Shown piece by piece: positions 1 to 64,000 of a stretch of DNA of 64,000 nucleotides. The notes under the pieces were generated by a model, which was not told where the DNA came from, searched no databases, and was given only the letters and a program-made list of their open reading frames with translations. Source of the DNA: Candidatus Saccharimonadota bacterium (GTDB lineage Bacteria > Patescibacteriota > Saccharimonadia > Saccharimonadales > JACDBH01); assembly GCA_013694995.1 (NCBI GenBank), contig JACDBH010000004.1, forward strand, positions 192,995 through 256,994, read 5' to 3'. Within the stretch, counting starts at the first letter, position 1; every line of letters starts with the position of its first letter. The translations under genes were made by a program, and so were the position numbers.

Positions 1-50
1 TTGGTTTTTAGGCAAAATCCCTTAAGCCTGCTGGCATGGTATTGGGTATT

Positions 51-1379
51 TTAATCTTTGCTGAGCGGCATGGAGACGATAAACTCTGAGCCGACTCCTT
101 CCATGCTTTCTACTTCGATTGTGCCACCCATGGCTTCTATATACTGTTTTATAATCCAAAGCCCTAAGCCCGTACCACTGATACCCTTGGTGTTTTCAGT
201 TTGGACACGGTAAAAACGCTGAAAAAGTCGTTTACGTGCGTCCGGACTCATACCAAAACCCGTATCTTTTATGGTAGTGACAACACTATCTGTCTCTGCT
301 TTTTGAGTTATAGTGACGCTGCCTTCTTTTGTATATTTGATGGCGTTATCAATAAGATTCGTAAATATTTCCTGAAGCCGACCTTCGTCGCATTTAAGAA
401 GGGGCATAGTATCAGTTGTTTCTAGCTTAAGCTCTAGCGATTTATCGGCTGCAAAGACTTTATAATTATCAATAATCATTACTAACAACTTGGTGCTATC
501 TACTGCCGTCATGTTATAAGCAACACGACCCTGCTCGATCCGGCTGACATTGAGCAGATCTTGGACCAAGCCATTCAGACGGTCGGTCTGGGATAGGGCA
601 GTTTTGAGCTGGTTGTCAATCTGCTCATTTATTGGCCCGAAAGTACCATCCATTACGTTGGATATGTAGCCTTTAATAATACTCGTCGGTGCCTTAAGCT
701 CGTGCGTGGCAACAGAAAGGAAGTCGCTCATAGTTTGGTTGATTTCTTTTTGCCGTGCTAGTAGCCGGATATTACCTACCAGTTTAAAATGGCGAAAAAG
801 TAAGACAATTATAACAACGATACTGACCAGCAGAACAATAAAAGAAGTTGTAAAGGCTTTGTCGATAGCTTCTTCGGCATCAGTCGTAAGAATAGTGCTT
901 GATACGACCGCTATCACATTACCGGTTTCATCAATGGCCGGTGTAGCTACATTCCAGGCCTGAGCCAACTGCCCATCATTGCGGATATTTACAAACTTAG
1001 CAATCGGCAATCGGCGCTCTGAGGCAATCTTAACTTGCAGCTCCGTGCTAGCGTCCAGTTCCTGCGAGGCACTCTTAGAACTAGCAACAATTACTAATTT
1101 GCCCGATTCTTCACGAATGATGCTAGTAGCAGTAATGGCTGGTTGGGATTCCTCAAGCTTTTGCAGCTTAGCGTCTAATTCCTGAAAGTTGCCCAACGCT
1201 ACTTCAGTTTTGGCCGCCTCGGCTATTACGGCGTTAACTAGGTCTGCCTTTCGCCTTAACTCGCTGTTAAAAGCACTCCTGGTAGAACGTACGAGCAATA
1301 TAGTGTTAAGAGCAACAAGAGCGGGTATCACTAATATTACTCCTAAGGAGTAAATAATTTCCAGCTTTTCTTTCTTCAT
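51..1379 (-). CDS. sensor histidine kinase (2 TM, HisKA + HATPase_c)
   Basis: 442-aa ORF. H-box SVATHELKAPTS, N-box LIDNAIKYT, G-boxes DTGFGM and GTGLGLWIIK. N-terminal TM plus second TM IVLLVSIVVIIVLLF. Confidence 0.9.
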   Translation of the reverse strand: MKKEKLEIIYSLGVILVIPALVALNTILLVRSTRSAFNSELRRKADLVNAVIAEAAKTEVALGNFQELDAKLQKLEESQPAITATSIIREESGKLVIVASSKSASQELDASTELQVKIASERRLPIAKFVNIRNDGQLAQAWNVATPAIDETGNVIAVVSSTILTTDAEEAIDKAFTTSFIVLLVSIVVIIVLLFRHFKLVGNIRLLARQKEINQTMSDFLSVATHELKAPTSIIKGYISNVMDGTFGPINEQIDNQLKTALSQTDRLNGLVQDLLNVSRIEQGRVAYNMTAVDSTKLLVMIIDNYKVFAADKSLELKLETTDTMPLLKCDEGRLQEIFTNLIDNAIKYTKEGSVTITQKAETDSVVTTIKDTGFGMSPDARKRLFQRFYRVQTENTKGISGTGLGLWIIKQYIEAMGGTIEVESMEGVGSEFIVSMPLSKD

Positions 1380-1382
1380 GAC

Positions 1383-2990
1383 TTATAGTTTTTGGTCTTG
1401 TGGCGGTTGTTCAGCAGGTTGGTCGCTTGATGGCGGGGTTATAACGTCTGATTGGGATGCTATCGTATTATCAACTCCTGATAGTGCAGGCTTGGCTTTT
1501 CTACGGCGTAATGTCAACAGCAGCGCTGTAAGAACTAAAACAACAAGCAAGCCCGTGGCGGCGGCATAAAGTAACATACTACGGTTTGACTGCGCCGGTG
1601 TAGCTTCTTCAGCTAAGCGTAAACTGAGACCACCAGGATTTGCGTCGGCGGCCTCGGCCGTGCCTATAAAGAAAGACACCGGATCGGAGCGTTCATAAAC
1701 GCCGTCGCCACGGTCTACAACCGAATAAACTTCATGCTCACCTGATTCTATCGGGTCTTCTAGCAAGTATGTCCAGTTGCCGTTGGAATCAGTAGTTGTC
1801 GTAAGTACAAGTGGATCGGAAAATATATAAACAAATACCAGGCTGTTGGGCGCGGCTTTACCCCCGATTTTTAAGACATCAACTGTGCCAGTTTCATTTT
1901 CCTTAGTTGTGTTCTCTAGTTTGTTGAGTACCAACTGGTTATTTTTCTGCAGTTCCTTAATGGTTAAAGGCACAACTGGTGAGAAGTTGGAGGGCAAAAT
2001 ATAGTTACTACTGGCAAAGCAGACATTGAATTTTTTAATTTCCTCGAGTGTAGGTCGTGAGGCACCGGTATTTATAGCCGTAAAGCGAGCTTCCCCCAAT
2101 GCACTAATAACACAGTCTTGGGCTATCGGATTGTTTTGCAAGGTGGCCTGACGTTGTACGGTTTCCGGTGTACTTACGGCTGTAGCCGGATCCGAAGTGG
2201 TAGTAGGCGATGTAGTAGAGCTATCGGTATTAGATGTTCCCGGTTCCGGTAATGGAGAGTCGGGCGATTTGACAACAATAGGGAGAGAAAGTAATGCTTC
2301 TTTACCACCATATTTAACGCGGATAACAACATTGCCAGTACCTACCGTTTGGCCCGATGAAAATTGTGCCTGATTATGATTAGGGTTAATATTGCCGATT
2401 GTGGTACTCCATAAGTACAAACTATAAATCGTGGGGTCAAAAGCCGGAGTATTTACTTCTGCATGAACGCTGATAGGGAAGCTGAAGCTCATTGGACCCT
2501 GCCAGTTAGGCGGCTGGGCTACAGCCGTTAAATTAGCCGCAGTTGGATTAAAGATATTGAGCGATGGTCCTGGGGCAATGCACGGGCTATTAGTAGCCGT
2601 AAAGTAAACTTCCGCATCTAGATTTGCTGGACCGTTCTGGTGTAAGCCCGTTACCCAGGGCATACTCCATGAATAGGTACTGTTTGGCTGAGCACGACCT
2701 ATGGGCTGGCCATTAGAGCGGATAATTACTTTAGACATAGTCTCACTGCTCCCGCTTGGGCTACCTAAGATAACATTAGCTATGCCGCCCATTGGGTTAG
2801 TCGTGTTCCCACTTACACCTAAGGTAAAGCCAATACCGCAAGGTGGATACGATTGCGAGCTGGCCGGTACTGCGGCAACTAAATAAACTACCGATAACAG
2901 GGCTGCTGTAAGGATAAATATGAATTTTTGATTTACACGGGTTATATTCTTAATATGCATATGCTTTGATTCTACACCGTATATGGTCAA
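1383..2990 (-). CDS. cell-surface protein with N-terminal signal/anchor, Ser/Thr/Pro-rich linker and C-terminal TM anchor
   Basis: 535-aa ORF ending 3 nt upstream of the kinase start. Hydrophobic N-terminus FIFILTAALLSVVYLVAAV, linker PEPGTSNTDSSTTSPTTTSDPATAVSTPE, Ig-like/SdrD-like motif TDSNGNWTY, C-terminal TM LLYAAATGLLVVLVLTALLLTL followed by RRRK. The start could be TTG at 2990 or ATG at 2960. Confidence 0.6.
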   Translation of the reverse strand: MTIYGVESKHMHIKNITRVNQKFIFILTAALLSVVYLVAAVPASSQSYPPCGIGFTLGVSGNTTNPMGGIANVILGSPSGSSETMSKVIIRSNGQPIGRAQPNSTYSWSMPWVTGLHQNGPANLDAEVYFTATNSPCIAPGPSLNIFNPTAANLTAVAQPPNWQGPMSFSFPISVHAEVNTPAFDPTIYSLYLWSTTIGNINPNHNQAQFSSGQTVGTGNVVIRVKYGGKEALLSLPIVVKSPDSPLPEPGTSNTDSSTTSPTTTSDPATAVSTPETVQRQATLQNNPIAQDCVISALGEARFTAINTGASRPTLEEIKKFNVCFASSNYILPSNFSPVVPLTIKELQKNNQLVLNKLENTTKENETGTVDVLKIGGKAAPNSLVFVYIFSDPLVLTTTTDSNGNWTYLLEDPIESGEHEVYSVVDRGDGVYERSDPVSFFIGTAEAADANPGGLSLRLAEEATPAQSNRSMLLYAAATGLLVVLVLTALLLTLRRRKAKPALSGVDNTIASQSDVITPPSSDQPAEQPPQDQKL

Positions 2991-3235
2991 AGAAAAGCAT
3001 TTTTTGTTCTTATGTTTAAAAATTATTGCTTTTGTTGTGAATAATCTCGCTAAATTACTATGCTGTTTAGAGCTATTTTAAATAGGCTAGGGCTTAATCC
3101 TTTAGACTGATATTTATACAATAAAATTCCTACCTTACTATGTAATAAATCAAAAATAACACTGTGATATAAAGCACAGATTTAATAACACGGTAGCTAT
3201 AAACTATATTTACAAAGTAAGAGGAGACGAAAGTA

Positions 3236-3418
3236 ATGGCGAAAAAGCTATTGAAACGCATTCGTGGATTTGACTTAGTCTACGGGAAGATCCAGCAGCA
3301 ATGGGACAAGAAACTGGAAAGTCGCCGGCTAGAACACAGGAATAAAAAACTTTTCGCTCCTCGATTCTTAAAACGTACAGACCGTGATGACGAATCCATG
3401 TTCATCGTTTATTACTAG
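3236..3418 (+). CDS. small basic hypothetical protein (60 aa)
   Basis: ORF preceded by a strong SD (AAGAGGAGA, about 8 nt upstream). Lys/Arg-rich and hydrophilic. No family recognised. Confidence 0.45.
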   Translation: MAKKLLKRIRGFDLVYGKIQQQWDKKLESRRLEHRNKKLFAPRFLKRTDRDDESMFIVYY

Positions 3419-3452
3419 GTACGCATACCTATAAGCTAATATAACGCTTATG

Positions 3453-3472
3453 TTTGTAATAATTATTACAAA
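3453..3472. promoter_or_regulatory. 20-bp perfect palindrome, candidate operator
   Basis: TTTGTAATAATTATTACAAA reads identically on both strands. It lies between the two small ORFs, just after hairpin ATAAGC-N9-GCTTAT (3431-3451). Confidence 0.35.
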
Positions 3473-3556
3473 ATATTTGTTTAAAAAATCACAGAAAACA
3501 TAGTTTAATAAACGCTATGCTTAAACAACCAAAGTTTAAAAAGAAAGGTTTTTAGA

Positions 3557-3730
3557 ATGTCTCGCAAATATTTCTATGGCTATGACGATCTCGAAGTTAT
3601 ATACGAGGACTTGCATCAGGAAATGTTAAGAAAGCGGGACAAGAAAAAACGTAACATGCTAGGTAAAGAGCGTAGATATAAATTTTCGCGCCGCAACCAT
3701 CCCCATCAAAATGAAGCAATGGCTTACTAG
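3557..3730 (+). CDS. small basic hypothetical protein (57 aa, below the ORF-track cutoff)
   Basis: Hand translation: MSRKYFYGYDDLEVIYEDLHQEMLRKRDKKKRNMLGKERRYKFSRRNHPHQNEAMAY. GAAAGG sits about 9 nt upstream of the ATG. Composition and a G-[FY]-D..[VI]Y..[IL].Q stretch loosely resemble the 3236 ORF. Confidence 0.35.
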   Translation: MSRKYFYGYDDLEVIYEDLHQEMLRKRDKKKRNMLGKERRYKFSRRNHPHQNEAMAY

Positions 3731-3772
3731 CCATTGACGAAGTGATACTGACTATGGTTTTATTCTATCCAT

Positions 3773-4333
3773 ATGGCAGCAAAGACAAAAAATAACCTTT
3801 TAGATATCAAGTTAATGCTGCTACGGGCTAGCCGTCTACATTTCGTGTATGTAGCAGTCTACATATCAGCCATAATTGTATTTGATTCATGGAATCTGCT
3901 GACTCATGAGGCGGTAATGGACCGCTGGACACTGGCGGCTGTATTGCTTATTGTCACCACTATAACCTGGTATTGCAGCCGGTTGGATATAAATAATAAG
4001 AACGTCTACCACTTTTTGTTCTGGCTGCTTATTATTACCGATATTGTTTTTGCAGCTTTGAACGTTTATTGGCAGCGCGGAATGGCCAGCAAAGCCGTGA
4101 TGCTCTTCGGGGTACCTATCCTATCAGCTGCCCTACTCAAGAGCCGCAGCCTGTTGCTTACAACCGCTACTTTGTCTGCAGCTGCCTATTCGCTGGCAGC
4201 CGTCCGCTACTTCCATAAATATTACGGACAAGGCCTTAGGGTGGAGCTTTACGGCGAAGTAGGTTTTTATGTTGCTTTATTCTTTGTTTTTGCTGGCTTA
4301 CTTATAATTGGCTTCCGGGACAGCAAAAGCTAG
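3773..4333 (+). CDS. polytopic membrane protein, unknown function
   Basis: 186-aa ORF with about 6 hydrophobic segments. No catalytic motif recognised. Confidence 0.6.
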   Translation: MAAKTKNNLLDIKLMLLRASRLHFVYVAVYISAIIVFDSWNLLTHEAVMDRWTLAAVLLIVTTITWYCSRLDINNKNVYHFLFWLLIITDIVFAALNVYWQRGMASKAVMLFGVPILSAALLKSRSLLLTTATLSAAAYSLAAVRYFHKYYGQGLRVELYGEVGFYVALFFVFAGLLIIGFRDSKS

Positions 4334-4393
4334 GCTAGAAGATCTAGATCGCTAAGCTCGGAGGCAAGAAACCAGAATCGTGTTTAAAGACGA

Positions 4394-5206
4394 CTACTGT
4401 GCGTCTTCGTACTGCGACATGGCAGCATCAAGCTGGCTCTGAAGTTCTTCGGCACTCATATTCTGGTAGTCGGGAGCCTCTTTGACCGGTGATGGCTCAA
4501 TAATGTTGACGGTCTCATAGCTGTAGATCATATCACTAGAGCCTTCGGTATTGGTTAACACCATACGGCGTAATTTGTAATCCTTATCGTCAAACCAAAT
4601 GAATTGGGTAACATTAGGTTCTTCCGGGTCTACTATCTGATATTTAAAACAGGTGAGGTTTCCGCATGCTTCTTTATCTAGCTTTTTATACTCAGTATTA
4701 TCAGGAGGAGTTGTAGTGTCAGTGTCATCTTCGCTGAAATTAAAATCTAGATCATCGGTTACGTTTGCGTCTGTTGGTGCATCACTAGTGTATTTTGTCC
4801 AGGCTCCGTCAGATAAATCTTTAATATAACTTGTATTACCAATAGAAACGAAGGCGGCAACTTCAGCACCGTTCATGGTCGTAACAGAGCGGCTCTTGTC
4901 TTTGCCCTGGATTTCAAATGTCATTACGCTTGTACCTTCGGCGCTTGTGTTAGACATAACTACTTTGTAATTATCATCTTGCGACCAGTTGCTTGCGAAC
5001 TTACAAAAGTCTTGGTCATCTATTTCTTGCTTGCAAGCTTTCTCAACTTCTTTATTGGCGACAGATTGGACCTCGGTGCCAGCTTTATCCTTTTTCTGTT
5101 TGTTCATAACGTAATAACCAACACCTCCCACAGCCGTCAGTACTAGAACTATACTAATTACTAAATGTACAGCGCCTTGTTGGTCGCTTCGTAGTCTAAT
5201 AAACAT
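4394..5206 (-). CDS. membrane-anchored extracytoplasmic protein, unknown function
   Basis: 270-aa ORF. Single N-terminal TM (VHLVISIVLVLTAVGGVGYYV) followed by an acidic soluble domain. Confidence 0.6.
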   Translation of the reverse strand: MFIRLRSDQQGAVHLVISIVLVLTAVGGVGYYVMNKQKKDKAGTEVQSVANKEVEKACKQEIDDQDFCKFASNWSQDDNYKVVMSNTSAEGTSVMTFEIQGKDKSRSVTTMNGAEVAAFVSIGNTSYIKDLSDGAWTKYTSDAPTDANVTDDLDFNFSEDDTDTTTPPDNTEYKKLDKEACGNLTCFKYQIVDPEEPNVTQFIWFDDKDYKLRRMVLTNTEGSSDMIYSYETVNIIEPSPVKEAPDYQNMSAEELQSQLDAAMSQYEDAQ

Positions 5207-5341
5207 AATTTATGCCATCCCTCTGTAATAAATTTAATTGCTTGTGGTTAATTATTTTCCCTGCTTACTATTCTGTCAACTATAAAAACATGAAGCTTGC
5301 GTGAAACCAGCTCCTAAGGTACGATATTTTTGGTTTAACAA

Positions 5342-5442
5342 CTAAATATCAAGAGAGTGGCGAGGGAACTGACCCGCTGACCCACCGGCAACCTGGACTT
5401 TCAAGGTGCTACCTTCAGCCCGCTTAAGGGAAAGATATAAAG
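5342..5442 (+). promoter_or_regulatory. SAM-I (S-box) riboswitch aptamer
   Basis: AUAUCAAGAGAGUGGCGAGGGAACUGACCCGCUGACCCACCGGCAACC...UCAAGGUGCUACC...GAAAGAUAU matches the conserved S-box blocks (AGAG.GGC, GAGGGA.UG.CCC, GGCAACC, AAGGUGCUA, GAAAGAU). P1 is ATATC/GATAT. It lies directly upstream of metK. Confidence 0.85.
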
Positions 5443-5450
5443 AGCTTAAT

Positions 5451-5499
5451 ACTCCTTATTTCTAGCTTTGGACGGGGCAGATAGAAAGGAGTTTTTTTT
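5451..5499 (+). terminator. riboswitch expression platform: intrinsic terminator that also contains the metK SD
   Basis: ACTCCTT(a)TTT ... AGAAAGGAGT stem followed by T8 (5492-5499) abutting the ATG at 5500. The AGGAG SD (5487-5491) lies in the 3' arm. Confidence 0.75.
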
Positions 5500-6489
5500 A
5501 TGTCTGCTATATATAAATCGGCTGAATCAGTCAGCCCTAAACACCCCGATAAGCTCTGCGATCAAATATCGGATGCAATACTTGACGTTTATCTGACACA
5601 GGATCCTGTTTCTCGGGTGGCCGTAGAAACGGTTGGCGGCCATGGCAAAGTTTTTGTGGTTGGTGAAGTAACCTCACAAACCCAAGTAGACATAATACCA
5701 ATCGTAAAACGACTGGCCGGCAACCTTGAAATTGATTCTAGGATAGTAGCCCAAAGCCCGGAGATAGCCCAAGGGGTGGACACTGGCGGTGCCGGTGACC
5801 AGGGGATTATGGTAGGATATGCCTGCAATGAAACTCCCGAACTTCTGCCTCTAGAAGTAGTATTGTCGCGCAAACTCAATCAATTTTTGTATGATAAATG
5901 GCCATATGACGGCAAAACCCAAGTTACGCTACGGGATGGTCAAATTGAATCAGTGGTAGCTAGTTTCCAGAATGCGTCTCAAAAAGAACTCACGCAACTT
6001 ACAAAAGACTGGCTAATCCAGGAGCCATTAGCCGTGATAAATAAAAAAGCTCTTAACCTACATATTAATCCGGCTGGCGATTGGCACCAGGGCGGATTTG
6101 ACGCCGATACAGGACTCACTGGTCGAAAACTAGTGGTTGATAATTACGGGCCGAGTATTCCAATAGGTGGCGGTTGCTTCAGTGGTAAGGATCCGAGCAA
6201 AGTTGATCGTTCAGCAGCTTATATCGCCCGAAAGATTGCCATAGACTATTTGAAGACTCGGAATGCAAAAGAAGTATTTTGCCATCTTGCTTATGCTATC
6301 GGCTACGACCAGCCTTTGGAGGCAACTGTGAACATAGATGGGGTGCAGGAAACGGTTGAGGGTTATGACTTGTCCCCAAGAGGCATCATAGCATCACTTA
6401 ATCTCAGACGGCCTATATACGAGGAAACTGCCAGGTGGGGGCATTTTGGACATAGCGGCTTTCCTTGGGAGTCATCAACTAAGACCTAG
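5500..6489 (+). CDS. metK: S-adenosylmethionine synthetase, compact form (329 aa)
   Basis: Motifs SESVSPKHPDKLCDQISDAILD, GAGDQGIM, DTGLTGRKLVVDNYG, GGGCFSGKDPSKVDRSAAYIARKIA. About 55 aa shorter than E. coli MetK. Confidence 0.9.
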   Translation: MSAIYKSAESVSPKHPDKLCDQISDAILDVYLTQDPVSRVAVETVGGHGKVFVVGEVTSQTQVDIIPIVKRLAGNLEIDSRIVAQSPEIAQGVDTGGAGDQGIMVGYACNETPELLPLEVVLSRKLNQFLYDKWPYDGKTQVTLRDGQIESVVASFQNASQKELTQLTKDWLIQEPLAVINKKALNLHINPAGDWHQGGFDADTGLTGRKLVVDNYGPSIPIGGGCFSGKDPSKVDRSAAYIARKIAIDYLKTRNAKEVFCHLAYAIGYDQPLEATVNIDGVQETVEGYDLSPRGIIASLNLRRPIYEETARWGHFGHSGFPWESSTKT

Positions 6490-6568
6490 TCATGCTAAAG
6501 TACTTATGATATAATTGTATTTAATAATCAAGTATTAGTTGCAAACGTAACTATTTCGTAAGGAACCT

Positions 6569-8404
6569 ATGGCTCAAATTGTCCAGGATCCGGAAAAAAT
6601 CCGGAATATAGCTATCATTGCCCACGTCGACCATGGCAAGACGACGCTGGTTGATGGCTTACTGAAACAGTCCCAAACTTTCCGCGACAATCAAGCTGAA
6701 ATGAGCCAAAATTTAATCATGGACAGCGGCGACCAGGAAAAAGAGCGTGGCATTACGATTACAGCCAAGATTACGGCTGTTCAGCACGGTGAATATAGGA
6801 TTAATATTATTGACACTCCTGGTCATGCTGATTTTAGCGGCGAGGTCGAACGTACTCTCAATATGGCTGACGGTTGTCTACTTATAGTTGATGCTCAGGA
6901 AGGCCCGATGCCGCAGACTAAATTTGTTCTAAGTAAAGCACTAGCTAACAACCTTAAACCAATTGTAATTATAAATAAAATCGATAAAGAAGGCCGTCGG
7001 TTGGGTGCGGTTGAAGACGAGCTATCCGATCTATTTTTGGAGCTCGCCGTACATGAAGATCAGCTACACTACCCTACTTATTATGCTAATGGCCGGGCTG
7101 GAAAGGCCTGGAAAACAGTGCCGAACGACTTCGACGGCGCAGGCGATTTGGAAGTTATTTTTGAGGCAATTATTAATGAAGTACCTGCACCAAGCATCGA
7201 GCTGGACAAGCCGTTTCAAATGCTCATTAACGCCTTGGCCTGGGATAATTTTAAAGGCAAGTATGCCATTGGACGGATCACCCGCGGCCAGGTCAATGCC
7301 GGCGATACCGTAACTCTATGCAAAAAAGACGGCAAGCAGACAAAGGCCAGGGTGGACAATGTTTTCATGAGCCACGGTCTAGCTCGGTTTGAAGTAGGCA
7401 AGGGAGTCGCAGGTGATATCGTGCAACTGACAGGAATTAATGACGTTCAAATTGGTGAAACGCTTGCTGATGCCGAAGAGCCCGAAGCTTTACCTGTCCT
7501 GGAAGTCGAAGCTCCCACTCTTAGGATTTACTTGGGCCCTAATACCAGCCCGTTTAAGGGCCTGGAGGGCGAATTCAGCACCGGACGGCAGATAAAAGAA
7601 CGGCTCAATAAGGAGCTTGAGACGAACGTAGGTTTAAGAGTTGACGAAGATGGCATAGGCTTTACAGTTTCGGGGCGGGGTGAACTGCATTTAAGTGTCC
7701 TGATTGAAGCTATGCGCAGAGAGGGCTTTGAATTCGAGGTTGGCCGGCCACAAGTCGTAACCCATACTGAGAATGGCCGTGTAATGGAACCTGTCGAGGA
7801 AGTTATTATAGAGGTACCTGCCGAGCATGTCGGGGCGGTACAAATGGAACTAGGTACGCGAAGGGCTAACCTCAAAGAACAATTTAGCAGCACTAAAGGA
7901 GTTACAAAACTAATATACGACATGCCTACCCGTACCAGCCTAGGCATGCGTAATATCCTTTTGACTAGCACTAAAGGTACTATTATTATGAATACTTTGC
8001 CTATGGGCTATCAGGAGCTCGGTACTAGCCTGCAGCAGCTGCGCAATGGTGTACTTATAGCATTCGAAAATGGAATTAGCACACCTTACGCTCTCCAGAA
8101 TGTCGAAGAACGTGGCATATGTTTTATAAACCCAGCCGAAAAAGTGTATGCCGGTCAGATCATCGGCCTTAATACTCGCCAAGAAGATATGGAAATAAAT
8201 GTTTGTCGTGCCAAGCAGCTGACTAATATGCGTAGCAAATCTAGTGACGGCGCAGTTCAGCTAACGCCTCCGTTAGCGATGAGCCTAGAACAATGCCTTG
8301 ATTTTATAGAAAATGATGAGCTGCTTGAAGTGACCCCTAAGAGCCTACGCTTGCGTAAGCGTGAACTGAACCCTAATTTACGCAAGCGTGCTACAAAAAC
8401 GTAG
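6569..8404 (+). CDS. typA: translational GTPase TypA/BipA
   Basis: 611 aa. G1 [10 protein letters not shown]3 [13 protein letters not shown]. Full-length EF-G-like architecture typical of BipA. Confidence 0.95.
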
Positions 8405-8419
8405 TGTAAGCTTATATCT

Positions 8420-8803
8420 ATGCACGAAGTATCGGATGATGAGTTTTCAAAGCTAATCGCTGAACTTATGGACGAACTGCCGAAGGAATACATCAGCGGC
8501 CTGAAAAACGTCCTAATAACGTATGAGGACGAACCGTCGGCTGACCAACTCAACAAACAGAAACTCGCACCTTACCAGACATTATTTGGATTGTATGAAG
8601 GTGTACCACTTACTAATCGTGGCGCAGGCTACCAGCTGGTTTTACCGGACAGAATAACTATATTCAAAAAACCGATTCTTAATAACAGTGCTGATCTTAA
8701 GACTTTCCGCGCCCAAGTAAAGCACACGCTATGGCATGAAATCGCCCATTATTATGGGCTGAATCATGAACGTATCCACGAAATAGAAAAGAACTGGCAT
8801 TAA
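8420..8803 (+). CDS. zincin-like metallopeptidase family protein (DUF1025-like)
   Basis: 127 aa with C-terminal HEIAHYYG metal-binding motif and an acidic N-terminus, as in the small Zincin_1 family. Confidence 0.7.
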   Translation: MHEVSDDEFSKLIAELMDELPKEYISGLKNVLITYEDEPSADQLNKQKLAPYQTLFGLYEGVPLTNRGAGYQLVLPDRITIFKKPILNNSADLKTFRAQVKHTLWHEIAHYYGLNHERIHEIEKNWH

Positions 8804-8832
8804 AAAAACCGGGCGAATTACCCGGTTTTTTT
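8802..8832. terminator. bidirectional intrinsic terminator
   Basis: A7-ACCGGG-cgaatta-CCCGGT-T6 lies between convergent genes (8420-8803 on + and 8848-9102 on -). Confidence 0.8.
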
Positions 8833-8847
8833 AATCTCGTAAGTTTT

Positions 8848-9102
8848 TTATGGCATCAGATCGGCGCTGGCACGGTCGACCGACTGGTCGACATCATCCA
8901 TAAAATCATCTTTCCTGCCGCGCAACTCGTTAAGTTTGCGTTTAGCAGCGTCTTTTTGTTCTTTGGCTTTATCCGCTATAGATTCAGCCTGCTTCTTAAT
9001 CTTATCGCGAGTGACGTCGCCCTTTTCAGGAGCGAAAAGCATTCCAATCGCAAATCCTAAAAGGCCGAACATCATCATCTTATTTGTATGCGATGCGTCC
9101 AT
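8848..9102 (-). CDS. YtxH domain-containing protein
   Basis: 84 aa. N-terminal TM (MMMFGLLGFAIGMLFAP), then EKG..TR..I motif and a charged helical tail. GGAG SD 6-7 nt upstream. Confidence 0.7.
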   Translation of the reverse strand: MDASHTNKMMMFGLLGFAIGMLFAPEKGDVTRDKIKKQAESIADKAKEQKDAAKRKLNELRGRKDDFMDDVDQSVDRASADLMP

Positions 9103-9325
9103 AATTTACTCCTATATTCTTAGTTGTAAATGCTGGTGCCGGCAAAGCGGGCTTTTTAACCTGCTGTTTTACAAAACTGTAGGCTGATTGGATTAGTCCG
9201 CTCGTTAGCTGCCAGGTATATGACAGAATGGTCATGAAACCTAGAAGTAAGTACGAGCCAACAATCACTACAGTGCAGAAGAATATGCTGAGCTGCATAG
9301 CGGCAATCATGAAGGTTTCTATCAT
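9080..9325 (-). CDS. small membrane protein, unknown
   Basis: 81-aa ORF with two hydrophobic helices. Co-directional in the stress-protein cluster. Overlaps the next gene by 23 nt. Confidence 0.45.
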   Translation of the reverse strand: MIETFMIAAMQLSIFFCTVVIVGSYLLLGFMTILSYTWQLTSGLIQSAYSFVKQQVKKPALPAPAFTTKNIGVNYGRIAYK

Positions 9326-9364
9326 ATTAGTTATGCTCCAATTACTATTATTTAACTCTTATTG

Positions 9365-9628
9365 CTAGACCCGGTGGCTACGGCCACGGAAAGCTCGGAC
9401 TACTGCGATAAGCAATACTGCTCCGCCGACTGCTACTAACAAGCTATAGAAACTGAAGCCATTTACGCCACTGGCACCGAAAGCTTGCATTAGGAATCCA
9501 CCCAGCAATGCTCCTAAAATACCGATAATTACATTAGCAACTGCGCCTTGTTCAGCATCTGTCCTCATAATTAATGATGCGATCCAACCGGCGAGCGCAC
9601 CTAGTATTATCCATGCAATGATACCCAT
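9365..9628 (-). CDS. GlsB/YeaQ/YmgE family stress-response membrane protein
   Basis: 87 aa. MGIIAWIILGALAGWIASLI and Gly-rich TM repeats are typical of the transglycosylase-associated family. Confidence 0.85.
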   Translation of the reverse strand: MGIIAWIILGALAGWIASLIMRTDAEQGAVANVIIGILGALLGGFLMQAFGASGVNGFSFYSLLVAVGGAVLLIAVVRAFRGRSHRV

Positions 9629-9672
9629 AATGAAATTCTCCTTGTTTTATTAACAAATAATTATTTAATGAA

Positions 9673-10065
9673 CTAATCGTGATGACGGAAAACATCAAGC
9701 ATACGGATGATTCCGACGCCGACCAATATGTAAACGATTGTAGCTACCAAAGTTTCTACTTCGAATCTCGAGACCCCAGCCGTTGGGCTGAGGTTGAACA
9801 ATCCCCGAAAGGGACTGACTAGAGGTGCCGTCACACCGTAGACGAAGTTAACTAATGTATTAGAAGCGTTAGCTCCGAAGAGCGCTAGCAGGAATCTTAA
9901 TAGCAAAAGGCTGCTGAAAAGTCCTATGACGAGCTGGATGACCTGTTGCGACCGTGTAATCCCGGGATTGTCGTCGCTTAAGCGTATTTCCGTATCGTCA
10001 GTATCTAAGGTATGGTCTCGATAGACTGGCACATCGTGATGGACTTTAGGATATATTTGTGCCAT
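9673..10065 (-). CDS. YggT-like membrane protein
   Basis: 130 aa. LLLLRFLLALFGAN...VTAPLVSPFRGLF plus a second TM, matching the YggT repeat pattern. Confidence 0.6.
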   Translation of the reverse strand: MAQIYPKVHHDVPVYRDHTLDTDDTEIRLSDDNPGITRSQQVIQLVIGLFSSLLLLRFLLALFGANASNTLVNFVYGVTAPLVSPFRGLFNLSPTAGVSRFEVETLVATIVYILVGVGIIRMLDVFRHHD

Positions 10066-10092
10066 TTATAAGCTCTCCTTTCTTAATCTAAT

Positions 10093-10206
10093 TTACTGCT
10101 CGCGGGAAACAGAACGCACCAAGCGTGGTAGATCTGGGTACTGCTCGGTCTTGCGGCTTAAAAAATTATTAATGCGTGTACCAAGTTTTTCGTTTGAATT
10201 TATCAT
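10093..10206 (-). CDS. candidate 37-aa protein (not in ORF track)
   Basis: Hand translation MINSNEKLGTRINNFLSRKTEQYPDLPRLVRSVSREQ. AAGGAGA SD 6 nt upstream of the ATG. First gene position of the minus-strand stress cluster. Confidence 0.3.
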   Translation of the reverse strand: MINSNEKLGTRINNFLSRKTEQYPDLPRLVRSVSREQ

Positions 10207-10371
10207 AGGCTTTCTCCTTAATATTTTTTAAATCATAATTTATGCGGTTATTGAATATGAGGGTTAAATTGTTAAGGCTGGCTATGGTTTCGAGGTGTAA
10301 TATCGACGAAACGATACTTATATAATAGGTATTTAAGCCATTACGTTCTGTGAAAGACCGAACAGTAATTT

Positions 10372-10387
10372 TGTAAAATTGTTTACA
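10372..10387. promoter_or_regulatory. CRP/FNR-like inverted repeat
   Basis: TGTAAA-attg-TTTACA (equivalently TGTAA-N6-TTACA), 18-33 nt upstream of the Crp/Fnr-family gene start. Resembles TGTGA-N6-TCACA. Confidence 0.3.
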
Positions 10388-10404
10388 ATAAGTACACTTT
10401 ATAT

Positions 10405-11064
10405 ATGAGTATATTACCTACAGCTATTTCAGTGGAGGCGGGACGGCGTTATCCAAAGGGCAGTATAGTGTTATTTCAGGGCGAAGTACCGCGCTACGGC
10501 TTCTTTGTGGTTGCGGGCAGCATCAAAACTTACGCTATAGACAACGACGGCAACGAACGAGTCGTAGGCTTTTCTTCAGAAGGTGATATCTTCCCCTTGG
10601 ACTGGCTACTTGGCATGAGCCGTTCTGCAATGTTTTATTATGAGACATTAATCGAAACCCAACTGGTTCCAATTATAAAACCATCCTTAGCAGAGACTAT
10701 TGATGCAGATTCTGAGGCTTCATTGTTTGTGCGGGATTATTTGCTGCGTGACGCTGCCAGTGGCCTGCTGCGCAACTTAGCACTACAGCAGTCTAACGCG
10801 TCCAACAAGATCCTATATTTATTTTATTACCTAGCTATCCGCCATGGTAAGCAAGTCAGTGCTGGGCTTTTCAACTTAGGACTGCCTCTAACACATCAGC
10901 TCATAGCTGATAACTTAGGGCTAACGCGTGAGACCGTAGCTGGAGAGATGAGCAAATTCAAGAAAGCTGGCGTAGTAGTCTATCGTCGCAAACAATACGT
11001 CGTTGATAAATTACTTTTAATAAAAACTGTCGGCAAAGAAATAACTGCTAATTTTTCGAACTAA
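10405..11064 (+). CDS. Crp/Fnr family transcriptional regulator
   Basis: 219 aa. N-terminal cNMP-binding beta-roll (FQGEVPRYGFFVVAGSIKTY) and C-terminal HTH (THQLIADNLGLTRETVAGEMSKFKKAG). Confidence 0.85.
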   Translation: MSILPTAISVEAGRRYPKGSIVLFQGEVPRYGFFVVAGSIKTYAIDNDGNERVVGFSSEGDIFPLDWLLGMSRSAMFYYETLIETQLVPIIKPSLAETIDADSEASLFVRDYLLRDAASGLLRNLALQQSNASNKILYLFYYLAIRHGKQVSAGLFNLGLPLTHQLIADNLGLTRETVAGEMSKFKKAGVVVYRRKQYVVDKLLLIKTVGKEITANFSN

Positions 11065-11168
11065 ATCTAAAATTAAATAAACCCGACCATTTCTTCGATT
11101 ATATATTCAAAACGTAATTAATTACTTAATTAGTTAGGATATTTCCACTTTCCTCTTTGTATTTATGA

Positions 11169-11540
11169 TTACTGGCTAATATCTTCAATAATTTTTATAA
11201 GGTCCTTAGGCGAAGCCCAGGCCTTTAATACATACTTGTCTACACCAAGCTTGAAGGCTTCGTCAATTTCTTTCTGCAAATCAAAGTTACTAAAAAGGAT
11301 TATCTTACTACGTTTTTTTAAATCAAGTTGCTTATAGACTCGCATAAAGCCAATGCCGTCAAGATTGGGCATTTTTAAATCGAGAAGTATAATGTCGGGC
11401 TGGAACTGTGGGAGTATTTCAAGAGCTTCATTACCATCGAATGCGACTGAGACTTCATGCCCGGTTTTTTCAAGTATGGTTTTGTAAGCGCTGTTCAAAA
11501 CTTTTTCGTCTTCAACAACAAGAATTTTAAGATTAGGCAT
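11169..11540 (-). CDS. single-domain response regulator (receiver only)
   Basis: 123 aa. ILVVEDE, DIILLDLKMPNLDG, conserved K in YVLKAW. No output domain. Confidence 0.9.
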   Translation of the reverse strand: MPNLKILVVEDEKVLNSAYKTILEKTGHEVSVAFDGNEALEILPQFQPDIILLDLKMPNLDGIGFMRVYKQLDLKKRSKIILFSNFDLQKEIDEAFKLGVDKYVLKAWASPKDLIKIIEDISQ

Positions 11541-11556
11541 TAGGTTAATGCTAGCT

Positions 11557-13359
11557 TCAATTTTTAGTGTTTTCTGTAACTTTTCTTACATTTTTTCTGT
11601 TGAATATAGCAGTAAAAGTAGAACCTTTGTTCGGAATTGATATAACTGTAATCTCGCCGCCATTTAAACGAGCTAAGTATTGAGCCAAGTATAGGCCTAT
11701 GCCGCTGCCCGTAGTCTGCTTTGTCAACTCGTTTGGAATTCTTGAAAACTGCCGGAATAAGCGCTTTTGTTCACTGCGCTCAATACCAACGCCGTTGTCA
11801 GTCACTGATAGTAAACATTTATATGCCATCTTCTTTAGCTTTACAGTTATCTTGCCTCTAGCAGGAGTGTATTTAATTGCATTACTAATAAGGTTCTCGA
11901 TAATCATCCGGGCACTGTGTGGGTCGGCCTTTACTAAAATCCGTGTTTTAGGAAATATGAATTTGAGGCTGTGACCGGCATCGGCTATTTCTGTGCGCAT
12001 ACCATCCAATATATCCCTTGTAAGCTCAGCCAGATCAAACGTTTGCAGGCTGACTACGATCCTATCTGCATCGGCCTTTGCCATATAAAGGAATTCGTTG
12101 ATTATCCTCAACTGCCGTTCATTGCTTTCGTAAGCACGGCTTAAAATATCCCGCTGCTCATCGTTCATCTCGCCTACAAAGCCTTCTAGTAACATACCGA
12201 CATACTGTTTAACTCCAGTTGCCGGAGTACGCAACTGGTGCGATGCCAGCGACAACATGTCGTCCTTGGCGCGCTGCAGCTTCCGCTCTTCCTTATGAGA
12301 TAGGGCTTTGGTTCGCTTCTGAAGCAAGAAATATACGCCAGCTGCGACTATCAGAGAAAATATTGTCCCACCGTAAGCAACCGAGGCAGGACGCTCGCGG
12401 AGGGTCCGTGGCACAATAGTATCTTTAGCGCTATATTGGAACATCCACAACTGATCGAATAAAGTCACCTCGTTCCTAGTCACTAATTTATGGTTCTCTG
12501 CAACGTCGGAGCTATTCTGGCTGAATAAGCGAAACTCGTTTTTGTCGCTAGTACTATCATATATTTCAAAACTAAAGTTGGGGTCATTGGAATCGAATAT
12601 AGTTCCAAACAATTCTTCTGCCCGAAATGGCGTATATATATACCCAATAATTGCTGCCCGGCGTTGCTCAATGCTATCTAGAGGCATGTTAATCTTATAA
12701 ACTGGATGGAATAAGACAAAGCCGTGCTTCAAATCATTGTCTTTATCTTGGAGCAGCTGGACCAGATCGGTTAGCGAAACCCGTCCACTGTCGCGAGCTT
12801 TCTCCATCGCTGCCCGTCTTACAGGATCACTATACAAATCGTATCCCAATGTAGGCTGGTTAAGGGAATTAAAGGGCTCTATATAAGTTATGCTGCTGTA
12901 CAAATCACGTGTTGGTTCGCGAGGGCTAATATTAAAATTACTAAAGCCCTCGTTACGTATACGGTTTTCATAACCGTCAAGATCCGAAGGGCTGATAAAC
13001 TCGATGAAGCCTACGCCTAACAAACCTGGAAACCGTTCATTTATTTCAAGCGAGCCTATAAAACGTCGCCATTCATCACGGCTGACGCTAAAGGATCCGT
13101 TGAATATACCGACTCCGGCTCTAAGGATATTATCGTATTGATTCAAGCGCTGCTTGACAGTAGTTTCTACAAAAATAGAGCGTTGGAAAACCGTTTCGCT
13201 CTGACTTTTCTGTACATCACGAACAGCCGTACGCCAGCTAAGTCCAATAATAATCATTAGAGTCAAAAAGACGATGACCGTAGGTATTAAATGGATTGAA
13301 AGCAGGTCATAGCTTGTTAAGTGGTTTGTCTTCCATCTGTCAAAACGTAGTTTAATCAT
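11557..13359 (-). CDS. CHASE-domain sensor histidine kinase
   Basis: 600 aa. TM, then a periplasmic CHASE-like region (ITYIEPFNSLNQPTLGYDLYSDPVRRAAMEKARDSG...GFVLFHPVY), second TM, H-box SLASHQLRTPAT, N-box LISNAIKYT, G-box GSGIGLYLAQ. Confidence 0.85.
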   Translation of the reverse strand: MIKLRFDRWKTNHLTSYDLLSIHLIPTVIVFLTLMIIIGLSWRTAVRDVQKSQSETVFQRSIFVETTVKQRLNQYDNILRAGVGIFNGSFSVSRDEWRRFIGSLEINERFPGLLGVGFIEFISPSDLDGYENRIRNEGFSNFNISPREPTRDLYSSITYIEPFNSLNQPTLGYDLYSDPVRRAAMEKARDSGRVSLTDLVQLLQDKDNDLKHGFVLFHPVYKINMPLDSIEQRRAAIIGYIYTPFRAEELFGTIFDSNDPNFSFEIYDSTSDKNEFRLFSQNSSDVAENHKLVTRNEVTLFDQLWMFQYSAKDTIVPRTLRERPASVAYGGTIFSLIVAAGVYFLLQKRTKALSHKEERKLQRAKDDMLSLASHQLRTPATGVKQYVGMLLEGFVGEMNDEQRDILSRAYESNERQLRIINEFLYMAKADADRIVVSLQTFDLAELTRDILDGMRTEIADAGHSLKFIFPKTRILVKADPHSARMIIENLISNAIKYTPARGKITVKLKKMAYKCLLSVTDNGVGIERSEQKRLFRQFSRIPNELTKQTTGSGIGLYLAQYLARLNGGEITVISIPNKGSTFTAIFNRKNVRKVTENTKN

Positions 13360-13489
13360 ATCGGTTAATATTATCTTACGAAATTAACCATCTTTACAAC
13401 AGTAAGCTATCTAACTATTAGCCTTACAAATGTCAATTTATATAGTTCGCTTGTGAGCGAAACTTTTTTAGGTCTATACTGATTTTACA

Positions 13490-14629
13490 ATGGAAAAAGG
13501 AAAAAGACTTATTTTAATTATAGCCATATTAATTATAGCTAGTGGAGCAGGGCTTTATTTATTCCGAGACAAACTCACAAGCAGATTCTTGGCACCGACA
13601 AAAAGCAACCTAACTCAAGGACTTACAGACCAAACTAGTCCAGAAGAAATTATAACTATCGCCCAAAACCTTAGTGTGCCATGGGATATTGCAGCTTTGC
13701 CAGGTGGCAATGGCGATATACTTGTGACTGAGCGTACCGGCACGCTAAAACGCATTGGTCAAAATAAGATAACCTATCTGGTGGCGGGTGTTGAAGCCGT
13801 AGGTGAGGGCGGTTTGTTGGGCTTGGCACTGGACCCGGACTTCGGCAATAACCAATATGTATATCTTTATCTGACTACTAAAGTAGTTAATGGGCTAGAA
13901 AACCGAGTCGAGCGGTACAAATTGGAAAGCGACATATTAACTGATAAAAAAATAATATTAACAGGAATTCCCGGTGCCGAAAATCATGACGGTGGGCAAT
14001 TGTCATTCGGTCCTGACGGCAAGCTTTATATTTCAACTGGAGACGGAGGTAAAGCAGACTCGGCTCAAAATATCAATTCATTGTCGGGCAAAATCCTTAG
14101 GTTGAACCCTGATGGAACTATACCTGCCGACAATCCCTTTAATAATGCGATATATAGTTACGGGCATCGGAATGTCCAAGGTATAGCGTGGGATAAAGCC
14201 GGAGGATTGTGGGCTACCGAACATGGCCGCTCAGGAATAAGCTCTGGATATGACGAACTGAATTTTATAGAGAAAGGTGCTAACTATGGCTGGCCGGTGA
14301 TAGAAGGTGACGAGATCCAGGAAGGTATGCGACGGCCAGTAGTGCATTCGGGCGAGAACGAAACATGGGCGCCAGCCGGTCTAGATTATGCGGATGGTTC
14401 GCTGTTCTTTGCCGGCCTACGAGGGTCTAGCTTGTATCAGGCGGTAATTATTTCAAACACAGAAGTTCAACTGACGGCGCACTTTACAAAAGATTACGGC
14501 AGGCTTAGAGCAGTAACTGTTTTTGACGAGGCAATTTACGTGTCATCCTCCAATACTGATGGACGGGGTACTCCGCTTAGTAGTGACGACAAGATTTACC
14601 GTATACCGCTCAGCTTGTTCATTGATTAG
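13490..14629 (+). CDS. PQQ-dependent sugar dehydrogenase (sorbosone/aldose dehydrogenase family), membrane-anchored
   Basis: 379 aa. Beta-propeller motifs GEGGLLGLALDPDF, HDGGQLSFGPDGKLYISTGD, GKILRLNPDG, YGHRNVQG, ANYGWP. Confidence 0.85.
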   Translation: MEKGKRLILIIAILIIASGAGLYLFRDKLTSRFLAPTKSNLTQGLTDQTSPEEIITIAQNLSVPWDIAALPGGNGDILVTERTGTLKRIGQNKITYLVAGVEAVGEGGLLGLALDPDFGNNQYVYLYLTTKVVNGLENRVERYKLESDILTDKKIILTGIPGAENHDGGQLSFGPDGKLYISTGDGGKADSAQNINSLSGKILRLNPDGTIPADNPFNNAIYSYGHRNVQGIAWDKAGGLWATEHGRSGISSGYDELNFIEKGANYGWPVIEGDEIQEGMRRPVVHSGENETWAPAGLDYADGSLFFAGLRGSSLYQAVIISNTEVQLTAHFTKDYGRLRAVTVFDEAIYVSSSNTDGRGTPLSSDDKIYRIPLSLFID

Positions 14630-14827
14630 TAAAATAGTCTACAGACATTTAATTGCCAGGGTAGTATCTTTGTACTGTAATAATATTTAGTGTTATATAA
14701 ACTAGCAAACAAGTATCTTTAATTAGCTAAGTTCTTGTTTGATGAAATTTAATATTTTAATAGAAGGATGCTACAGGCTTGATATATTTTATTTTGCTAT
14801 AATGAAAGCAAAAGGGGAACTGTTTTA

Positions 14828-15148
14828 GTGAAGTTAGCATCTAACGACTCGCGCTCTTACCGGCCGGCGGAACTTTTATTATTAGGTATTATTCTGCTGC
14901 TAAGTGGTTTTGTAATTTGGGCTTCTAGTATTATTAATACTACTAATAAGAGGGGTGATAATAGATCCGTATCTGATAATACAGCTCAGCTGGGTACTGT
15001 AGAAGCCGTCGACCAAGCAACCAACGCTGATATTATTGCCGAAAAGGCAATTGATACAACATCTGATAGAGCTGAATCAACTAGCTACATAGGGATTGAT
15101 AACGCGGCTGAGCATATGGGAAGCGTATATGATGAAACTACCTATTAG
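14828..15148 (+). CDS. small membrane-anchored protein, unknown
   Basis: 106-aa ORF with GTG start and AAGGGG upstream. One TM (LLLLGIILLLSGFVIWA). Confidence 0.45.
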   Translation: MKLASNDSRSYRPAELLLLGIILLLSGFVIWASSIINTTNKRGDNRSVSDNTAQLGTVEAVDQATNADIIAEKAIDTTSDRAESTSYIGIDNAAEHMGSVYDETTY

Positions 15149-15872
15149 CTTTATATCTTTAGCTATTATTTCTTCGGCGGTTTTATTATTTCTACCAAAC
15201 GTTTCTGGTGCCCAGGAATTATCAGAACGCGAAGAATCTGTTTGTGAGGTACTTGAGCAACGTGCGTCAGAAATTCAGAAAAATTTAGAAGAACGAGCAT
15301 TAGCAGTAGTTGAAGTCCAGGCCAAGCATCAGTTAAACATATCTGAACGTCGCATAAAGCTCGGAGAATCAGCAGTTGCACATAGGGCGAAAGCAGATAT
15401 AGATCGTACGATTGCTATCAATGCAATGTCCGAAATTGCCGAAACAAAAATAGAGCAGGCAGCAGTTGAAACCTATCGACAGGCGGTGGATGCGGCCACA
15501 GCTAAACGAAGGGATAACTTTGATGCAGCGAGGCTAGATTTCTTGAATAAACTTATTGATATAAATCAGGACCACTATACTGCAACAGAGGCAGCTGTAT
15601 TAAAGTTCAGGACCAAAGTTGCTACAACTATTTCTTATACACGTAATGCTTGCCAACAGAATACTTTTAAAGGTGTTGTGCATGCGGAATTTGTAAAAGG
15701 GTTACAGGATGCTCGTTTAGGTTATATATCATTTCGGGCGGAGCTGAAACATCCCCGTCAAGGCTTAAAGTTTTTAATTGAGGAACGCAGCACGGTTTAC
15801 AAGACTATAGTCACCGATTTTGAGGAAGAAATGCAAACTGCACGGGACGAGCTGCGACTGGTATTTAAGTAG
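15129..15872 (+). CDS. secreted coiled-coil protein, unknown
   Basis: Track ORF starts at 15096. I prefer ATG 15129 (MMKLPISFISLAIISSAVLLFLPNVSGAQE looks like a signal peptide). The rest is Ala/Glu/Arg-rich and helical. Confidence 0.5.
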   Translation: MMKLPISFISLAIISSAVLLFLPNVSGAQELSEREESVCEVLEQRASEIQKNLEERALAVVEVQAKHQLNISERRIKLGESAVAHRAKADIDRTIAINAMSEIAETKIEQAAVETYRQAVDAATAKRRDNFDAARLDFLNKLIDINQDHYTATEAAVLKFRTKVATTISYTRNACQQNTFKGVVHAEFVKGLQDARLGYISFRAELKHPRQGLKFLIEERSTVYKTIVTDFEEEMQTARDELRLVFK

Positions 15873-16290
15873 CTGCTTTTTTAGTTTGGCATTCGGGGCA
15901 GAGCCCATATACCTCAAGGCCATGATTTTGTAATACGAATCCGTGAGAAGCGGCAATGCCTGACACAATTTCGTCAAATCGGTCTGGTTCATCGAAGCTT
16001 ATTATGCGATGACATTTGTTACAGGTCAGATGGTGGTGATGAGGAGTAAAAGCGTCACTTAGTTCCAGGCGGTATTTCCAACCATGCTGTATGCGGGTGA
16101 TGATTCCAAGTTCCTCAAATAACGCTACAGCTCGGTAAACACTGGCCCTGTTAATTATATCCGAGACACTTGTAACTAATTGATTCATGGTTTTAGGCTT
16201 TGGAGCCTGCAGAGCTCCAAAAACAGTCATGCGTGGTTTGGTGAGGCTGTGACCGGCTTCACGTAGAGTTTGTGCTAAAAGATCGATCAT
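15865..16290 (-). CDS. Fur family transcriptional repressor (Zur-like by context)
   Basis: Winged helix plus metal sites HHHHLTCNKCHRII and CPEC. Track start 16326 would add an implausible Cys/Tyr-rich leader, so I prefer Met13 (16290). Divergent from a ZIP transporter. Confidence 0.8.
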   Translation of the reverse strand: MIDLLAQTLREAGHSLTKPRMTVFGALQAPKPKTMNQLVTSVSDIINRASVYRAVALFEELGIITRIQHGWKYRLELSDAFTPHHHHLTCNKCHRIISFDEPDRFDEIVSGIAASHGFVLQNHGLEVYGLCPECQTKKAAT

Positions 16291-16356
16291 ATAACAATAA
16301 TAACAATAATTGCGACAGATTTGCAAAAATAATTTGTTTTCAGCTAAGCTTTATTT

Positions 16357-17190
16357 ATGAATGATTATCTTCAACTTATTGGACTTACACTAATCGGCGG
16401 CTTGATTTCTTTATCCGTAGCCGTATTACTGCTAAGTAAGCGTAAATTAGCAGAGGCTCTAGCCCATTATACGACGCCGTTTGCGGCTGGTGCACTACTT
16501 GGGGCCGTTTTCTTAGATTTACTAAAAGATGGTATAGAAAAAACTTCGTCCGACACAGTGCTGCTTGCCACACTCATCGGTATGCTGATATTTTTCTTTA
16601 CCGAACGTTTCCTTCGGTGGTTTCATCACCATCATGAACATGAGGACGAAAACGCCACCAAGCCGCTTATAATAGCTGGAGATACTCTGCACAATGCACT
16701 TGACGGAGTAGCGATTGCAGCAGCCTTTTTACTAAATCCTGCTACAGGTATTGTTACAACAATTGCTGTAGCTGCTCATGAAATACCGCAGGAAATCGGT
16801 GATTTCGGCTTATTGCTTAAAAAAGGTATGTCACGTCGTAACGTTATACTTGTCAATATCGGCAGTGCACTAGGAACTACAGTTGCGGGCGTCATTACTT
16901 ATGCTTTAGGCAGTGCCGATACATTGCCAATTGGATTTCTATTGGGCCTGAGTGCTGGCTTCCTGTTGTATATTGCTGCTAGCGACATTATTCCGGAGCT
17001 GCATGAACACTCCAAAACTAAGAGGCTGTTTGACTGGCAACCGATGCTACTTTTGCTGGGCGTCCTTGTGGTCGGCTTGAGCGTGAACCTCGCCCATCGT
17101 TATATTCAAGACGACTCCAAAAAAGAATACATACAAGCAGAGGGCTATCTTCCTCATATCGACGATAGCGGGCACGACCATACGGAATAA
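16357..17190 (+). CDS. ZIP family metal (zinc) transporter
   Basis: 277 aa. ZIP signature HNALDGVAIAAAF and AHEIPQEIGDFGLL. His-rich loop WFHHHHEHEDEN. Confidence 0.85.
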   Translation: MNDYLQLIGLTLIGGLISLSVAVLLLSKRKLAEALAHYTTPFAAGALLGAVFLDLLKDGIEKTSSDTVLLATLIGMLIFFFTERFLRWFHHHHEHEDENATKPLIIAGDTLHNALDGVAIAAAFLLNPATGIVTTIAVAAHEIPQEIGDFGLLLKKGMSRRNVILVNIGSALGTTVAGVITYALGSADTLPIGFLLGLSAGFLLYIAASDIIPELHEHSKTKRLFDWQPMLLLLGVLVVGLSVNLAHRYIQDDSKKEYIQAEGYLPHIDDSGHDHTE

Positions 17191-17207
17191 GCTGCTATAA
17201 TTGGCTC

Positions 17208-18263
17208 ATGACAACGGTGGTAATAATTCTAGGGCTCTTGGTCGGCGTACTGATTTTTTTGCTATTTCGTAAACAAAACACACCACCTGGTGATGCGGTT
17301 AGCGCACTCTTAAAACAAGACCTAACTGAAATTAGTCGTGGCATGAGTGAACTTAAAGAATCCTTAGGTAATAAAATCGATATAAGGTTGGAAAAAAGCC
17401 AAGCGAGCATGGGCCTGCAACTTGAATCCAGCGCTAAACTTATAAAAGATGTAACAGAACGGCTAACTAAGCTTGATGAAACAAATAAGCGGGTGGTGGA
17501 TGTGGCTGACGAACTTAAGCAACTTCAGAACGTTTTGCAAAACCCCAAACAGCGTGGAGTTTTGGGAGAATTTTACCTTGAGCAGATTCTGCAGAACCTA
17601 TTGCCACCCGGTTCATATGAGCTGCAGTATAAACTGGCCGAAGGTTTTATTGTTGATGCAGTCATTATTCTGGAAGGCAAGATGCTGCCGATAGACAGCA
17701 AGTTTAGTCTAGAAAATTATAATCGACTGATTGATGCCAAAGGCTCAGAACGGCTTATTCTAGAACGGAGTTTTAAAGACGATCTGAAAAAACGCATTGA
17801 TGAAACTGCCAGGTACATCCAACCAAAACGCGGAACACTGGAACAAGCCTTTATGTTTATACCTAGCGAGGCTATCTATTATGACTTGTTGGCTAATAAA
17901 GTCGGCGCTGCCGGTGTTAATGGCAGGGATCTTTTACAGTATGCCGTAAGGGATAAAAAAGTTACCATCGTCGGCCCGAGTACTCTTTCAGTTATGCTGC
18001 TTACTATTGTTGAGGGTATGCGTAGCCACCAGATTCAAAAAGATTTTGAAGTAATAAGGAAAAACATTGAGCAGTTGTCGACCCATCTTATTGCCTATGA
18101 TGGGCATTTTAAGAAAGTTGGTAATAGTCTAGGCGCGACTGTCGGGCATTACAACAGCGCCAGCAAGGAACTAGCCCGCATAGATAAAGACATTGTCAAG
18201 ATCGCAGCTACCGAAGCCAGTATCGACCCGCTTCTACTAGACAGGCCTAATCTCGAAGATTAA
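17208..18263 (+). CDS. rmuC: DNA recombination protein RmuC
   Basis: 351 aa. N-terminal TM, coiled coil, and C-terminal RmuC nuclease-like region (PKQRGVLGEFYLEQIL, IVDAVI..LPIDSKF, FMFIPSEAIY). Confidence 0.85.
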   Translation: MTTVVIILGLLVGVLIFLLFRKQNTPPGDAVSALLKQDLTEISRGMSELKESLGNKIDIRLEKSQASMGLQLESSAKLIKDVTERLTKLDETNKRVVDVADELKQLQNVLQNPKQRGVLGEFYLEQILQNLLPPGSYELQYKLAEGFIVDAVIILEGKMLPIDSKFSLENYNRLIDAKGSERLILERSFKDDLKKRIDETARYIQPKRGTLEQAFMFIPSEAIYYDLLANKVGAAGVNGRDLLQYAVRDKKVTIVGPSTLSVMLLTIVEGMRSHQIQKDFEVIRKNIEQLSTHLIAYDGHFKKVGNSLGATVGHYNSASKELARIDKDIVKIAATEASIDPLLLDRPNLED

Positions 18264-18282
18264 TCTTCTCTTAAGGGATAAG

Positions 18283-19650
18283 TTATAGAGCGGTTTTACC
18301 AATATTATCGATGCTAGTTTTTATAAGATCTATCGTAAGGGCTGCGGTCCAGCTGAAATCGGCGGCACCCAAACCCTTGCCGTCCAGCGGTGAAAAATAC
18401 TCGTAAGGTCCGGATTTTTGTACCAGCTCGATTGACCGAACAGCTAAATCATCTGCTTCCTGTTTGAAGCCGTACCGGCGCAACCCGTCAATTATCAACC
18501 AGTTTGTATTAATCCAAGTTGGTCCCTGCCAGTAACGCTCTTCATTAAAAAATTTTGAGTTAAGCGGCACCGATGGAACAGGGTGATGTAGCCAATATGT
18601 CTTATGGTCTCTAAGCAAGTCGACTAGTTCTTTGGCATTGGCCTTTGAAATTGTACCCGCGTAGAGCGGCATAAAGGTACCGATACTGGGTTCTAGGATC
18701 AACTGATGAGTAATAAAATCCCGAGAATAGTATTGCTTAGTAGGTTCGTCATAAAGTTTCCCCAATGCTTCTTCTGTGTGACCAAACTTATCTAGCAGTT
18801 CGTCCGGAAGCTTGCGACGCAAAGAATTGGCAATAACTTTCAACTGAATGTTATTGCGCACCAATATACTATTAAAAGTTATATCCTGTGTACAAAATAG
18901 CGTACGATGCAGAATTTTATTAATATCGTAACGCTTTCGGCGCATCCGGCGTACTACGTCCCATAACATCAATGCCTCTAGGCTGGTGATGCGTTGTCCG
19001 GGAGGAACAGAACGGGTATCGCTACGGATAAAGTTCACTACCCACTCAGCGTGCAGCGTTTCGATTGCGGCTATCCACCATGGCCGGTTATGCTCATATA
19101 ACTGCATCATCCAGGGCGGTGTATTATCCAGGCCAACTTCATAGGGATGGATCTGTAAAGTCAATCCTTCGTTATGCGGATCGCGTTCAGCATACAACCA
19201 CTCGTGGTATTTGACTAATGGCTCGAACATGAACCGATAGAACTCACGCCGTAGATCAGTTGGTAATTTTTGTCCTACTTTAACAACAGCATCTGCTAAA
19301 ACAGGGGGCTGGGTAATCCCTGATGTAGCAGCGGTATCGGGCGCAAAGGGATTTAGCCAGCTGCGCCAAGCGTCCCTCTCAAGCCTGTGTTCGCGGCCAG
19401 TATTAAAAATCATATGAGGGATCATGCCGTTAGCCCACTGGCCTCCAACCAAGCCTGCCAGCTCTTCGGCTGCACGTTCAGGATTGGAATGCCTAAGGCC
19501 AATAGCAGTAAATGCGCTGTCCCACAGCCACTGGTGTGGATAGAAATTGGCCGGCGCGGTATGCCCGCCACGGTCATTTTGTTTTAACACTCCTACCATT
19601 CTGGTAGCAAGGTCGGTTTCGGGCGCTGTAGTATCAATATAAGAATCCAT
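18283..19650 (-). CDS. (alpha/alpha)6-barrel glycoside hydrolase, GH63/MGH1-like (trehalase or glucosyl-/mannosylglycerate hydrolase family)
   Basis: 455 aa. YPHQWLWDSAFTAIGL, GLDNTPPW, QGPTWINTNWL and FSWTAAL are typical of this fold. Substrate not assignable. Confidence 0.65.
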   Translation of the reverse strand: MDSYIDTTAPETDLATRMVGVLKQNDRGGHTAPANFYPHQWLWDSAFTAIGLRHSNPERAAEELAGLVGGQWANGMIPHMIFNTGREHRLERDAWRSWLNPFAPDTAATSGITQPPVLADAVVKVGQKLPTDLRREFYRFMFEPLVKYHEWLYAERDPHNEGLTLQIHPYEVGLDNTPPWMMQLYEHNRPWWIAAIETLHAEWVVNFIRSDTRSVPPGQRITSLEALMLWDVVRRMRRKRYDINKILHRTLFCTQDITFNSILVRNNIQLKVIANSLRRKLPDELLDKFGHTEEALGKLYDEPTKQYYSRDFITHQLILEPSIGTFMPLYAGTISKANAKELVDLLRDHKTYWLHHPVPSVPLNSKFFNEERYWQGPTWINTNWLIIDGLRRYGFKQEADDLAVRSIELVQKSGPYEYFSPLDGKGLGAADFSWTAALTIDLIKTSIDNIGKTAL

Positions 19651-19716
19651 TTATGCTTTAAAGTATAGCGTACAAGTTATTAGTTGAAAGGATAAACTTG
19701 CCTTTAATCCAAAAAC

Positions 19717-20214
19717 CTAACGGAAGTTTGTGAATTGTAACGGGAAGTCAAAGTCCGTCGTGCGTAGTACACCCATAATAGCCTGCAAATCATCCTTACT
19801 TGTGCTTGTTACTCTGACTTCTTCGCCCTGGATCTGGGTCTTGGCTTTCGGGAACTTTCCTCGGATTAAAGCCGTTATCTCCTTGGCTTTTTCTTGGTCC
19901 AGACCTTTCTTGAACGGAACTTCTTTGGCGGTCTTCATGTTATTAACAACTGACTGCTTGGTTGTGTCCAATATCTTTTGGGATTGGTTGCGGCCGGCAA
20001 GTTTCTTACGGACAATATCTAGAATAGAATCTATCTGCCAGTCACCATTACCAGTAATTTTTAGGCCTGATTTATAATCGTCGAGCCACTCCACGGCAGC
20101 GGGCGTTCCTTTGAAATCATATCTGCTTACAAGTTCACGTTGTGTTTGGTCATAAACGTTGTTTAACTCCGACTTATCATAGTCTGATACGATATCGAAT
20201 GAAAAAGTAGCCAT
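19717..20214 (-). CDS. yajQ: YajQ family nucleotide-binding protein (UPF0234)
   Basis: 165 aa. FDIVSDYDKSELNNVYDQTQRELVSRYDFKG is the family N-terminal signature. Confidence 0.85.
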   Translation of the reverse strand: MATFSFDIVSDYDKSELNNVYDQTQRELVSRYDFKGTPAAVEWLDDYKSGLKITGNGDWQIDSILDIVRKKLAGRNQSQKILDTTKQSVVNNMKTAKEVPFKKGLDQEKAKEITALIRGKFPKAKTQIQGEEVRVTSTSKDDLQAIMGVLRTTDFDFPLQFTNFR

Positions 20215-20236
20215 AGCTGTATTATAATCAGTAGTA

Positions 20237-21262
20237 ATGAGTTACCAAAACCCAGATGTTGCCCGCGTGGCCGAAGAGCTTATGGCTAAGCTTGACAGCC
20301 TACCTGATAAAAAGCTTATTCTTCGTGATCCTTTGCTGCGTGGTCTATTTGATCAACTGAAAACTTTGCCCCCACAAGAACGTGCATTATTTGGGAAAGA
20401 AGTCAACGAGCTTCGTTTAAAACTAAATTCGTTAGCTGGCGATGGCATTGTAATAGAAGAACAACTCCCCATCGATATCACAGCGCCTTGGGACGTAAAC
20501 ACCCCCGTCGACAAGATGCCAGACTTTTTCCCGACTGAACAAGGCAGCATACATCCTCTGATGCAGGAAATTGAATCAATCTGTAATATTTACCAGCGTA
20601 TGGGATTCATGGTGGAAGAGTCGCGCGAAATTGATGATGATTTCCATATGTTCGAGAGTCTCAATTTCCCTGCAGGCCATCCAGCCCGTGACGATTACGA
20701 CACATTCATGACCGACGAAGGGCTGATTGCACCCGCCCACACCAGTACTATGCAGAACAGGGTGCTAAAAAAATACAAAGATAGCTTGGAGCAGGGCGAG
20801 CCGATTGCTGTTGTCATACCGGGGCGGGTGTTTAGAAACGAAGACCTCGACGTAACGCACGAACATACCTTCTATCAGCTCGAGGGAGTATATGTAGGCG
20901 AGGGCGTAAATGTTGGCAACCTGATTGCCACGCTTGGCGCCTTCATGAATGAGTATTTTAGCCAGCAGTTAAAAACCAAGCTGCAACCATTTTATTTCCC
21001 GTTCACCGAGCCTAGCTTTGAATTTGCTATTGAGCGGCCAACGGCACTAAAAAAAGGCAATACCGAAGCAGACCAGTGGTTGGAGCTACTTGGATGCGGC
21101 ATGATCCATCCTAAAGTACTTAAAATGGCTGATATAGACCCAGAAATTTACACCGGTTTTGCATGGGGTGGTGGCATCGAACGTCTGGTAATGATGAAAC
21201 ACGGCATTGAGGATATCCGTCACTTCGAATCCGGCAAACTGGAATTTTTGAGGCAATTTTAA
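20237..21262 (+). CDS. pheS: phenylalanine--tRNA ligase alpha subunit
   Basis: 341 aa. Class II motifs FPAGHPARD, GRVFRNE, GFAWGGGIERLVM. Confidence 0.95.
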   Translation: MSYQNPDVARVAEELMAKLDSLPDKKLILRDPLLRGLFDQLKTLPPQERALFGKEVNELRLKLNSLAGDGIVIEEQLPIDITAPWDVNTPVDKMPDFFPTEQGSIHPLMQEIESICNIYQRMGFMVEESREIDDDFHMFESLNFPAGHPARDDYDTFMTDEGLIAPAHTSTMQNRVLKKYKDSLEQGEPIAVVIPGRVFRNEDLDVTHEHTFYQLEGVYVGEGVNVGNLIATLGAFMNEYFSQQLKTKLQPFYFPFTEPSFEFAIERPTALKKGNTEADQWLELLGCGMIHPKVLKMADIDPEIYTGFAWGGGIERLVMMKHGIEDIRHFESGKLEFLRQF

Positions 21263-23776
21263 ATGAAAGTTAGTATTAATTTAGCCCAGGAATTTAGTAA
21301 TGTCGATCTCAAGAGTATTCCTCGTGATGAATTATTACAGCGGGTTGGCGCACAGCTTGGCGCAGTCGAAGAAGTCATTGATTGGGCGCCGAAATATGAA
21401 GGCATAATCATAGTAAAAGTCATAACCTGCGCTAGTCATCCGGATGCAGATAAGCTCAGTGTCTGTACTATTGACGACGGGGGTATTACACCCGATGTCA
21501 ATAGGGGTGAAAATAATCTCATTCAGGTAGTCTGTGGTGCGCCAAATGTGTACGCGGGCATGTTTGCGGTATGGCTACCACCAGGTACTATTGTGCCAAA
21601 TACTCTGAATACTGACCCATTCGTGCTTGAGGCCCGCGAAATTCGCGGTGTTGTATCCAATGGCATGTTGGCAAGTGCTAAAGAACTGGTAATATCAGAT
21701 GACCATGAGGGTGTAGTTGAACTTAACCGAAAAGAAGTTGGTTTCGAGCCAAAAATCGGTGAACCGCTGACAAATTATTTTGGCATGGACGATTTTATTA
21801 TCGATTGCGAGAACAAAATGTTTACTCACCGTCCAGATTGTTTTGGCAATCTTGGTGTTGCCCGCGAACTAGCTGGCATTAATGGACTAGCATTCAAATC
21901 GCCGGATTGGTATATTAAACCACATTTTGAAGATTTCCAAGACCAGGTCTTGGAAATCTTAGTAGAGAATAAAATACCGGATTTAGTGCCGCGGTTTATG
22001 GCTGTAGTAATGAAGAATATAGAAGTTAAAAAAAGCCCAGTTTGGCTGCAAGCTTTGTTGACCAGGGTAGGCATCAAACCGATTAATAATGTGGTCGATG
22101 TGACAAATTACATCATGCATCTGACAGCTCAGCCGCTGCATGCATTTGACTACGATAAGCTCAAAGTATATTCAAACGAGCCTAGCTTGATGCCACGTAT
22201 GAGCAAAAAAGGTGAAAAGCTAAAGCTACTCGGCCAAAAAGAAATCGAACTTACCGGTGAGGAAATAGTAATTGCTACCGACAAGCAGGCAATCGCACTT
22301 GCAGGGGTTATGGGAGGGGCGGATACAGAAGTTGACGAAAATACCAATAATATTGTAATCGAGTGCGCCTCATTTGATATGTATTCTGTCCGCCGAACAA
22401 GTATGCGCTACGGCCTATTTACTGATGCCGTCACTAGGTTTAACAAAAGTCAGAGCCCATTGCAGAACAATGTTGTGCTTGCGTTTGCGATGAAAAAAAT
22501 GCATGAATTTGCAGGTGCAGAGCAAGCCAGCGACGTTGCCGATATTCATGGCGATCTCAAAAGCCCGGTTGCCTTAGTGGTTGGAGTGGATTTTATAAAT
22601 GCACGGCTTGGTTCAAATTTGAGCGCTGATGAAATGTCACAGCTCCTTAATAATGTAGAAATTGAAACACATACAAAAGATAACAATATTCATATTGTCG
22701 CGCCTTTCTGGCGCATGGATATTATTTTACCAGAGGATATTGTCGAAGAGGTTGGGCGGCTATATGGCTATGATAAATTGCCCGTTAAACTGCCAAAACG
22801 AACTATTAAACCTGCCAAGAAAAGTGAACTGCTAGAGTTTAAACATAATATGCGCCAGCGTTTGGCTGCGGTTGGCGCTAATGAAGTAATTACTTACAGC
22901 TTTATTCACGGCGATTTGCTAAAGAAAACTGGCATTGATCCTGACAGATGGGCCTACCACGTCCGTAACGCGATTAGTCCGGACTTACAATATTACCGCC
23001 CGAGCCTCATGCCCAGTCTACTTGCAAAAGTTCATGCAAACATAAAGTCCCAGGCCGGCAGTGATGATAACCGGTTTGCAATTTTTGAAATAGGTAAAGC
23101 CCATGTTAAAGGCCATGAAGACGCAGAAAAGTTGCCCGAACAAATGGATCGGCTGGCGCTCGTAGTTACTGCCGATGATAAGACTGCGAAACGGTATCAT
23201 TTTGGAGCATCATATTACTTGGCAAGGAAATATTTACAGGTAATCACGAAAAGTCAGGATGAAATTACCATCCTGGAGGATGATTCTTATTCTGTCACTG
23301 CACCTTTCCAAAAAGGCCGTAGCAGTATTATCGCTGTCAACGGTGTACTTTTGGGCGTCATTGGCGAGTTCAGGCCGGAAGTTCGCAGCGCCCTTAAACT
23401 GCCGGAATATTCTGCCGGTTTTGAAATCGACCTGAATCTGTTGCAAAAGCAACTTAGGGCTCAGATATACCAGCCGCTCAATCCATATCCTAAATCCCAG
23501 CAGGATTTAACCTTAGAAGTCGAAACTTCCGTCCTGTGGGATGCAGTACAAAAAGAACTTTTTAAAACCCTAGCTTTTATTAAGAATGAGCAAGGCTATA
23601 ACTTTGAAATAGTTCCAAAAGACATTTTTTCTCGAGCAGAATCAGAAAAGAAGCGCCTTACTTTTCGTATAGGTCTCTCTCATCCAGAAAAAACCCTTAA
23701 AACAGAAGAAGTTAACAAACTAATTGAGCGCTTAGCCGAAGTCGCCGGCAAACAATTTAACGCGCTCAGGATATAG
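21263..23776 (+). CDS. pheT: phenylalanine--tRNA ligase beta subunit
   Basis: 837 aa, starting 1 nt after the pheS stop. tRNA-binding, B3/4, B5 and FDX-ACB domain order recognisable. Confidence 0.95.
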   Translation: MKVSINLAQEFSNVDLKSIPRDELLQRVGAQLGAVEEVIDWAPKYEGIIIVKVITCASHPDADKLSVCTIDDGGITPDVNRGENNLIQVVCGAPNVYAGMFAVWLPPGTIVPNTLNTDPFVLEAREIRGVVSNGMLASAKELVISDDHEGVVELNRKEVGFEPKIGEPLTNYFGMDDFIIDCENKMFTHRPDCFGNLGVARELAGINGLAFKSPDWYIKPHFEDFQDQVLEILVENKIPDLVPRFMAVVMKNIEVKKSPVWLQALLTRVGIKPINNVVDVTNYIMHLTAQPLHAFDYDKLKVYSNEPSLMPRMSKKGEKLKLLGQKEIELTGEEIVIATDKQAIALAGVMGGADTEVDENTNNIVIECASFDMYSVRRTSMRYGLFTDAVTRFNKSQSPLQNNVVLAFAMKKMHEFAGAEQASDVADIHGDLKSPVALVVGVDFINARLGSNLSADEMSQLLNNVEIETHTKDNNIHIVAPFWRMDIILPEDIVEEVGRLYGYDKLPVKLPKRTIKPAKKSELLEFKHNMRQRLAAVGANEVITYSFIHGDLLKKTGIDPDRWAYHVRNAISPDLQYYRPSLMPSLLAKVHANIKSQAGSDDNRFAIFEIGKAHVKGHEDAEKLPEQMDRLALVVTADDKTAKRYHFGASYYLARKYLQVITKSQDEITILEDDSYSVTAPFQKGRSSIIAVNGVLLGVIGEFRPEVRSALKLPEYSAGFEIDLNLLQKQLRAQIYQPLNPYPKSQQDLTLEVETSVLWDAVQKELFKTLAFIKNEQGYNFEIVPKDIFSRAESEKKRLTFRIGLSHPEKTLKTEEVNKLIERLAEVAGKQFNALRI

Positions 23777-23778
23777 CA

Positions 23779-25596
23779 GTGAAAAAGCTGGTAGTATTTT
23801 TGTTTCTGGCCTTTGCGGCGGGAATAACAATGCTGTTTCCAGGTGCTGCATACGCCGATGTTAACGATTTTGTCATCAACGATTTTTCGGCGGAATATTA
23901 CCTTAGTAATGCCGATTCACAAGGTTTTGTAATTGTAAGAGAAAAAATAGAGCTTACATTTAGTGACAATAATCATGGTATTTTGAGGGCATTACCAAAT
24001 ACCTATAAGGATAAACGGCTGCATCTTGATGTGGTCGATGTACGATACGGCGATGGCAGCAGTATACCGTATACGGAATATGAAGAAAACGACAACACGG
24101 TACTTAAAATTGGCGATGCCAACAAAACCGTTACTGGTAAGCAAGTTTATGAAATTGATTATTCGTATAAGAATGTCATAACCTTTTATGAAGGCTACGA
24201 TGAGTTTTATTGGGATATCAATGGTGACGACTGGGATCAACCGGTTGAGCACGTTCGAGCTAGGTTGTATCTAGACGAGGCGCTGGAATTACAACCAAAT
24301 AAACTTAAATGTTTTAGCGGTAGCTACGGTGAACAGCAACAAAACTGCAAAATTACATCAAGTAACAGCATAACTGATGTATTGAGATTAAGTGGCCAAG
24401 ATTTGGTAGAAAGAACCTACGATACAGTCATAATAGCTGAAACAATTGCAGCATTGCAGCCTAATCAGACACTCACAGTTATTGCAGTAACTGATAAGTC
24501 CTATTTTATGCCAGAAACAACTGGCGAACGATTACTAGGTATAATTCCGCATTTAATAAAGTTTATAATTCCACCCATTCTACTAGGTGGTTATGCAGTA
24601 CGTCACTGGCTAAGGGTTGGTCGCGATCCTAGAGGTAAGCGCACTATCGTTCCGGAGTATGAAGCACCTTTTAATTTACGACCCGCCGAAATCGGTGTGC
24701 TGGCTGATTTTAAAGTCGACCATAAGGACATTAGCGCGACGATAATTGATTTGGCTGTTCGCGGTTATATAAAAATAATTGAAGAGAAAAAAATCCGCAA
24801 ATTGCGCCGAGATATCTTAGTGTATTCTTATGAACTAATGAATATTGACGCCTCAGGACTTTTGGATTACGAAAAAACAATACTTATAGGTATTTTTGGA
24901 TCAAATCTGATTCTTGGTACAGTTGTCACGCTAGAGAGCCTTAAAAACAAATTTTATACCTCAGTTGCAGCCGCCCAGAAAGAAATAACAAAAAAAGTAG
25001 TATCAGATGGCCTATTTGCAGGAAATCCTCTAACTGCGGGTTATCGACTATGGGTCTTAATGGTACTTTCAATTATTACTACTAGCATATTAGGGCCCAG
25101 GCTTGGAGTTTCGTTTGTTGGGGGAATGATAATAACAATAATAATCATTCTATTCTGTGCTTTAGCAATGCCAGCCCGCACATTAAAAGGGGTAGAAGCA
25201 AAGGAAAAAGCCGAGGGGTTAAAGCTCTATATTCAAACTGCCGAAGCTGATCGGATTAAGATGATGCAAAGCCCCGACGCTAAATACAATCAAACTTCCG
25301 GGCCTAAAAGATCAGTGGAATTATTTGAAAAACTGCTACCATACGCAGCGGTATTTGGGGTGGAAAAGCAATGGGCGGCTGAGTTTAAAGATATTTATCA
25401 GACGCCACCGAAGTGGTTTAGTGGTAACTACAATGCATTCAGCACAGGTTATCTGGCTGGTGCGTTAACAGGTGGCATGAATACGGCAATGGCTGCATCT
25501 TTTGCTGCACCTGGTAATTCAGGTAGTTCCGGCTTCAGTGGTGGCGGAGGGTTCTCGGGAGGAGGCGGCGGTGGTGGCGGTGGTGGCGGATGGTAA
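23779..25596 (+). CDS. DUF2207 domain-containing membrane protein with poly-Gly C-terminus
   Basis: 605 aa. Signal peptide, extracellular N-domain, several TMs, C-terminal SGFSGGGGFSGGGGGGGGGGGW typical of DUF2207. Confidence 0.75.
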   Translation: MKKLVVFLFLAFAAGITMLFPGAAYADVNDFVINDFSAEYYLSNADSQGFVIVREKIELTFSDNNHGILRALPNTYKDKRLHLDVVDVRYGDGSSIPYTEYEENDNTVLKIGDANKTVTGKQVYEIDYSYKNVITFYEGYDEFYWDINGDDWDQPVEHVRARLYLDEALELQPNKLKCFSGSYGEQQQNCKITSSNSITDVLRLSGQDLVERTYDTVIIAETIAALQPNQTLTVIAVTDKSYFMPETTGERLLGIIPHLIKFIIPPILLGGYAVRHWLRVGRDPRGKRTIVPEYEAPFNLRPAEIGVLADFKVDHKDISATIIDLAVRGYIKIIEEKKIRKLRRDILVYSYELMNIDASGLLDYEKTILIGIFGSNLILGTVVTLESLKNKFYTSVAAAQKEITKKVVSDGLFAGNPLTAGYRLWVLMVLSIITTSILGPRLGVSFVGGMIITIIIILFCALAMPARTLKGVEAKEKAEGLKLYIQTAEADRIKMMQSPDAKYNQTSGPKRSVELFEKLLPYAAVFGVEKQWAAEFKDIYQTPPKWFSGNYNAFSTGYLAGALTGGMNTAMAASFAAPGNSGSSGFSGGGGFSGGGGGGGGGGGW

Positions 25597-25599
25597 GAC

Positions 25600-25627
25600 T
25601 TGCAATTATTTTTTCTGGCGGTATAAT
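25600..25627 (+). promoter_or_regulatory. near-consensus sigma70-type promoter
   Basis: TTGCAA (25600-25605), 16-nt spacer, TATAAT (25622-25627). It begins 4 nt after the DUF2207 stop and faces the gene-free interval. Confidence 0.4.
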
Positions 25628-25633
25628 ATCTCC

Positions 25634-26536
25634 AGTTTTCGGTTGAGTTTTACTCCCGATAACGTCCTTTAACAGGCGTGGAAAATAAATCGTTAATATA
25701 AAAAAGAGCATGTTTAGGTAGCAGTCCAAACTCATAATTGTGAGCTGGGATTGCTATCTAAGCAAAAAATTCGACTCGACTCCGCATCTTAAGTAGTCAG
25801 ATGAAAGGATGGTCGACCAAGCCCACTCGAAGCCAGTGCAGCTACAACTGCTTCGGATAATTCTTGTGGGTAAGGACTGAGGTGCTACTTGCATACGGAC
25901 TCCGTATGTGAAAGTACGGGCATTACTGTAGGTGACGATGTGTAAAATATCTTTGCGTCATTCTATAGTGTATGTGCCTGCAGGATTTATTCCTGGCACC
26001 TCGCAATCTGCTGGAGAGAAAGAAATAGAACGTAGTAATCGCAGTTTAGGGTCCATCCCCAATCCCTGCCGGGACTCGGAACGCAGTTACTTCCTATTTA
26101 AACTCAATAGACCTTAACTGGTCTTTGGAGTACTTTCTCTCCAGCACCTTCGCGGCAACAATCGCTTAGACTGTTGTCCAGTTCCGGGCTCCCTGGTCAG
26201 CCTTGCTGATTGCTGTCCCGTCGGCTGGCGAGTGCAGATCGGGGAGCCCGACCAATTGTTCCTACAAAATGAAAGAAGGTGATCGATTTGGCTCCCAGGC
26301 CAGGTCAGAGAGGTTGCAAAGGTTGCTGCAATTCTTGTCGCGGCCAAGTGGGGCGCAGTGGACTGGGAGGCTTGAGCCGACCCACCTGCCGTGCCTGCAA
26401 CAATACTGGTCACACCCGAGGATGCGTGGAGCGCCCCCGCGGTTCCTGACCTTCAAAAAATGACGATTCAGTAAGCTTCGGCTTAAAAAGCTTTAGGCTC
26501 ACCCCTAATCTTTTGCTTCCACGCCTGTTCGTCACC
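25634..26536 (+). ncRNA. candidate large structured non-coding RNA, unknown class
   Basis: No credible CDS in 1,024 nt. 59% G+C by hand count over 26141-26460. Nested perfect helices of 13, 14, 10, 10, 9, 7 and 7 bp, a UUCG tetraloop hairpin, and G-U wobbles that only work on the + strand. Ends and strand are uncertain. Confidence 0.4.
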
Positions 26537-26620
26537 CGGCTTCATCAATATGATTGGTGGTTCCAGGTGACGATAGGTTCTCAATAATTCTAGAAAGCGC
26601 TATACTTATCTACAAAGTAG

Positions 26621-28393
26621 ATGAGACAAATTGCACGCATATTAAAATACACATCCGTATTGTGGCGGTATTACTTTGCAATATCTATATTTACGATTCT
26701 TCTAGCTGTAATGACGCTAGTTCAGCCTTTTATCACCGGCAAAGTTATCGATGAACTAAGGATGGGTACTGAAGCCCGTGTAGGGTTTGTACTATTTATG
26801 GCGGCAATAATATTCATTTTAGATTTTAGCAGCACGATTTTTAGTAACATCGGCGGCTATATTGGCGACCAGATGAAAGTTAAGCTCTCAAAAATCTTAA
26901 GTGAGCGTTATTACCAGCACATATTGCAATTGCCGCAGCAATACTTTGATACCGAACTAACCGGCAAGATTATTAATCGTCTTAACCGCTCCATAACTCA
27001 AATCGCTGATTTCATGCAGATGATGAGCAACAACTTCCTGCAATTTATCTTTAGTACTATTTTTTCGTTAGTGGTAGTAGCATTTTATAGCTGGCAGGTT
27101 GCACTGCTGCTGTTTGCACTCTATCCGATCTTCATTCTTATGACAGTACGCACAAGTAATACATGGCTAAAATTCCAAGCAAAGAAAAACGAGCACAGCG
27201 ATATAGCCAGTGGGCGCTTTGCTGAGGCCATCGGCCAGGTCAAGGTTGTAAAAAGTTTTATACAGGAAAAAAGAGAACTTAGTTTCTTAAATAAACACTA
27301 CAGTGCTGTTGTGTTTATTAATCGCCCTCAATCCAAGTATTGGCATGTCAATGACATCAAACGCCGCCTGATACTTAATGCAATTTTCTTCGGAGTGTAT
27401 GCGCTCATTTTTGTACAAGCCGCCCAAGGTACTTTGACCCCGGGGGAGGCAGTAGCACTTATCCTATACGCCATGAATATCCGTATTCCAATTTTTACTA
27501 TTAGTTTTTTGGTCGAGAATACCCAGCGAGCTGTCAGTGACAGCAAGGATTATTTTGAAATTATGGAGATCAAGCCGCAAATATCTGATAGTTTTGACGC
27601 TAAAACACTAAAAATAAGCAAGGGCGCGATTCGTTTTCAGGAAGTGAGTTTTGCTTATGATTCCAAACCAGTGTTGAATAATATTAGTTTTGGGATAAAA
27701 CCAGATAGCAAGGTTGCCCTGGTTGGAGAAAGTGGCGAAGGCAAGACAACGCTCACCAATCTTCTCATGCGGCTTTATGAGCCACAAACTGGTAGTATTC
27801 AAATAGACGGTCAAGATATCACTACAGTCACTCAAAGTAGTCTGCGTAATTCTATCGGTGTAGTATTTCAGGATCCTGCTCTTTTTAGTGGCTCGATTGC
27901 TGAAAATATCAGCTATGCCAACCCAAAAGCTAGCCGCGAGCAAATTATAGCTGCTGCCAAAGCCGCCAATGCAGACGAATTTGTCGATAAACTTAAAAAG
28001 GGCTATGAAACCGAGATTGGCGAGAGAGGCCTGCGGCTCAGTGGCGGCCAGAAACAACGCATTGCTATAGCACGGGCATTATTAAAAGACGCACCGATTT
28101 TAGTCCTGGATGAAGCTACTAGCAGTCTCGATAGTCGTTCTGAAGCTATGGTTCAAGAAGCCTTGGAGCGCTTGATGAAAAATCGTACTACAATTATTAT
28201 TGCTCACAGGCTCAGCACAATTCAAAACGTTGATGAAATAATTACCTTTAAGAATGGTGCGGTAGTTGAAATCGGTAGTCCTAATAAGCTGGCTAAATCA
28301 GGCGGGATATATGCACAGTTGCTTGAACTACAAATGCGTAAGCCGACCGAGCGCACCAAGCAACAGCTTAAAGACTATGAAATGGCAGTGTAG
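26621..28393 (+). CDS. ABC transporter, fused permease/ATPase (MsbA/multidrug-exporter type)
   Basis: 590 aa. 6-TM exporter domain, Walker A GESGEGKTT, signature LSGGQKQRIAIARA, Walker B ILVLDEATS. Confidence 0.9.
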   Translation: MRQIARILKYTSVLWRYYFAISIFTILLAVMTLVQPFITGKVIDELRMGTEARVGFVLFMAAIIFILDFSSTIFSNIGGYIGDQMKVKLSKILSERYYQHILQLPQQYFDTELTGKIINRLNRSITQIADFMQMMSNNFLQFIFSTIFSLVVVAFYSWQVALLLFALYPIFILMTVRTSNTWLKFQAKKNEHSDIASGRFAEAIGQVKVVKSFIQEKRELSFLNKHYSAVVFINRPQSKYWHVNDIKRRLILNAIFFGVYALIFVQAAQGTLTPGEAVALILYAMNIRIPIFTISFLVENTQRAVSDSKDYFEIMEIKPQISDSFDAKTLKISKGAIRFQEVSFAYDSKPVLNNISFGIKPDSKVALVGESGEGKTTLTNLLMRLYEPQTGSIQIDGQDITTVTQSSLRNSIGVVFQDPALFSGSIAENISYANPKASREQIIAAAKAANADEFVDKLKKGYETEIGERGLRLSGGQKQRIAIARALLKDAPILVLDEATSSLDSRSEAMVQEALERLMKNRTTIIIAHRLSTIQNVDEIITFKNGAVVEIGSPNKLAKSGGIYAQLLELQMRKPTERTKQQLKDYEMAV

Positions 28394-28419
28394 TTAATAA
28401 TGCATGTAAAATATACCTC

Positions 28420-28887
28420 ATGAGAAGAATAAGCTCGCGGGCAATTGTGCTGAAGGATAAAGAAATACTATTGATGAAGCGCTTTAAAATGGGACTAGAA
28501 TACTACACTTTGCCAGGAGGCAGCGTCGAACCGGGCGAATCATTGGAAAACGCTGCAATTAGGGAAGTTGCCGAGGAAACATCACTTGTTGTCGGTAGTC
28601 CGCACTTAGTGTTCGTCGAAGACGCAGCTCAGCCGTTTGGGCAACAAAATATCTTTTTATGTAGTTATATCAGCGGTGAACCTCACCTTCCGGAGACTTC
28701 AGAAGAAGCTTTCTGGTCAACACCTGGTAAAAATACATACGAACCCACATGGTTTCCGCAAGCAGACCTTAAGGGCATACCATTCGTTTCCCCGCTTTTA
28801 AAAGAAGCCATCATTATGGCACTGAAGCACGGATTTCCGAAAAAACCGTACCATTTTTCTGTTAAGCACTCGGAACGTTTAAGCTAA
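28420..28887 (+). CDS. NUDIX hydrolase
   Basis: 155 aa. Nudix box GGSVEPGESLENAAIREVAEETSL. Confidence 0.85.
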   Translation: MRRISSRAIVLKDKEILLMKRFKMGLEYYTLPGGSVEPGESLENAAIREVAEETSLVVGSPHLVFVEDAAQPFGQQNIFLCSYISGEPHLPETSEEAFWSTPGKNTYEPTWFPQADLKGIPFVSPLLKEAIIMALKHGFPKKPYHFSVKHSERLS

Positions 28888-28970
28888 ACTATTCTTAAAC
28901 TGAAGTTTTATTAAATTGCTAGTCTTTAGGTTATACTTAAGCCTACGATAATTCAGTGGAGGTAAATTAA

Positions 28971-29546
28971 GTGGCAGATAAATCAGTTTATGCCAGGCGG
29001 TTCGGCTCATTGTTTTTAGCAGGTATATTTTTATTCACAACACTAGCTTTTACAGGCCTACTTTTGTGGCAGACGCGTGAAAATAATAAAAAGCAAGCTG
29101 CCCTTGGAGATAATCCATTCGAAAGCCCTGACTCAACCCAATCGGAAGAGCAAACACTTCCGCCGCAGGAGCAACTTGGTGTTTTAGCTGAGTATACCCC
29201 TATGGTTCAACCTGTTACCGAGCTGCAAGTAATCGATCTAGTTCCTGGTACGGGGGCCGAAGTTAAGGCCGATTCTGCCTTTAAAGCACACTATACTGGT
29301 GCTTTTGCCGTAAATGGTGAGATATTCGGCAGTACTAAAAATGATGAACCCCTGGATTTTACTTTTGATAGTGTTCTTCCCGGGTGGCAGCAAGGTGTTC
29401 CTGGCACGAAAGTTGGCGGCATACGGCGGCTAATTATACCCGCCAGTCTTGCCTATGGTGAAGCTCCGGAAGGCTACATTCCTAATGCGCAAAGTAGGCC
29501 ACTGGGTGCATTAGTATTTGATGTAGAGGTTATATCAATAAATTAA
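28971..29546 (+). CDS. FKBP-type peptidyl-prolyl isomerase, membrane-anchored
   Basis: 191 aa. GTG start with GGAGG SD. N-terminal TM, then an FKBP domain (AHYTGAFAVNGEIFGST, GWQQGVPGTKVGGIRRLIIP, LVFDVEVI). Confidence 0.85.
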   Translation: MADKSVYARRFGSLFLAGIFLFTTLAFTGLLLWQTRENNKKQAALGDNPFESPDSTQSEEQTLPPQEQLGVLAEYTPMVQPVTELQVIDLVPGTGAEVKADSAFKAHYTGAFAVNGEIFGSTKNDEPLDFTFDSVLPGWQQGVPGTKVGGIRRLIIPASLAYGEAPEGYIPNAQSRPLGALVFDVEVISIN

Positions 29547-29608
29547 CGGTTTAATGCGTCTTAGGAAAACATATATTTAATAAGTCTTTAAATATTTTAG
29601 GAGAAAAC

Positions 29609-29995
29609 ATGTTAAAAGGAACACTACTGTCGGGTTTTTCGCCAATCACTGAACCGGTCACAGAACTTCAAGTCACTGACCTTACCTTAGGTACAAGCGA
29701 CGAAGTCGCTGCGGGCGCTACAATAACGGCTCATTATACGGGAGCATATGCAATAAATGGTGAAATATTTGAAAGCTCCAAAGATAGCCCTCAACCAGCA
29801 ACCTTCCCGCTAGGCAATGTCATACAGGGCTGGCAGCAAGGCGTGCCCGGCATGAAAGTTGGCGGCACGCGACGGTTAGTTATCCCTGGTGTCCAAGCAT
29901 ACGGCGAAGCACCTGAGGGTTATACTCCTGGTAGCACGGACCGTCCTATGGGAACTCTTGTGTTTGACATAGAACTTATTTCTATCGGACAATAA
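29609..29995 (+). CDS. FKBP-type peptidyl-prolyl isomerase, soluble paralog
   Basis: 128 aa. Same FKBP motifs (AHYTGAYAINGEIFESS, GWQQGVPGMKVGGTRRLVIP, LVFDIELI). Tandem duplicate of the preceding gene's domain. Confidence 0.85.
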   Translation: MLKGTLLSGFSPITEPVTELQVTDLTLGTSDEVAAGATITAHYTGAYAINGEIFESSKDSPQPATFPLGNVIQGWQQGVPGMKVGGTRRLVIPGVQAYGEAPEGYTPGSTDRPMGTLVFDIELISIGQ

Positions 29996-30011
29996 TATGC
30001 AAAAACACAAC

Positions 30012-30049
30012 ATATAGCGTGTTGACCCTAAACATAAACGCTATATAAT
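30012..30049 (+). promoter_or_regulatory. promoter (TTGACC-N16-TATAAT) bracketed by a 9-bp inverted repeat
   Basis: -35 at 30022-30027, -10 at 30044-30049. ATATAGCGT (30012-30020) and ACGCTATAT (30038-30046) are exact reverse complements flanking or overlapping the promoter. Confidence 0.4.
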
Positions 30050-30093
30050 GGGTATTAGCTTAAAAAAACAACCTAGTTCTAAGGAGCTATTAA

Positions 30094-30342
30094 ATGGCCA
30101 AAAAAATCACTATCTATACAACTAACACTTGCGCGTACTGTGTTATGGTCAAAAAGTGGCTTACCAACAAAGGCATGGTCTATGAAGAAGTAAATATAGA
30201 TAATGAGCCACACCGTCAGCAGGAAGCTCTAGCAATAAGCGGTGCCTTGACCGTACCGGTTACGGTTGTTACCAAGGAAGATGATACAAAAGAGGTGGTG
30301 ATAGGCTTCAATCTAGCCCGCCTGGCACCTGCGGTAGCATAA
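30094..30342 (+). CDS. glutaredoxin-like / NrdH-type small redoxin
   Basis: 82 aa. Thioredoxin fold with CAYC active site (TNTCAYCVMVKKWL) and TVPV motif. Confidence 0.8.
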   Translation: MAKKITIYTTNTCAYCVMVKKWLTNKGMVYEEVNIDNEPHRQQEALAISGALTVPVTVVTKEDDTKEVVIGFNLARLAPAVA

Positions 30343-30514
30343 CTATGACCTGGCGCGGTGCATATTGCTTCCAAATATCAGCTTAGCACTCACTATATTT
30401 AAAATAATCTTTTACGATCTTCGATATATAAACCAGTTTTGCTTACACAAGAACATCAGGAGTCCATTTAAAGCTTTCCATAATCTGTAATGATGCGTAA
30501 AATAGGATGAACTA

Positions 30515-31495
30515 ATGGATATTGATACAAAAGTGCATGAATTGGTGATTGTAGGGGCGGGGCCTGCCGCTTTGAGTGCGGCAATCTATACGACACGCGA
30601 AGATATACAGACCGTTTTGTACGAAAAGGCGGTACCTGGTGGGCTTATTTCGACGACAGACTGGGTCGACAATTACCCCGGATTTCCAGACGGTATTGCT
30701 GGTTTGGAACTAGGGGATGCCATGCGAAAACAGGCAGAACGTTTTGGTGCAGTTATCGAACTCGGTGAAGTTATGAAGATAGTTAACGAGGGCGAACGTA
30801 AAAAACTGGAAACTACTGATGGTGATGTCTATGCCAAAATAGTATTGATTGCAACCGGATCAGGTTATAAGAAGATCGGCGTGCCCGGTGAGGATGAATA
30901 TTATGCCCGAGGCGTTCATTACTGCGCGACATGTGACGGGGCATTTTACCGTGACAAACGGCTGGTTGTGGTGGGTGGGGGAAACTCAGCCGTGCAGGAG
31001 GCGATGTTCCTGACCCGTTTTTCAAGCCACATAGATATGCTAGTACGCTCGGACTTCAGGGCTTCGGAAGTACTCATTCATGAGATGGAAAAAAAATTCA
31101 AAGATAAAATTACCGTTCATAAAAACACTACTACAGATGAGATTATTGGCGAGCAAAAAGAAGGATTAAAGTTTAAAACAGTCACAAAAGTAATTGGTAC
31201 CGATAAAATTTCAAATAAAAAAATAGAATTTGAAACTGATGGCGTTTTTGTGTTTGTGGGTTTGCAGCCTAACACCGAGTTTGCAGGCGAGAGTGGTATT
31301 GAACTGGACAAAATCGGACTTGTAAAAAGTAATGAAAATCTAGAAACAAATATGCCCGGTGTCTTCGTCGTCGGTGACTGCCGTTCAGGCGCAACGATGC
31401 AGATTGCTACTGCAGTCGGCGAAGGTGCCACTGCTGCCTTGCGTATCCGTGAATACCTTGAGGGCAGAAAAGCTGGTACGTCTACCTTGTATTAA
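30515..31495 (+). CDS. trxB: thioredoxin-disulfide reductase
   Basis: 326 aa. FAD site VGAGPAALSAA, redox site CATCDG, NADPH site GGGNSAVQEA, C-terminal GDC. Confidence 0.9.
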   Translation: MDIDTKVHELVIVGAGPAALSAAIYTTREDIQTVLYEKAVPGGLISTTDWVDNYPGFPDGIAGLELGDAMRKQAERFGAVIELGEVMKIVNEGERKKLETTDGDVYAKIVLIATGSGYKKIGVPGEDEYYARGVHYCATCDGAFYRDKRLVVVGGGNSAVQEAMFLTRFSSHIDMLVRSDFRASEVLIHEMEKKFKDKITVHKNTTTDEIIGEQKEGLKFKTVTKVIGTDKISNKKIEFETDGVFVFVGLQPNTEFAGESGIELDKIGLVKSNENLETNMPGVFVVGDCRSGATMQIATAVGEGATAALRIREYLEGRKAGTSTLY

Positions 31496-32150
31496 ATCTG
31501 TCCGGAAAATCGGTAATACAGGCATATAGCCCGGCCCGTTCAAAGCGTCGGGCTTTCTTAATGTCATTCAAGGTGTAAGCTGATAGTTTATATCCGTTGC
31601 GAGTTAAGCTGCTAATAAATCCACTCCAGAGCCAGCGTTGATTCATAGCTATATATTTAGTGCTTAACTTGCGGGCCCGGTGTGTCGCCCGTACTCCAGA
31701 CCAAGCATCATTAATTACAATTTCTATTTCAGGTAAATTTTTATGAACAGCCCAAAGAATTTTATAATCGAACGATGCAACTTGAATGGTCAATCCACTG
31801 GCCATTCTTACAGCGTAGAGTTTTAGAACCTGGAGAATTGGCGCAATTTGTACTTCAGGCTTAATTTCGACTATGACGGAGACACGATGAGACGTATATT
31901 CCAGAGCGGCATCAAAAGTAAGCAAGCCAGGAAGACTTTGTACAAGTTCCGAATAAGTTGACTGGCTGACTAGACGCCGTAAACCGCCTATAATTACATA
32001 CTTATCGTGTAAGACTACCGGGATGCTATCTTTACTTGTTCGCACATCAATTTCTATAGCAGCTACATTGTGCGCTATGGCTGCATCAAAGCTGGCGATT
32101 GTATTTTCGGGAGCTAGGCCGCGTGCGCCCCGGTGGCCAATGATTTTCAT
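31482..32150 (-). CDS. glycerophosphodiester phosphodiesterase family protein
   Basis: 222 aa. HRGARGLAPENT and EIDV signatures. The 3' end overlaps the trxB 3' end by 14 nt (convergent). Confidence 0.85.
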   Translation of the reverse strand: MKIIGHRGARGLAPENTIASFDAAIAHNVAAIEIDVRTSKDSIPVVLHDKYVIIGGLRRLVSQSTYSELVQSLPGLLTFDAALEYTSHRVSVIVEIKPEVQIAPILQVLKLYAVRMASGLTIQVASFDYKILWAVHKNLPEIEIVINDAWSGVRATHRARKLSTKYIAMNQRWLWSGFISSLTRNGYKLSAYTLNDIKKARRFERAGLYACITDFPDRFNTR

Positions 32151-32193
32151 TCATCTCTAGTGTACAATATCTCTAAACAACTAAGGAGACAAA

Positions 32194-32721
32194 ATGGCTG
32201 ATTATAATGCACTGTACGATGCGGGTGATATAGACGGTGGAGTCATTACGACTGTCGTTGAAATCCCAAAATGGTCAACCTTAAAAATTGAATGGAACCG
32301 CAAGACCTGCGTATTCGAGCTTGACAGGGTTGAGCCTAGTATTTTTGCAAAACCTACCAACTACGGTTTTATACCGCAAACACTAGATGGGGATGGTGAT
32401 GAGCTGGATACATTACTACTTACAAACGATCCAGTACCAACCGGGGTAGTTGTTAAGGCGACCGTGTTGGGTGTGCTGAATTTTGAAGACGACGGTGAAG
32501 AAGATCACAAGATTGTCTGTGTCCCTGCTGATGATCGCAACACTGGGAATGCAATGAAATCCCTTAATGACTTACATGACCAGTGGAAACAAAAGATTGA
32601 GCACCACTTTAACCATTACAAGGACCTGAAAAAGCCCGGCACGACGAAAGTCTTAGGCTGGGGTGATGTAGAAGACGCCAAAGCCATCATAAAAGACTGC
32701 CAGGCTAGGTTCAAGAAGTAG
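32194..32721 (+). CDS. ppa: inorganic pyrophosphatase (family I)
   Basis: 175 aa. YGFIPQTLDGDGDELD and DDGEEDHKIV active-site acidic clusters. Confidence 0.9.
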   Translation: MADYNALYDAGDIDGGVITTVVEIPKWSTLKIEWNRKTCVFELDRVEPSIFAKPTNYGFIPQTLDGDGDELDTLLLTNDPVPTGVVVKATVLGVLNFEDDGEEDHKIVCVPADDRNTGNAMKSLNDLHDQWKQKIEHHFNHYKDLKKPGTTKVLGWGDVEDAKAIIKDCQARFKK

Positions 32722-32798
32722 CGTATCCTGAAAAATTGTTGAAACCATAAGCATAAACCCGTACAATAACCCCTAACGAGCTAATAACAAGGGGATAT

Positions 32799-33863
32799 AT
32801 GAAAACAAGGGTGGCAATCAATGGGTTCGGGCGTATTGGCCGGAACGCTTTTAAGGTAGCTTTTGAGCGAGGTGATTTGGAAGTTGTTGCCATTAACGAC
32901 TTAACGGATACAAAGACATTATCACACCTACTGAAACACGACAGCAATTACGGGACTTACCAGCACGAAGTCAGCTCAGATGAGCATGGCATAACCGTTA
33001 AAGGCAAACATATAAAAGTTTTTGCCGAACGCGATCCAGCTCTTCTTCCATGGCGCGAAAACCATGTTGACGTTGTTATCGAATCGACCGGTTTCTTTGT
33101 TGATCCAGCGAAAGCCAAAGCCCATCTAGAAGCGGGTGCTAAAAAAGTTGTTATAAGTGCCCCTGCCAAAGGCGAAGGCGCTACTACGATTGTTATTGGA
33201 GTGAATGAGGACAAACTTGAGGATGCAAGCGAAATAGTAAGCAATGCGTCTTGCACCACGAACTGCATTACGCCTGTCATGGCAGTACTCGAGAATAATT
33301 TTGGTATCCAAAAAGCCATGATGACCACGGTACATAGTTATACTGCGTCCCAAGCTCTGCAGGACGCACCCAGCAAAGATCTTCGCGAAGGACGCAATGC
33401 AGCCGAAAACATCGTTCCAACCACCACCGGCGCATCAATTGCCGCCGCCCAAGCACTACCTGCATTAAAAGGTATTTTTGGTGGGCTTAGTATCCGGGTA
33501 CCGACCCCTGTAGTATCTTTGAGCGATTTTGTGGTTATCACAAAGCGTGATGTCACTGTTGAAGAGGTCAATAATGTATTTAAAAAAGCTGCCAAAGAAC
33601 CCTACTACCAAGGGATTTTAGCCGTCAGCGAGGAAGAACTTGTTTCTCGCGACTATATAGGCAACAGTCATTCGGCTACGGTTGATTTAAAACTAACGGC
33701 GGTTGTCGGCGGTAATATGCTCAAAGTCGTCGCTTGGTATGACAACGAATGGGGTTACAGTAACCGTTTGGTAGAAAACGTAGCTGATATCGGCCGCCTG
33801 CTGCACAAATCCGGCCATCACAGCGACCACCACACGATCAAATCCCACGAACACAACGAATAA
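32799..33863 (+). CDS. gap: type I glyceraldehyde-3-phosphate dehydrogenase with His-rich C-terminal tail
   Basis: 354 aa. NGFGRIGR, active site SNASCTTNC, WYDNEWGYS. Extra tail SGHHSDHHTIKSHEHNE. Confidence 0.95.
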   Translation: MKTRVAINGFGRIGRNAFKVAFERGDLEVVAINDLTDTKTLSHLLKHDSNYGTYQHEVSSDEHGITVKGKHIKVFAERDPALLPWRENHVDVVIESTGFFVDPAKAKAHLEAGAKKVVISAPAKGEGATTIVIGVNEDKLEDASEIVSNASCTTNCITPVMAVLENNFGIQKAMMTTVHSYTASQALQDAPSKDLREGRNAAENIVPTTTGASIAAAQALPALKGIFGGLSIRVPTPVVSLSDFVVITKRDVTVEEVNNVFKKAAKEPYYQGILAVSEEELVSRDYIGNSHSATVDLKLTAVVGGNMLKVVAWYDNEWGYSNRLVENVADIGRLLHKSGHHSDHHTIKSHEHNE

Positions 33864-33864
33864 T

Positions 33865-34317
33865 ATGAAAATATACATCGGCGCGGACCATGGTGGTTTC
33901 CACTTAAAAGAACAAGTCGAGATGTATTTAAAACAGCATGGCTATGACGCAGAGGATGAGGGCAACAATATCCTTGATCCGGATGATGATTACCCGCAGT
34001 TTGCTGCCAAAGTTGCTACGAATGTTTTAAGCAGTAAGGATTCCGATGCAAGGGGTATACTTGTTTGCTCTGGTGCGCAGGGTGTAGCAATAGCCGCCAA
34101 CCGGCATAAGGGCATTCGGGCATCTGTCGTATGGGATGCCCACGAAGCTCGCATGACGCGCAATGACAATGACAGTAATATTTTATGTCTTCCTGGACGT
34201 ATCATGAACGATAAGCCTGAGCTATGGCAGGGTGTAGTAGAAACGTGGTTGGCGACTCCTTTTAGCCACGCACCACGTCATCGCCGACGGGTCGAGGAGC
34301 TTGATAAATTAGGATAA
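33865..34317 (+). CDS. rpiB: ribose-5-phosphate isomerase B
   Basis: 150 aa. IGADHGGFHLKE, CSGAQGVAIAANR and the RpiB/LacA/LacB fold pattern. Confidence 0.9.
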   Translation: MKIYIGADHGGFHLKEQVEMYLKQHGYDAEDEGNNILDPDDDYPQFAAKVATNVLSSKDSDARGILVCSGAQGVAIAANRHKGIRASVVWDAHEARMTRNDNDSNILCLPGRIMNDKPELWQGVVETWLATPFSHAPRHRRRVEELDKLG

Positions 34318-34319
34318 AC

Positions 34320-34964
34320 ATGGCTGTTATTTGTCCCACTGTCACTACCCTGACGCAAAAAGATTACCGCGAATCGATTGAACGGATTAGTGACTTTGCC
34401 GAGAGAATCCATATTGACTTTGCCGATGGGTATTTTGCGCCATCAAAACTGATGCCGATAGATGAAGTATGGTGGCCAGTGGGTATGGTAGTAGATTTTC
34501 ACATTATGTACAAAGAACCGCTGGCTTATATCGAGGATATTATTGTCCAGCAACCGCACCTTGTTATTATCCATGCCGAAAGTGAAAACGTCGGTGAATT
34601 TTTGGACGAAATGCATAGCCTGGGTATTAAGCTTGGTCTGGCATTACTTAAAGAAACACCGGTCAGTACCATCGAAAAATACTTGCCGAAACTCGACCAT
34701 GTGCTGGTATTCAGCGGAGACCTTGGACATTACGGCGGCAATGTCAATTTTGAACTATTAGATAAGGTTATTCAGCTTCACGAACTTAAACCTAATATAG
34801 AAATTGGTTGGGATGGTGGTATCAACGATGAAACTGCCGGTAGATTGGTAGAGGGCGGGGTTGATGTATTGAATGTAGGCGGTTTTATACAGAAGAACCA
34901 AGATCCAGAAAGTGCCTATGATACACTGTTAGCTAGCATAAACGTAAGAGAGAAAACAAAATGA
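34320..34964 (+). CDS. rpe: ribulose-phosphate 3-epimerase
   Basis: 214 aa. HIDFADGYFAP, H..ES and GWDGGIN motifs of the Rpe TIM barrel. Divergent from canonical Rpe. Confidence 0.75.
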   Translation: MAVICPTVTTLTQKDYRESIERISDFAERIHIDFADGYFAPSKLMPIDEVWWPVGMVVDFHIMYKEPLAYIEDIIVQQPHLVIIHAESENVGEFLDEMHSLGIKLGLALLKETPVSTIEKYLPKLDHVLVFSGDLGHYGGNVNFELLDKVIQLHELKPNIEIGWDGGINDETAGRLVEGGVDVLNVGGFIQKNQDPESAYDTLLASINVREKTK

Positions 34965-35809
34965 CCGTCCCAGAGCTGGAGCTCAAAGCCAACGATATCC
35001 GTCAGGATATTATCCGCATGCTAGAAGAAGCAGGTTCAGGCCATTCGGCTGGCCCATTGGGGCTTACTGATATTTTTACGGCGCTTTATTTTGATGTTAT
35101 GAATTATGACTCCCAAAATCCTAACTGGGATAAACGGGATATTCTCTTGCTAAGCAATGGCCACTGCGTGCCAGTCCAGTATGCCACCATGGCTCATGCT
35201 GGATTTTTTGACCGCAAAGAGCTACGGACGCTTCGTAAATTTGGCTCCAGGTTACAGGGGCACCCCGAACGAACCAAACTCCCCGGTTTAGAAAATACTA
35301 GTGGACCACTAGGCTGTGGTCTTAGTCAAGCTAGTGGTATGGCGCTTGCGATGCGCATGGATAAGCAACACCACCGCTGGATTTATGTAGTACTAAGCGA
35401 CGGTGAGTTAAATGAGGGTAACGTTTGGGAAGCAGCCATGCTGGCATCTAAATACAAGCTCAACAACATTATCGGCATAATAGACCGTAATAACATTCAA
35501 ATCGACGGACCGACAGAGTCAGTCATGCCATTAGAAGATTTGAGCGCCAAATGGGAAAGTTTCGGCTGGCATGTAATCGAAATAGATGGTAATAACATCG
35601 AGGCAGTAATCGACGCCTATGCTATGGCCCGGGCAATCGTGGAGAAGCCGGTGATGATTATTGCCCACACGGTTCCTGGTAAAGGAGTTGATTTTATGGA
35701 ATACGATTTCCACTGGCATGGAATGCCACCAGACCTTGAACAGGCCAAATTGGCACTCAAGGAACTAAGAACATTGAAAGGTAAAATTAAAAGTGAGGCA
35801 GATGAATAA
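34961..35809 (+). CDS. transketolase, N-terminal (TPP-binding) subunit
   Basis: 282 aa. GSGHSAGPLG, SNGH, GPLGCGLSQA, SDGELNEGNVWEA. 4-nt overlap with rpe. Confidence 0.9.
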   Translation: MTVPELELKANDIRQDIIRMLEEAGSGHSAGPLGLTDIFTALYFDVMNYDSQNPNWDKRDILLLSNGHCVPVQYATMAHAGFFDRKELRTLRKFGSRLQGHPERTKLPGLENTSGPLGCGLSQASGMALAMRMDKQHHRWIYVVLSDGELNEGNVWEAAMLASKYKLNNIIGIIDRNNIQIDGPTESVMPLEDLSAKWESFGWHVIEIDGNNIEAVIDAYAMARAIVEKPVMIIAHTVPGKGVDFMEYDFHWHGMPPDLEQAKLALKELRTLKGKIKSEADE

Positions 35810-36126
35810 TGAGCGATGTAACGGAAGTCAATAAATTAGTTAGCGACAATACGCCGGAGATTTTGGCTAGTAAAGGTATCACGGCAAAATTTCATGAAGC
35901 CGACCACGACCAATATGAGATCGAACTACTGGAAAAACTACGAGAGGAAGTACTGGAATTCAAAAATAACAAATCAATAGTCCAACTTTCCGATCTTCTA
36001 ATAACTGTTGATGCTGTCGTTGAGCTGCATGGATGGGGTCAAGAAGATGTCCTGGCAGCCAAAGCTGAAAGACTTAATGAAAAAGGTGGCTACTCTAAGC
36101 GATTGATATTGGAACAGACTGAGTGA
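35809..36126 (+). CDS. MazG-superfamily all-alpha NTP pyrophosphohydrolase (COG4997-like)
   Basis: 105 aa. NKLVSDNTPEIL...LLEKLREEVLEF...LSDLLITVDAVVE...ERLNEKGGYSKRLILE parallels the KLVRDKIPEI/EE.EY/ELADL/KRGGF pattern of this family. Overlaps both neighbours (1 nt and 4 nt). Confidence 0.65.
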   Translation: MSDVTEVNKLVSDNTPEILASKGITAKFHEADHDQYEIELLEKLREEVLEFKNNKSIVQLSDLLITVDAVVELHGWGQEDVLAAKAERLNEKGGYSKRLILEQTE

Positions 36127-37100
36127 TGACCGCTATGCACCTGGTTGATTTAAACAGCGAGCTAAAGACCGAACCCATTCGCAAAGGTTTTGGGCGCGGC
36201 TTAAAAAAAGCTGGCGAATTAGATATTAATGTCGTTGCCGCATGCGCCGACCTGACAGATTCTACGCAAATGAGTCTATTTAAAGAAGCTTTCCCCGACA
36301 GGTTCATAGAAATTGGTGTTGCCGAGCAAAACCTTGTAACAGTTGGCTCAGGCCTTGCCGCCATGGGTAAGATTCCTTTTGTAAGTTCCTATGCAGCATT
36401 TAGCCCCGGGAGAAACTGGGAACAAATCCGTACGACAATATGCTTAAACAATCGTCCGGTTAAAATTATTGGTTCACATGCCGGAATATCAGTCGGGCCT
36501 GATGGCGCGACACACCAGATGCTTGAAGATCTTGCGATTATGCGCAGCCTGCCGAACATGGTAGTGCTTGCACCTGGCGACAGTGTTGAAGCCGAGAAAA
36601 TGACTCTTGCTATGGCAAAAGACAAGCAACCTAATTATATGCGGCTGGCTCGTGAGGCCACACCGGTTTTTACGACTGCTGATACACCATTTGAAATTGG
36701 CAAGGCCTATATGCTTCGCGAGGGGCACGATTTGACGATAATAGCGACAGGTACGATGACATATCAAGCGCTTGCGGCGGCAGAGAAACTTATAAAAGAT
36801 GGTATTGTGGCTGAGGTTATTCATGTGCCAACTATTAAACCTCTAGATAAAGAAGTTATACTCAAAAGTATTCGAAAAACCCGTGCCGTTGTTACTGCCG
36901 AAGAAGCTCAGATTATTGGTGGCTTAGGTGGTGCAATTAGCGAACTATTAGGTGAAGTACATCCAACAATAATACATCGTGTTGGCATTAAAGATCGTTT
37001 CGGCGAGTCTGGAACTCCCCAGGAACTTTTGGAACATTTCGGCTTGACTGCTAAACATATCGCAATGGCCGCACACGCAGTTATCAGCAAGAGAGTTTAA
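36123..37100 (+). CDS. transketolase, C-terminal (pyrimidine-binding) subunit
   Basis: 325 aa. GVAEQNLV, GPDGATHQMLEDLAIMRSLPNM. Start GTG 36123 or ATG 36126. Confidence 0.9.
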   Translation: MMTAMHLVDLNSELKTEPIRKGFGRGLKKAGELDINVVAACADLTDSTQMSLFKEAFPDRFIEIGVAEQNLVTVGSGLAAMGKIPFVSSYAAFSPGRNWEQIRTTICLNNRPVKIIGSHAGISVGPDGATHQMLEDLAIMRSLPNMVVLAPGDSVEAEKMTLAMAKDKQPNYMRLAREATPVFTTADTPFEIGKAYMLREGHDLTIIATGTMTYQALAAAEKLIKDGIVAEVIHVPTIKPLDKEVILKSIRKTRAVVTAEEAQIIGGLGGAISELLGEVHPTIIHRVGIKDRFGESGTPQELLEHFGLTAKHIAMAAHAVISKRV

Positions 37101-37103
37101 TAA

Positions 37104-37997
37104 TTGAACTGGCAGACTCTTATTCTGTTACATGCTTTTGTAGCTGCATTTCAAATACTGCAGTCGCGTGCTATTGCCCGTATACCTAAAGCTCGACATG
37201 CTGCTCTTTCCGTGAATGCAGTAGCTTTCACCGCACTATTTGTAATCGGGATAATGATAACACTGTTCTACGGGCCTGCTAGCATACAAGAAGTAAAAAA
37301 TTACTGGCCATTTCTTACGTTATGTGGAATATGCTTTACTGCAGGGTCGGTATTTATGTATAAAGCACTTGTTTACATGGAAAGTGCGGTAGTAAGTGTT
37401 ATAACTACTGTAACTGCTTTATTCACTCTTATTCTGGCCGGGGTTATTCTCAATGAGCGTTTAAGCCTGATGCAAATTTTAGGAGCAATGATACTAATCC
37501 CAACCATATGGTATATCTTATTGCTTGCAAGCAATGAAAAACAAGGAATTAAAATTCATAACCGTGCTTGGTTGCGTGGTCTAGGATTTGCTTTGACGGC
37601 GAGTGCAGCGTTTGCCGCAGGCTCAGTACTGGAAAAATACAGTATTAATCATGTTAGTATCTCGACATATATTATTGGAAGTTGGGGAACCCAGGTAATA
37701 ATGGCATGGGTGTTTGTCCTTTTACTTAACAAAAAATCACTACGAATATTAAATGATCCGAAAATTATGATGATGTCTGTTCGTCTTGGTGTGATTCGCT
37801 CGTTTGCTGCCGCTCTTTTTTTACTTGCAATAATTCGAAGTAATAATGTGACGCTCATGATAATTATATCTAATTTTAGAATTATAGTAGTGGCTTTACT
37901 CGCAGGTTTTTTTCTTGGTGAGCGCCAGCATTACACGCAGAAACTTGCGGCAGCTGCAGCTGCGTTCCTGGCCTTAGGCATCATATTTTGGAAATAA
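37104..37997 (+). CDS. EamA/DMT family transporter
   Basis: 297 aa, about 10 TMs in two repeats. TTG start 3 nt after the tkt stop. Confidence 0.7.
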   Translation: MNWQTLILLHAFVAAFQILQSRAIARIPKARHAALSVNAVAFTALFVIGIMITLFYGPASIQEVKNYWPFLTLCGICFTAGSVFMYKALVYMESAVVSVITTVTALFTLILAGVILNERLSLMQILGAMILIPTIWYILLLASNEKQGIKIHNRAWLRGLGFALTASAAFAAGSVLEKYSINHVSISTYIIGSWGTQVIMAWVFVLLLNKKSLRILNDPKIMMMSVRLGVIRSFAAALFLLAIIRSNNVTLMIIISNFRIIVVALLAGFFLGERQHYTQKLAAAAAAFLALGIIFWK

Positions 37998-38060
37998 AGT
38001 TGCGTATATTAGCCATAAGCTCTTACAATACAGATAACATTAGGGTGGAGAAAATGAACT

Positions 38061-38972
38061 ATGTCACAAACATTGGCTAAAATGAGATTCAACTGTGCGA
38101 AAGCACGAGAAACCGTTGAGCGTACAAAAACAGAGCATTTTGCGATCGGGGCATTTAATATAGACAACCAAGATACTCTAATAGCAATCTGTAAAGCAGC
38201 CCAAAAAACCAAAAGCCCGTTAATGGTAGAGGTCAGCCACGGCGAAGTCAAAGCGATTGGACTTCAAAATCTGCGTTGCATGGTCGATAACTATAAGCTG
38301 GAATATGGCATAGAGATGTACATAAACTTAGATCATAGTCCTGATGTCGAATCTGCTAAAAAGGGCATTGATGCGGGATTTGAATTTATTCATATAGACG
38401 TCAGCCAAGAACGGCACGACGCAAGCGTAGCCGAAATTATCGAGGCCACTAAGGAAGTTGTCAGTTATGCGAAGTTTACCGGTGCTCTCGTAGAAAGTGA
38501 GCCACATTATTTTGGTGGTAGTTCCAACGTTCACGAAGAGGCCTTTGATTACGAAGAAATTAAAAAGTCATTTTCAACTCCTGAGGATGCGAAACATTTT
38601 GTTGAAGCTACTGGTATTGATACTTTTGCGGCTGCGGTTGGTAACTTGCATGGCAGCTACCCAGTTCCTAAGCAGCTTGATTTAGAACTTTTAAGTCGTA
38701 TACGTAATGCGATTGACTGCAACATATCACTCCATGGCGGCAGTGACACACCGGGCCACTTCTTTGAGGAAGCCGTAAAAATAGGTGTTAGTAAAATTAA
38801 CGTAAATTCTGATATGCGCAGGGTCTACCGCGATACACTGGTTAAAGTACTAGAAGATAATCCTAGCGAATATGCGGTTATGAAACTGATGCCCACGGTC
38901 ATTGACGCCATAGCAGACATCGTCGAAGGTAAATTAAAAAGTTTTAACGCCGTTGGGAGAGCTGTTGTTTGA
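38061..38972 (+). CDS. fba: class II fructose-bisphosphate aldolase
   Basis: 303 aa. NLDHS, GNLHG and SLHGGS metal and substrate motifs. Confidence 0.85.
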   Translation: MSQTLAKMRFNCAKARETVERTKTEHFAIGAFNIDNQDTLIAICKAAQKTKSPLMVEVSHGEVKAIGLQNLRCMVDNYKLEYGIEMYINLDHSPDVESAKKGIDAGFEFIHIDVSQERHDASVAEIIEATKEVVSYAKFTGALVESEPHYFGGSSNVHEEAFDYEEIKKSFSTPEDAKHFVEATGIDTFAAAVGNLHGSYPVPKQLDLELLSRIRNAIDCNISLHGGSDTPGHFFEEAVKIGVSKINVNSDMRRVYRDTLVKVLEDNPSEYAVMKLMPTVIDAIADIVEGKLKSFNAVGRAVV

Positions 38973-39031
38973 AGAATATAAAAATGGCATAATGGCTACA
39001 AACATAAGCGTAAACAAAATAAGAGGGTGGA

Positions 39032-40039
39032 ATGACTACACAAGTTGATGTTTTGAGTGTCGGTGACGTCGTATCCGACGCTTTTATAAAATTACTGGAT
39101 GATAAAGCTCATACTTACGTAGATCATAACGGTGTCAAGACATTGGCCATGGAATATGGAACTAAAGTTCCATTTGAGAAGGCGGTAATCGTAGAAGGTG
39201 TCGGCAATGCTGCAAATGCGGCCGTCAGTCTAACACGTCTAGGCCTAAACTGTGGTTTTGTCACGAATGTAGGTGAGGATAAATATGGCCGCGGAATCAT
39301 CGCTGCTCTTCATGCTAACAAGATTGATACGCGTTGGGTCACCGTAAATCCTGGCAAGGTTAGTAATTATCACTACGTACTATGGTACAAAGAAGAACGA
39401 ACGATACTTATCAAGCACGAAGAGTATGATTACTCCTGGCCTAATTTGCGTAAAAAAGAAGCGCCTAAATGGATATATTTCAGCTCTATAGCCAAAAATT
39501 CGTTGGAATTCCATGATGATCTGGCTGATTGGCTTGAGGAGAATCCTGAAACTAAACTCGCTTTTCAACCGGGTACATATCAAATGAAATTTGGTGCAAA
39601 ACGTTTAAAAAAAATATACAAGAACAGTAAAATCCTGGTACTCAATAGGCAAGAAGCAGAGCTGGTTGGTGGTGGTAACGTTCACGACGTGCATGATTTA
39701 TTCAATAAGCTTCATGAATTGGGGCCGGAAATAATATGTATTACGGACGGCCCGAATGGAGCATATGCGTCAAGCCCGCAAGGCAGGTTGTTTATGCCAA
39801 TTTATCCTGATTTAGGGCCACCGGTTGAAAGGACTGGTGCTGGCGATGCTTTCGCCTCTACATTTACGGCTGCCCTGATGCGTGGCAAGTCCATCGAAGA
39901 GGCTTTAAAATGGGCTCCCATTAATTCTATGAATGTTGTACAACACGTCGGCGCCCAGGAAGGCTTGTTAACAGAAGAAGAACTTGAGGGTTATCTTAGA
40001 AAAGCTCCCGATTGGTACCATTCTAATCCTCTTAGATAA
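39032..40039 (+). CDS. PfkB-family carbohydrate kinase
   Basis: 335 aa. N-terminal GDVVSD, C-terminal TGAGDAFASTF anion hole. Substrate not assignable. Confidence 0.8.
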   Translation: MTTQVDVLSVGDVVSDAFIKLLDDKAHTYVDHNGVKTLAMEYGTKVPFEKAVIVEGVGNAANAAVSLTRLGLNCGFVTNVGEDKYGRGIIAALHANKIDTRWVTVNPGKVSNYHYVLWYKEERTILIKHEEYDYSWPNLRKKEAPKWIYFSSIAKNSLEFHDDLADWLEENPETKLAFQPGTYQMKFGAKRLKKIYKNSKILVLNRQEAELVGGGNVHDVHDLFNKLHELGPEIICITDGPNGAYASSPQGRLFMPIYPDLGPPVERTGAGDAFASTFTAALMRGKSIEEALKWAPINSMNVVQHVGAQEGLLTEEELEGYLRKAPDWYHSNPLR

Positions 40040-40144
40040 TAGTCGTTGTTTAGTTATAAATATGACAACGATAATCGCCAGATAACAGTTCTACTTAATA
40101 ATAAATAGTGCTACACTTTAAGCATAAGAGGAACGATTGTTTAA

Positions 40145-41383
40145 ATGCCACACCTCCTTTCTAGCCTGTTAGCAGCCGATGAGCCTCTTTTTAGTTTGGC
40201 AATAAGACAGCTTGAGGATTCCAGTGGCCGACCAGGTATGGATGTTCGATTAATTAGTGAAATTATAGAAAAAATTCATAAAAAATCGCGCGCTCTAGAC
40301 CTAGATACTAAGGATACAACAGGCGAAGAGCTGTATCATGCCTTACTGAATAAAATCCGTGAGCACGATTTACACCTAGTAAGACAACTTGGAGGTAACG
40401 AGCCAGATGATGTTCAAATCCTTATTCCACTTATCAAAAAAGCTGCAGAAGAATCTGACGCACCACGTTCGGCATGGGTATTAAAACGGAGTGTTGCAAA
40501 ACGAATTCTTCAGAATAATCCGCCACTAAGCGTTATGAAACAGCTCAAATATACCTCCATTGATTCTATGATTAAGCGAGAAAATCTAGCAGAAATATAC
40601 GGAGCACTGCGTTTTGCGGAAAGTCCAGCATGGCTTAAGAAATTTAATTCTAGTTATAAAAACCTGCAGCCATCTGACTTTGAAACACGCGAAATCGAAA
40701 TTATTATTATGGATAAATTACGTTGGGGTCGGATGGGAGACAGCTTTGTCAAAAAAAAGCGCCACAATATTACACATCTTAAAGAGCTTGGTGTTATCCT
40801 TATGCTTCCTACGTCAATCCAAAAGCTGCCAGGGATAGCTATTACGGCGCTGCCATTATTATTCCATTATATAAATGAGATTCGTCTGTACAGTGCATTC
40901 TTCAAGCTACAACAGGTCAAACCAGATTTCGGTAAAATCATTGCTGAGACGCTAAATGCAGATATTCGTACTGCTACTGTTATGGCCGGTACCCAAGTTC
41001 ACTGGCGTGTTATACAACGCTATTACGGCAAACTTGAAAATGAAAATCACCCAGAAATATTTGAACCGCATGTCCAGCCTGAGGATCTGCATTGGCGCCG
41101 GGCAGAAGAGTATATGTATAAGATTGATCCAGAACTAAAGTTTTGGCACGAACTTGATTATGTCGGAGCTATGGCTGGGAATAGTCCTGTCAGTTTTAAT
41201 TTAATGGATGTCAGTATTTCCTATTGTACTCAGGCACCATACGAACAACGTGCATTTTTCCATATGAGGGAGAGTCTTTGGAATGAGTTATTTATGCGCT
41301 ACATGGGTCATAAAGTACTGGAGACGCAGATTCTGCAGCAACTGGATAATAATATGATTAAGCCAGAAAAATTAAGGGTATAA
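40145..41383 (+). CDS. hypothetical protein (412 aa), no recognisable domain
   Basis: Long uninterrupted ORF with AGAGGAA SD-like sequence upstream. Soluble and helical-looking. I cannot place it in any family. Confidence 0.6.
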   Translation: MPHLLSSLLAADEPLFSLAIRQLEDSSGRPGMDVRLISEIIEKIHKKSRALDLDTKDTTGEELYHALLNKIREHDLHLVRQLGGNEPDDVQILIPLIKKAAEESDAPRSAWVLKRSVAKRILQNNPPLSVMKQLKYTSIDSMIKRENLAEIYGALRFAESPAWLKKFNSSYKNLQPSDFETREIEIIIMDKLRWGRMGDSFVKKKRHNITHLKELGVILMLPTSIQKLPGIAITALPLLFHYINEIRLYSAFFKLQQVKPDFGKIIAETLNADIRTATVMAGTQVHWRVIQRYYGKLENENHPEIFEPHVQPEDLHWRRAEEYMYKIDPELKFWHELDYVGAMAGNSPVSFNLMDVSISYCTQAPYEQRAFFHMRESLWNELFMRYMGHKVLETQILQQLDNNMIKPEKLRV

Positions 41384-41396
41384 TAAGGTAGTACAT

Positions 41397-42047
41397 ATGC
41401 AAAACAAAAATAATGATTTAAGCCATGTCTGTATGCCGCTTAGGTATTCAATATGCGTATCAGGTGCCGCTGCTGGCGATACAGTAAAAGCATCGGCCGA
41501 AATGGCCGAACGACTAGGTGCGGCAATAGCTAAACACGGTCATACCCTAACCACTGGTGCTACTATTGGTTTGCCATACCATGCTGCCAAAGGCGCAAAA
41601 ATGAATGGAGGTGAAAGTATCGGTTACTCGCCGGCCAGCAGCCTGCGCGAGCACTTGAGGAAATACCGGCTACCACATTGCCATTTTGATTTTATTAATT
41701 TCACTGGTCTTAATTATGTTGGTCGTGACCAATATCTAGTCCAGTCCAGCGATGCGGTCATAACTGTCGGCGGCCGCTTTGGTAGCCTCCATGAGTTCGT
41801 AACTGCCCTTGAAGCCGGCAAGCCATGTGGCATATTAGTAGGTAGCGGCGGCGCCGCTGATATTATTCCTGGGCTTATGGAAAGCCTCGACCCGCCGCAT
41901 AAAAGTTTGGTAATCTATGATGATAATCCTGAAAACTTGGTAAAACGGATTACTGACATCCTCGATATAGAAAACAAAGACCTAAAAAAAGATATGATGC
42001 GCGACGAACACTGGTTTATGGATGGCTCGCATAACCGAGCTGGCTGA
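41397..42047 (+). CDS. TIGR00725 / LOG-SLOG family Rossmann-fold protein
   Basis: 216 aa. ICVSGAAAG, HTLTTGATIGLPYHAAKGA, AVITVGGRFGSLHEFVTALEAGKPCGIL match the LOG/DprA-like SLOG pattern. Confidence 0.7.
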   Translation: MQNKNNDLSHVCMPLRYSICVSGAAAGDTVKASAEMAERLGAAIAKHGHTLTTGATIGLPYHAAKGAKMNGGESIGYSPASSLREHLRKYRLPHCHFDFINFTGLNYVGRDQYLVQSSDAVITVGGRFGSLHEFVTALEAGKPCGILVGSGGAADIIPGLMESLDPPHKSLVIYDDNPENLVKRITDILDIENKDLKKDMMRDEHWFMDGSHNRAG

Positions 42048-42105
42048 GGTCTTGAGTTTTGCTCCTTACAGACGTATGCTCTAGGGAGACATAAAGGGAA
42101 TCATT

Positions 42106-42735
42106 ATGAGAAATGGTCAGCAGGGATTCAGTGTAATTAAGATTATCATAGCTTTTTTGCTACTAGTCCTCATTGCTTTTATTGCGTTTAGAGTTAGTAG
42201 GGCAGATGAATCAATACGATCGGCAAATGCAGTTACTAATTTTGATGAGTGCGTAACCGCTGGCAACCCCATTATGGAAAGTTATCCAGAGCAATGTAGT
42301 ACCAATGGGCAGACCTATTTTAGACCCGATGATCCGATAAAAGATGAGCCACAGGCTGATTTGCAAATCCAAAATAACGTATTGTTTTCTGAAGTAAAAC
42401 CAGCACTGCAGGATGAAATTAAACGAGTATATAAAGAAAGAGCACCCGATTGTATGCAAGGAGACAATTTCGCGGCTGCAGTCGACGAAGACAAACTAAT
42501 TTCCAAATATACTCCCTCAGCTTTCGCGTCGGTACTCATTGGTTGTGAAGGGGGAGCTGCCGGACTTTTTGCCTATGGTGATAATAAATGGCTATTTATT
42601 GCGGCTACGCAGGATACGTATCCATGCAGCATCCTGGAAACGTATGACGTTCCACATAACTTTATCACGGGGTCTACGGACATTTTGGCTGAATGCGTCG
42701 AAGAATCTGGAATATCCCGTACCTATAAAGGATAA
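42106..42735 (+). CDS. membrane-anchored extracytoplasmic Cys-containing protein, unknown
   Basis: 209 aa. N-terminal TM ([16 protein letters not shown]). 6 Cys in the soluble part. Confidence 0.55.
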
Positions 42736-42752
42736 CTTGCTACAATATAACG

Positions 42753-44717
42753 ATGTCAAAGTTTCAACTTAAAAGTGATTATAAGCCCGAAGGTGATCAG
42801 CCTACGGCTATTGCTACGATTACTGAAAGAGTCAAAAAAGAACTTAAGGAACAAACACTCCTAGGTGTTACTGGCTCTGGTAAGACATTTACTATGGCGA
42901 ATGTGATCCAGAATATCCAGAAACCTACATTAGTACTGAGCCACAACAAGACTTTAGCCGCTCAACTATATACAGAGTTCAAAAACTTTTTTCCAGATAA
43001 CGCGGTTCATTACTTTGTGAGCTACTTCGATTACTATCAGCCGGAAGCTTATATTCCTCGCTCCGATACATATATAGAGAAAGATTCGCAGATCAATGAA
43101 GAGATTGACCGCCTGAGGCACGCTGCAACCGATGCTCTGCTCACCCGCAAAGATGTCATTATAGTTGCTTCTGTTAGTTGTATCTACGGGATTGGTTCGG
43201 TGGAAGATTACTCGGGTCTGAGTGAAGTTGTAGTTAAGGGAGAGAGGAAGTTGCGTGACAAATTCATGAGGCATTTAAGCGATATTCAATACCAACGAAA
43301 TGATATCGATTTTCATCGCTCCACTTTCCGGGTAAGGGGCGACGTTGTTGACGTTTATCCAGCTGGTGAAGAATCAGCTTACCGCGTGGATTTTTTTGGT
43401 GATACGGTCGATCGTATTACAAAAATAGATCCGCTAACTGGAGAGATAGTGGCAGAGATGGACCGGATCCAAATCTTTCCTGGTTCGCACTACGTTACGC
43501 CTTACGATAAGCTAAAGACTGCCTTGGGGCACATTCAACGCGAGCTCGACGAGCAAGTTGAGAACTTTGAAAAGCAAGGTAAGCTACTAGAAGCGCAGCG
43601 GCTCAAACAAAGGACCAAATTCGATCTTGAAATGATGGAAGAAACAGGCTTTGTAAAAGGTATTGAGAACTATTCTAGGTACCTCACCAATAGGCAGCCT
43701 GGCGAACAGCCGGCTACACTACTAGATTATTATCCAGACGACTACCTGATGTTTATTGATGAATCACATATGACCATGCCGCAGCTTCGCGGCATGTATA
43801 ATGGCGACCGTGCCCGCAAAGAAGTATTAGTGGAACATGGTTTTCGCCTGCCCTCTGCTCTTGATAACCGGCCACTGAATTTTTCTGAATTCCAGCATCA
43901 TGTCAATCAAGTTGTGTATGTCAGCGCTACACCGGCGCAATATGAGCTGGAACGCAGCCCAGAGCCAGCTGAGCAGGTTATCCGGCCCACAGGGCTACTT
44001 GATCCGCCGATTGAAGTTAGGAAGATTGAAGGCCAAATCGATGATTTAATCAGTGAAATTCGTGACACTGTCGCTAAACGTCAGCGCGTTTTGGTCACAA
44101 CTTTAACCAAGCGCATGTCTGAAGACCTAACCGAATATCTGAAGGATATTAATATCAAGGTTACTTACTTACATAGCGATGTCGATACACTAGAGCGTAC
44201 GGACATTCTACGAGACCTACGCCTGGGTATTTACGATGTCGTTGTCGGTATTAACTTGCTTCGTGAGGGATTGGATTTGCCAGAGGTTAGTTTAGTTGCG
44301 ATTTTAGATGCCGATAAAGAAGGATTCTTGCGCAGCGAACAGGCACTAATCCAGACTGTCGGACGAGCTGCCCGTCACGTTGAGGGTAGGGTGATTATGT
44401 ATGCCGATAGGGTAACTGGCAGTATGCAGCGCACTCTTGACGAAACAGACCGCCGCCGTGAGATCCAGAGAAAATACAACGATGACCATGATATAACGCC
44501 GGCCGGTATCGCCAAAGCAGTTGATAAAAGCATGAGTCCTGAAATCAGTGAAGAAGCTAAAAAGGCCAAATTGGACCTTAGGAAAATTCCTAAGGACGAA
44601 TACAACCACCTTATTAAGGATTTGACTTCGCAGATGGAACTGGCGGCGGCAAACTTACAGTTTGAGAAGGCGGCTGAGCTTCGGGATATTATTGAGGATG
44701 TAAAATCAAAGCTTTAA
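42753..44717 (+). CDS. uvrB: excinuclease ABC subunit B
   Basis: 654 aa. GVTGSGKT Walker A, beta-hairpin region, helicase motifs, C-terminal UVR domain ([11 protein letters not shown]). Confidence 0.95.
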
Positions 44718-44774
44718 CTATTAATTAAGTCGAGGTAGAGTCATAGAATTTGAGGTGTTATAATTCAGTAACAC

Positions 44775-45068
44775 ATGGCGAAACTCACACAAGACGATAT
44801 ATTAAAATTGGCTAAGCTCGCTCGCTTGAGGTTAACTGAAACTGAAATTAATAAGTTGCAGGGTGAAATAGGTGAAATACTTGAATACGTCGAAGTGCTA
44901 CAGAATGTCGATATTAAGGGCCTTATGCCAACCTACCAGGTTACAGGTCTAACTAACATTACACGCCCTGACGAGGTGCGAGATTATGGCGCTACTCCGT
45001 CAGATTTGCTTAAAAATCTTCCTGCCAGAGAAAAAAACTATATTAAAACTAAAAGGATGATCAGGTGA
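44775..45068 (+). CDS. gatC: Asp/Glu-tRNA amidotransferase subunit C
   Basis: 97 aa. LAKLARLRLTETE...ILEYVEVLQ pattern. 4-nt overlap with gatA. Confidence 0.85.
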   Translation: MAKLTQDDILKLAKLARLRLTETEINKLQGEIGEILEYVEVLQNVDIKGLMPTYQVTGLTNITRPDEVRDYGATPSDLLKNLPAREKNYIKTKRMIR

Positions 45069-46489
45069 ACAACTGGCCTGTAATTGCTGACATTGCCAAG
45101 GATGTTGAGTCGGGTAAGGTCAAGGCAGTAGATCTTGTTAAAGAAGCACTCAAAAGAATTGAAGATGCTTCGGAATACAAAGCAGTTATCGCAAATATAA
45201 AAGTTCGATCCCTTGAACGGGCTGGTTATATTGATGAACAAGTAAGAACAGGAAAAAAAATCGGCCGACTTGCCGGCGTGCCGTTTATTGCTAAAGACAA
45301 TTATCTTGCTTTTGGAGCTGATACCACGGCAGCAAGTAATATCCTAAAGGGTTTCGATGCGCCGTACCAGGCTACAGCAATTGAAAAACTGGAGGCCGAA
45401 GGTGCTATATTGGTTGCCAAGGCAAACCTTGACGCTTTCGCGCATGGATCTAGTACAGAGAACAGCGATTACTTTACAACATTGAATCCTCATGACAAAA
45501 CCCGGGTACCAGGGGGTAGCTCGGGAGGTTCCGGTGCTGCAGTTATCTTGGGACTTGTGCCTTTCGCCTTGGGTTCAGATACCGGAGGCTCTATTCGCCT
45601 ACCGGCCAGTTTTTGCGGAGCCGTCGGTATGAAACCTACATACGGGCTTGTTTCTCGTAGTGGAGTTGTCGCCATGGCAAGTAGCCTAGATTGTATGGGG
45701 CCTTTAACCAGTAACGTAACTGACGCAGGGCTGATCCTGGATGTTATGAGTGGACGCGACCCGTTGGATAGTACAACTATTGAACGCGACTACATATCCT
45801 ACACAAAATTAGACATAGGGTTAAAGGGTAAAATTATTGGTGTTATCAAAGAGTATATGGGCGACGGGCTGGATGGAAACATCAAAGCAAATATCCAGAC
45901 AGCCATAAATAATCTGGAAACAGCTGGGGCGACCATTAAAGAAATTAGCTTGCCTAGTCTTCCACTAGCTCTAGCTGTTTACTATATAATTTGTCCAGCT
46001 GAAGTCAGCAGTAACTTGAGTCGTTATGATGGGCAGCGTTATGGCTACAGCGCTAAAGACGCCGATACCTTAGATGATTCATATGAATTAAGCCGTGAAA
46101 AGGGCTTTGGGGCAGAAGCCAAGCGTCGAATCATGATTGGCACCTACGTCTTGAGCTCAGGCTACTATGATGCCTACTATAATAAGGCACAGACCGTACG
46201 AACTAAACTTATTAATGAATTCCAAGCAGCATTTAAAGAAGTTGATTTCTTGGCTGGGCCGACTTCACCGAGTACAGCATTTAAAATCGGTGAAAATACT
46301 AGTGACCCACTTAAAATGTATTTAACAGACATAATGACAGTAGCTGCCAATCTAGTAGGTGTTCCGGCAATTAGCGTACCTTGCGGCACAAGTGATGGGC
46401 TACCGGTCGGTTTACAACTTATGGCTCCCCAGCAAAAAGACCGTGATCTATTAGGACTTGCTAAGGCATTCGAGGATTTGAACACATGA
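45065..46489 (+). CDS. gatA: Asp/Glu-tRNA amidotransferase subunit A
   Basis: 474 aa. Amidase signature GGSSGGSGAAV...GSDTGGSIRLPASFCG. Confidence 0.95.
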   Translation: MNNWPVIADIAKDVESGKVKAVDLVKEALKRIEDASEYKAVIANIKVRSLERAGYIDEQVRTGKKIGRLAGVPFIAKDNYLAFGADTTAASNILKGFDAPYQATAIEKLEAEGAILVAKANLDAFAHGSSTENSDYFTTLNPHDKTRVPGGSSGGSGAAVILGLVPFALGSDTGGSIRLPASFCGAVGMKPTYGLVSRSGVVAMASSLDCMGPLTSNVTDAGLILDVMSGRDPLDSTTIERDYISYTKLDIGLKGKIIGVIKEYMGDGLDGNIKANIQTAINNLETAGATIKEISLPSLPLALAVYYIICPAEVSSNLSRYDGQRYGYSAKDADTLDDSYELSREKGFGAEAKRRIMIGTYVLSSGYYDAYYNKAQTVRTKLINEFQAAFKEVDFLAGPTSPSTAFKIGENTSDPLKMYLTDIMTVAANLVGVPAISVPCGTSDGLPVGLQLMAPQQKDRDLLGLAKAFEDLNT

Positions 46490-46893
46490 AAACAGAACTA
46501 CTAATAGCTGTCATTGGTGCCGGCTTGGCAATCTTGGGCCTTATTACTTTTATAGCCCGCCGCCCTCGTAAAGACCTTAACCGCAAATATTACCAGAAAA
46601 AATGGCGTGAACTCCAAAAACTCTGTGCCCGATCCGAAACATGGCCAATGGCGATTATACTAGCTGATAGCTTGCTCGACGAAGCGCTAAAAAAGCGCCG
46701 CTTTAAAGGTAAGACAATGGGCGAGCGTATGGTTGCCGCTCAGCGTGCAATGACTGGTAATGATGCAATGTGGTTTGCACACAAAATGCGCAACAAACTG
46801 GTTCATGAGGTAGACACCAAACTTAGTGAAAAAGATGTTAAAAACGCTTTAATTGGTATACGGCAAGCCTTACGTGATTTGGGGGCTTTATAA
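46486..46893 (+). CDS. TM-anchored HEPN / DUF4145-like protein
   Basis: 135 aa. N-terminal TM (LLIAVIGAGLAILGLITFIA) plus a helical domain carrying AHKMRNKLVHE (R-x4-H) followed by LSEKDVKNALIGIRQALRDL. ATGA overlap with gatA, and the gatB ATG follows its stop directly. Confidence 0.5.
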   Translation: MKTELLIAVIGAGLAILGLITFIARRPRKDLNRKYYQKKWRELQKLCARSETWPMAIILADSLLDEALKKRRFKGKTMGERMVAAQRAMTGNDAMWFAHKMRNKLVHEVDTKLSEKDVKNALIGIRQALRDLGAL

Positions 46894-48327
46894 ATGAGCT
46901 CATACAAAGCTACAATTGGCATCGAATGCCACGTACAACTAAAGACGGCGACGAAATTATTTGCGGCTGTTAGCAATGATGCCCGTGCGGCGGAGCCAAA
47001 TACACTTATCAGCCATATCTGCATGGGTATGCCCGGTTCATTACCAGTACTTAATGGCAAAGTGATTGAACTAGCAACCAAAGCAGCTTTTGCATTAGGA
47101 ACGCGTCCGCAGGCCTTTAGTAAATTCGACCGTAAGCACTACTTTTATCCCGACCTTCCTAAAGGCTATCAAATTAGCCAGTTCGAGCAGCCGATAATCC
47201 TAGGTGGACACATCAATACTTCTGTTGAGGGCAAACCAAAACGCATAAACCTTACGCGTGCTCATCTGGAAGAAGACGCCGGTAAGTCAACACATCCTGA
47301 AGGTGCTAATTATAGCCTGGTTGACTTGAACCGGGCTGGAACGCCTCTAATCGAAATAGTTTCTGAGCCTGAGATGCATAGTGCTGCAGAGGCCAAGGCC
47401 TACGCCCAAGAATTGTATTTATTAATGAAATATGCCGACGTTAGTGATGTTGATCTTTACCATGGAAACATGCGGTTTGATGTAAATGTTTCAGTTAGTA
47501 AGACCGAAAAGCTTGGCACTCGTACGGAAACGAAGAATTTAAATTCTTTCCGTAGTGTAGAAAAGGCTATCGATTATGAAATTGTACGGCAATCAGATTT
47601 GCTAGATAAGGGTAAGGAGATTCTGCAGGAAACCCGAGGATGGGATGATACTAAACAAAAAACTTATAGTCAGCGCAGCAAAGAAGATTCTCATGATTAT
47701 CGCTATTTTCCAGATCCTGACTTACCACCTATTGTTATTGACGAAAAATTTATTTCAGTCATAGAAAACTCTATGCCTCAGCTACCGGATGAACTAAGAA
47801 GGCAATTCGAAAAAATAGGACTAGATAGTTCTCAAGCTGAAACTTTATTGTACGAGCCCGAAATATCTAAGTTTGTGGTTGAAATTAGTGACTCCCATGG
47901 TAACAAAACCGCAAAAACTATTGCTAATTGGGTCACTGGTGAAATTCAGCACCTTGTTGTTGATGGGAAACTGGACTGGCAGCAAGTGCTTACTAATAGT
48001 AAATCGCTTGTTAAACTTGTCAGTTTGGTAGATGGCAATCTATTGAGCTCAACCGCTGCCAAGGAAGTGCTAGTTGATGTTCTAACAACGGGAAGCGATC
48101 CACAAGCAATAGCTGAGTCCAAAAATCTAATCCAGGAGTCCGATGAGTCTGCGTTGATTATGATTATTGAACAAGTGATTAGTGACAATCAAAAGGCCGC
48201 TGAGGATGTCCGTAACGGTGAAATAAAAGTGATTGGATTCCTAGTGGGCCAAGTTATGAAAGCCAGCCAAGGCAAGGCCAACCCCACTATTGTTCAAAAC
48301 CTAATCAAGAAATTGCTTGGAGTCTAA
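46894..48327 (+). CDS. gatB: Asp/Glu-tRNA amidotransferase subunit B
   Basis: 477 aa. GIECHVQL, KHYFYPDLPKGYQISQ, RFDVNVS, C-terminal YqeY-like tail. Confidence 0.95.
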   Translation: MSSYKATIGIECHVQLKTATKLFAAVSNDARAAEPNTLISHICMGMPGSLPVLNGKVIELATKAAFALGTRPQAFSKFDRKHYFYPDLPKGYQISQFEQPIILGGHINTSVEGKPKRINLTRAHLEEDAGKSTHPEGANYSLVDLNRAGTPLIEIVSEPEMHSAAEAKAYAQELYLLMKYADVSDVDLYHGNMRFDVNVSVSKTEKLGTRTETKNLNSFRSVEKAIDYEIVRQSDLLDKGKEILQETRGWDDTKQKTYSQRSKEDSHDYRYFPDPDLPPIVIDEKFISVIENSMPQLPDELRRQFEKIGLDSSQAETLLYEPEISKFVVEISDSHGNKTAKTIANWVTGEIQHLVVDGKLDWQQVLTNSKSLVKLVSLVDGNLLSSTAAKEVLVDVLTTGSDPQAIAESKNLIQESDESALIMIIEQVISDNQKAAEDVRNGEIKVIGFLVGQVMKASQGKANPTIVQNLIKKLLGV

Positions 48328-49237
48328 GCTGACGGAACATAAAAAAGTAAGAAAAGCAGTTATAGCTGCGGCGGGCTTTGGGACGAGGTTTTTGCCGCAG
48401 ACTAAGGCGATGCCTAAAGAAATGCTGCCGCTGATTGATAAACCGATAATCCAGTATATTGTTGAAGAGCTGGTAGAGGCAGGTATTGAAGATATAGTTA
48501 TAGTAACCGGCTATCATAAGCGCTCGATTGAAGATCATTTTGACTATATTAGTGCCGATCTGCGCGATAATTTGAAACAAGGTAACAAACTTGAGCTTTT
48601 AGAAGAAACCAAAAAGATATCCGATCTTGCTAACTTTGCATATATAAGACAAAAAGGGCCATATGGCAGCGCCACGCCAATCCTAAATGCTGCCCATTTG
48701 ATTGGTGATGAGCCGTTTATTTATACTTTTGCTGATGATTTAGTACCGTCTTCTCCAAACCGGTTTACTCAAATGATAGATCTGCATGAGGAACTTCAAG
48801 GCGCAATACTGCCATGCATAAGAGTAGTTGAGGATGAGGGCTACAAACGTTATGGGATTCTGGCCGGGGAGATGATAAGAAGTGATGTTATCAAAATGAG
48901 TGGCGTGGTCGAAAAACCCGGCAAGGATAACGCACCATCCGATTTAGCTAGTGTCGGGGGTTACTTATTAACGCCTGACGTTTTCCCGTATATTGAAGCT
49001 GGTATTGCCAAGCTTGAAAAAGACCAAGAATTCTACCTAACAACTTTTGTGTTGGAATCAATGCTTAAAGACGGTAAAGATTTCTTTGGTTGTGCTCTTA
49101 AAAACAGCAAATACTACGACACGGGCAACAAACTAGAGTATTTAAAAACAGTAGTTGATTTCGGGTTACACCATAAGGAGCTTTCCGAGGATTTTAAAAC
49201 ATATCTTCGCAGCTTGCTTGACAACGGTGTATACTAA
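48317..49237 (+). CDS. galU: UTP--glucose-1-phosphate uridylyltransferase
   Basis: 306 aa. KAVIAAAGFGTRFLPQTKAMPKEMLP, VEKP. Only a TTG start (48317, 11-nt overlap with gatB) is available. Confidence 0.85.
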   Translation: MESKLTEHKKVRKAVIAAAGFGTRFLPQTKAMPKEMLPLIDKPIIQYIVEELVEAGIEDIVIVTGYHKRSIEDHFDYISADLRDNLKQGNKLELLEETKKISDLANFAYIRQKGPYGSATPILNAAHLIGDEPFIYTFADDLVPSSPNRFTQMIDLHEELQGAILPCIRVVEDEGYKRYGILAGEMIRSDVIKMSGVVEKPGKDNAPSDLASVGGYLLTPDVFPYIEAGIAKLEKDQEFYLTTFVLESMLKDGKDFFGCALKNSKYYDTGNKLEYLKTVVDFGLHHKELSEDFKTYLRSLLDNGVY

Positions 49238-49245
49238 AAGCACTT

Positions 49246-49506
49246 ATGGAGAACGCGGCTACAATACTAGTTATTATTTTAAGCATCGTTTTATCCATAT
49301 TTCTAATTTTTGGCACCATACTCGTAATTAAACTAATTCAATTAATGCGAGTTGTGAGGCAAATAGCTGAAAAAGCTCATGGTGTAACAGGTAATGTAGA
49401 AGCTGCTACTGCTATGCTAAAAAAGGCTGCGGGACCTCTGGCCGTTGGTAAATTACTGACTAGTATAGCTAATGTTATATTAAAAAAACGTAGTAAAGGA
49501 GGCTAA
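49246..49506 (+). CDS. small membrane protein, unknown
   Basis: 86 aa. One N-terminal TM (ILVIILSIVLSIFLIFGTILVI). Confidence 0.45.
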   Translation: MENAATILVIILSIVLSIFLIFGTILVIKLIQLMRVVRQIAEKAHGVTGNVEAATAMLKKAAGPLAVGKLLTSIANVILKKRSKGG

Positions 49507-49513
49507 GTAAAAA

Positions 49514-49918
49514 ATGGCTAAAAATTCTGGTAAATGGGCGGCAGGAGCACTCGCGGCGGGCGTAGTGGGCTATGTAGCGGGGGTTTTAACTGCTCCAAAA
49601 AGCGGTAAAGAAACTCGAAAAGATATCAAGACCGTCGCATATAAAGCAAAAATGGAAGCAGAAAAGAAACTCAAGTTAGTTCACAGCGAACTTAGTGACA
49701 AACTAGCTGACGCAAAAAAAACTGGCGCGAATCTGCAGGGAAAAGCAAAGACCGAATATAACGATATTATGATTAAAGCTGGGGTAGCCCGGGAAAAAGT
49801 CCGAGATGTCTTAAGCACTCTGCATGATGGGGATGCTGGAGATCCGGAGCTCAAGAAAGCTTTCAAAGACGCGAAGGATGCACTGAAACACCTTGAAAAA
49901 TTCGTCAAAAAACGCTAA
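49514..49918 (+). CDS. YtxH domain-containing protein (second copy in window)
   Basis: 134 aa. TM then APKSGKETRKDIK motif and a Lys/Ala/Glu-rich helical tail. Confidence 0.7.
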   Translation: MAKNSGKWAAGALAAGVVGYVAGVLTAPKSGKETRKDIKTVAYKAKMEAEKKLKLVHSELSDKLADAKKTGANLQGKAKTEYNDIMIKAGVAREKVRDVLSTLHDGDAGDPELKKAFKDAKDALKHLEKFVKKR

Positions 49919-50156
49919 AAGCCAACAGAAATACGAAGATTTAGGGAGGATAATATCCAATGTTTTTGAGACTGGGTACCTAGACGCCAGTAAAAGCTAT
50001 AAGATGTCCTTTTTGAAAGGCTTAATACAAGGCCTAGGCGGTGTAATAGGCGCGACGGTGGGTATAGCTTTATTATTGTGGCTTTTATCATTGTTCGGTG
50101 AACTTCCCTTCGTTGGTGAAATTTTTAAATCTGTGCAAAACGCCATTAATGATTAA
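49893..50156 (+). CDS. DUF5665-like small membrane protein
   Basis: 87 aa, TTG start. FLKGLIQGLGGVIGATVGIALLLWLLSLF pattern. Overlaps the YtxH gene by 26 nt. Confidence 0.5.
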   Translation: MKNSSKNAKSQQKYEDLGRIISNVFETGYLDASKSYKMSFLKGLIQGLGGVIGATVGIALLLWLLSLFGELPFVGEIFKSVQNAIND

Positions 50157-50216
50157 GTAACGTTACAAAAAGCAACTGTCAGCTCGCTAAAGTCTTATTT
50201 ATGCATATAATAGTAG

Positions 50217-53200
50217 GTGAAAATGAGTACAAAAGCGGGGGTATCACCACTATCGATGTCTGATTATGTCCATTTGCATAATCACTCGCATTACAGCTTG
50301 TTGGACGGTTTGAGCAAGGTACCTGCCTTGCTGGACCATGCCAAAAGTTTAGGTATGGAATCTATAGCCGTAACCGATCATGGTACTTTAAGCGGTTTGA
50401 TTGAATTTTATAAAGAGTCGATAGCACGCAACATGAAGCCCTTGCTTGGAATTGAAACTTACATCGCAGCCCGTAAACACACTGATAAGGATGCCAGCCA
50501 CGACAAACAGTACTACCACCTTATCTTGATTGCAATGGATAACACAGGGTATCAAAATTTGATGCGGTTAAGTACGCTCGCAAACCTGGATGGTTTTTAT
50601 TACAAACCCCGCATTGACCGTGACCTCCTTGAGAAATACAACGAGGGGCTAATCGTGCTTAGCGCATGCATCGGCGGAGAGGTCGGAGATGCTCTTAGGA
50701 ATGGCCAATATGAGCAAGCCAAGTCCACGGCTGAATGGTATAAGCGGGTATTTAAGGACCGCTACTACCTCGAAGTCCAGGATCATGGCCACCCTAAACA
50801 CCCAACTGTTTGGGACGAACAAGTTGCCGTAAATAAACAAATATTTAAATTGGCAAAGGAACTAGATATTTCTTGCGTTTTGACTTGTGACGCACACTAC
50901 CTTACCCATGCCGAACAGGAAGCGCATGAGATTTTACTTTGTGTCCAGACGGGGGCCTATTTAGCTGACAGTAACCGTATGAGCCTGGCTAATATGGAGT
51001 TGCATATTACTGATCCGAAAGAAATTATTGAAAGATGGGGCGTTAGTCATCCCGAAATAATAACTAATACTAAAGCAATAGCCGAACGCTGCCAAGTTAC
51101 GTTAGAGCTAGGCAAAATACTTATTCCACAATTTCCGGTACCAAAAGGTGAAACCGAGATGACTCATCTTCACAGACTAGTCTATCAGGGAGTGGCCTGG
51201 CGCTATAACAAAATCAGTGATGTCGAATCAAAAAGTATGTCGATAAAAGACATCAAAAAAAAATTCCGTCCGGATGTATTAAAGCGGACTGAATTTGAGC
51301 TTGGAGTAATAGACAAGATGGGGTTCAACGGTTATTTCCTAATTATTTGGGATTTTATTAACTGGGGCAAAAACCAAGGAATCGTTTTCGGGCCCGGGAG
51401 AGGTTCGGCAGCCGGCTCGATTGTTGCATACTCTTTACGAATTACTGAGCTTGATCCTATAAAATACGACTTGCTATTTGAGCGTTTTCTGAATCCTGAC
51501 CGGATTAGTATGCCCGACATTGATATCGACATTCAGGACACCAGGAGAGGCGAAGTCATTAATTATTGTATTGAAAAATATGGCAAAGATAAGGTAGCTA
51601 ATATCGTAACTTTTGGCAAAATGGCTGCCCGAAATGCTGTACGTGACGTGGCACGGGTATTGCAGGTACCTTATATAGAAGCGGATCGGCTAGCCAAAAT
51701 GATTCCGCTGCCGATTCAGGGTCGCCATATATTACTTAAAACCTCGCTGCAAGCTGATGTTGATTTAAAAAATGAAAACGAGACCAACGAGCAGTCAGCA
51801 AGAGTGTTTGACCTGGCCACGAAACTGGAAGGTACAATCCGTAGTCACGGTGTACATGCAGCTGGTGTTGTAATTGCTCCGGATGACATTGTTAAATTCG
51901 TGCCATTAGAAATGGCCCAAAAAGGTGTGGTTGCTACCCAGTATTCGATGGGGCCGATCGAAGACCTGGGTCTATTGAAAATGGATTTTTTGGGCCTTAG
52001 TAACCTGACGATTATAAAAAATGCGCTTAGGATTATAAAGAAAGTCTACAAGCAAGACATAGACATTACCGAAATACCGCTTGATGACAAACCAACCTAC
52101 GAACTACTAAGCCGTGGTGATACCACGGGTGTCTTCCAGCTAGAATCGGCAGGTATGAAACGGTATTTAAAAGAGCTCAAACCAACTATTTTTGATGATA
52201 TAGTCGCAATGGTGGCCTTGTATCGGCCTGGGCCAATGCAATGGATAGAGGATTTTATAGCCCGCAAGCACAAGCAGCGAGCCATTGAATATCTTCATCT
52301 TGCCATGAAGCCATCCCTAGAGAACACCTACGGGGTAATTGTTTATCAAGAACAGGTCATGCAGATTAGTAAAGATATGTGCGGCTTTACCGGTGGTCAA
52401 GCCGATACACTCAGAAAAGCCATCGGCAAGAAACAGGTAGACGTAATGAAAAAAATGAAAAAGGACTTTATAGACGGCGCTGTTAAACATTCCAACGCTG
52501 ACCCAGATATGATGAGCCGGCTGTGGAAACAACTGGAGGATTTTGCCGCTTACTGCTTCAATAAGTCGCACGCTGCATGTTACGCCATGATAGCCTACCA
52601 AACGGCTTATCTTAAAGCACACTATCCCTCAGCATTTATGGCAGCGCTCATGACCAGCGATTATGATGATACTGACCGATTAAGCATTGAAATTTCCGAA
52701 TGCAAACACGTGGGTATTGAGGTTCTGCAACCTGATGTGAACGAGTCATATTTGGAGTTTGCAATCGTACCTTCTAATGATCCATTGCACGATTCGATTC
52801 GTTTCGGTATGAACGCCGTTAAAAATGTCGGCACAGGGGCAGTAGAAGAAATCCTTAGGGCAAGGGAAGCCGGTAAGTTCGAAAGCTTAGAAGAAATATT
52901 CAGTCGGGTTAATCCACGTATAGTTAATCGAAAGGCGCTAGAGAGTCTCATTAAAGCCGGGGCATTCGACCGATTTAACGACCGCTCGCTCCTTTTGAAT
53001 AATATTGACAATATCATAGGTTTTGCCAATCGAATTCAGAAAGAGCGTGCCTTAGGGCAAGTGGACTTTTTTGGAGATAACGGCAGTGGCCAGACGCTAC
53101 AGATGAAGGTAGTTCTTGATACTAAAGGACAAAAATTTAGTCAGCGTGACCAATTACAATGGGAGCGTGAACTTTTAGGGCTCTATCTTTCCCAGCATCC

Positions 53201-53873
53201 GCTGAAAGCCTTTGAGAAGTATTTAGATGAGTTATCTATGTCAATTGCCGATCTGAAACCAGAAATGGACGGCAAAAGCGTTGTGATTGGCGGTACTATC
53301 ACTGAGATGCGGGAAATAACAACAAAAAGCAGCCAAAAAATGGCTTTTGTTAAAATAGCTGATATGTATGGGGAAATTGAAGCTGTTTTGTTCCCTAGTG
53401 TCTACCAGCAAACAAGCGGCATTTGGGAGCGCGATAGAGTAGTGCTTATACGGGGCAAATTAGATTGCAAAGATCGTCAAACTAGAGAACCAGGTACGGA
53501 GATTAAGTTGATAATAGATGAAGCTCGTGAAATCAGTATCGAACAAGCCGATGCCTATCAGACGACCGGAAAAAAAATCAAAGTCCCGAGTGTTACAAAA
53601 TCAAAACCGGCAAAACCTAAGAGCCGGCCGACTGTGCAGACTGCAACGCGTGGTAGGGTTTATATCCGACTAATTGATAGCAGTAATGAAACCCAGCTCT
53701 TATCTTTGAAGACGGTCATTGATGAGCACAAAGGTAATACCGAGGTAGTCTTGGTGCTTGGCCCGGCTGATAAAAAACAGATTATCAAACTTCCGGGCGG
53801 TGTAGAGTCAGACGAAATTGTATTGGAAAAATTACGTTCCGTTGTAGGCCAAACACAAGTTGTCGTTCAGTAA
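50217..53873 (+). CDS. dnaE: DNA polymerase III alpha subunit
   Basis: 1218 aa. PHP domain (HLHNHSHYSLLDG), palm PDIDIDI, fingers, OB fold. The start may be ATG 50223. Confidence 0.95.
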   Translation: MKMSTKAGVSPLSMSDYVHLHNHSHYSLLDGLSKVPALLDHAKSLGMESIAVTDHGTLSGLIEFYKESIARNMKPLLGIETYIAARKHTDKDASHDKQYYHLILIAMDNTGYQNLMRLSTLANLDGFYYKPRIDRDLLEKYNEGLIVLSACIGGEVGDALRNGQYEQAKSTAEWYKRVFKDRYYLEVQDHGHPKHPTVWDEQVAVNKQIFKLAKELDISCVLTCDAHYLTHAEQEAHEILLCVQTGAYLADSNRMSLANMELHITDPKEIIERWGVSHPEIITNTKAIAERCQVTLELGKILIPQFPVPKGETEMTHLHRLVYQGVAWRYNKISDVESKSMSIKDIKKKFRPDVLKRTEFELGVIDKMGFNGYFLIIWDFINWGKNQGIVFGPGRGSAAGSIVAYSLRITELDPIKYDLLFERFLNPDRISMPDIDIDIQDTRRGEVINYCIEKYGKDKVANIVTFGKMAARNAVRDVARVLQVPYIEADRLAKMIPLPIQGRHILLKTSLQADVDLKNENETNEQSARVFDLATKLEGTIRSHGVHAAGVVIAPDDIVKFVPLEMAQKGVVATQYSMGPIEDLGLLKMDFLGLSNLTIIKNALRIIKKVYKQDIDITEIPLDDKPTYELLSRGDTTGVFQLESAGMKRYLKELKPTIFDDIVAMVALYRPGPMQWIEDFIARKHKQRAIEYLHLAMKPSLENTYGVIVYQEQVMQISKDMCGFTGGQADTLRKAIGKKQVDVMKKMKKDFIDGAVKHSNADPDMMSRLWKQLEDFAAYCFNKSHAACYAMIAYQTAYLKAHYPSAFMAALMTSDYDDTDRLSIEISECKHVGIEVLQPDVNESYLEFAIVPSNDPLHDSIRFGMNAVKNVGTGAVEEILRAREAGKFESLEEIFSRVNPRIVNRKALESLIKAGAFDRFNDRSLLLNNIDNIIGFANRIQKERALGQVDFFGDNGSGQTLQMKVVLDTKGQKFSQRDQLQWERELLGLYLSQHPLKAFEKYLDELSMSIADLKPEMDGKSVVIGGTITEMREITTKSSQKMAFVKIADMYGEIEAVLFPSVYQQTSGIWERDRVVLIRGKLDCKDRQTREPGTEIKLIIDEAREISIEQADAYQTTGKKIKVPSVTKSKPAKPKSRPTVQTATRGRVYIRLIDSSNETQLLSLKTVIDEHKGNTEVVLVLGPADKKQIIKLPGGVESDEIVLEKLRSVVGQTQVVVQ

Positions 53874-53874
53874 C

Positions 53875-54921
53875 CTACCGTACTGCGCCACTCGTAGACA
53901 GCAGGACAAAGCCTAAGTAGACAACAGCTAGGACGGTCATGTCTAAATGTACGTGATGGGCCAGAAAATGTTCGCCGGCTAAAATATATTTGCGAATATG
54001 AAAACCTCGATGAACAATCCACAATAATCCAACTGCAGAAACCCCTAAAATTACTGCTGTAGTGCTCCAGGCGGCTGTGCCACGGGTTAGTATCTGTATT
54101 CTCTGAATACTAGCAGGTGCAGCTACTGGCAGGTCGGTCGACGGTGAAGATGGAGTAGTTGCTATTAGCTCTTCTTCCTGCTCCAGATGCTCAGTGGGTT
54201 CTACTAGCGTTGGTTCAACTACAGGTACCTTCTCAGCAATTGGTGCTGGTGTAGGAGCAGGGGCAGAAGCGACGGCTTTTGGGGTACTCTTTGGTGCACT
54301 GGCGACCGGTGCAGGGGTTGAAGCACTTTGTACCTGCGGTTTACCATACATTGCAACCACAACCGTCTGTTGACCGGTTCCAACATAATTTGCACCGTTA
54401 GCTATGCCGAAACCTACCTCAGTAAACGTAGAATTAAGTAAATTATCTTTATGGGCCTGGCTGTTCATCCAGCCAGTTACGGTTGATTCGCTGGTCATGA
54501 AACCGTAAGCTAAGTTTTCGCCAGCCGCCGTATATTTGTAACCAGCATTATCAATAAAAACCCATGGCTGCTGGCCATCGGGCGTAGTGTGCGACCAATA
54601 ATCACGAGCTACCATATCCTCGGCTTTATTCTGGGCTGCTGTCGTAAGTAAGCCGTTGCCACCTAGGCTGGCAACCCCGTTATTAGATCGCTGAGTATTA
54701 GTGCTACTTAAAAGGCCACCGGTAGTAACATTAGTAGCATAAGCCAGTACTCCGGCATGCTGGCCACTTACACGGACATAAGGTTGCACGGCTAAAGTGG
54801 AGGTAAGCAGTGTAAGGACTATTGCTGGCAGAAACCGGCCGGCTTTTAAAACTATTAACAATTTGCTCTGTTTTTTTAGTTTGCGCCTTGAGCTAGAATG
54901 ACGTTTTTTAACTTTTTTCAT
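53875..54921 (-). CDS. CAP (SCP/PR1-like) domain protein with N-terminal anchor, Pro/Ala linker and C-terminal TM block
   Basis: 348 aa. CAP core NKAEDMVARDYWSHTTPDG...GENLAYG...GWMNSQAHKDNLL...VGFG. Linker APAPTPAPIAEKVP. 2-3 C-terminal TMs. Confidence 0.7.
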   Translation of the reverse strand: MKKVKKRHSSSRRKLKKQSKLLIVLKAGRFLPAIVLTLLTSTLAVQPYVRVSGQHAGVLAYATNVTTGGLLSSTNTQRSNNGVASLGGNGLLTTAAQNKAEDMVARDYWSHTTPDGQQPWVFIDNAGYKYTAAGENLAYGFMTSESTVTGWMNSQAHKDNLLNSTFTEVGFGIANGANYVGTGQQTVVVAMYGKPQVQSASTPAPVASAPKSTPKAVASAPAPTPAPIAEKVPVVEPTLVEPTEHLEQEEELIATTPSSPSTDLPVAAPASIQRIQILTRGTAAWSTTAVILGVSAVGLLWIVHRGFHIRKYILAGEHFLAHHVHLDMTVLAVVYLGFVLLSTSGAVR

Positions 54922-54968
54922 GTTTGTTATCTTTTATGCCTATATTATAGCGCATATGTTAAATAGTT

Positions 54969-55463
54969 TTATAAAAATCTGAGTTGATATAAAGCCATGG
55001 CAGCCGCTTGAACGACATTAAATGACTCTTTCTTGCCGGACATGGGAATATATAAATGGATAAGTATTTTTTTTAATACTTCTTTTGGTATTCCGGTGAC
55101 TTCGTTACCTAAGAGTAGTGCTATCCGATCCGGAGATTTATAAGAAGAAAGTGGCATAGCATCGGTAGTCTTTTCTAAAGCAGCGATAGTAAAACCATCT
55201 TTTTTAAGTTTGGTTAAAATATCACTTAAGTTCTCGGCATATATCCAGACTTGGGTAACTTCTGCTCCCAAAGCTGTTTTTTGTATTTGCGTATGTAGCT
55301 TTTTGGATAGATGAGGCAGTCGGCCATCACCATCCTTAAACGGGTATGGCGTATAACCTGTCAGGTAAACATTCTTAATTCCTAGCCCCTCAGCGGTACG
55401 CAGCAAAGAACCGACATTATGCGTGCTACGCATGTTATGAGCTATAACTATTATTTGACGCAT
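54969..55463 (-). CDS. TrmH/SpoU family RNA 2'-O-methyltransferase
   Basis: 164 aa. HNVGSLLRTAEGLG, LLLGNEVTGI, IPMSGKKESFNVVQAAAMALY. Confidence 0.8.
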   Translation of the reverse strand: MRQIIVIAHNMRSTHNVGSLLRTAEGLGIKNVYLTGYTPYPFKDGDGRLPHLSKKLHTQIQKTALGAEVTQVWIYAENLSDILTKLKKDGFTIAALEKTTDAMPLSSYKSPDRIALLLGNEVTGIPKEVLKKILIHLYIPMSGKKESFNVVQAAAMALYQLRFL

Positions 55464-55538
55464 TAGATAAGCTTAAATTGAAATACATTTATAACCAACC
55501 ATAAGCTTTAAAAGTGGGTGTTGCTTATGCTTTAATTA

Positions 55539-57161
55539 ATGTATATGTCCCAGGATGCGAGATTGGAAGAAGAACTAAATGCACAACGGCGTTCCCGTAT
55601 ATTAGGTCTGCCATATATAGACACGACCAAACTCGCCAATAAACAGCTTTACTTACAGTTTCTAACCGTGCCTGAACTATACTCTGCACGGGTTATACCT
55701 TTAATGGCAGACCAGAGCAACGTTACTTTTGGTATTACTAACACGACTTCCCAGCAGACCCTAAAAGATTTGCAACAGCACTTCGGTGATTACCGCGTTA
55801 GCTTTGCCCTTATCTCTGATACCAGCTATAACGATTATATGAAACTGTATGACCCGCCCAAAGAAGTGAAATATGATGATATTCAAATTAAACCAATAGA
55901 CACTACTACTAACTTGCAGGCTAATGACCTGGCTTCTATTTCGGCTACATTGTCTCAAGTGCGTGCTGATGACATGTTGGCTTATTTAGTTAAACAAGCC
56001 TACCAACTTAAGGCGTCTGATATACATCTAGAAACCAGTAAAGGCAAGACGCGCATACGTTTTAGAGTCGATGGTGTGCTTCATGCTGTTGCCGAATTGC
56101 CAGAAGACAAATACCGGTTGCTGATCGGCTCAGTTGCTAGTGCCGCAAATATCTCGACCGTGTCAGCTGATGCCCAGACAGGACATATTGAACGGACATA
56201 CCGCCTTGCCGATAATTCTGAAGTCACTGCTAATTTGCGGGTTGAGACGGTGCCGACTGTGCATGGCCAGGACGCTGTGCTTAGGTTGTTTAACTTTAGG
56301 ACAGAATTTTTGAGGCTGGAAAGCCTAGGTCTGACCCAGTCAGAACAATCGGTTATTGGAGGTATATTACGACATCCTACAGGGCTTGTTTTAATAGTAG
56401 GACCTACTGGCTCTGGTAAAACCACAACGCTTTATAGCATGGTTAATGAACTGAATAACCCGGAGAGGAAAATCATTACCCTAGAGGATCCGGTTGAATA
56501 TGTTATAGACGGCATTACACAAATTCCGGTTGACTCACGCTCAGAGAAAGAAGGCTTTGCCAGTAAGCTAAGGGCGGTTTTAAGACTAGATCCGGACGTT
56601 ATTATGGTTGGTGAGATTCGTGACCTGGATACGGCTAAGACTGCACTTCAATCATCGCTAACTGGCCATCTGGTACTAAGCACTTATCACGCTAGTTCGT
56701 CTGCCGCGGCGTTGACCCGAATGCTCGATGCTATAGGTGAGAATCCATTGTTTATAAATTCTATTCGACTGATTACATCACAACGACTGATTCGTAAACT
56801 AGATGATGCTACCAAGCAGGCATATGAACCTGATGAAGCGGTTAAAATACTTATATGGAAAATTGTTGATGGCTTGCCTGAAGGCGTTGACCGGCCGAAC
56901 CTTGATAATATAACCTTATACAAACCCGGTACTTCCTCGGAGAACCCTTTCGGCTTTACCGGCCAAATTGCGATAAGGGAATTTATGTTGATGAATCCCG
57001 AGCTTCAAACCATTTTACGTAGACCTGCTCGCGAAGTTACTACTAACGAACTCGAACAAGCTGCTATTCGCGGCGGTATGATTACGCTGCAGCAAGCAGG
57101 AGTGCTCAAAGCCTTAAAAGGCGAGACGACAATTGAGGAAGTATTCCGGGTCATCGGCTAA
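55539..57161 (+). CDS. GspE/PilB-family type II/IV secretion ATPase
   Basis: 540 aa. Walker A GPTGSGKTT, Asp box ITLEDPVEY, Walker B IMVGEIRD, His box LVLSTYHA. Confidence 0.85.
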   Translation: MYMSQDARLEEELNAQRRSRILGLPYIDTTKLANKQLYLQFLTVPELYSARVIPLMADQSNVTFGITNTTSQQTLKDLQQHFGDYRVSFALISDTSYNDYMKLYDPPKEVKYDDIQIKPIDTTTNLQANDLASISATLSQVRADDMLAYLVKQAYQLKASDIHLETSKGKTRIRFRVDGVLHAVAELPEDKYRLLIGSVASAANISTVSADAQTGHIERTYRLADNSEVTANLRVETVPTVHGQDAVLRLFNFRTEFLRLESLGLTQSEQSVIGGILRHPTGLVLIVGPTGSGKTTTLYSMVNELNNPERKIITLEDPVEYVIDGITQIPVDSRSEKEGFASKLRAVLRLDPDVIMVGEIRDLDTAKTALQSSLTGHLVLSTYHASSSAAALTRMLDAIGENPLFINSIRLITSQRLIRKLDDATKQAYEPDEAVKILIWKIVDGLPEGVDRPNLDNITLYKPGTSSENPFGFTGQIAIREFMLMNPELQTILRRPAREVTTNELEQAAIRGGMITLQQAGVLKALKGETTIEEVFRVIG

Positions 57162-57174
57162 GTTATTTTAGAAC

Positions 57175-58344
57175 TTAAAACTGATTCTCTAACGAAACAG
57201 GGGGCACAATAACAGCCGCAACGGTTTTTACCAAGTTTGGATGAAGAATGCTTGGGATTATTTCTTCTGCCGTGGGATTTGGAACAAGCGAAGCAATGGC
57301 ATTGGCTGCTGCCAATTTATGTTCGTCGGTTATTCTAGTAACCTTGTTATCAAGCGCGCCACGGAAAATGCCGGGAAAGGCCAAGGCGTTATTAACTTGG
57401 TTTGGGTAATCGCTGCGTCCGGTAGCTACAATAGCGGCACCTGCTTGTTTAGCAACATCGGGTAAAATTTCAGGTTCAGGGTTGGCCATGGCAAATATCA
57501 CCGCTTTATCGGCCATCGATTTTACCGTTTCGGGCGTCAGCAGTCCGGCTCTAGATACACCTATAAAAATATCGGCGCCCATTAATGCATGTTCCAGAGA
57601 TCCGTCAATACTGCCGGGGTTAGTAAAAATTAATAGTGCATGTTTTTCGCTATTTAGGTCAGTACGATTCTTGCTAATAATACCTTTGCTATCGACTGCA
57701 ATCAGTTCTGCTTTGGTATATAAGTTCAAAAGTTTGATTATAGCCGTACCAGCAGCCCCGGCTCCAACTATAACAATCCGGCTTTCATCTAAATTTTTAC
57801 CAGTAACTTTTACTGAGTTTATCAGTCCGGCAAGTGTAACTATGGCCGTACCATGCTGGTCGTCATGCATAACTGGAATATTAAGTTCGGTTTTTAGGCG
57901 CTCTTCGATCCCAAAGCATTTAGGCGCTGAGATATCTTCTAGGTTGATTCCTCCAAAACTAGGCGCAATTGCTTTAATTGTTGAAATAATTTCCTCCGGT
58001 TCATGAACATTTAACACAATTGGGACGGCATTGATATCGGCAAAATGCTTAAACAACATAGACTTGCCTTCCATTACAGGCATAGCGCCGTAAGGGCCAA
58101 TATCGCCTAAGCCAAGTACAGACGAACCGTCAGATATAACTGCTACAAGATTATTGGTCCATGTGTAATCGCGCATTTCGTCGGGATGTTCGGCTGTATA
58201 TGTAGCAACTCCTCCGACTCCAGGACTATAATATGCACTCAACTTTTCTCTGCTACTCGGGGTATCACGCAAGCTAATGCCAATTTTTCCTTTATGCTCC
58301 TTATGTAGCTGCATGGCTAGTTCATAAATATCCATTGACACCAT
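57175..58344 (-). CDS. NAD(P)-dependent malic enzyme
   Basis: 389 aa. YSPGV, NLEDI, FHDDQHGTAIV-like VMHDDQHGTAIV, GAGAAG. Short ME form without a PTA domain. Confidence 0.9.
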   Translation of the reverse strand: MVSMDIYELAMQLHKEHKGKIGISLRDTPSSREKLSAYYSPGVGGVATYTAEHPDEMRDYTWTNNLVAVISDGSSVLGLGDIGPYGAMPVMEGKSMLFKHFADINAVPIVLNVHEPEEIISTIKAIAPSFGGINLEDISAPKCFGIEERLKTELNIPVMHDDQHGTAIVTLAGLINSVKVTGKNLDESRIVIVGAGAAGTAIIKLLNLYTKAELIAVDSKGIISKNRTDLNSEKHALLIFTNPGSIDGSLEHALMGADIFIGVSRAGLLTPETVKSMADKAVIFAMANPEPEILPDVAKQAGAAIVATGRSDYPNQVNNALAFPGIFRGALDNKVTRITDEHKLAAANAIASLVPNPTAEEIIPSILHPNLVKTVAAVIVPPVSLENQF

Positions 58345-58435
58345 TGTAATTTATTTTTTACCCTTGGCACATAAAAAATTTAACAGCGCTATAACCCTTG
58401 CAATAAGAAGTTAAATAGTGTAAAGTGGAACGGTT

Positions 58436-58882
58436 ATGTCGTCTGTGATTGCGGCTTTGGAAGCCAAACAAAAAAAACACCAGGTCGTTGACGTGAGAAG
58501 CGGCGATAGCGTTCGCGTGCATCAGAAAATCAAGGAAGGCACCAAAGAGCGTGTGCAGATATTTGAAGGTCTAGTTATCCGCACCGATCGCAAAAACTCT
58601 CTTTCTAGTATTATCACTGTACGAAGAGTAGCCAGTGGCATTGGCGTTGAAAAAACCTACCTTCTACATTCTCCGTTAGTTGTTAAAATCGAAGTTATAA
58701 AGCGTAGTAAAGTCCGACGTAACTACCTAAGTTACATGCGCAAACGTTCCGGTAAATCGGCTCGACTTACCGGATCAGTATTTGATAAAGAAGCTGTTAA
58801 TACCATCGAAGATGCACCGGTTGTTGAAGAAGCGGTAATAGTGGCCACGAATGAGCCTGTCGACGTAGAAGCTAAAGAGTAA
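58436..58882 (+). CDS. rplS: 50S ribosomal protein L19 with acidic C-terminal extension
   Basis: 148 aa. GDSVRVHQKIKEG.KERVQIFEG and SP.V..IEV motifs. About 30 extra C-terminal residues. Confidence 0.9.
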   Translation: MSSVIAALEAKQKKHQVVDVRSGDSVRVHQKIKEGTKERVQIFEGLVIRTDRKNSLSSIITVRRVASGIGVEKTYLLHSPLVVKIEVIKRSKVRRNYLSYMRKRSGKSARLTGSVFDKEAVNTIEDAPVVEEAVIVATNEPVDVEAKE

Positions 58883-58904
58883 ACATATTTATAAAAACTA
58901 TTAA

Positions 58905-58928
58905 CCCAGGCAATTGCCTGGGTTTTTT
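58905..58928 (+). terminator. intrinsic terminator after rplS
   Basis: CCCAGGC-aatt-GCCTGGG perfect 7-bp stem followed by T6. Confidence 0.8.
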
Positions 58929-58945
58929 GCTATTCTAAAGAAATC

Positions 58946-59515
58946 ATGAAGTACGCCATAGGCATTGATGAAGTAGGACGAGGTAGCTGGGCAGGTCCTT
59001 TGTTGGTTGTAGCAGCGCGTCAAAAAGCCAGTCTGTCATTGCAGCTAGCAGACTCTAAAAAACTTTCAAGAATTAAGCGTCAGTCGTTCATGAAACACAT
59101 AAAATTAAGCTGTGATATCGGCGAAGGCTGGGTCGGTGCAGCAGAAATTGACAGTCTTGGGCTAAGCGCCGCCATGAAACTAGGAGTAACAAGAGCGCTT
59201 GGAGAAATTTCTGCACGTTCAGAAGAGCTTATTATTATGGATGGAGCTATAAATTACTGTAATCTAAAATTCAAGAATGTTAGAACAATCATAAAGGCGG
59301 ACGCCACATATCCGATTGTCAGCGCAGCCAGCATCCACGGTAAAGTCACGCGGGATAGGTATATGTCAGACCTTGGCGCAGAGTATAAGTTATATAGTTT
59401 TGAAAAGCATGTCGGTTACGGCACTAAGTATCATTTGGATTTGCTAAAAATCCATGGTATCAGCAATATGCACCGTCGTTCTTTTGCACCAATTAAAGCA
59501 CTGGCGGTTATATGA
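58946..59515 (+). CDS. rnhB: ribonuclease HII
   Basis: 189 aa. GIDEVGRGSWAGPL, DSKKLS, ADATYPIVSAASI. Confidence 0.85.
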   Translation: MKYAIGIDEVGRGSWAGPLLVVAARQKASLSLQLADSKKLSRIKRQSFMKHIKLSCDIGEGWVGAAEIDSLGLSAAMKLGVTRALGEISARSEELIIMDGAINYCNLKFKNVRTIIKADATYPIVSAASIHGKVTRDRYMSDLGAEYKLYSFEKHVGYGTKYHLDLLKIHGISNMHRRSFAPIKALAVI

Positions 59516-59856
59516 GTACTGTGAGTGATGGGAATCTCGCAGAGGAGGCCGTTGGTCATAAATTAAAAACACTCGGCTATAAAATAATCGAACAGAACTG
59601 GAAAACTGCTTATGCTGAAATCGATATTGTTGCTACGAAGGCTGATACAATTATTTTTATAGAAGTTAAATACCGTAGAACAGATTATGCAGGGGACGGG
59701 TTTGATTACATTACTTCAAACAAGCTTAATCATATAATGCGTGCTGCTAGAGGTTGGGTACAAGAACATGATTGGCGAGGACCGTACGAGCTTATGGCAG
59801 CATCAGTTCTTGGCAATGAGCCGGATTATAAAATTGAATTGAGGCAAATACTCTAA
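59512..59856 (+). CDS. yraN: YraN family (UPF0102) endonuclease-like protein
   Basis: 114 aa. GYKIIEQNWKT.YAEIDIVA...IIFIEVKYR pattern. 4-nt overlap with rnhB. Confidence 0.8.
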   Translation: MSTVSDGNLAEEAVGHKLKTLGYKIIEQNWKTAYAEIDIVATKADTIIFIEVKYRRTDYAGDGFDYITSNKLNHIMRAARGWVQEHDWRGPYELMAASVLGNEPDYKIELRQIL

Positions 59857-59861
59857 TTATT

Positions 59862-62462
59862 TTATTTGGCTTTAAGATATTTTTGCAATGCATTAAGATC
59901 ACGTGTCCGCCAAGCTGATTGCCATTGAATAATTTCGATACCTTGGTTGATTGAGCGTTCAAGTTTTGGATTCTTGAGTGGTTCAAAAAACTTTTTAAAT
60001 TCTTTTAAAAATATCTCATCACTGAAAGCCCGAGCTGTATATACCGGGGTCCGATAGAAGCTTAGGTCCGTACCTAGGTTTTTATCCATCCAGGCCCAGT
60101 TATCTTTTACCCACTGCCATGTCTTATCTTTAGCAAAACGATTAGAAAAACTGTAGATAATCCAATAAGCCACATCTTGCAACCTAACGCGGTCGGTGGT
60201 AATAAAACCAAGGCTTTTGTCAATTAATTCATCTTGCTCAAAGTTGGTTATAGCAGCAGCCAGGGTAATTCTCTCCTCGGCGTTCTGTGTGCTGTCATAA
60301 AGATTAAGTAATTTACTAAATTCCGCTTTGCTACCTCTCCTGGCCACTGTAGCATAAACAATACCACGAAGGTCGGGATGAAGGTCTTCGCTGGCTTTGA
60401 CAGCCTGAAAACGTTTAGTACATTCCTCAACTACCGAAGGAACGTCGGCACCAGAAGCTAAACCCAGGATAGTTGGCCGTAGAAGTTTATCAAAATGACT
60501 GTCGTTGGGTTTTTCATCCCAACCAAGTCTTTCTAACTCCGGAGCCGTTAGCTGAGAAATGTAAGGTTTTAAATTTTCTCGTACAAAATCGTCATTCATA
60601 ACTCGCCGTAACTCAATAATATTGCCGGCGATTATATCCCAGACAGCAGCATTCTGTTCATGGGTATAAGCTTCTAGTAATTCCATAACATCGACAGTTG
60701 GACTGTAGCCTGCCTTGGCTGCTTCAAAAGCATCGCCTAAAAGTCCTATGCGGTCAGTTGCCCCTAAGCCTCGAATCGATTTAGCCAGCAACGCAAGGTG
60801 GGTTGAGTCATATATAGTTCTAAAAAATCCTTGATGATTAGCATTAAGAATAAGTGGGTTTGATGATTGTTGAAACTTTATATCGGCATGTCCATGTTCT
60901 AGAGTGTCGGGTTTTAAAGTTTCTGAAGCTAATAATGGTACTGGCCATTTTAAATCTGATTTATTAGCCTCTGGGTTCAGATAGAACCGGTCTTGAGTAA
61001 GCGACGCACTATATTTACCGACATTTGCGCGCACAATTGGGAAACCAGACTGTGAAGTCCAGGCGTGCATAAATTTCTTGACCGGTTTTTTAGATATTTC
61101 TTCTATTGCCGCCCACAAATCGACAGTGTCCGTGTTGCTATAGGCGTAAAGTTTTAAATAGTGACGTAATCCTTCGCGAAACGTTTCGGCGCCCAGGTAA
61201 TTGTGAAGCATGTGTATAACGCCTGAGCCTTTCTGATAGCTGATAGCATCAAATATTGTACGGATTTCATCAGGGTGTCTTACTTCGACTTCTACCGGGT
61301 GCGTAAATTCCAAAGCATCCAGTCGCATACCATGGGCCTGATCTTCAGTAATATATTGAGTCCAAATATCCCACTCAGGGTATAGGTGGTCCACGGCCAG
61401 GTATTCAATCCAACTGGCAAAACCTTCGTTTAGCCAAAGGTCTGTCCACCAGCGCATAGTAACCAGATTCCCAAACCACATATGGGCAAGTTCGTGGGCA
61501 ATAACCATAGCGACTTGTTGCTTGGTCGTTAACGAAGTATTTTTATCGTCAACCAATAGGGCCTGTTCACGGTAAGTAACTAGCCCCCAGTTTTCCATTG
61601 CCGCAGAAGCAAAATCAGGGAGTGCAACCATGTCGCATTTAGGTAGAGGATAAGAAATATCGAAATAATTTTCGTAAAAATCAAGTACCTTGGAGGCTGT
61701 GCTTACAGCAAATTCAAGATATTCCACATTATCAGGCGTCGAGTAGGCCCGCACTGTTACCCCAGATTTAGCCTTTGTTTCTTTAAATCCAAGCTCACCA
61801 TAAGCAAACGCTACCAGGTAAGAACTCATTATGGGAGTAGTCTCAAACACTGTTTTTAGTAATGTAGGATTACCTTTACTTTCAACCCTAGCTTGGTTTT
61901 TTACCGGAGTATTACCAAGAACAACAGCCTGTTTATTTTCAGGAGTAATAAGGGTTATGTCAAATGTGGCTTTGGCTTCAGGCTCGTCAACACAGGGGAA
62001 TACTTCTCTAGCATGGTGGCTTTCGAACTGGGTGGCCAATAGTTTCTTATCTTTTTTAGCGTGAGTAAAATAACAGGGATATATACCGTTCATTGGTTCG
62101 GTAATTATGCCCCGGAATTCCATCATTACCGAGTATTCACCTGGAAACAACTTACTTTTGCTATGCAAACGAACTTCGTCATAAGCCATATGGGTATTAA
62201 TACGGTCAAAAACGATTGGCTCATCGCCCTTTTTATCGTGGCGGATGGCACTTGCGCTGATAAATTTTAAGCCTTTTTGGTGAAAAGTTATTCTCTGGCT
62301 TGGACGTCCAGTTTTTCTACCTCTAATTGTAACCTTACCTTTAAAAATCATCTTATCTGGGTCAAGTTCTAACAAGAGCTTATAATTGCTCGGCTTGGTA
62401 CCCTCAAACAAACGTGCCACTTTTTTCTTCATGGTCTCTATTGTAGCAGTGCAGTGAGTCAT
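59862..62462 (-). CDS. pepN: M1 family aminopeptidase (aminopeptidase N)
   Basis: 866 aa. Exopeptidase motif AAMENWG, zinc site HELAHMWFGN...WLNEGFA, ERAP1-like C-terminal domain. Confidence 0.9.
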   Translation of the reverse strand: MTHCTATIETMKKKVARLFEGTKPSNYKLLLELDPDKMIFKGKVTIRGRKTGRPSQRITFHQKGLKFISASAIRHDKKGDEPIVFDRINTHMAYDEVRLHSKSKLFPGEYSVMMEFRGIITEPMNGIYPCYFTHAKKDKKLLATQFESHHAREVFPCVDEPEAKATFDITLITPENKQAVVLGNTPVKNQARVESKGNPTLLKTVFETTPIMSSYLVAFAYGELGFKETKAKSGVTVRAYSTPDNVEYLEFAVSTASKVLDFYENYFDISYPLPKCDMVALPDFASAAMENWGLVTYREQALLVDDKNTSLTTKQQVAMVIAHELAHMWFGNLVTMRWWTDLWLNEGFASWIEYLAVDHLYPEWDIWTQYITEDQAHGMRLDALEFTHPVEVEVRHPDEIRTIFDAISYQKGSGVIHMLHNYLGAETFREGLRHYLKLYAYSNTDTVDLWAAIEEISKKPVKKFMHAWTSQSGFPIVRANVGKYSASLTQDRFYLNPEANKSDLKWPVPLLASETLKPDTLEHGHADIKFQQSSNPLILNANHQGFFRTIYDSTHLALLAKSIRGLGATDRIGLLGDAFEAAKAGYSPTVDVMELLEAYTHEQNAAVWDIIAGNIIELRRVMNDDFVRENLKPYISQLTAPELERLGWDEKPNDSHFDKLLRPTILGLASGADVPSVVEECTKRFQAVKASEDLHPDLRGIVYATVARRGSKAEFSKLLNLYDSTQNAEERITLAAAITNFEQDELIDKSLGFITTDRVRLQDVAYWIIYSFSNRFAKDKTWQWVKDNWAWMDKNLGTDLSFYRTPVYTARAFSDEIFLKEFKKFFEPLKNPKLERSINQGIEIIQWQSAWRTRDLNALQKYLKAK

Positions 62463-62564
62463 GCTAAACTGCTTATGTTAAAGGAAAAACAAAAATATGT
62501 TCGGATGGCAACAAGACCGCGAGAGCCTGCGGCAACTTGACCGCAAGGTTTAGTTTATAAAAAA

Positions 62565-62590
62565 ACCGACCTGAAATGGTCGGTTTTTTT
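62565..62590. terminator. hairpin plus U-tract module H1 (reads as hairpin+U on both strands)
   Basis: A7-ACCGACC-tgaaat-GGTCGGT-T6. Located in a divergent promoter region, not at a gene 3' end. Confidence 0.55.
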
Positions 62591-62639
62591 ATGATAAATT
62601 TCCACTCTAGATTCGTAAACTCATTCTTTTTATATTATA

Positions 62640-62668
62640 TTTACAAAATACCTTTATTGCAGTAATAT
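62640..62668 (+). promoter_or_regulatory. candidate nusA promoter
   Basis: TTTACA (62640-62645), 17-nt spacer, TAATAT (62663-62668). Confidence 0.45.
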
Positions 62669-62678
62669 AAGTCTGATG

Positions 62679-62703
62679 CCCGGCCCAAATGGTCGGGTTT
62701 TTT
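62679..62703 (+). terminator. hairpin plus U-tract module H2 in the nusA leader
   Basis: CCCGGCC-caaat-GGTCGGG (one G-U) followed by T6, 30 nt upstream of the nusA ATG. Shares AAATGGTCGG plus T-run with H1. Confidence 0.55.
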
Positions 62704-62733
62704 ACTGAAAAAAACTGAAAACGAAAGGAAATT

Positions 62734-63888
62734 ATGGATTTTGACTTAAAACAACTCGGCACGGCTATAAAAGCTATTGCCGAGGAGAAGAACTTATCAG
62801 AAGAAGTTGTACAGGAAGTTGTCGAACAGGCTCTAGCGGCAGCATACCGCCGTGATTATGGTGACCGCGAACAAGAAGTGCGCGTAACCATGAACCTCAA
62901 CAATGGCGATGTTGACGCTTTCATAACCAAGACGATAGCTGACAAGGTAGAAGATGAGTTTTTGGAAATCAGTCTTAAGGACGCCGGCGTAATGCGCAAG
63001 AACGCCAAAGTCGGTGAAACAATTGAAGTTCACCAAAAAGTCAGCAGCTTCGGCCGCGTAGCCGCCCAGACCGCTAAGCAGGTTATTTTGCAACGGTTAA
63101 GGGAAGCAGAACGCGAAATCGTCATGGCCGAGTACGAGGATAAAATCGGCACTGTCATTAACGGCATAGTTGGCAGGGTTGAGGGTAACATTGTCCGGAT
63201 GGAGTTAGGAAAGGCTCAGGCTATTATGCCTAGAAGCGAACAAATACAAAGTGAACGCTATTATCCAGGTCAGAGGTTAAAAGTTTATCTTAAAGACGTA
63301 GAACGTGGTTTCCGTGGTCCTCAATTAGTTGTTTCGCGCGGATGCCAGGAATTTATTGAATGGTTGTTTAGGGCCGAAGTTCCGGAAATGGAAAGTGGTG
63401 CTGTCCAGATTAAGGCTATTGCCCGCGAAGCCGGTGTCCGCAGCAAAATAGCTGTAACAAGTACTGTTCAGGGCGTAGACCCGGTTGGTACTTTTGTGGG
63501 CGGACACGGTACGCGCGTTAATGCTGTTGTTTCTGAGGTTGGCGAACAGGAAAAAATTGACATCGTAATTTGGAATGAAGATACTAAGACTTTCATCAGT
63601 AATGCACTAAGTCCTACTAAAGTTAATAAAGTAAACCTAGATGAAAATATTAGAAAAGCAGTTGTGGCGGTCGATGAGGATCAGCTCAGTATAGCTATTG
63701 GAAAAAGTGGCCAGAATGTCCGCCTTGCCAGCAAGTTGACAGGCTATGACATAGATATTATTGCAGATCGTGCAGATGAACCAGCGCCTGAAGCCGTGGT
63801 TGAATCAGCCAAACCTGTCCAAAAACTGAAGAAGAAAGAACAGCTGGAAAGCTCACTGCTCGAAGCCATCGAAGAACACGGCGAGTAG
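62734..63888 (+). CDS. nusA: transcription termination/antitermination factor NusA
   Basis: 384 aa. N-terminal domain, S1 (GTVINGIVGRVEGNIVRMELG), KH1/KH2 (GVDPVGTFVGGHGTRV, AIGKSGQNVRLASKLTG). Confidence 0.95.
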   Translation: MDFDLKQLGTAIKAIAEEKNLSEEVVQEVVEQALAAAYRRDYGDREQEVRVTMNLNNGDVDAFITKTIADKVEDEFLEISLKDAGVMRKNAKVGETIEVHQKVSSFGRVAAQTAKQVILQRLREAEREIVMAEYEDKIGTVINGIVGRVEGNIVRMELGKAQAIMPRSEQIQSERYYPGQRLKVYLKDVERGFRGPQLVVSRGCQEFIEWLFRAEVPEMESGAVQIKAIAREAGVRSKIAVTSTVQGVDPVGTFVGGHGTRVNAVVSEVGEQEKIDIVIWNEDTKTFISNALSPTKVNKVNLDENIRKAVVAVDEDQLSIAIGKSGQNVRLASKLTGYDIDIIADRADEPAPEAVVESAKPVQKLKKKEQLESSLLEAIEEHGE

Positions 63889-64000
63889 ATATTAACAACT
63901 AGGAGGGGTTGCCTTTACTGAAAGGTACATGGCCTGTGAGCATGAAATTGCTGAAGATAGCTAAACATTTCATTGCCCAAATCCTTGATTAGCACTCTTG

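Follow-up and report, generated by a model that had tools for sequence, protein, structure and literature searches.

The large ornate bacterial RNAs GOLLD, ROOL, and OLE have conserved cores. Ornate RNAs form ordered multimeric structures (PMC12286853). The unit described here, which lies between a DUF2207 gene and an ABC exporter gene in a Saccharibacteria genome, shares with GOLLD, ROOL, and OLE a size of 0.4 to 1.1 kb, dense secondary structure, a transcription unit of its own, and a restricted phylogenetic range. In contrast to their conserved multi-helix cores, its family conserves only the terminal 110 to 250 nt around a hypervariable interior, and the copy in our window (the whole 64-kb stretch of DNA analyzed) holds a translated-looking ORF.

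In the dual-function RNAs Staphylococcus aureus RNAIII/hld, SgrS/SgrT, and SR1/SR1P, a structured regulatory RNA is combined with a small protein. Our unit resembles them as a long structured RNA with a short conserved ORF under protein-level selection, and in RNAIII, too, long-range helices close the molecule. Most family members, however, lack the ORF, the sequences are unrelated to those RNAs, and regulation by base pairing is established only for the known RNAs. Phages carry RNase III-bounded cistrons and moron cassettes, as in the T7 early mRNAs and the lambdoid morons. Like these, the unit is a self-contained promoter-to-hairpin element between co-directional genes, with varying cargo and flanks that could define processing sites. 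It differs from them in having no phage context and no DNA similarity in a phage collection, and its flanks pair across the whole cargo rather than forming local hairpins between cistrons. In invertons, MITEs, attC sites, and retrons (a1/a2), as here, inverted repeats bracket a variable segment, and tandem arrangement occurs. The integron attC site, a substrate of 57 to 141 nt for an integrase, has R''/R' cores of the form RYYYAAC...GTTRRRY.

The leader and spacers of the rRNA operon, with their boxB hairpin, boxA, long-range processing stems around 16S and 23S, and Nus-factor complex for antitermination and chaperoning, present the same order of elements as the unit, namely, a promoter, a hairpin, a U-rich boxA-like motif, the first (5') strand of a long-range helix, a long and highly structured untranslated RNA, and the 3' strand. 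In both, the payload is enclosed by pairing flanks (in our family by helix P1, in 15/15 members), and a long untranslated RNA would need protection from Rho (PMC7665894, PMC5725501). Unlike that of an rRNA operon, the payload here is nonribosomal and unconserved and can be a protein gene, P1 at 10 to 15 bp is far shorter than the rRNA processing stems, and the boxA resemblance is statistically weak and missing in some members.

A proposed transcription unit between DUF2207 and the ABC exporter

The 1-kb gap between the two genes (25597 to 26620) carries a promoter and the helices listed in an initial annotation, which had regarded the gap as a gene-free, GC-rich, densely base-paired interval. 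We interpret it, with a probability of roughly 0.55, as an autonomous + strand transcription unit of about 940 nt that is clamped at its ends, carries a small, occluded ORF behind a structured leader, and belongs to a small Saccharibacteria family of framed transcripts. Its features are as follows.

25600 to 25627, + strand: sigma-70-type promoter TTGCAA-N16-TATAAT (scan match, 10/12), with a predicted transcription start near 25634
25634 to 26572, + strand: whole transcript of about 940 nt, predicted at both ends, starting from the promoter and finishing with the conserved 3' hairpin
25635 to 25663, + strand: 5' hairpin P0, a domain detected by covariance model R1 in every family locus searched
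25639 to 25642 with 25656 to 25659, + strand: lower stem of P0, UCGG/CCGA, which covaries
25643 to 25644, + strand: UU bulge of P0, invariant
25645 to 25648 with 25652 to 25655, + strand: upper stem of P0, GAGU/ACUC
25664 to 25674, + strand: conserved boxA-like linker GUCCUUUAACA, overlapping the first 4 nt of P1
25671 to 25683, + strand: 5' strand of P1, AACAGGCGUGGAA, the long-range 5'-3' clamp (helix 1 of the initial annotation; 13/13 Watson-Crick pairs, probability 0.96)
26517 to 26529, + strand: 3' strand of P1, UUCCACGCCUGUU, on the same basis
25688 to 25695, + strand: 5' strand of P2, AAUCGUUA, a second closing helix just inside P1, in the minimum free energy (MFE) structure
26461 to 26468, + strand: 3' strand of P2, UGACGAUU, in the MFE structure
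25684 to 26275, + strand: hyper-structured, apparently noncoding leader of about 590 nt with helices 2, 3, 4, 4a, 4b, and 5 of the initial annotation (z = -12.3; pair probabilities, 0.70 to 1.00)
26275 to 26282, + strand: Shine-Dalgarno (SD) sequence GAAGGUGA, serving the 53-codon ORF
26288 to 26449, + strand: unannotated gene with a UUG start for a basic protein of 53 aa with 7 Cys and 1 His, MAPRPGQRGCKGCCNSCRGQVGRSGLGGLSRPTCRACNNTGHTRGCVERPRGS, conserved at the protein level
26472 to 26485, + strand: C(UUCG)G-capped hairpin, helix 7 of the initial annotation, in the 3' segment between P2 and P1 (pair probability, 0.94)
26498 to 26505, + strand: C-rich, anti-SD-like tract CUCACCCC, just 5' of the P1 3' strand
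26530 to 26572, + strand: 3' terminal hairpin, which RNAalifold folds as one common hairpin in 11 members

The promoter was proposed earlier at the same position and is the top promoter-like site of the region. A -35/-10 pair at an equal distance from the 5' hairpin is readable in nearly all homologous loci, being unclear in L026iii. A second promoter-like site (26578 to 26606) lies between the unit and the exporter gene, and the two are co-directional. There is no U-tract after the 3' hairpin, which is thus not a canonical intrinsic terminator. Because no intrinsic terminator was found 3' of the unit before the exporter gene, the RNA might simply read through into that gene. The G+C content of 26141 to 26460 was recounted as the same 189/320 (59%) reported before, versus 43.3% for the whole window.

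The dense base pairing ascribed to the gap is borne out by folding. The + strand of 25630 to 26560 has an MFE of -368.6 kcal/mol versus -286.6 +/- 7.8 kcal/mol for dinucleotide shuffles (z = -10.5), compared with z = -5.6 for the minus strand and z = -0.3, +0.5, and +1.0 for three flanking coding segments used as a control. The whole predicted transcript has z scores of -9.7 to -10.5, and the region of the 53-codon ORF by itself has a z score of +1.1. All listed helices agree with the window in coordinates, sequence, and complementarity, and the two perfect inverted repeats, one of 13 bp (25671 to 25683/26517 to 26529) and one of 14 bp (26009 to 26022/26133 to 26146), were recovered by an independent repeat search. 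Helices 1, 2, 3, 4, 4a, 4b, 5, and 7 have mean base-pair probabilities of 0.70 to 1.00, but those of helices 5a, 6, and 6a are about 0; helices 6 and 6a lie within or border the 53-codon ORF.

At gathering thresholds, the sole Rfam match in the whole window is a SAM riboswitch at 5343 to 5441. For 25400 to 26800 at an E value of <=10, only four chance-level matches (13.8 to 16.3 bits) were obtained, and six homologous loci at an E value of <=5 gave nothing relevant. This covariance-model comparison, which included GOLLD, ROOL, OLE, raiA, and HEARO, found no family, and membership in any of those five was rejected for want of a match. A core of the GOLLD/ROOL/OLE type was rejected as well, since only the terminal 40 to 170 nt align among homologues and no interior k-mer is enriched. 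ARAGORN found no tRNA or tmRNA gene in the window, and with Rfam also empty at an E value of <=10, we rejected tmRNA, RNase P, SRP, and 6S RNA; riboswitches, T-boxes, and ribosomal-protein leaders were rejected because they had no Rfam match and the downstream gene is not constant. The absence of tmRNA, RNase P, SRP, T-box, and group II intron signatures noted earlier agrees with the lack of Rfam matches in the window and the homologous loci. Pfam gave nothing significant for the ORFs of the leader or the four ORFs initially listed in the gap, and a decayed known gene is unsupported, as these four have no Pfam or PDB relatives.

Conserved ends and variable interiors of the family

Homologous intervals, as the initial annotation had proposed to look for, were found through synteny, pattern scans, a covariance model, and protein match. 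They comprise 15 homologous frames from Saccharibacteria MAGs and metagenome contigs (about 10 in all) but are conserved over only about 55 to 125 nt at each end. A strict scan for the 5' motif gave four loci in genome contigs, all of them true (4/4), three in metagenome contigs, of which one was true and two (L016 and L017) were chance matches, and one in viral contigs, which was the same false positive as in the metagenome contigs. The family's real spread is underestimated because the 5' pattern is too strict and misses the divergent frames L018m, L020m, and L026.

The ends of the frames are held together by pairing. The GGUUGAG of P0 is invariant in 11 members. P1 measures 10 to 15 bp across the 15 frames and occurs in the unconstrained MFE structure of 15/15, either in full or with at most one pair missing. 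The closing helix of the initial annotation, whose base-pair probability is 0.96, covaries among homologues, with compensatory changes in 7 to 8 of the 11 to 12 pairs, although such change in P1 would be equally expected for DNA inverted repeats held identical by recombination. The equivalent of P2 in L004, AAUCGUUU/AAACGAUU, lies in the same place, and a tract of the (A)CUCCC or CUCACC type is found at the equivalent place in all core members. The 3' hairpin consists of a lower stem, CGUCACC/GGUGACG, with a C.A mismatch, an internal loop, and an upper stem, CAUCAAU/AUUGGUG, with U:G wobbles; compensatory changes affect 13 of its 16 pairs. A minus-strand role, suggested by the lower-stem C.A mismatch becoming G:U, was rejected in view of the + strand wobbles of the upper stem and P0. 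For the frame as a whole, an unbiased MAFFT alignment has 95.4% of its cells paired versus 38 to 47% with the pairing slid, and compensatory changes occur in 21/34 pairs, a value reached by 0/500 shuffles; these statistics are optimistic, given related sequences and a small family of 15 frames from about 10 genomes or contigs. The covariation analysis covered the frame (P0, P1, and the 3' hairpin); the interiors failed to align in a full-length MAFFT alignment of four members.

The + strand orientation proposed at the outset is supported by wobbles that pair only on that strand in P0, P1 (L005 and L013), and the 3' hairpin and by the direction of the promoter. Stability, too, favors the + strand over the minus strand, in 10/11 whole frames, 13/15 interiors, and 13/15 P0 regions.

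Between these ends, the interiors span 285 to 1,011 nt and are mostly noncoding and hyper-structured; z scores are -4.1 to -18 across all 15 frames, with neighboring genes at about 0. By pairwise blastn, only the terminal 40 to 170 nt can be aligned, save for the ORF region shared by the window and L011, and interiors remain unalignable even between members whose ends are 75 to 90% identical. The leader in the window cannot be aligned to its homologues except for helix 5, which is common to L011, and no k-mers or motifs are enriched in the interiors relative to shuffles. Two frames enclose protein genes, of 156 and 174 aa, and a convincing ORF is missing in most members; frames that lack an ORF still have an intact promoter, P0, P1, and 3' hairpin, with z scores of -7.6 to -18. 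Frames also occur in tandem, e.g., in L026, where a noncoding frame and an ORF frame are separate tandem units. From conservation confined to the ends, unalignable interiors, and frames that enclose protein genes, it follows that the conserved entity is a transcript frame with a variable payload. This frame family is new, previously undescribed, and restricted to the Saccharibacteria clade.

The frame occurs once in the 64-kb window. Among syntenic relatives its presence or absence varies across three intergenic sites of the same neighborhood, and its downstream neighbor can be the ABC exporter, NUDIX, yajQ, another frame, or a convergent gene. The exporter in relatives often abuts DUF2207 with no unit between them.

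The linker next to P1 matches the gammaproteobacterial boxA consensus, GYTCTTTAANA (PMC5725501), at 10/11 positions in the window (25664 to 25674), 11/11 in L011, and 9 to 10/11 in most core members, although this consensus may not be that of Saccharibacteria. The motif is missing in the L020A, L020m, and L026 frames, and the window contains 10 boxA-like matches of such quality versus 15 expected by chance. We therefore rejected the match as independent evidence, and the linker is a lead only.

A trans-acting large structured noncoding RNA or ribonucleoprotein scaffold like OLE, ROOL, and GOLLD, with the folded interior as the machine and the frame as its terminal domain, would account for the size of 0.4 to 1.1 kb, the extreme folding scores, the + strand bias, a G+C content above the genome average, the unit's own promoter, and the want of a convincing ORF in most members. 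Such an interior might bind proteins, form multimers, or localize to the membrane. We consider this improbable, since the known ornate RNAs possess conserved cores and the interiors here have no conserved sequence, motif, or alignable architecture even at 75 to 90% end identity; nor is there an Rfam match, and the frame also carries protein genes. The initial view of a large structured noncoding RNA of unknown class is supported as far as a discrete, promoter-driven, structured + strand RNA with no Rfam match is concerned, but the copy in the window is partly coding (26288 to 26449). The resemblance to GOLLD, ROOL, and OLE did not hold up, as only the ends are conserved among the 15 homologues and two of the frames hold protein genes.

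A small Cys-rich protein gene in the window copy

The gap is not gene-free, as had been stated; 26288 to 26449 on the + strand is a conserved protein-coding ORF, one of those dismissed in the initial annotation, and could also be read from 26279 (26279/26288 to 26449). Compared with its closest orthologue, in L011, it has 16 identical, 24 synonymous, and 13 nonsynonymous codons, and the differences by codon position (16/14/31) include Ser AGY<->UCN and Arg CGN<->AGR switches. The 53-codon ORF is, judging from this codon comparison, under purifying selection. The ORF is present in 3/15 frames, or 4/15 counting a variant in L015, with orthologues in L011 and L025/L026, and stands directly upstream of the ABC exporter in the window, L011, and L025. 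A full HMMER search found one relative, the third orthologue, P0121 (E = 2e-7), and tblastn gave E values of 1e-18 to 1e-30. A word-indexed protein search found no relatives of the peptide, and none were found in Pfam or the PDB. We also considered a double-glycine (LGG) leader or bacteriocin and rejected it, because the exporter has no recorded peptidase domain and the N-terminal half of the peptide is Cys rich.

The GAAGGAGGUGA-N5-UUG context of the start is kept in L011 and L015. In the window, six of the eight SD bases have unpaired probabilities of 0.00 to 0.09, with 26146 to 26151 as the pairing partner, and folding predictions for three ORF-bearing members place both the SD sequence and the start codon in paired regions. 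Since the ORF is a real conserved gene, it should be translated at least sometimes, and 26288 to 26449 does look like an ORF that is translated under some conditions.

These observations raise the question of whether the unit is simply an mRNA for the Cys-rich protein with a long regulatory 5' untranslated region that works as a thermometer, as a ligand sensor, or as a helicase-dependent switch, and whether the homologues without the ORF are decaying copies. Purifying selection on the ORF, its strong, conserved SD and UUG context, the occlusion of both in three members, and its place directly 5' of the exporter in the window, L011, and L025 speak for such an mRNA. We nevertheless find it doubtful, because the ORF is found in just 3/15 frames (4 with the L015 variant), the ORF-less frames are intact and strongly folded (z = -7.6 to -18) rather than decayed, and L026 has its noncoding and ORF frames as separate tandem units.

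Proposed function of the frame and its significance

It has also to be considered that the conserved entity acts as DNA, P1 being the inverted repeats of an inverton or a MITE-like or cassette-like element and its covariation reflecting concerted evolution of the repeats. The perfect 10- to 15-bp inverted repeats with a conserved ACAG.../...CUGU core around variable cargo would fit such an element, as would variable presence among syntenic relatives, the three intergenic sites, and tandem copies. We regard it as very unlikely. The promoter, P0, and the 3' hairpin are conserved outside the repeats, P0 and the 3' hairpin covary, and the G:U wobbles of P0, P1 (L005 and L013), and the 3' hairpin are + strand specific. 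The five orientable payload genes (window, L011, L026iii, L018m, and L020m) all run with the promoter, which together with the lack of a recombinase family among the Pfam-annotated genes within +/-10 kb makes an inverton unlikely. None of these annotated genes belongs to an invertase, transposase, integrase, or reverse transcriptase family. A MITE or IS element was rejected because the P1 repeats are internal to conserved flanks, the 64 kb contain one copy, in a syntenic position, and no transposase is annotated within +/-10 kb; no target-site duplication is visible at the borders of the unit, and the phage collection contains no match. In length the frame exceeds an attC site or a retron noncoding RNA many times over. 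For attC, the flanks UUUAACAGG...CCUGUUCGU have no purine run after GTT and do not fit RYYYAAC/GTTRRRY, and the strands are 285 to 1,011 nt apart; for a retron msr-msd, there is no reverse transcriptase gene in the neighborhood, and the unit has several times the length of a retron noncoding RNA. IS200/IS605-like end hairpins and a group II intron were considered and also rejected. A cis-acting leader or attenuator of the exporter gene, or a decayed gene or junk spacer, for which the co-direction with the exporter, the missing terminator, and the random look of the leader ORFs could be cited, is hardly credible when relatives have NUDIX, yajQ, another frame, or a convergent gene after the unit and the exporter often abuts DUF2207 alone, when a promoter-like site (26578 to 26606) separates unit and exporter, when the leader ORFs have no protein-family match, and when a z score of -12 with covariation is unexpected of junk.

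Under the framed-transcript interpretation, the frame probably has its role in processing or stabilizing the RNA. P1, P0, and the 3' hairpin would tie both ends of the RNA into one junction, which may shield it from exonucleases and/or mark a site for double-strand-specific processing. Such a site would allow the unit to be excised from read-through transcripts by the logic of the stems that flank rRNAs. The boxA-like sequence abutting P1 may recruit Nus factors, which would keep RNA polymerase Rho resistant on a long untranslated RNA and would help the distant strands of P1 meet. The small ORF would be translated only upon remodeling of the leader. Two observations go against this role of the frame: P1, at 10 to 15 bp, is below the length of classical RNase III substrates, and a hypervariable interior is unusual in a functional RNA.

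As a tentative extension, with the odds clearly against it, the frame may be a modular, rRNA-operon-like expression and processing cassette of the Saccharibacteria clade, by which interchangeable nonribosomal payloads are produced, folded, excised, and stabilized, the RNA payloads themselves being the product. The payloads would be hyper-structured RNAs, a two-zinc-type mini-protein, and small secreted proteins, and the fast-evolving, hairpin-dense RNAs would act, e.g., as double-stranded-RNA-like decoys or effectors in the conflict of an epibiont with phages or its host.

Bacteria of the candidate phyla radiation have tiny genomes with hardly any spare DNA. An important role is therefore likely for a 1-kb unit that several lineages have retained, at times as tandem copies, and that combines a promoter of its own with a folding energy at least 10 standard deviations beyond chance. 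Its evolutionary pattern is unusual, with conserved, covarying ends around an interior that is hypervariable yet always hyper-structured; homology-based discovery of noncoding RNAs seeks conserved cores and would miss such a frame. The unit also provides a new conserved 53-residue Cys-rich protein that was unannotated and has no known relatives. If rRNA-like processing or antitermination proves true, that logic would have been reused for nonribosomal payloads, and the frame would be a natural RNA stabilization cassette of possible use in RNA engineering. If the cassette reading is correct, the family would represent a new class of bacterial RNA genes defined by their frame instead of by a core.

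A covarying RNA frame

The interval between the DUF2207 stop codon (25596) and the start of the ABC-exporter ORF (26621) holds one of 15 distinct units (429 to 1124 nt) from Saccharibacteria genomes and metagenome contigs. Each is a plus-strand unit with a promoter, and covarying RNA helices join its two ends around a payload that evolves quickly; in the window, this payload consists of a structured leader and a small conserved ORF. The four elements common to every unit, here called the frame, are a -35/-10 promoter and the following:

P0, 5' hairpin: invariant GG-UU-GAG...CUC-C, with the UU bulged
P1, long-range helix of 10-15 bp: conserved base (A/G)ACAG(G/A).../...(C/U)CUGU(U/C); 5' strand 40-50 nt from the 5' end in 11 aligned members and deeper in two L026 frames; 3' strand 40-55 nt from the 3' end
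3' hairpin: upper stem with conserved C:G, A:U, and U:G pairs; lower stem broken by C.A mismatches

Covariation was tested on "mini" constructs, with GAAA standing in for the interior, that were aligned blind with MAFFT. RNAalifold recovered exactly P0, P1, and the 3' hairpin from this alignment, with compensatory changes in 21/34 pairs. Paired cells amounted to 95.4%, versus 38 to 47% with partners slid by 1 to 3 columns, and the observed values were reached by 0/500 column shuffles, an optimistic figure given that the sequences are few and related. In a hand-anchored alignment of P0 and P1, 8 of the 12 P1 pairs were compensated, and the unconstrained minimum free energy (MFE) structure contained P1 in 15/15 units, which upholds the closing helix of the initial annotation. 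G:U wobbles that exist only on the plus strand occur in P0, the P1 of L005 and L013, and the upper 3' hairpin, and the plus strand is more stable than the minus strand in 13/15 interiors and 13/15 P0 regions. This places the frame at the RNA level, on the strand predicted by the promoter, as originally proposed.

In the 3' hairpin, the lower stem has C.A/A.C mismatches at conserved positions (window 26537/26565; equivalents in L002, L004, L005, L011, L012, L020A, and L020B) that would be G:U on the minus strand, whereas the upper stem needs plus-strand U:G wobbles. Protonated A+.C pairs are one possible reading of these mismatches, a recognition feature another. Several members have another P0-like hairpin (UUGAGC-loop-GCUCC) just inside the P1 3' strand, with a C-rich ACUCCC tract after it:

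L013 ~2360-2330, minus strand
L020 ~7925-7950
L002 ~14110-14135
L020 ~8700-8725

The 5' and 3' regions thus bear similar hairpins, an arrangement that could accommodate a dimeric binder or allow alternative pairing.

The payload of the window copy

The initial annotation described the interval as a gene-free noncoding RNA resembling GOLLD, ROOL, or OLE, and its underlying observations were largely right. All listed helix arms proved complementary on direct inspection, an independent repeat search recovered both perfect inverted repeats (13 bp and 14 bp), the G+C count of 26141 to 26460 is 189/320 versus 43.3% for the window, and TTGCAA-N16-TATAAT (25600 to 25627) is the top promoter-like site. 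Compared with shuffles, the folding z score is -10.5 on the plus strand and -5.6 on the minus strand; three neighboring coding segments gave -0.3 to +1.0, and the noncoding leader (25684 to 26275) on its own gave -12.3. Mean pair probabilities in the partition function were 0.70 to 1.00 for helices 1, 2, 3, 4, 4a, 4b, 5, and 7 of the original list and about 0 for 5a, 6, and 6a. A 10-nt direct repeat, AGGTGACGAT, occurs at 25930 to 25939 and, as the terminal hairpin's 3' arm, at 26565 to 26574, possibly by chance.

The interval is not gene free, as it encodes a 53-residue peptide that is conserved at the protein level in L011:

26288-26449, plus strand: small ORF with a UUG start; Shine-Dalgarno sequence GAAGGUGA at 26275-26282

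Against L011, 16 codons are identical, 24 synonymous, and 13 nonsynonymous, with differences by codon position of 16/14/31, among them Ser AGY<->UCN and Arg CGN<->AGR switches. A third orthologue (P0121; 52% identity, E = 2e-7) occupies a frame of its own upstream of an ABC exporter. Conservation follows the pattern C-x2-CC-x2-C...LGGL...TC-x2-CNNT-x-H-x3-C...RP-x-G, whose seven Cys and one His would suffice for two metal sites; no relatives were found in Pfam or PDB. L015 has a different 43-amino-acid peptide (CxxCxGxG) after an identical GAAGGAGGUGA-N5-UUG context, and the remaining units lack the ORF. Structure prediction for the window, L011, and L015 places both the Shine-Dalgarno sequence and the start codon in base pairs. 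Helices 6 and 6a are unsupported because the ORF segment is no more structured than shuffles (z = +1.1).

The mini-gene lies directly upstream of the ABC exporter in 3/3 genomes (window 26288 to 26449, L011 ~1599 to 1757, and L025 720 to 899), and the three peptides share an LGG motif, a superficial likeness to a peptide-plus-exporter pair; however, the exporter's records list no peptidase domain. Reading the unit as a plain mRNA with an extended untranslated region leaves the many ORF-less yet intact units unexplained.

Variable interiors and patchy distribution

Pairwise blastn alignments are limited to the terminal 40 to 170 nt, except for the ORF region of the window and L011, and no interior k-mers were enriched over shuffles. 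All units nevertheless fold well beyond shuffles (z, -4.1 to -18). A covariance model of the 5' domain detected two more units, both divergent, in the yajQ-pheS gap on the opposite strand:

L018 ~1355-533, minus strand: frame L018m, enclosing a gene for a 174-amino-acid protein
L020 ~1426-672, minus strand: frame L020m, enclosing a gene for a 156-amino-acid protein

Perfect 13- to 14-bp P1 helices span both genes, and promoter, P0, and 3' hairpin are also present. Each protein has an N-terminal hydrophobic helix, several Cys, and no Pfam family; by eye, the two show no obvious similarity to each other. The window's yajQ-pheS gap (20214 to 20237) has only 22 nt and no counterpart frame.

In L002, the closest syntenic relative (DUF2207, 57% identity), DUF2207 and the exporter are 17 nt apart, and the homologous unit is displaced by one gene, between the exporter and NUDIX. 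Units downstream of DUF2207 also occur in L004, L005, and L020 to L022; none was found at these syntenic sites in L006, L008 to L010, L019, and L023. L006 has a 418-nt DUF2207-exporter gap (11801 to 12218) with no recognizable frame (no covariance model match; GGTTGAG absent). A strict 5'-motif scan added four units in species-representative genomes and one in metagenomes (L015; 442 nt, one of the smallest), and a full HMMER search using the small peptide as query added contigs L025/L026, with three units in tandem. Tandem arrays of two or three frames lie between DUF2207 and the ABC exporter:

L020 7362-8005 and 8055-8785: L020A and L020B
L026 ~60-140, 222-893, and 942-1370: three frames

In L026, a noncoding frame and a Cys-rich-ORF frame are separate neighbors; in the window, both payloads lie within a single P1.

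Patchy presence, three alternative insertion sites, and tandem copies show local gain, loss, or duplication of units and would also suit a DNA-level inverton or mobile cassette. That explanation is disfavored, since the conserved, covarying elements sit outside the repeats, the wobbles are strand specific, all orientable payload genes point the same way as the promoter, and the annotation within +/-10 kb lists no recombinase family.

Placement of the family and a possible role

The original assignment to no known RNA class held: in cmscan against Rfam 15, the interval had no match above 16 bits even at E<=10, and six homologous loci had none. The sole Rfam match in the window is a SAM riboswitch (RF00162; 5343 to 5441, plus strand; 54.9 bits, E = 6.6e-10) upstream of ORF 5500 to 6489. 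ARAGORN found no tRNA or tmRNA, a phage collection contained no sequence match to the interval, no published account of an RNA of this kind in Saccharibacteria or Patescibacteria came to light, and Rfam has no family for it. The framed RNAs are a real, new, clade-restricted family. An OLE/ROOL/GOLLD-like RNA machine is disfavored because the interior is not conserved; with the small conserved ORF, this leaves the initial reading partly right. Among large structured or dual-function bacterial RNAs, the family most fittingly counts as a new variant, with the frame as its defining feature in place of a core. A leader of the ABC exporter is also disfavored, as the downstream gene varies among units and the exporter has a separate promoter-like site (26578 to 26606, TTCTCA-N17-TATACT). 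The annotated gap upstream of the exporter is ~1.1 kb because its recorded start lies 90 nt inside the longest ORF (560 versus 590 amino acids; window 26621 to 26710, L001 12843 to 12932).

The predicted order of elements (hairpin, GUCCUUUAACA, 5' strand of the long-range helix, long untranslated structured RNA, 3' strand) appears to mirror that of rRNA operons. In rRNA operons, Nus factors on boxA render RNA polymerase Rho resistant, and the flanking stems are processing sites. GUCCUUUAACA matches the boxA consensus GYTCTTTAANA (PMC5725501) at 10/11 positions, and its L011 equivalent at 11/11, although this consensus is gamma-proteobacterial and may differ in Saccharibacteria. Matches of this quality are not above chance frequency in the window and the motif is absent in some members, so the boxA resemblance is a lead only. 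Long untranslated CRISPR transcripts use the same Nus/boxA solution against Rho (PMC7665894). For the Saccharibacteria units, the frame would serve as a stability and/or processing module.
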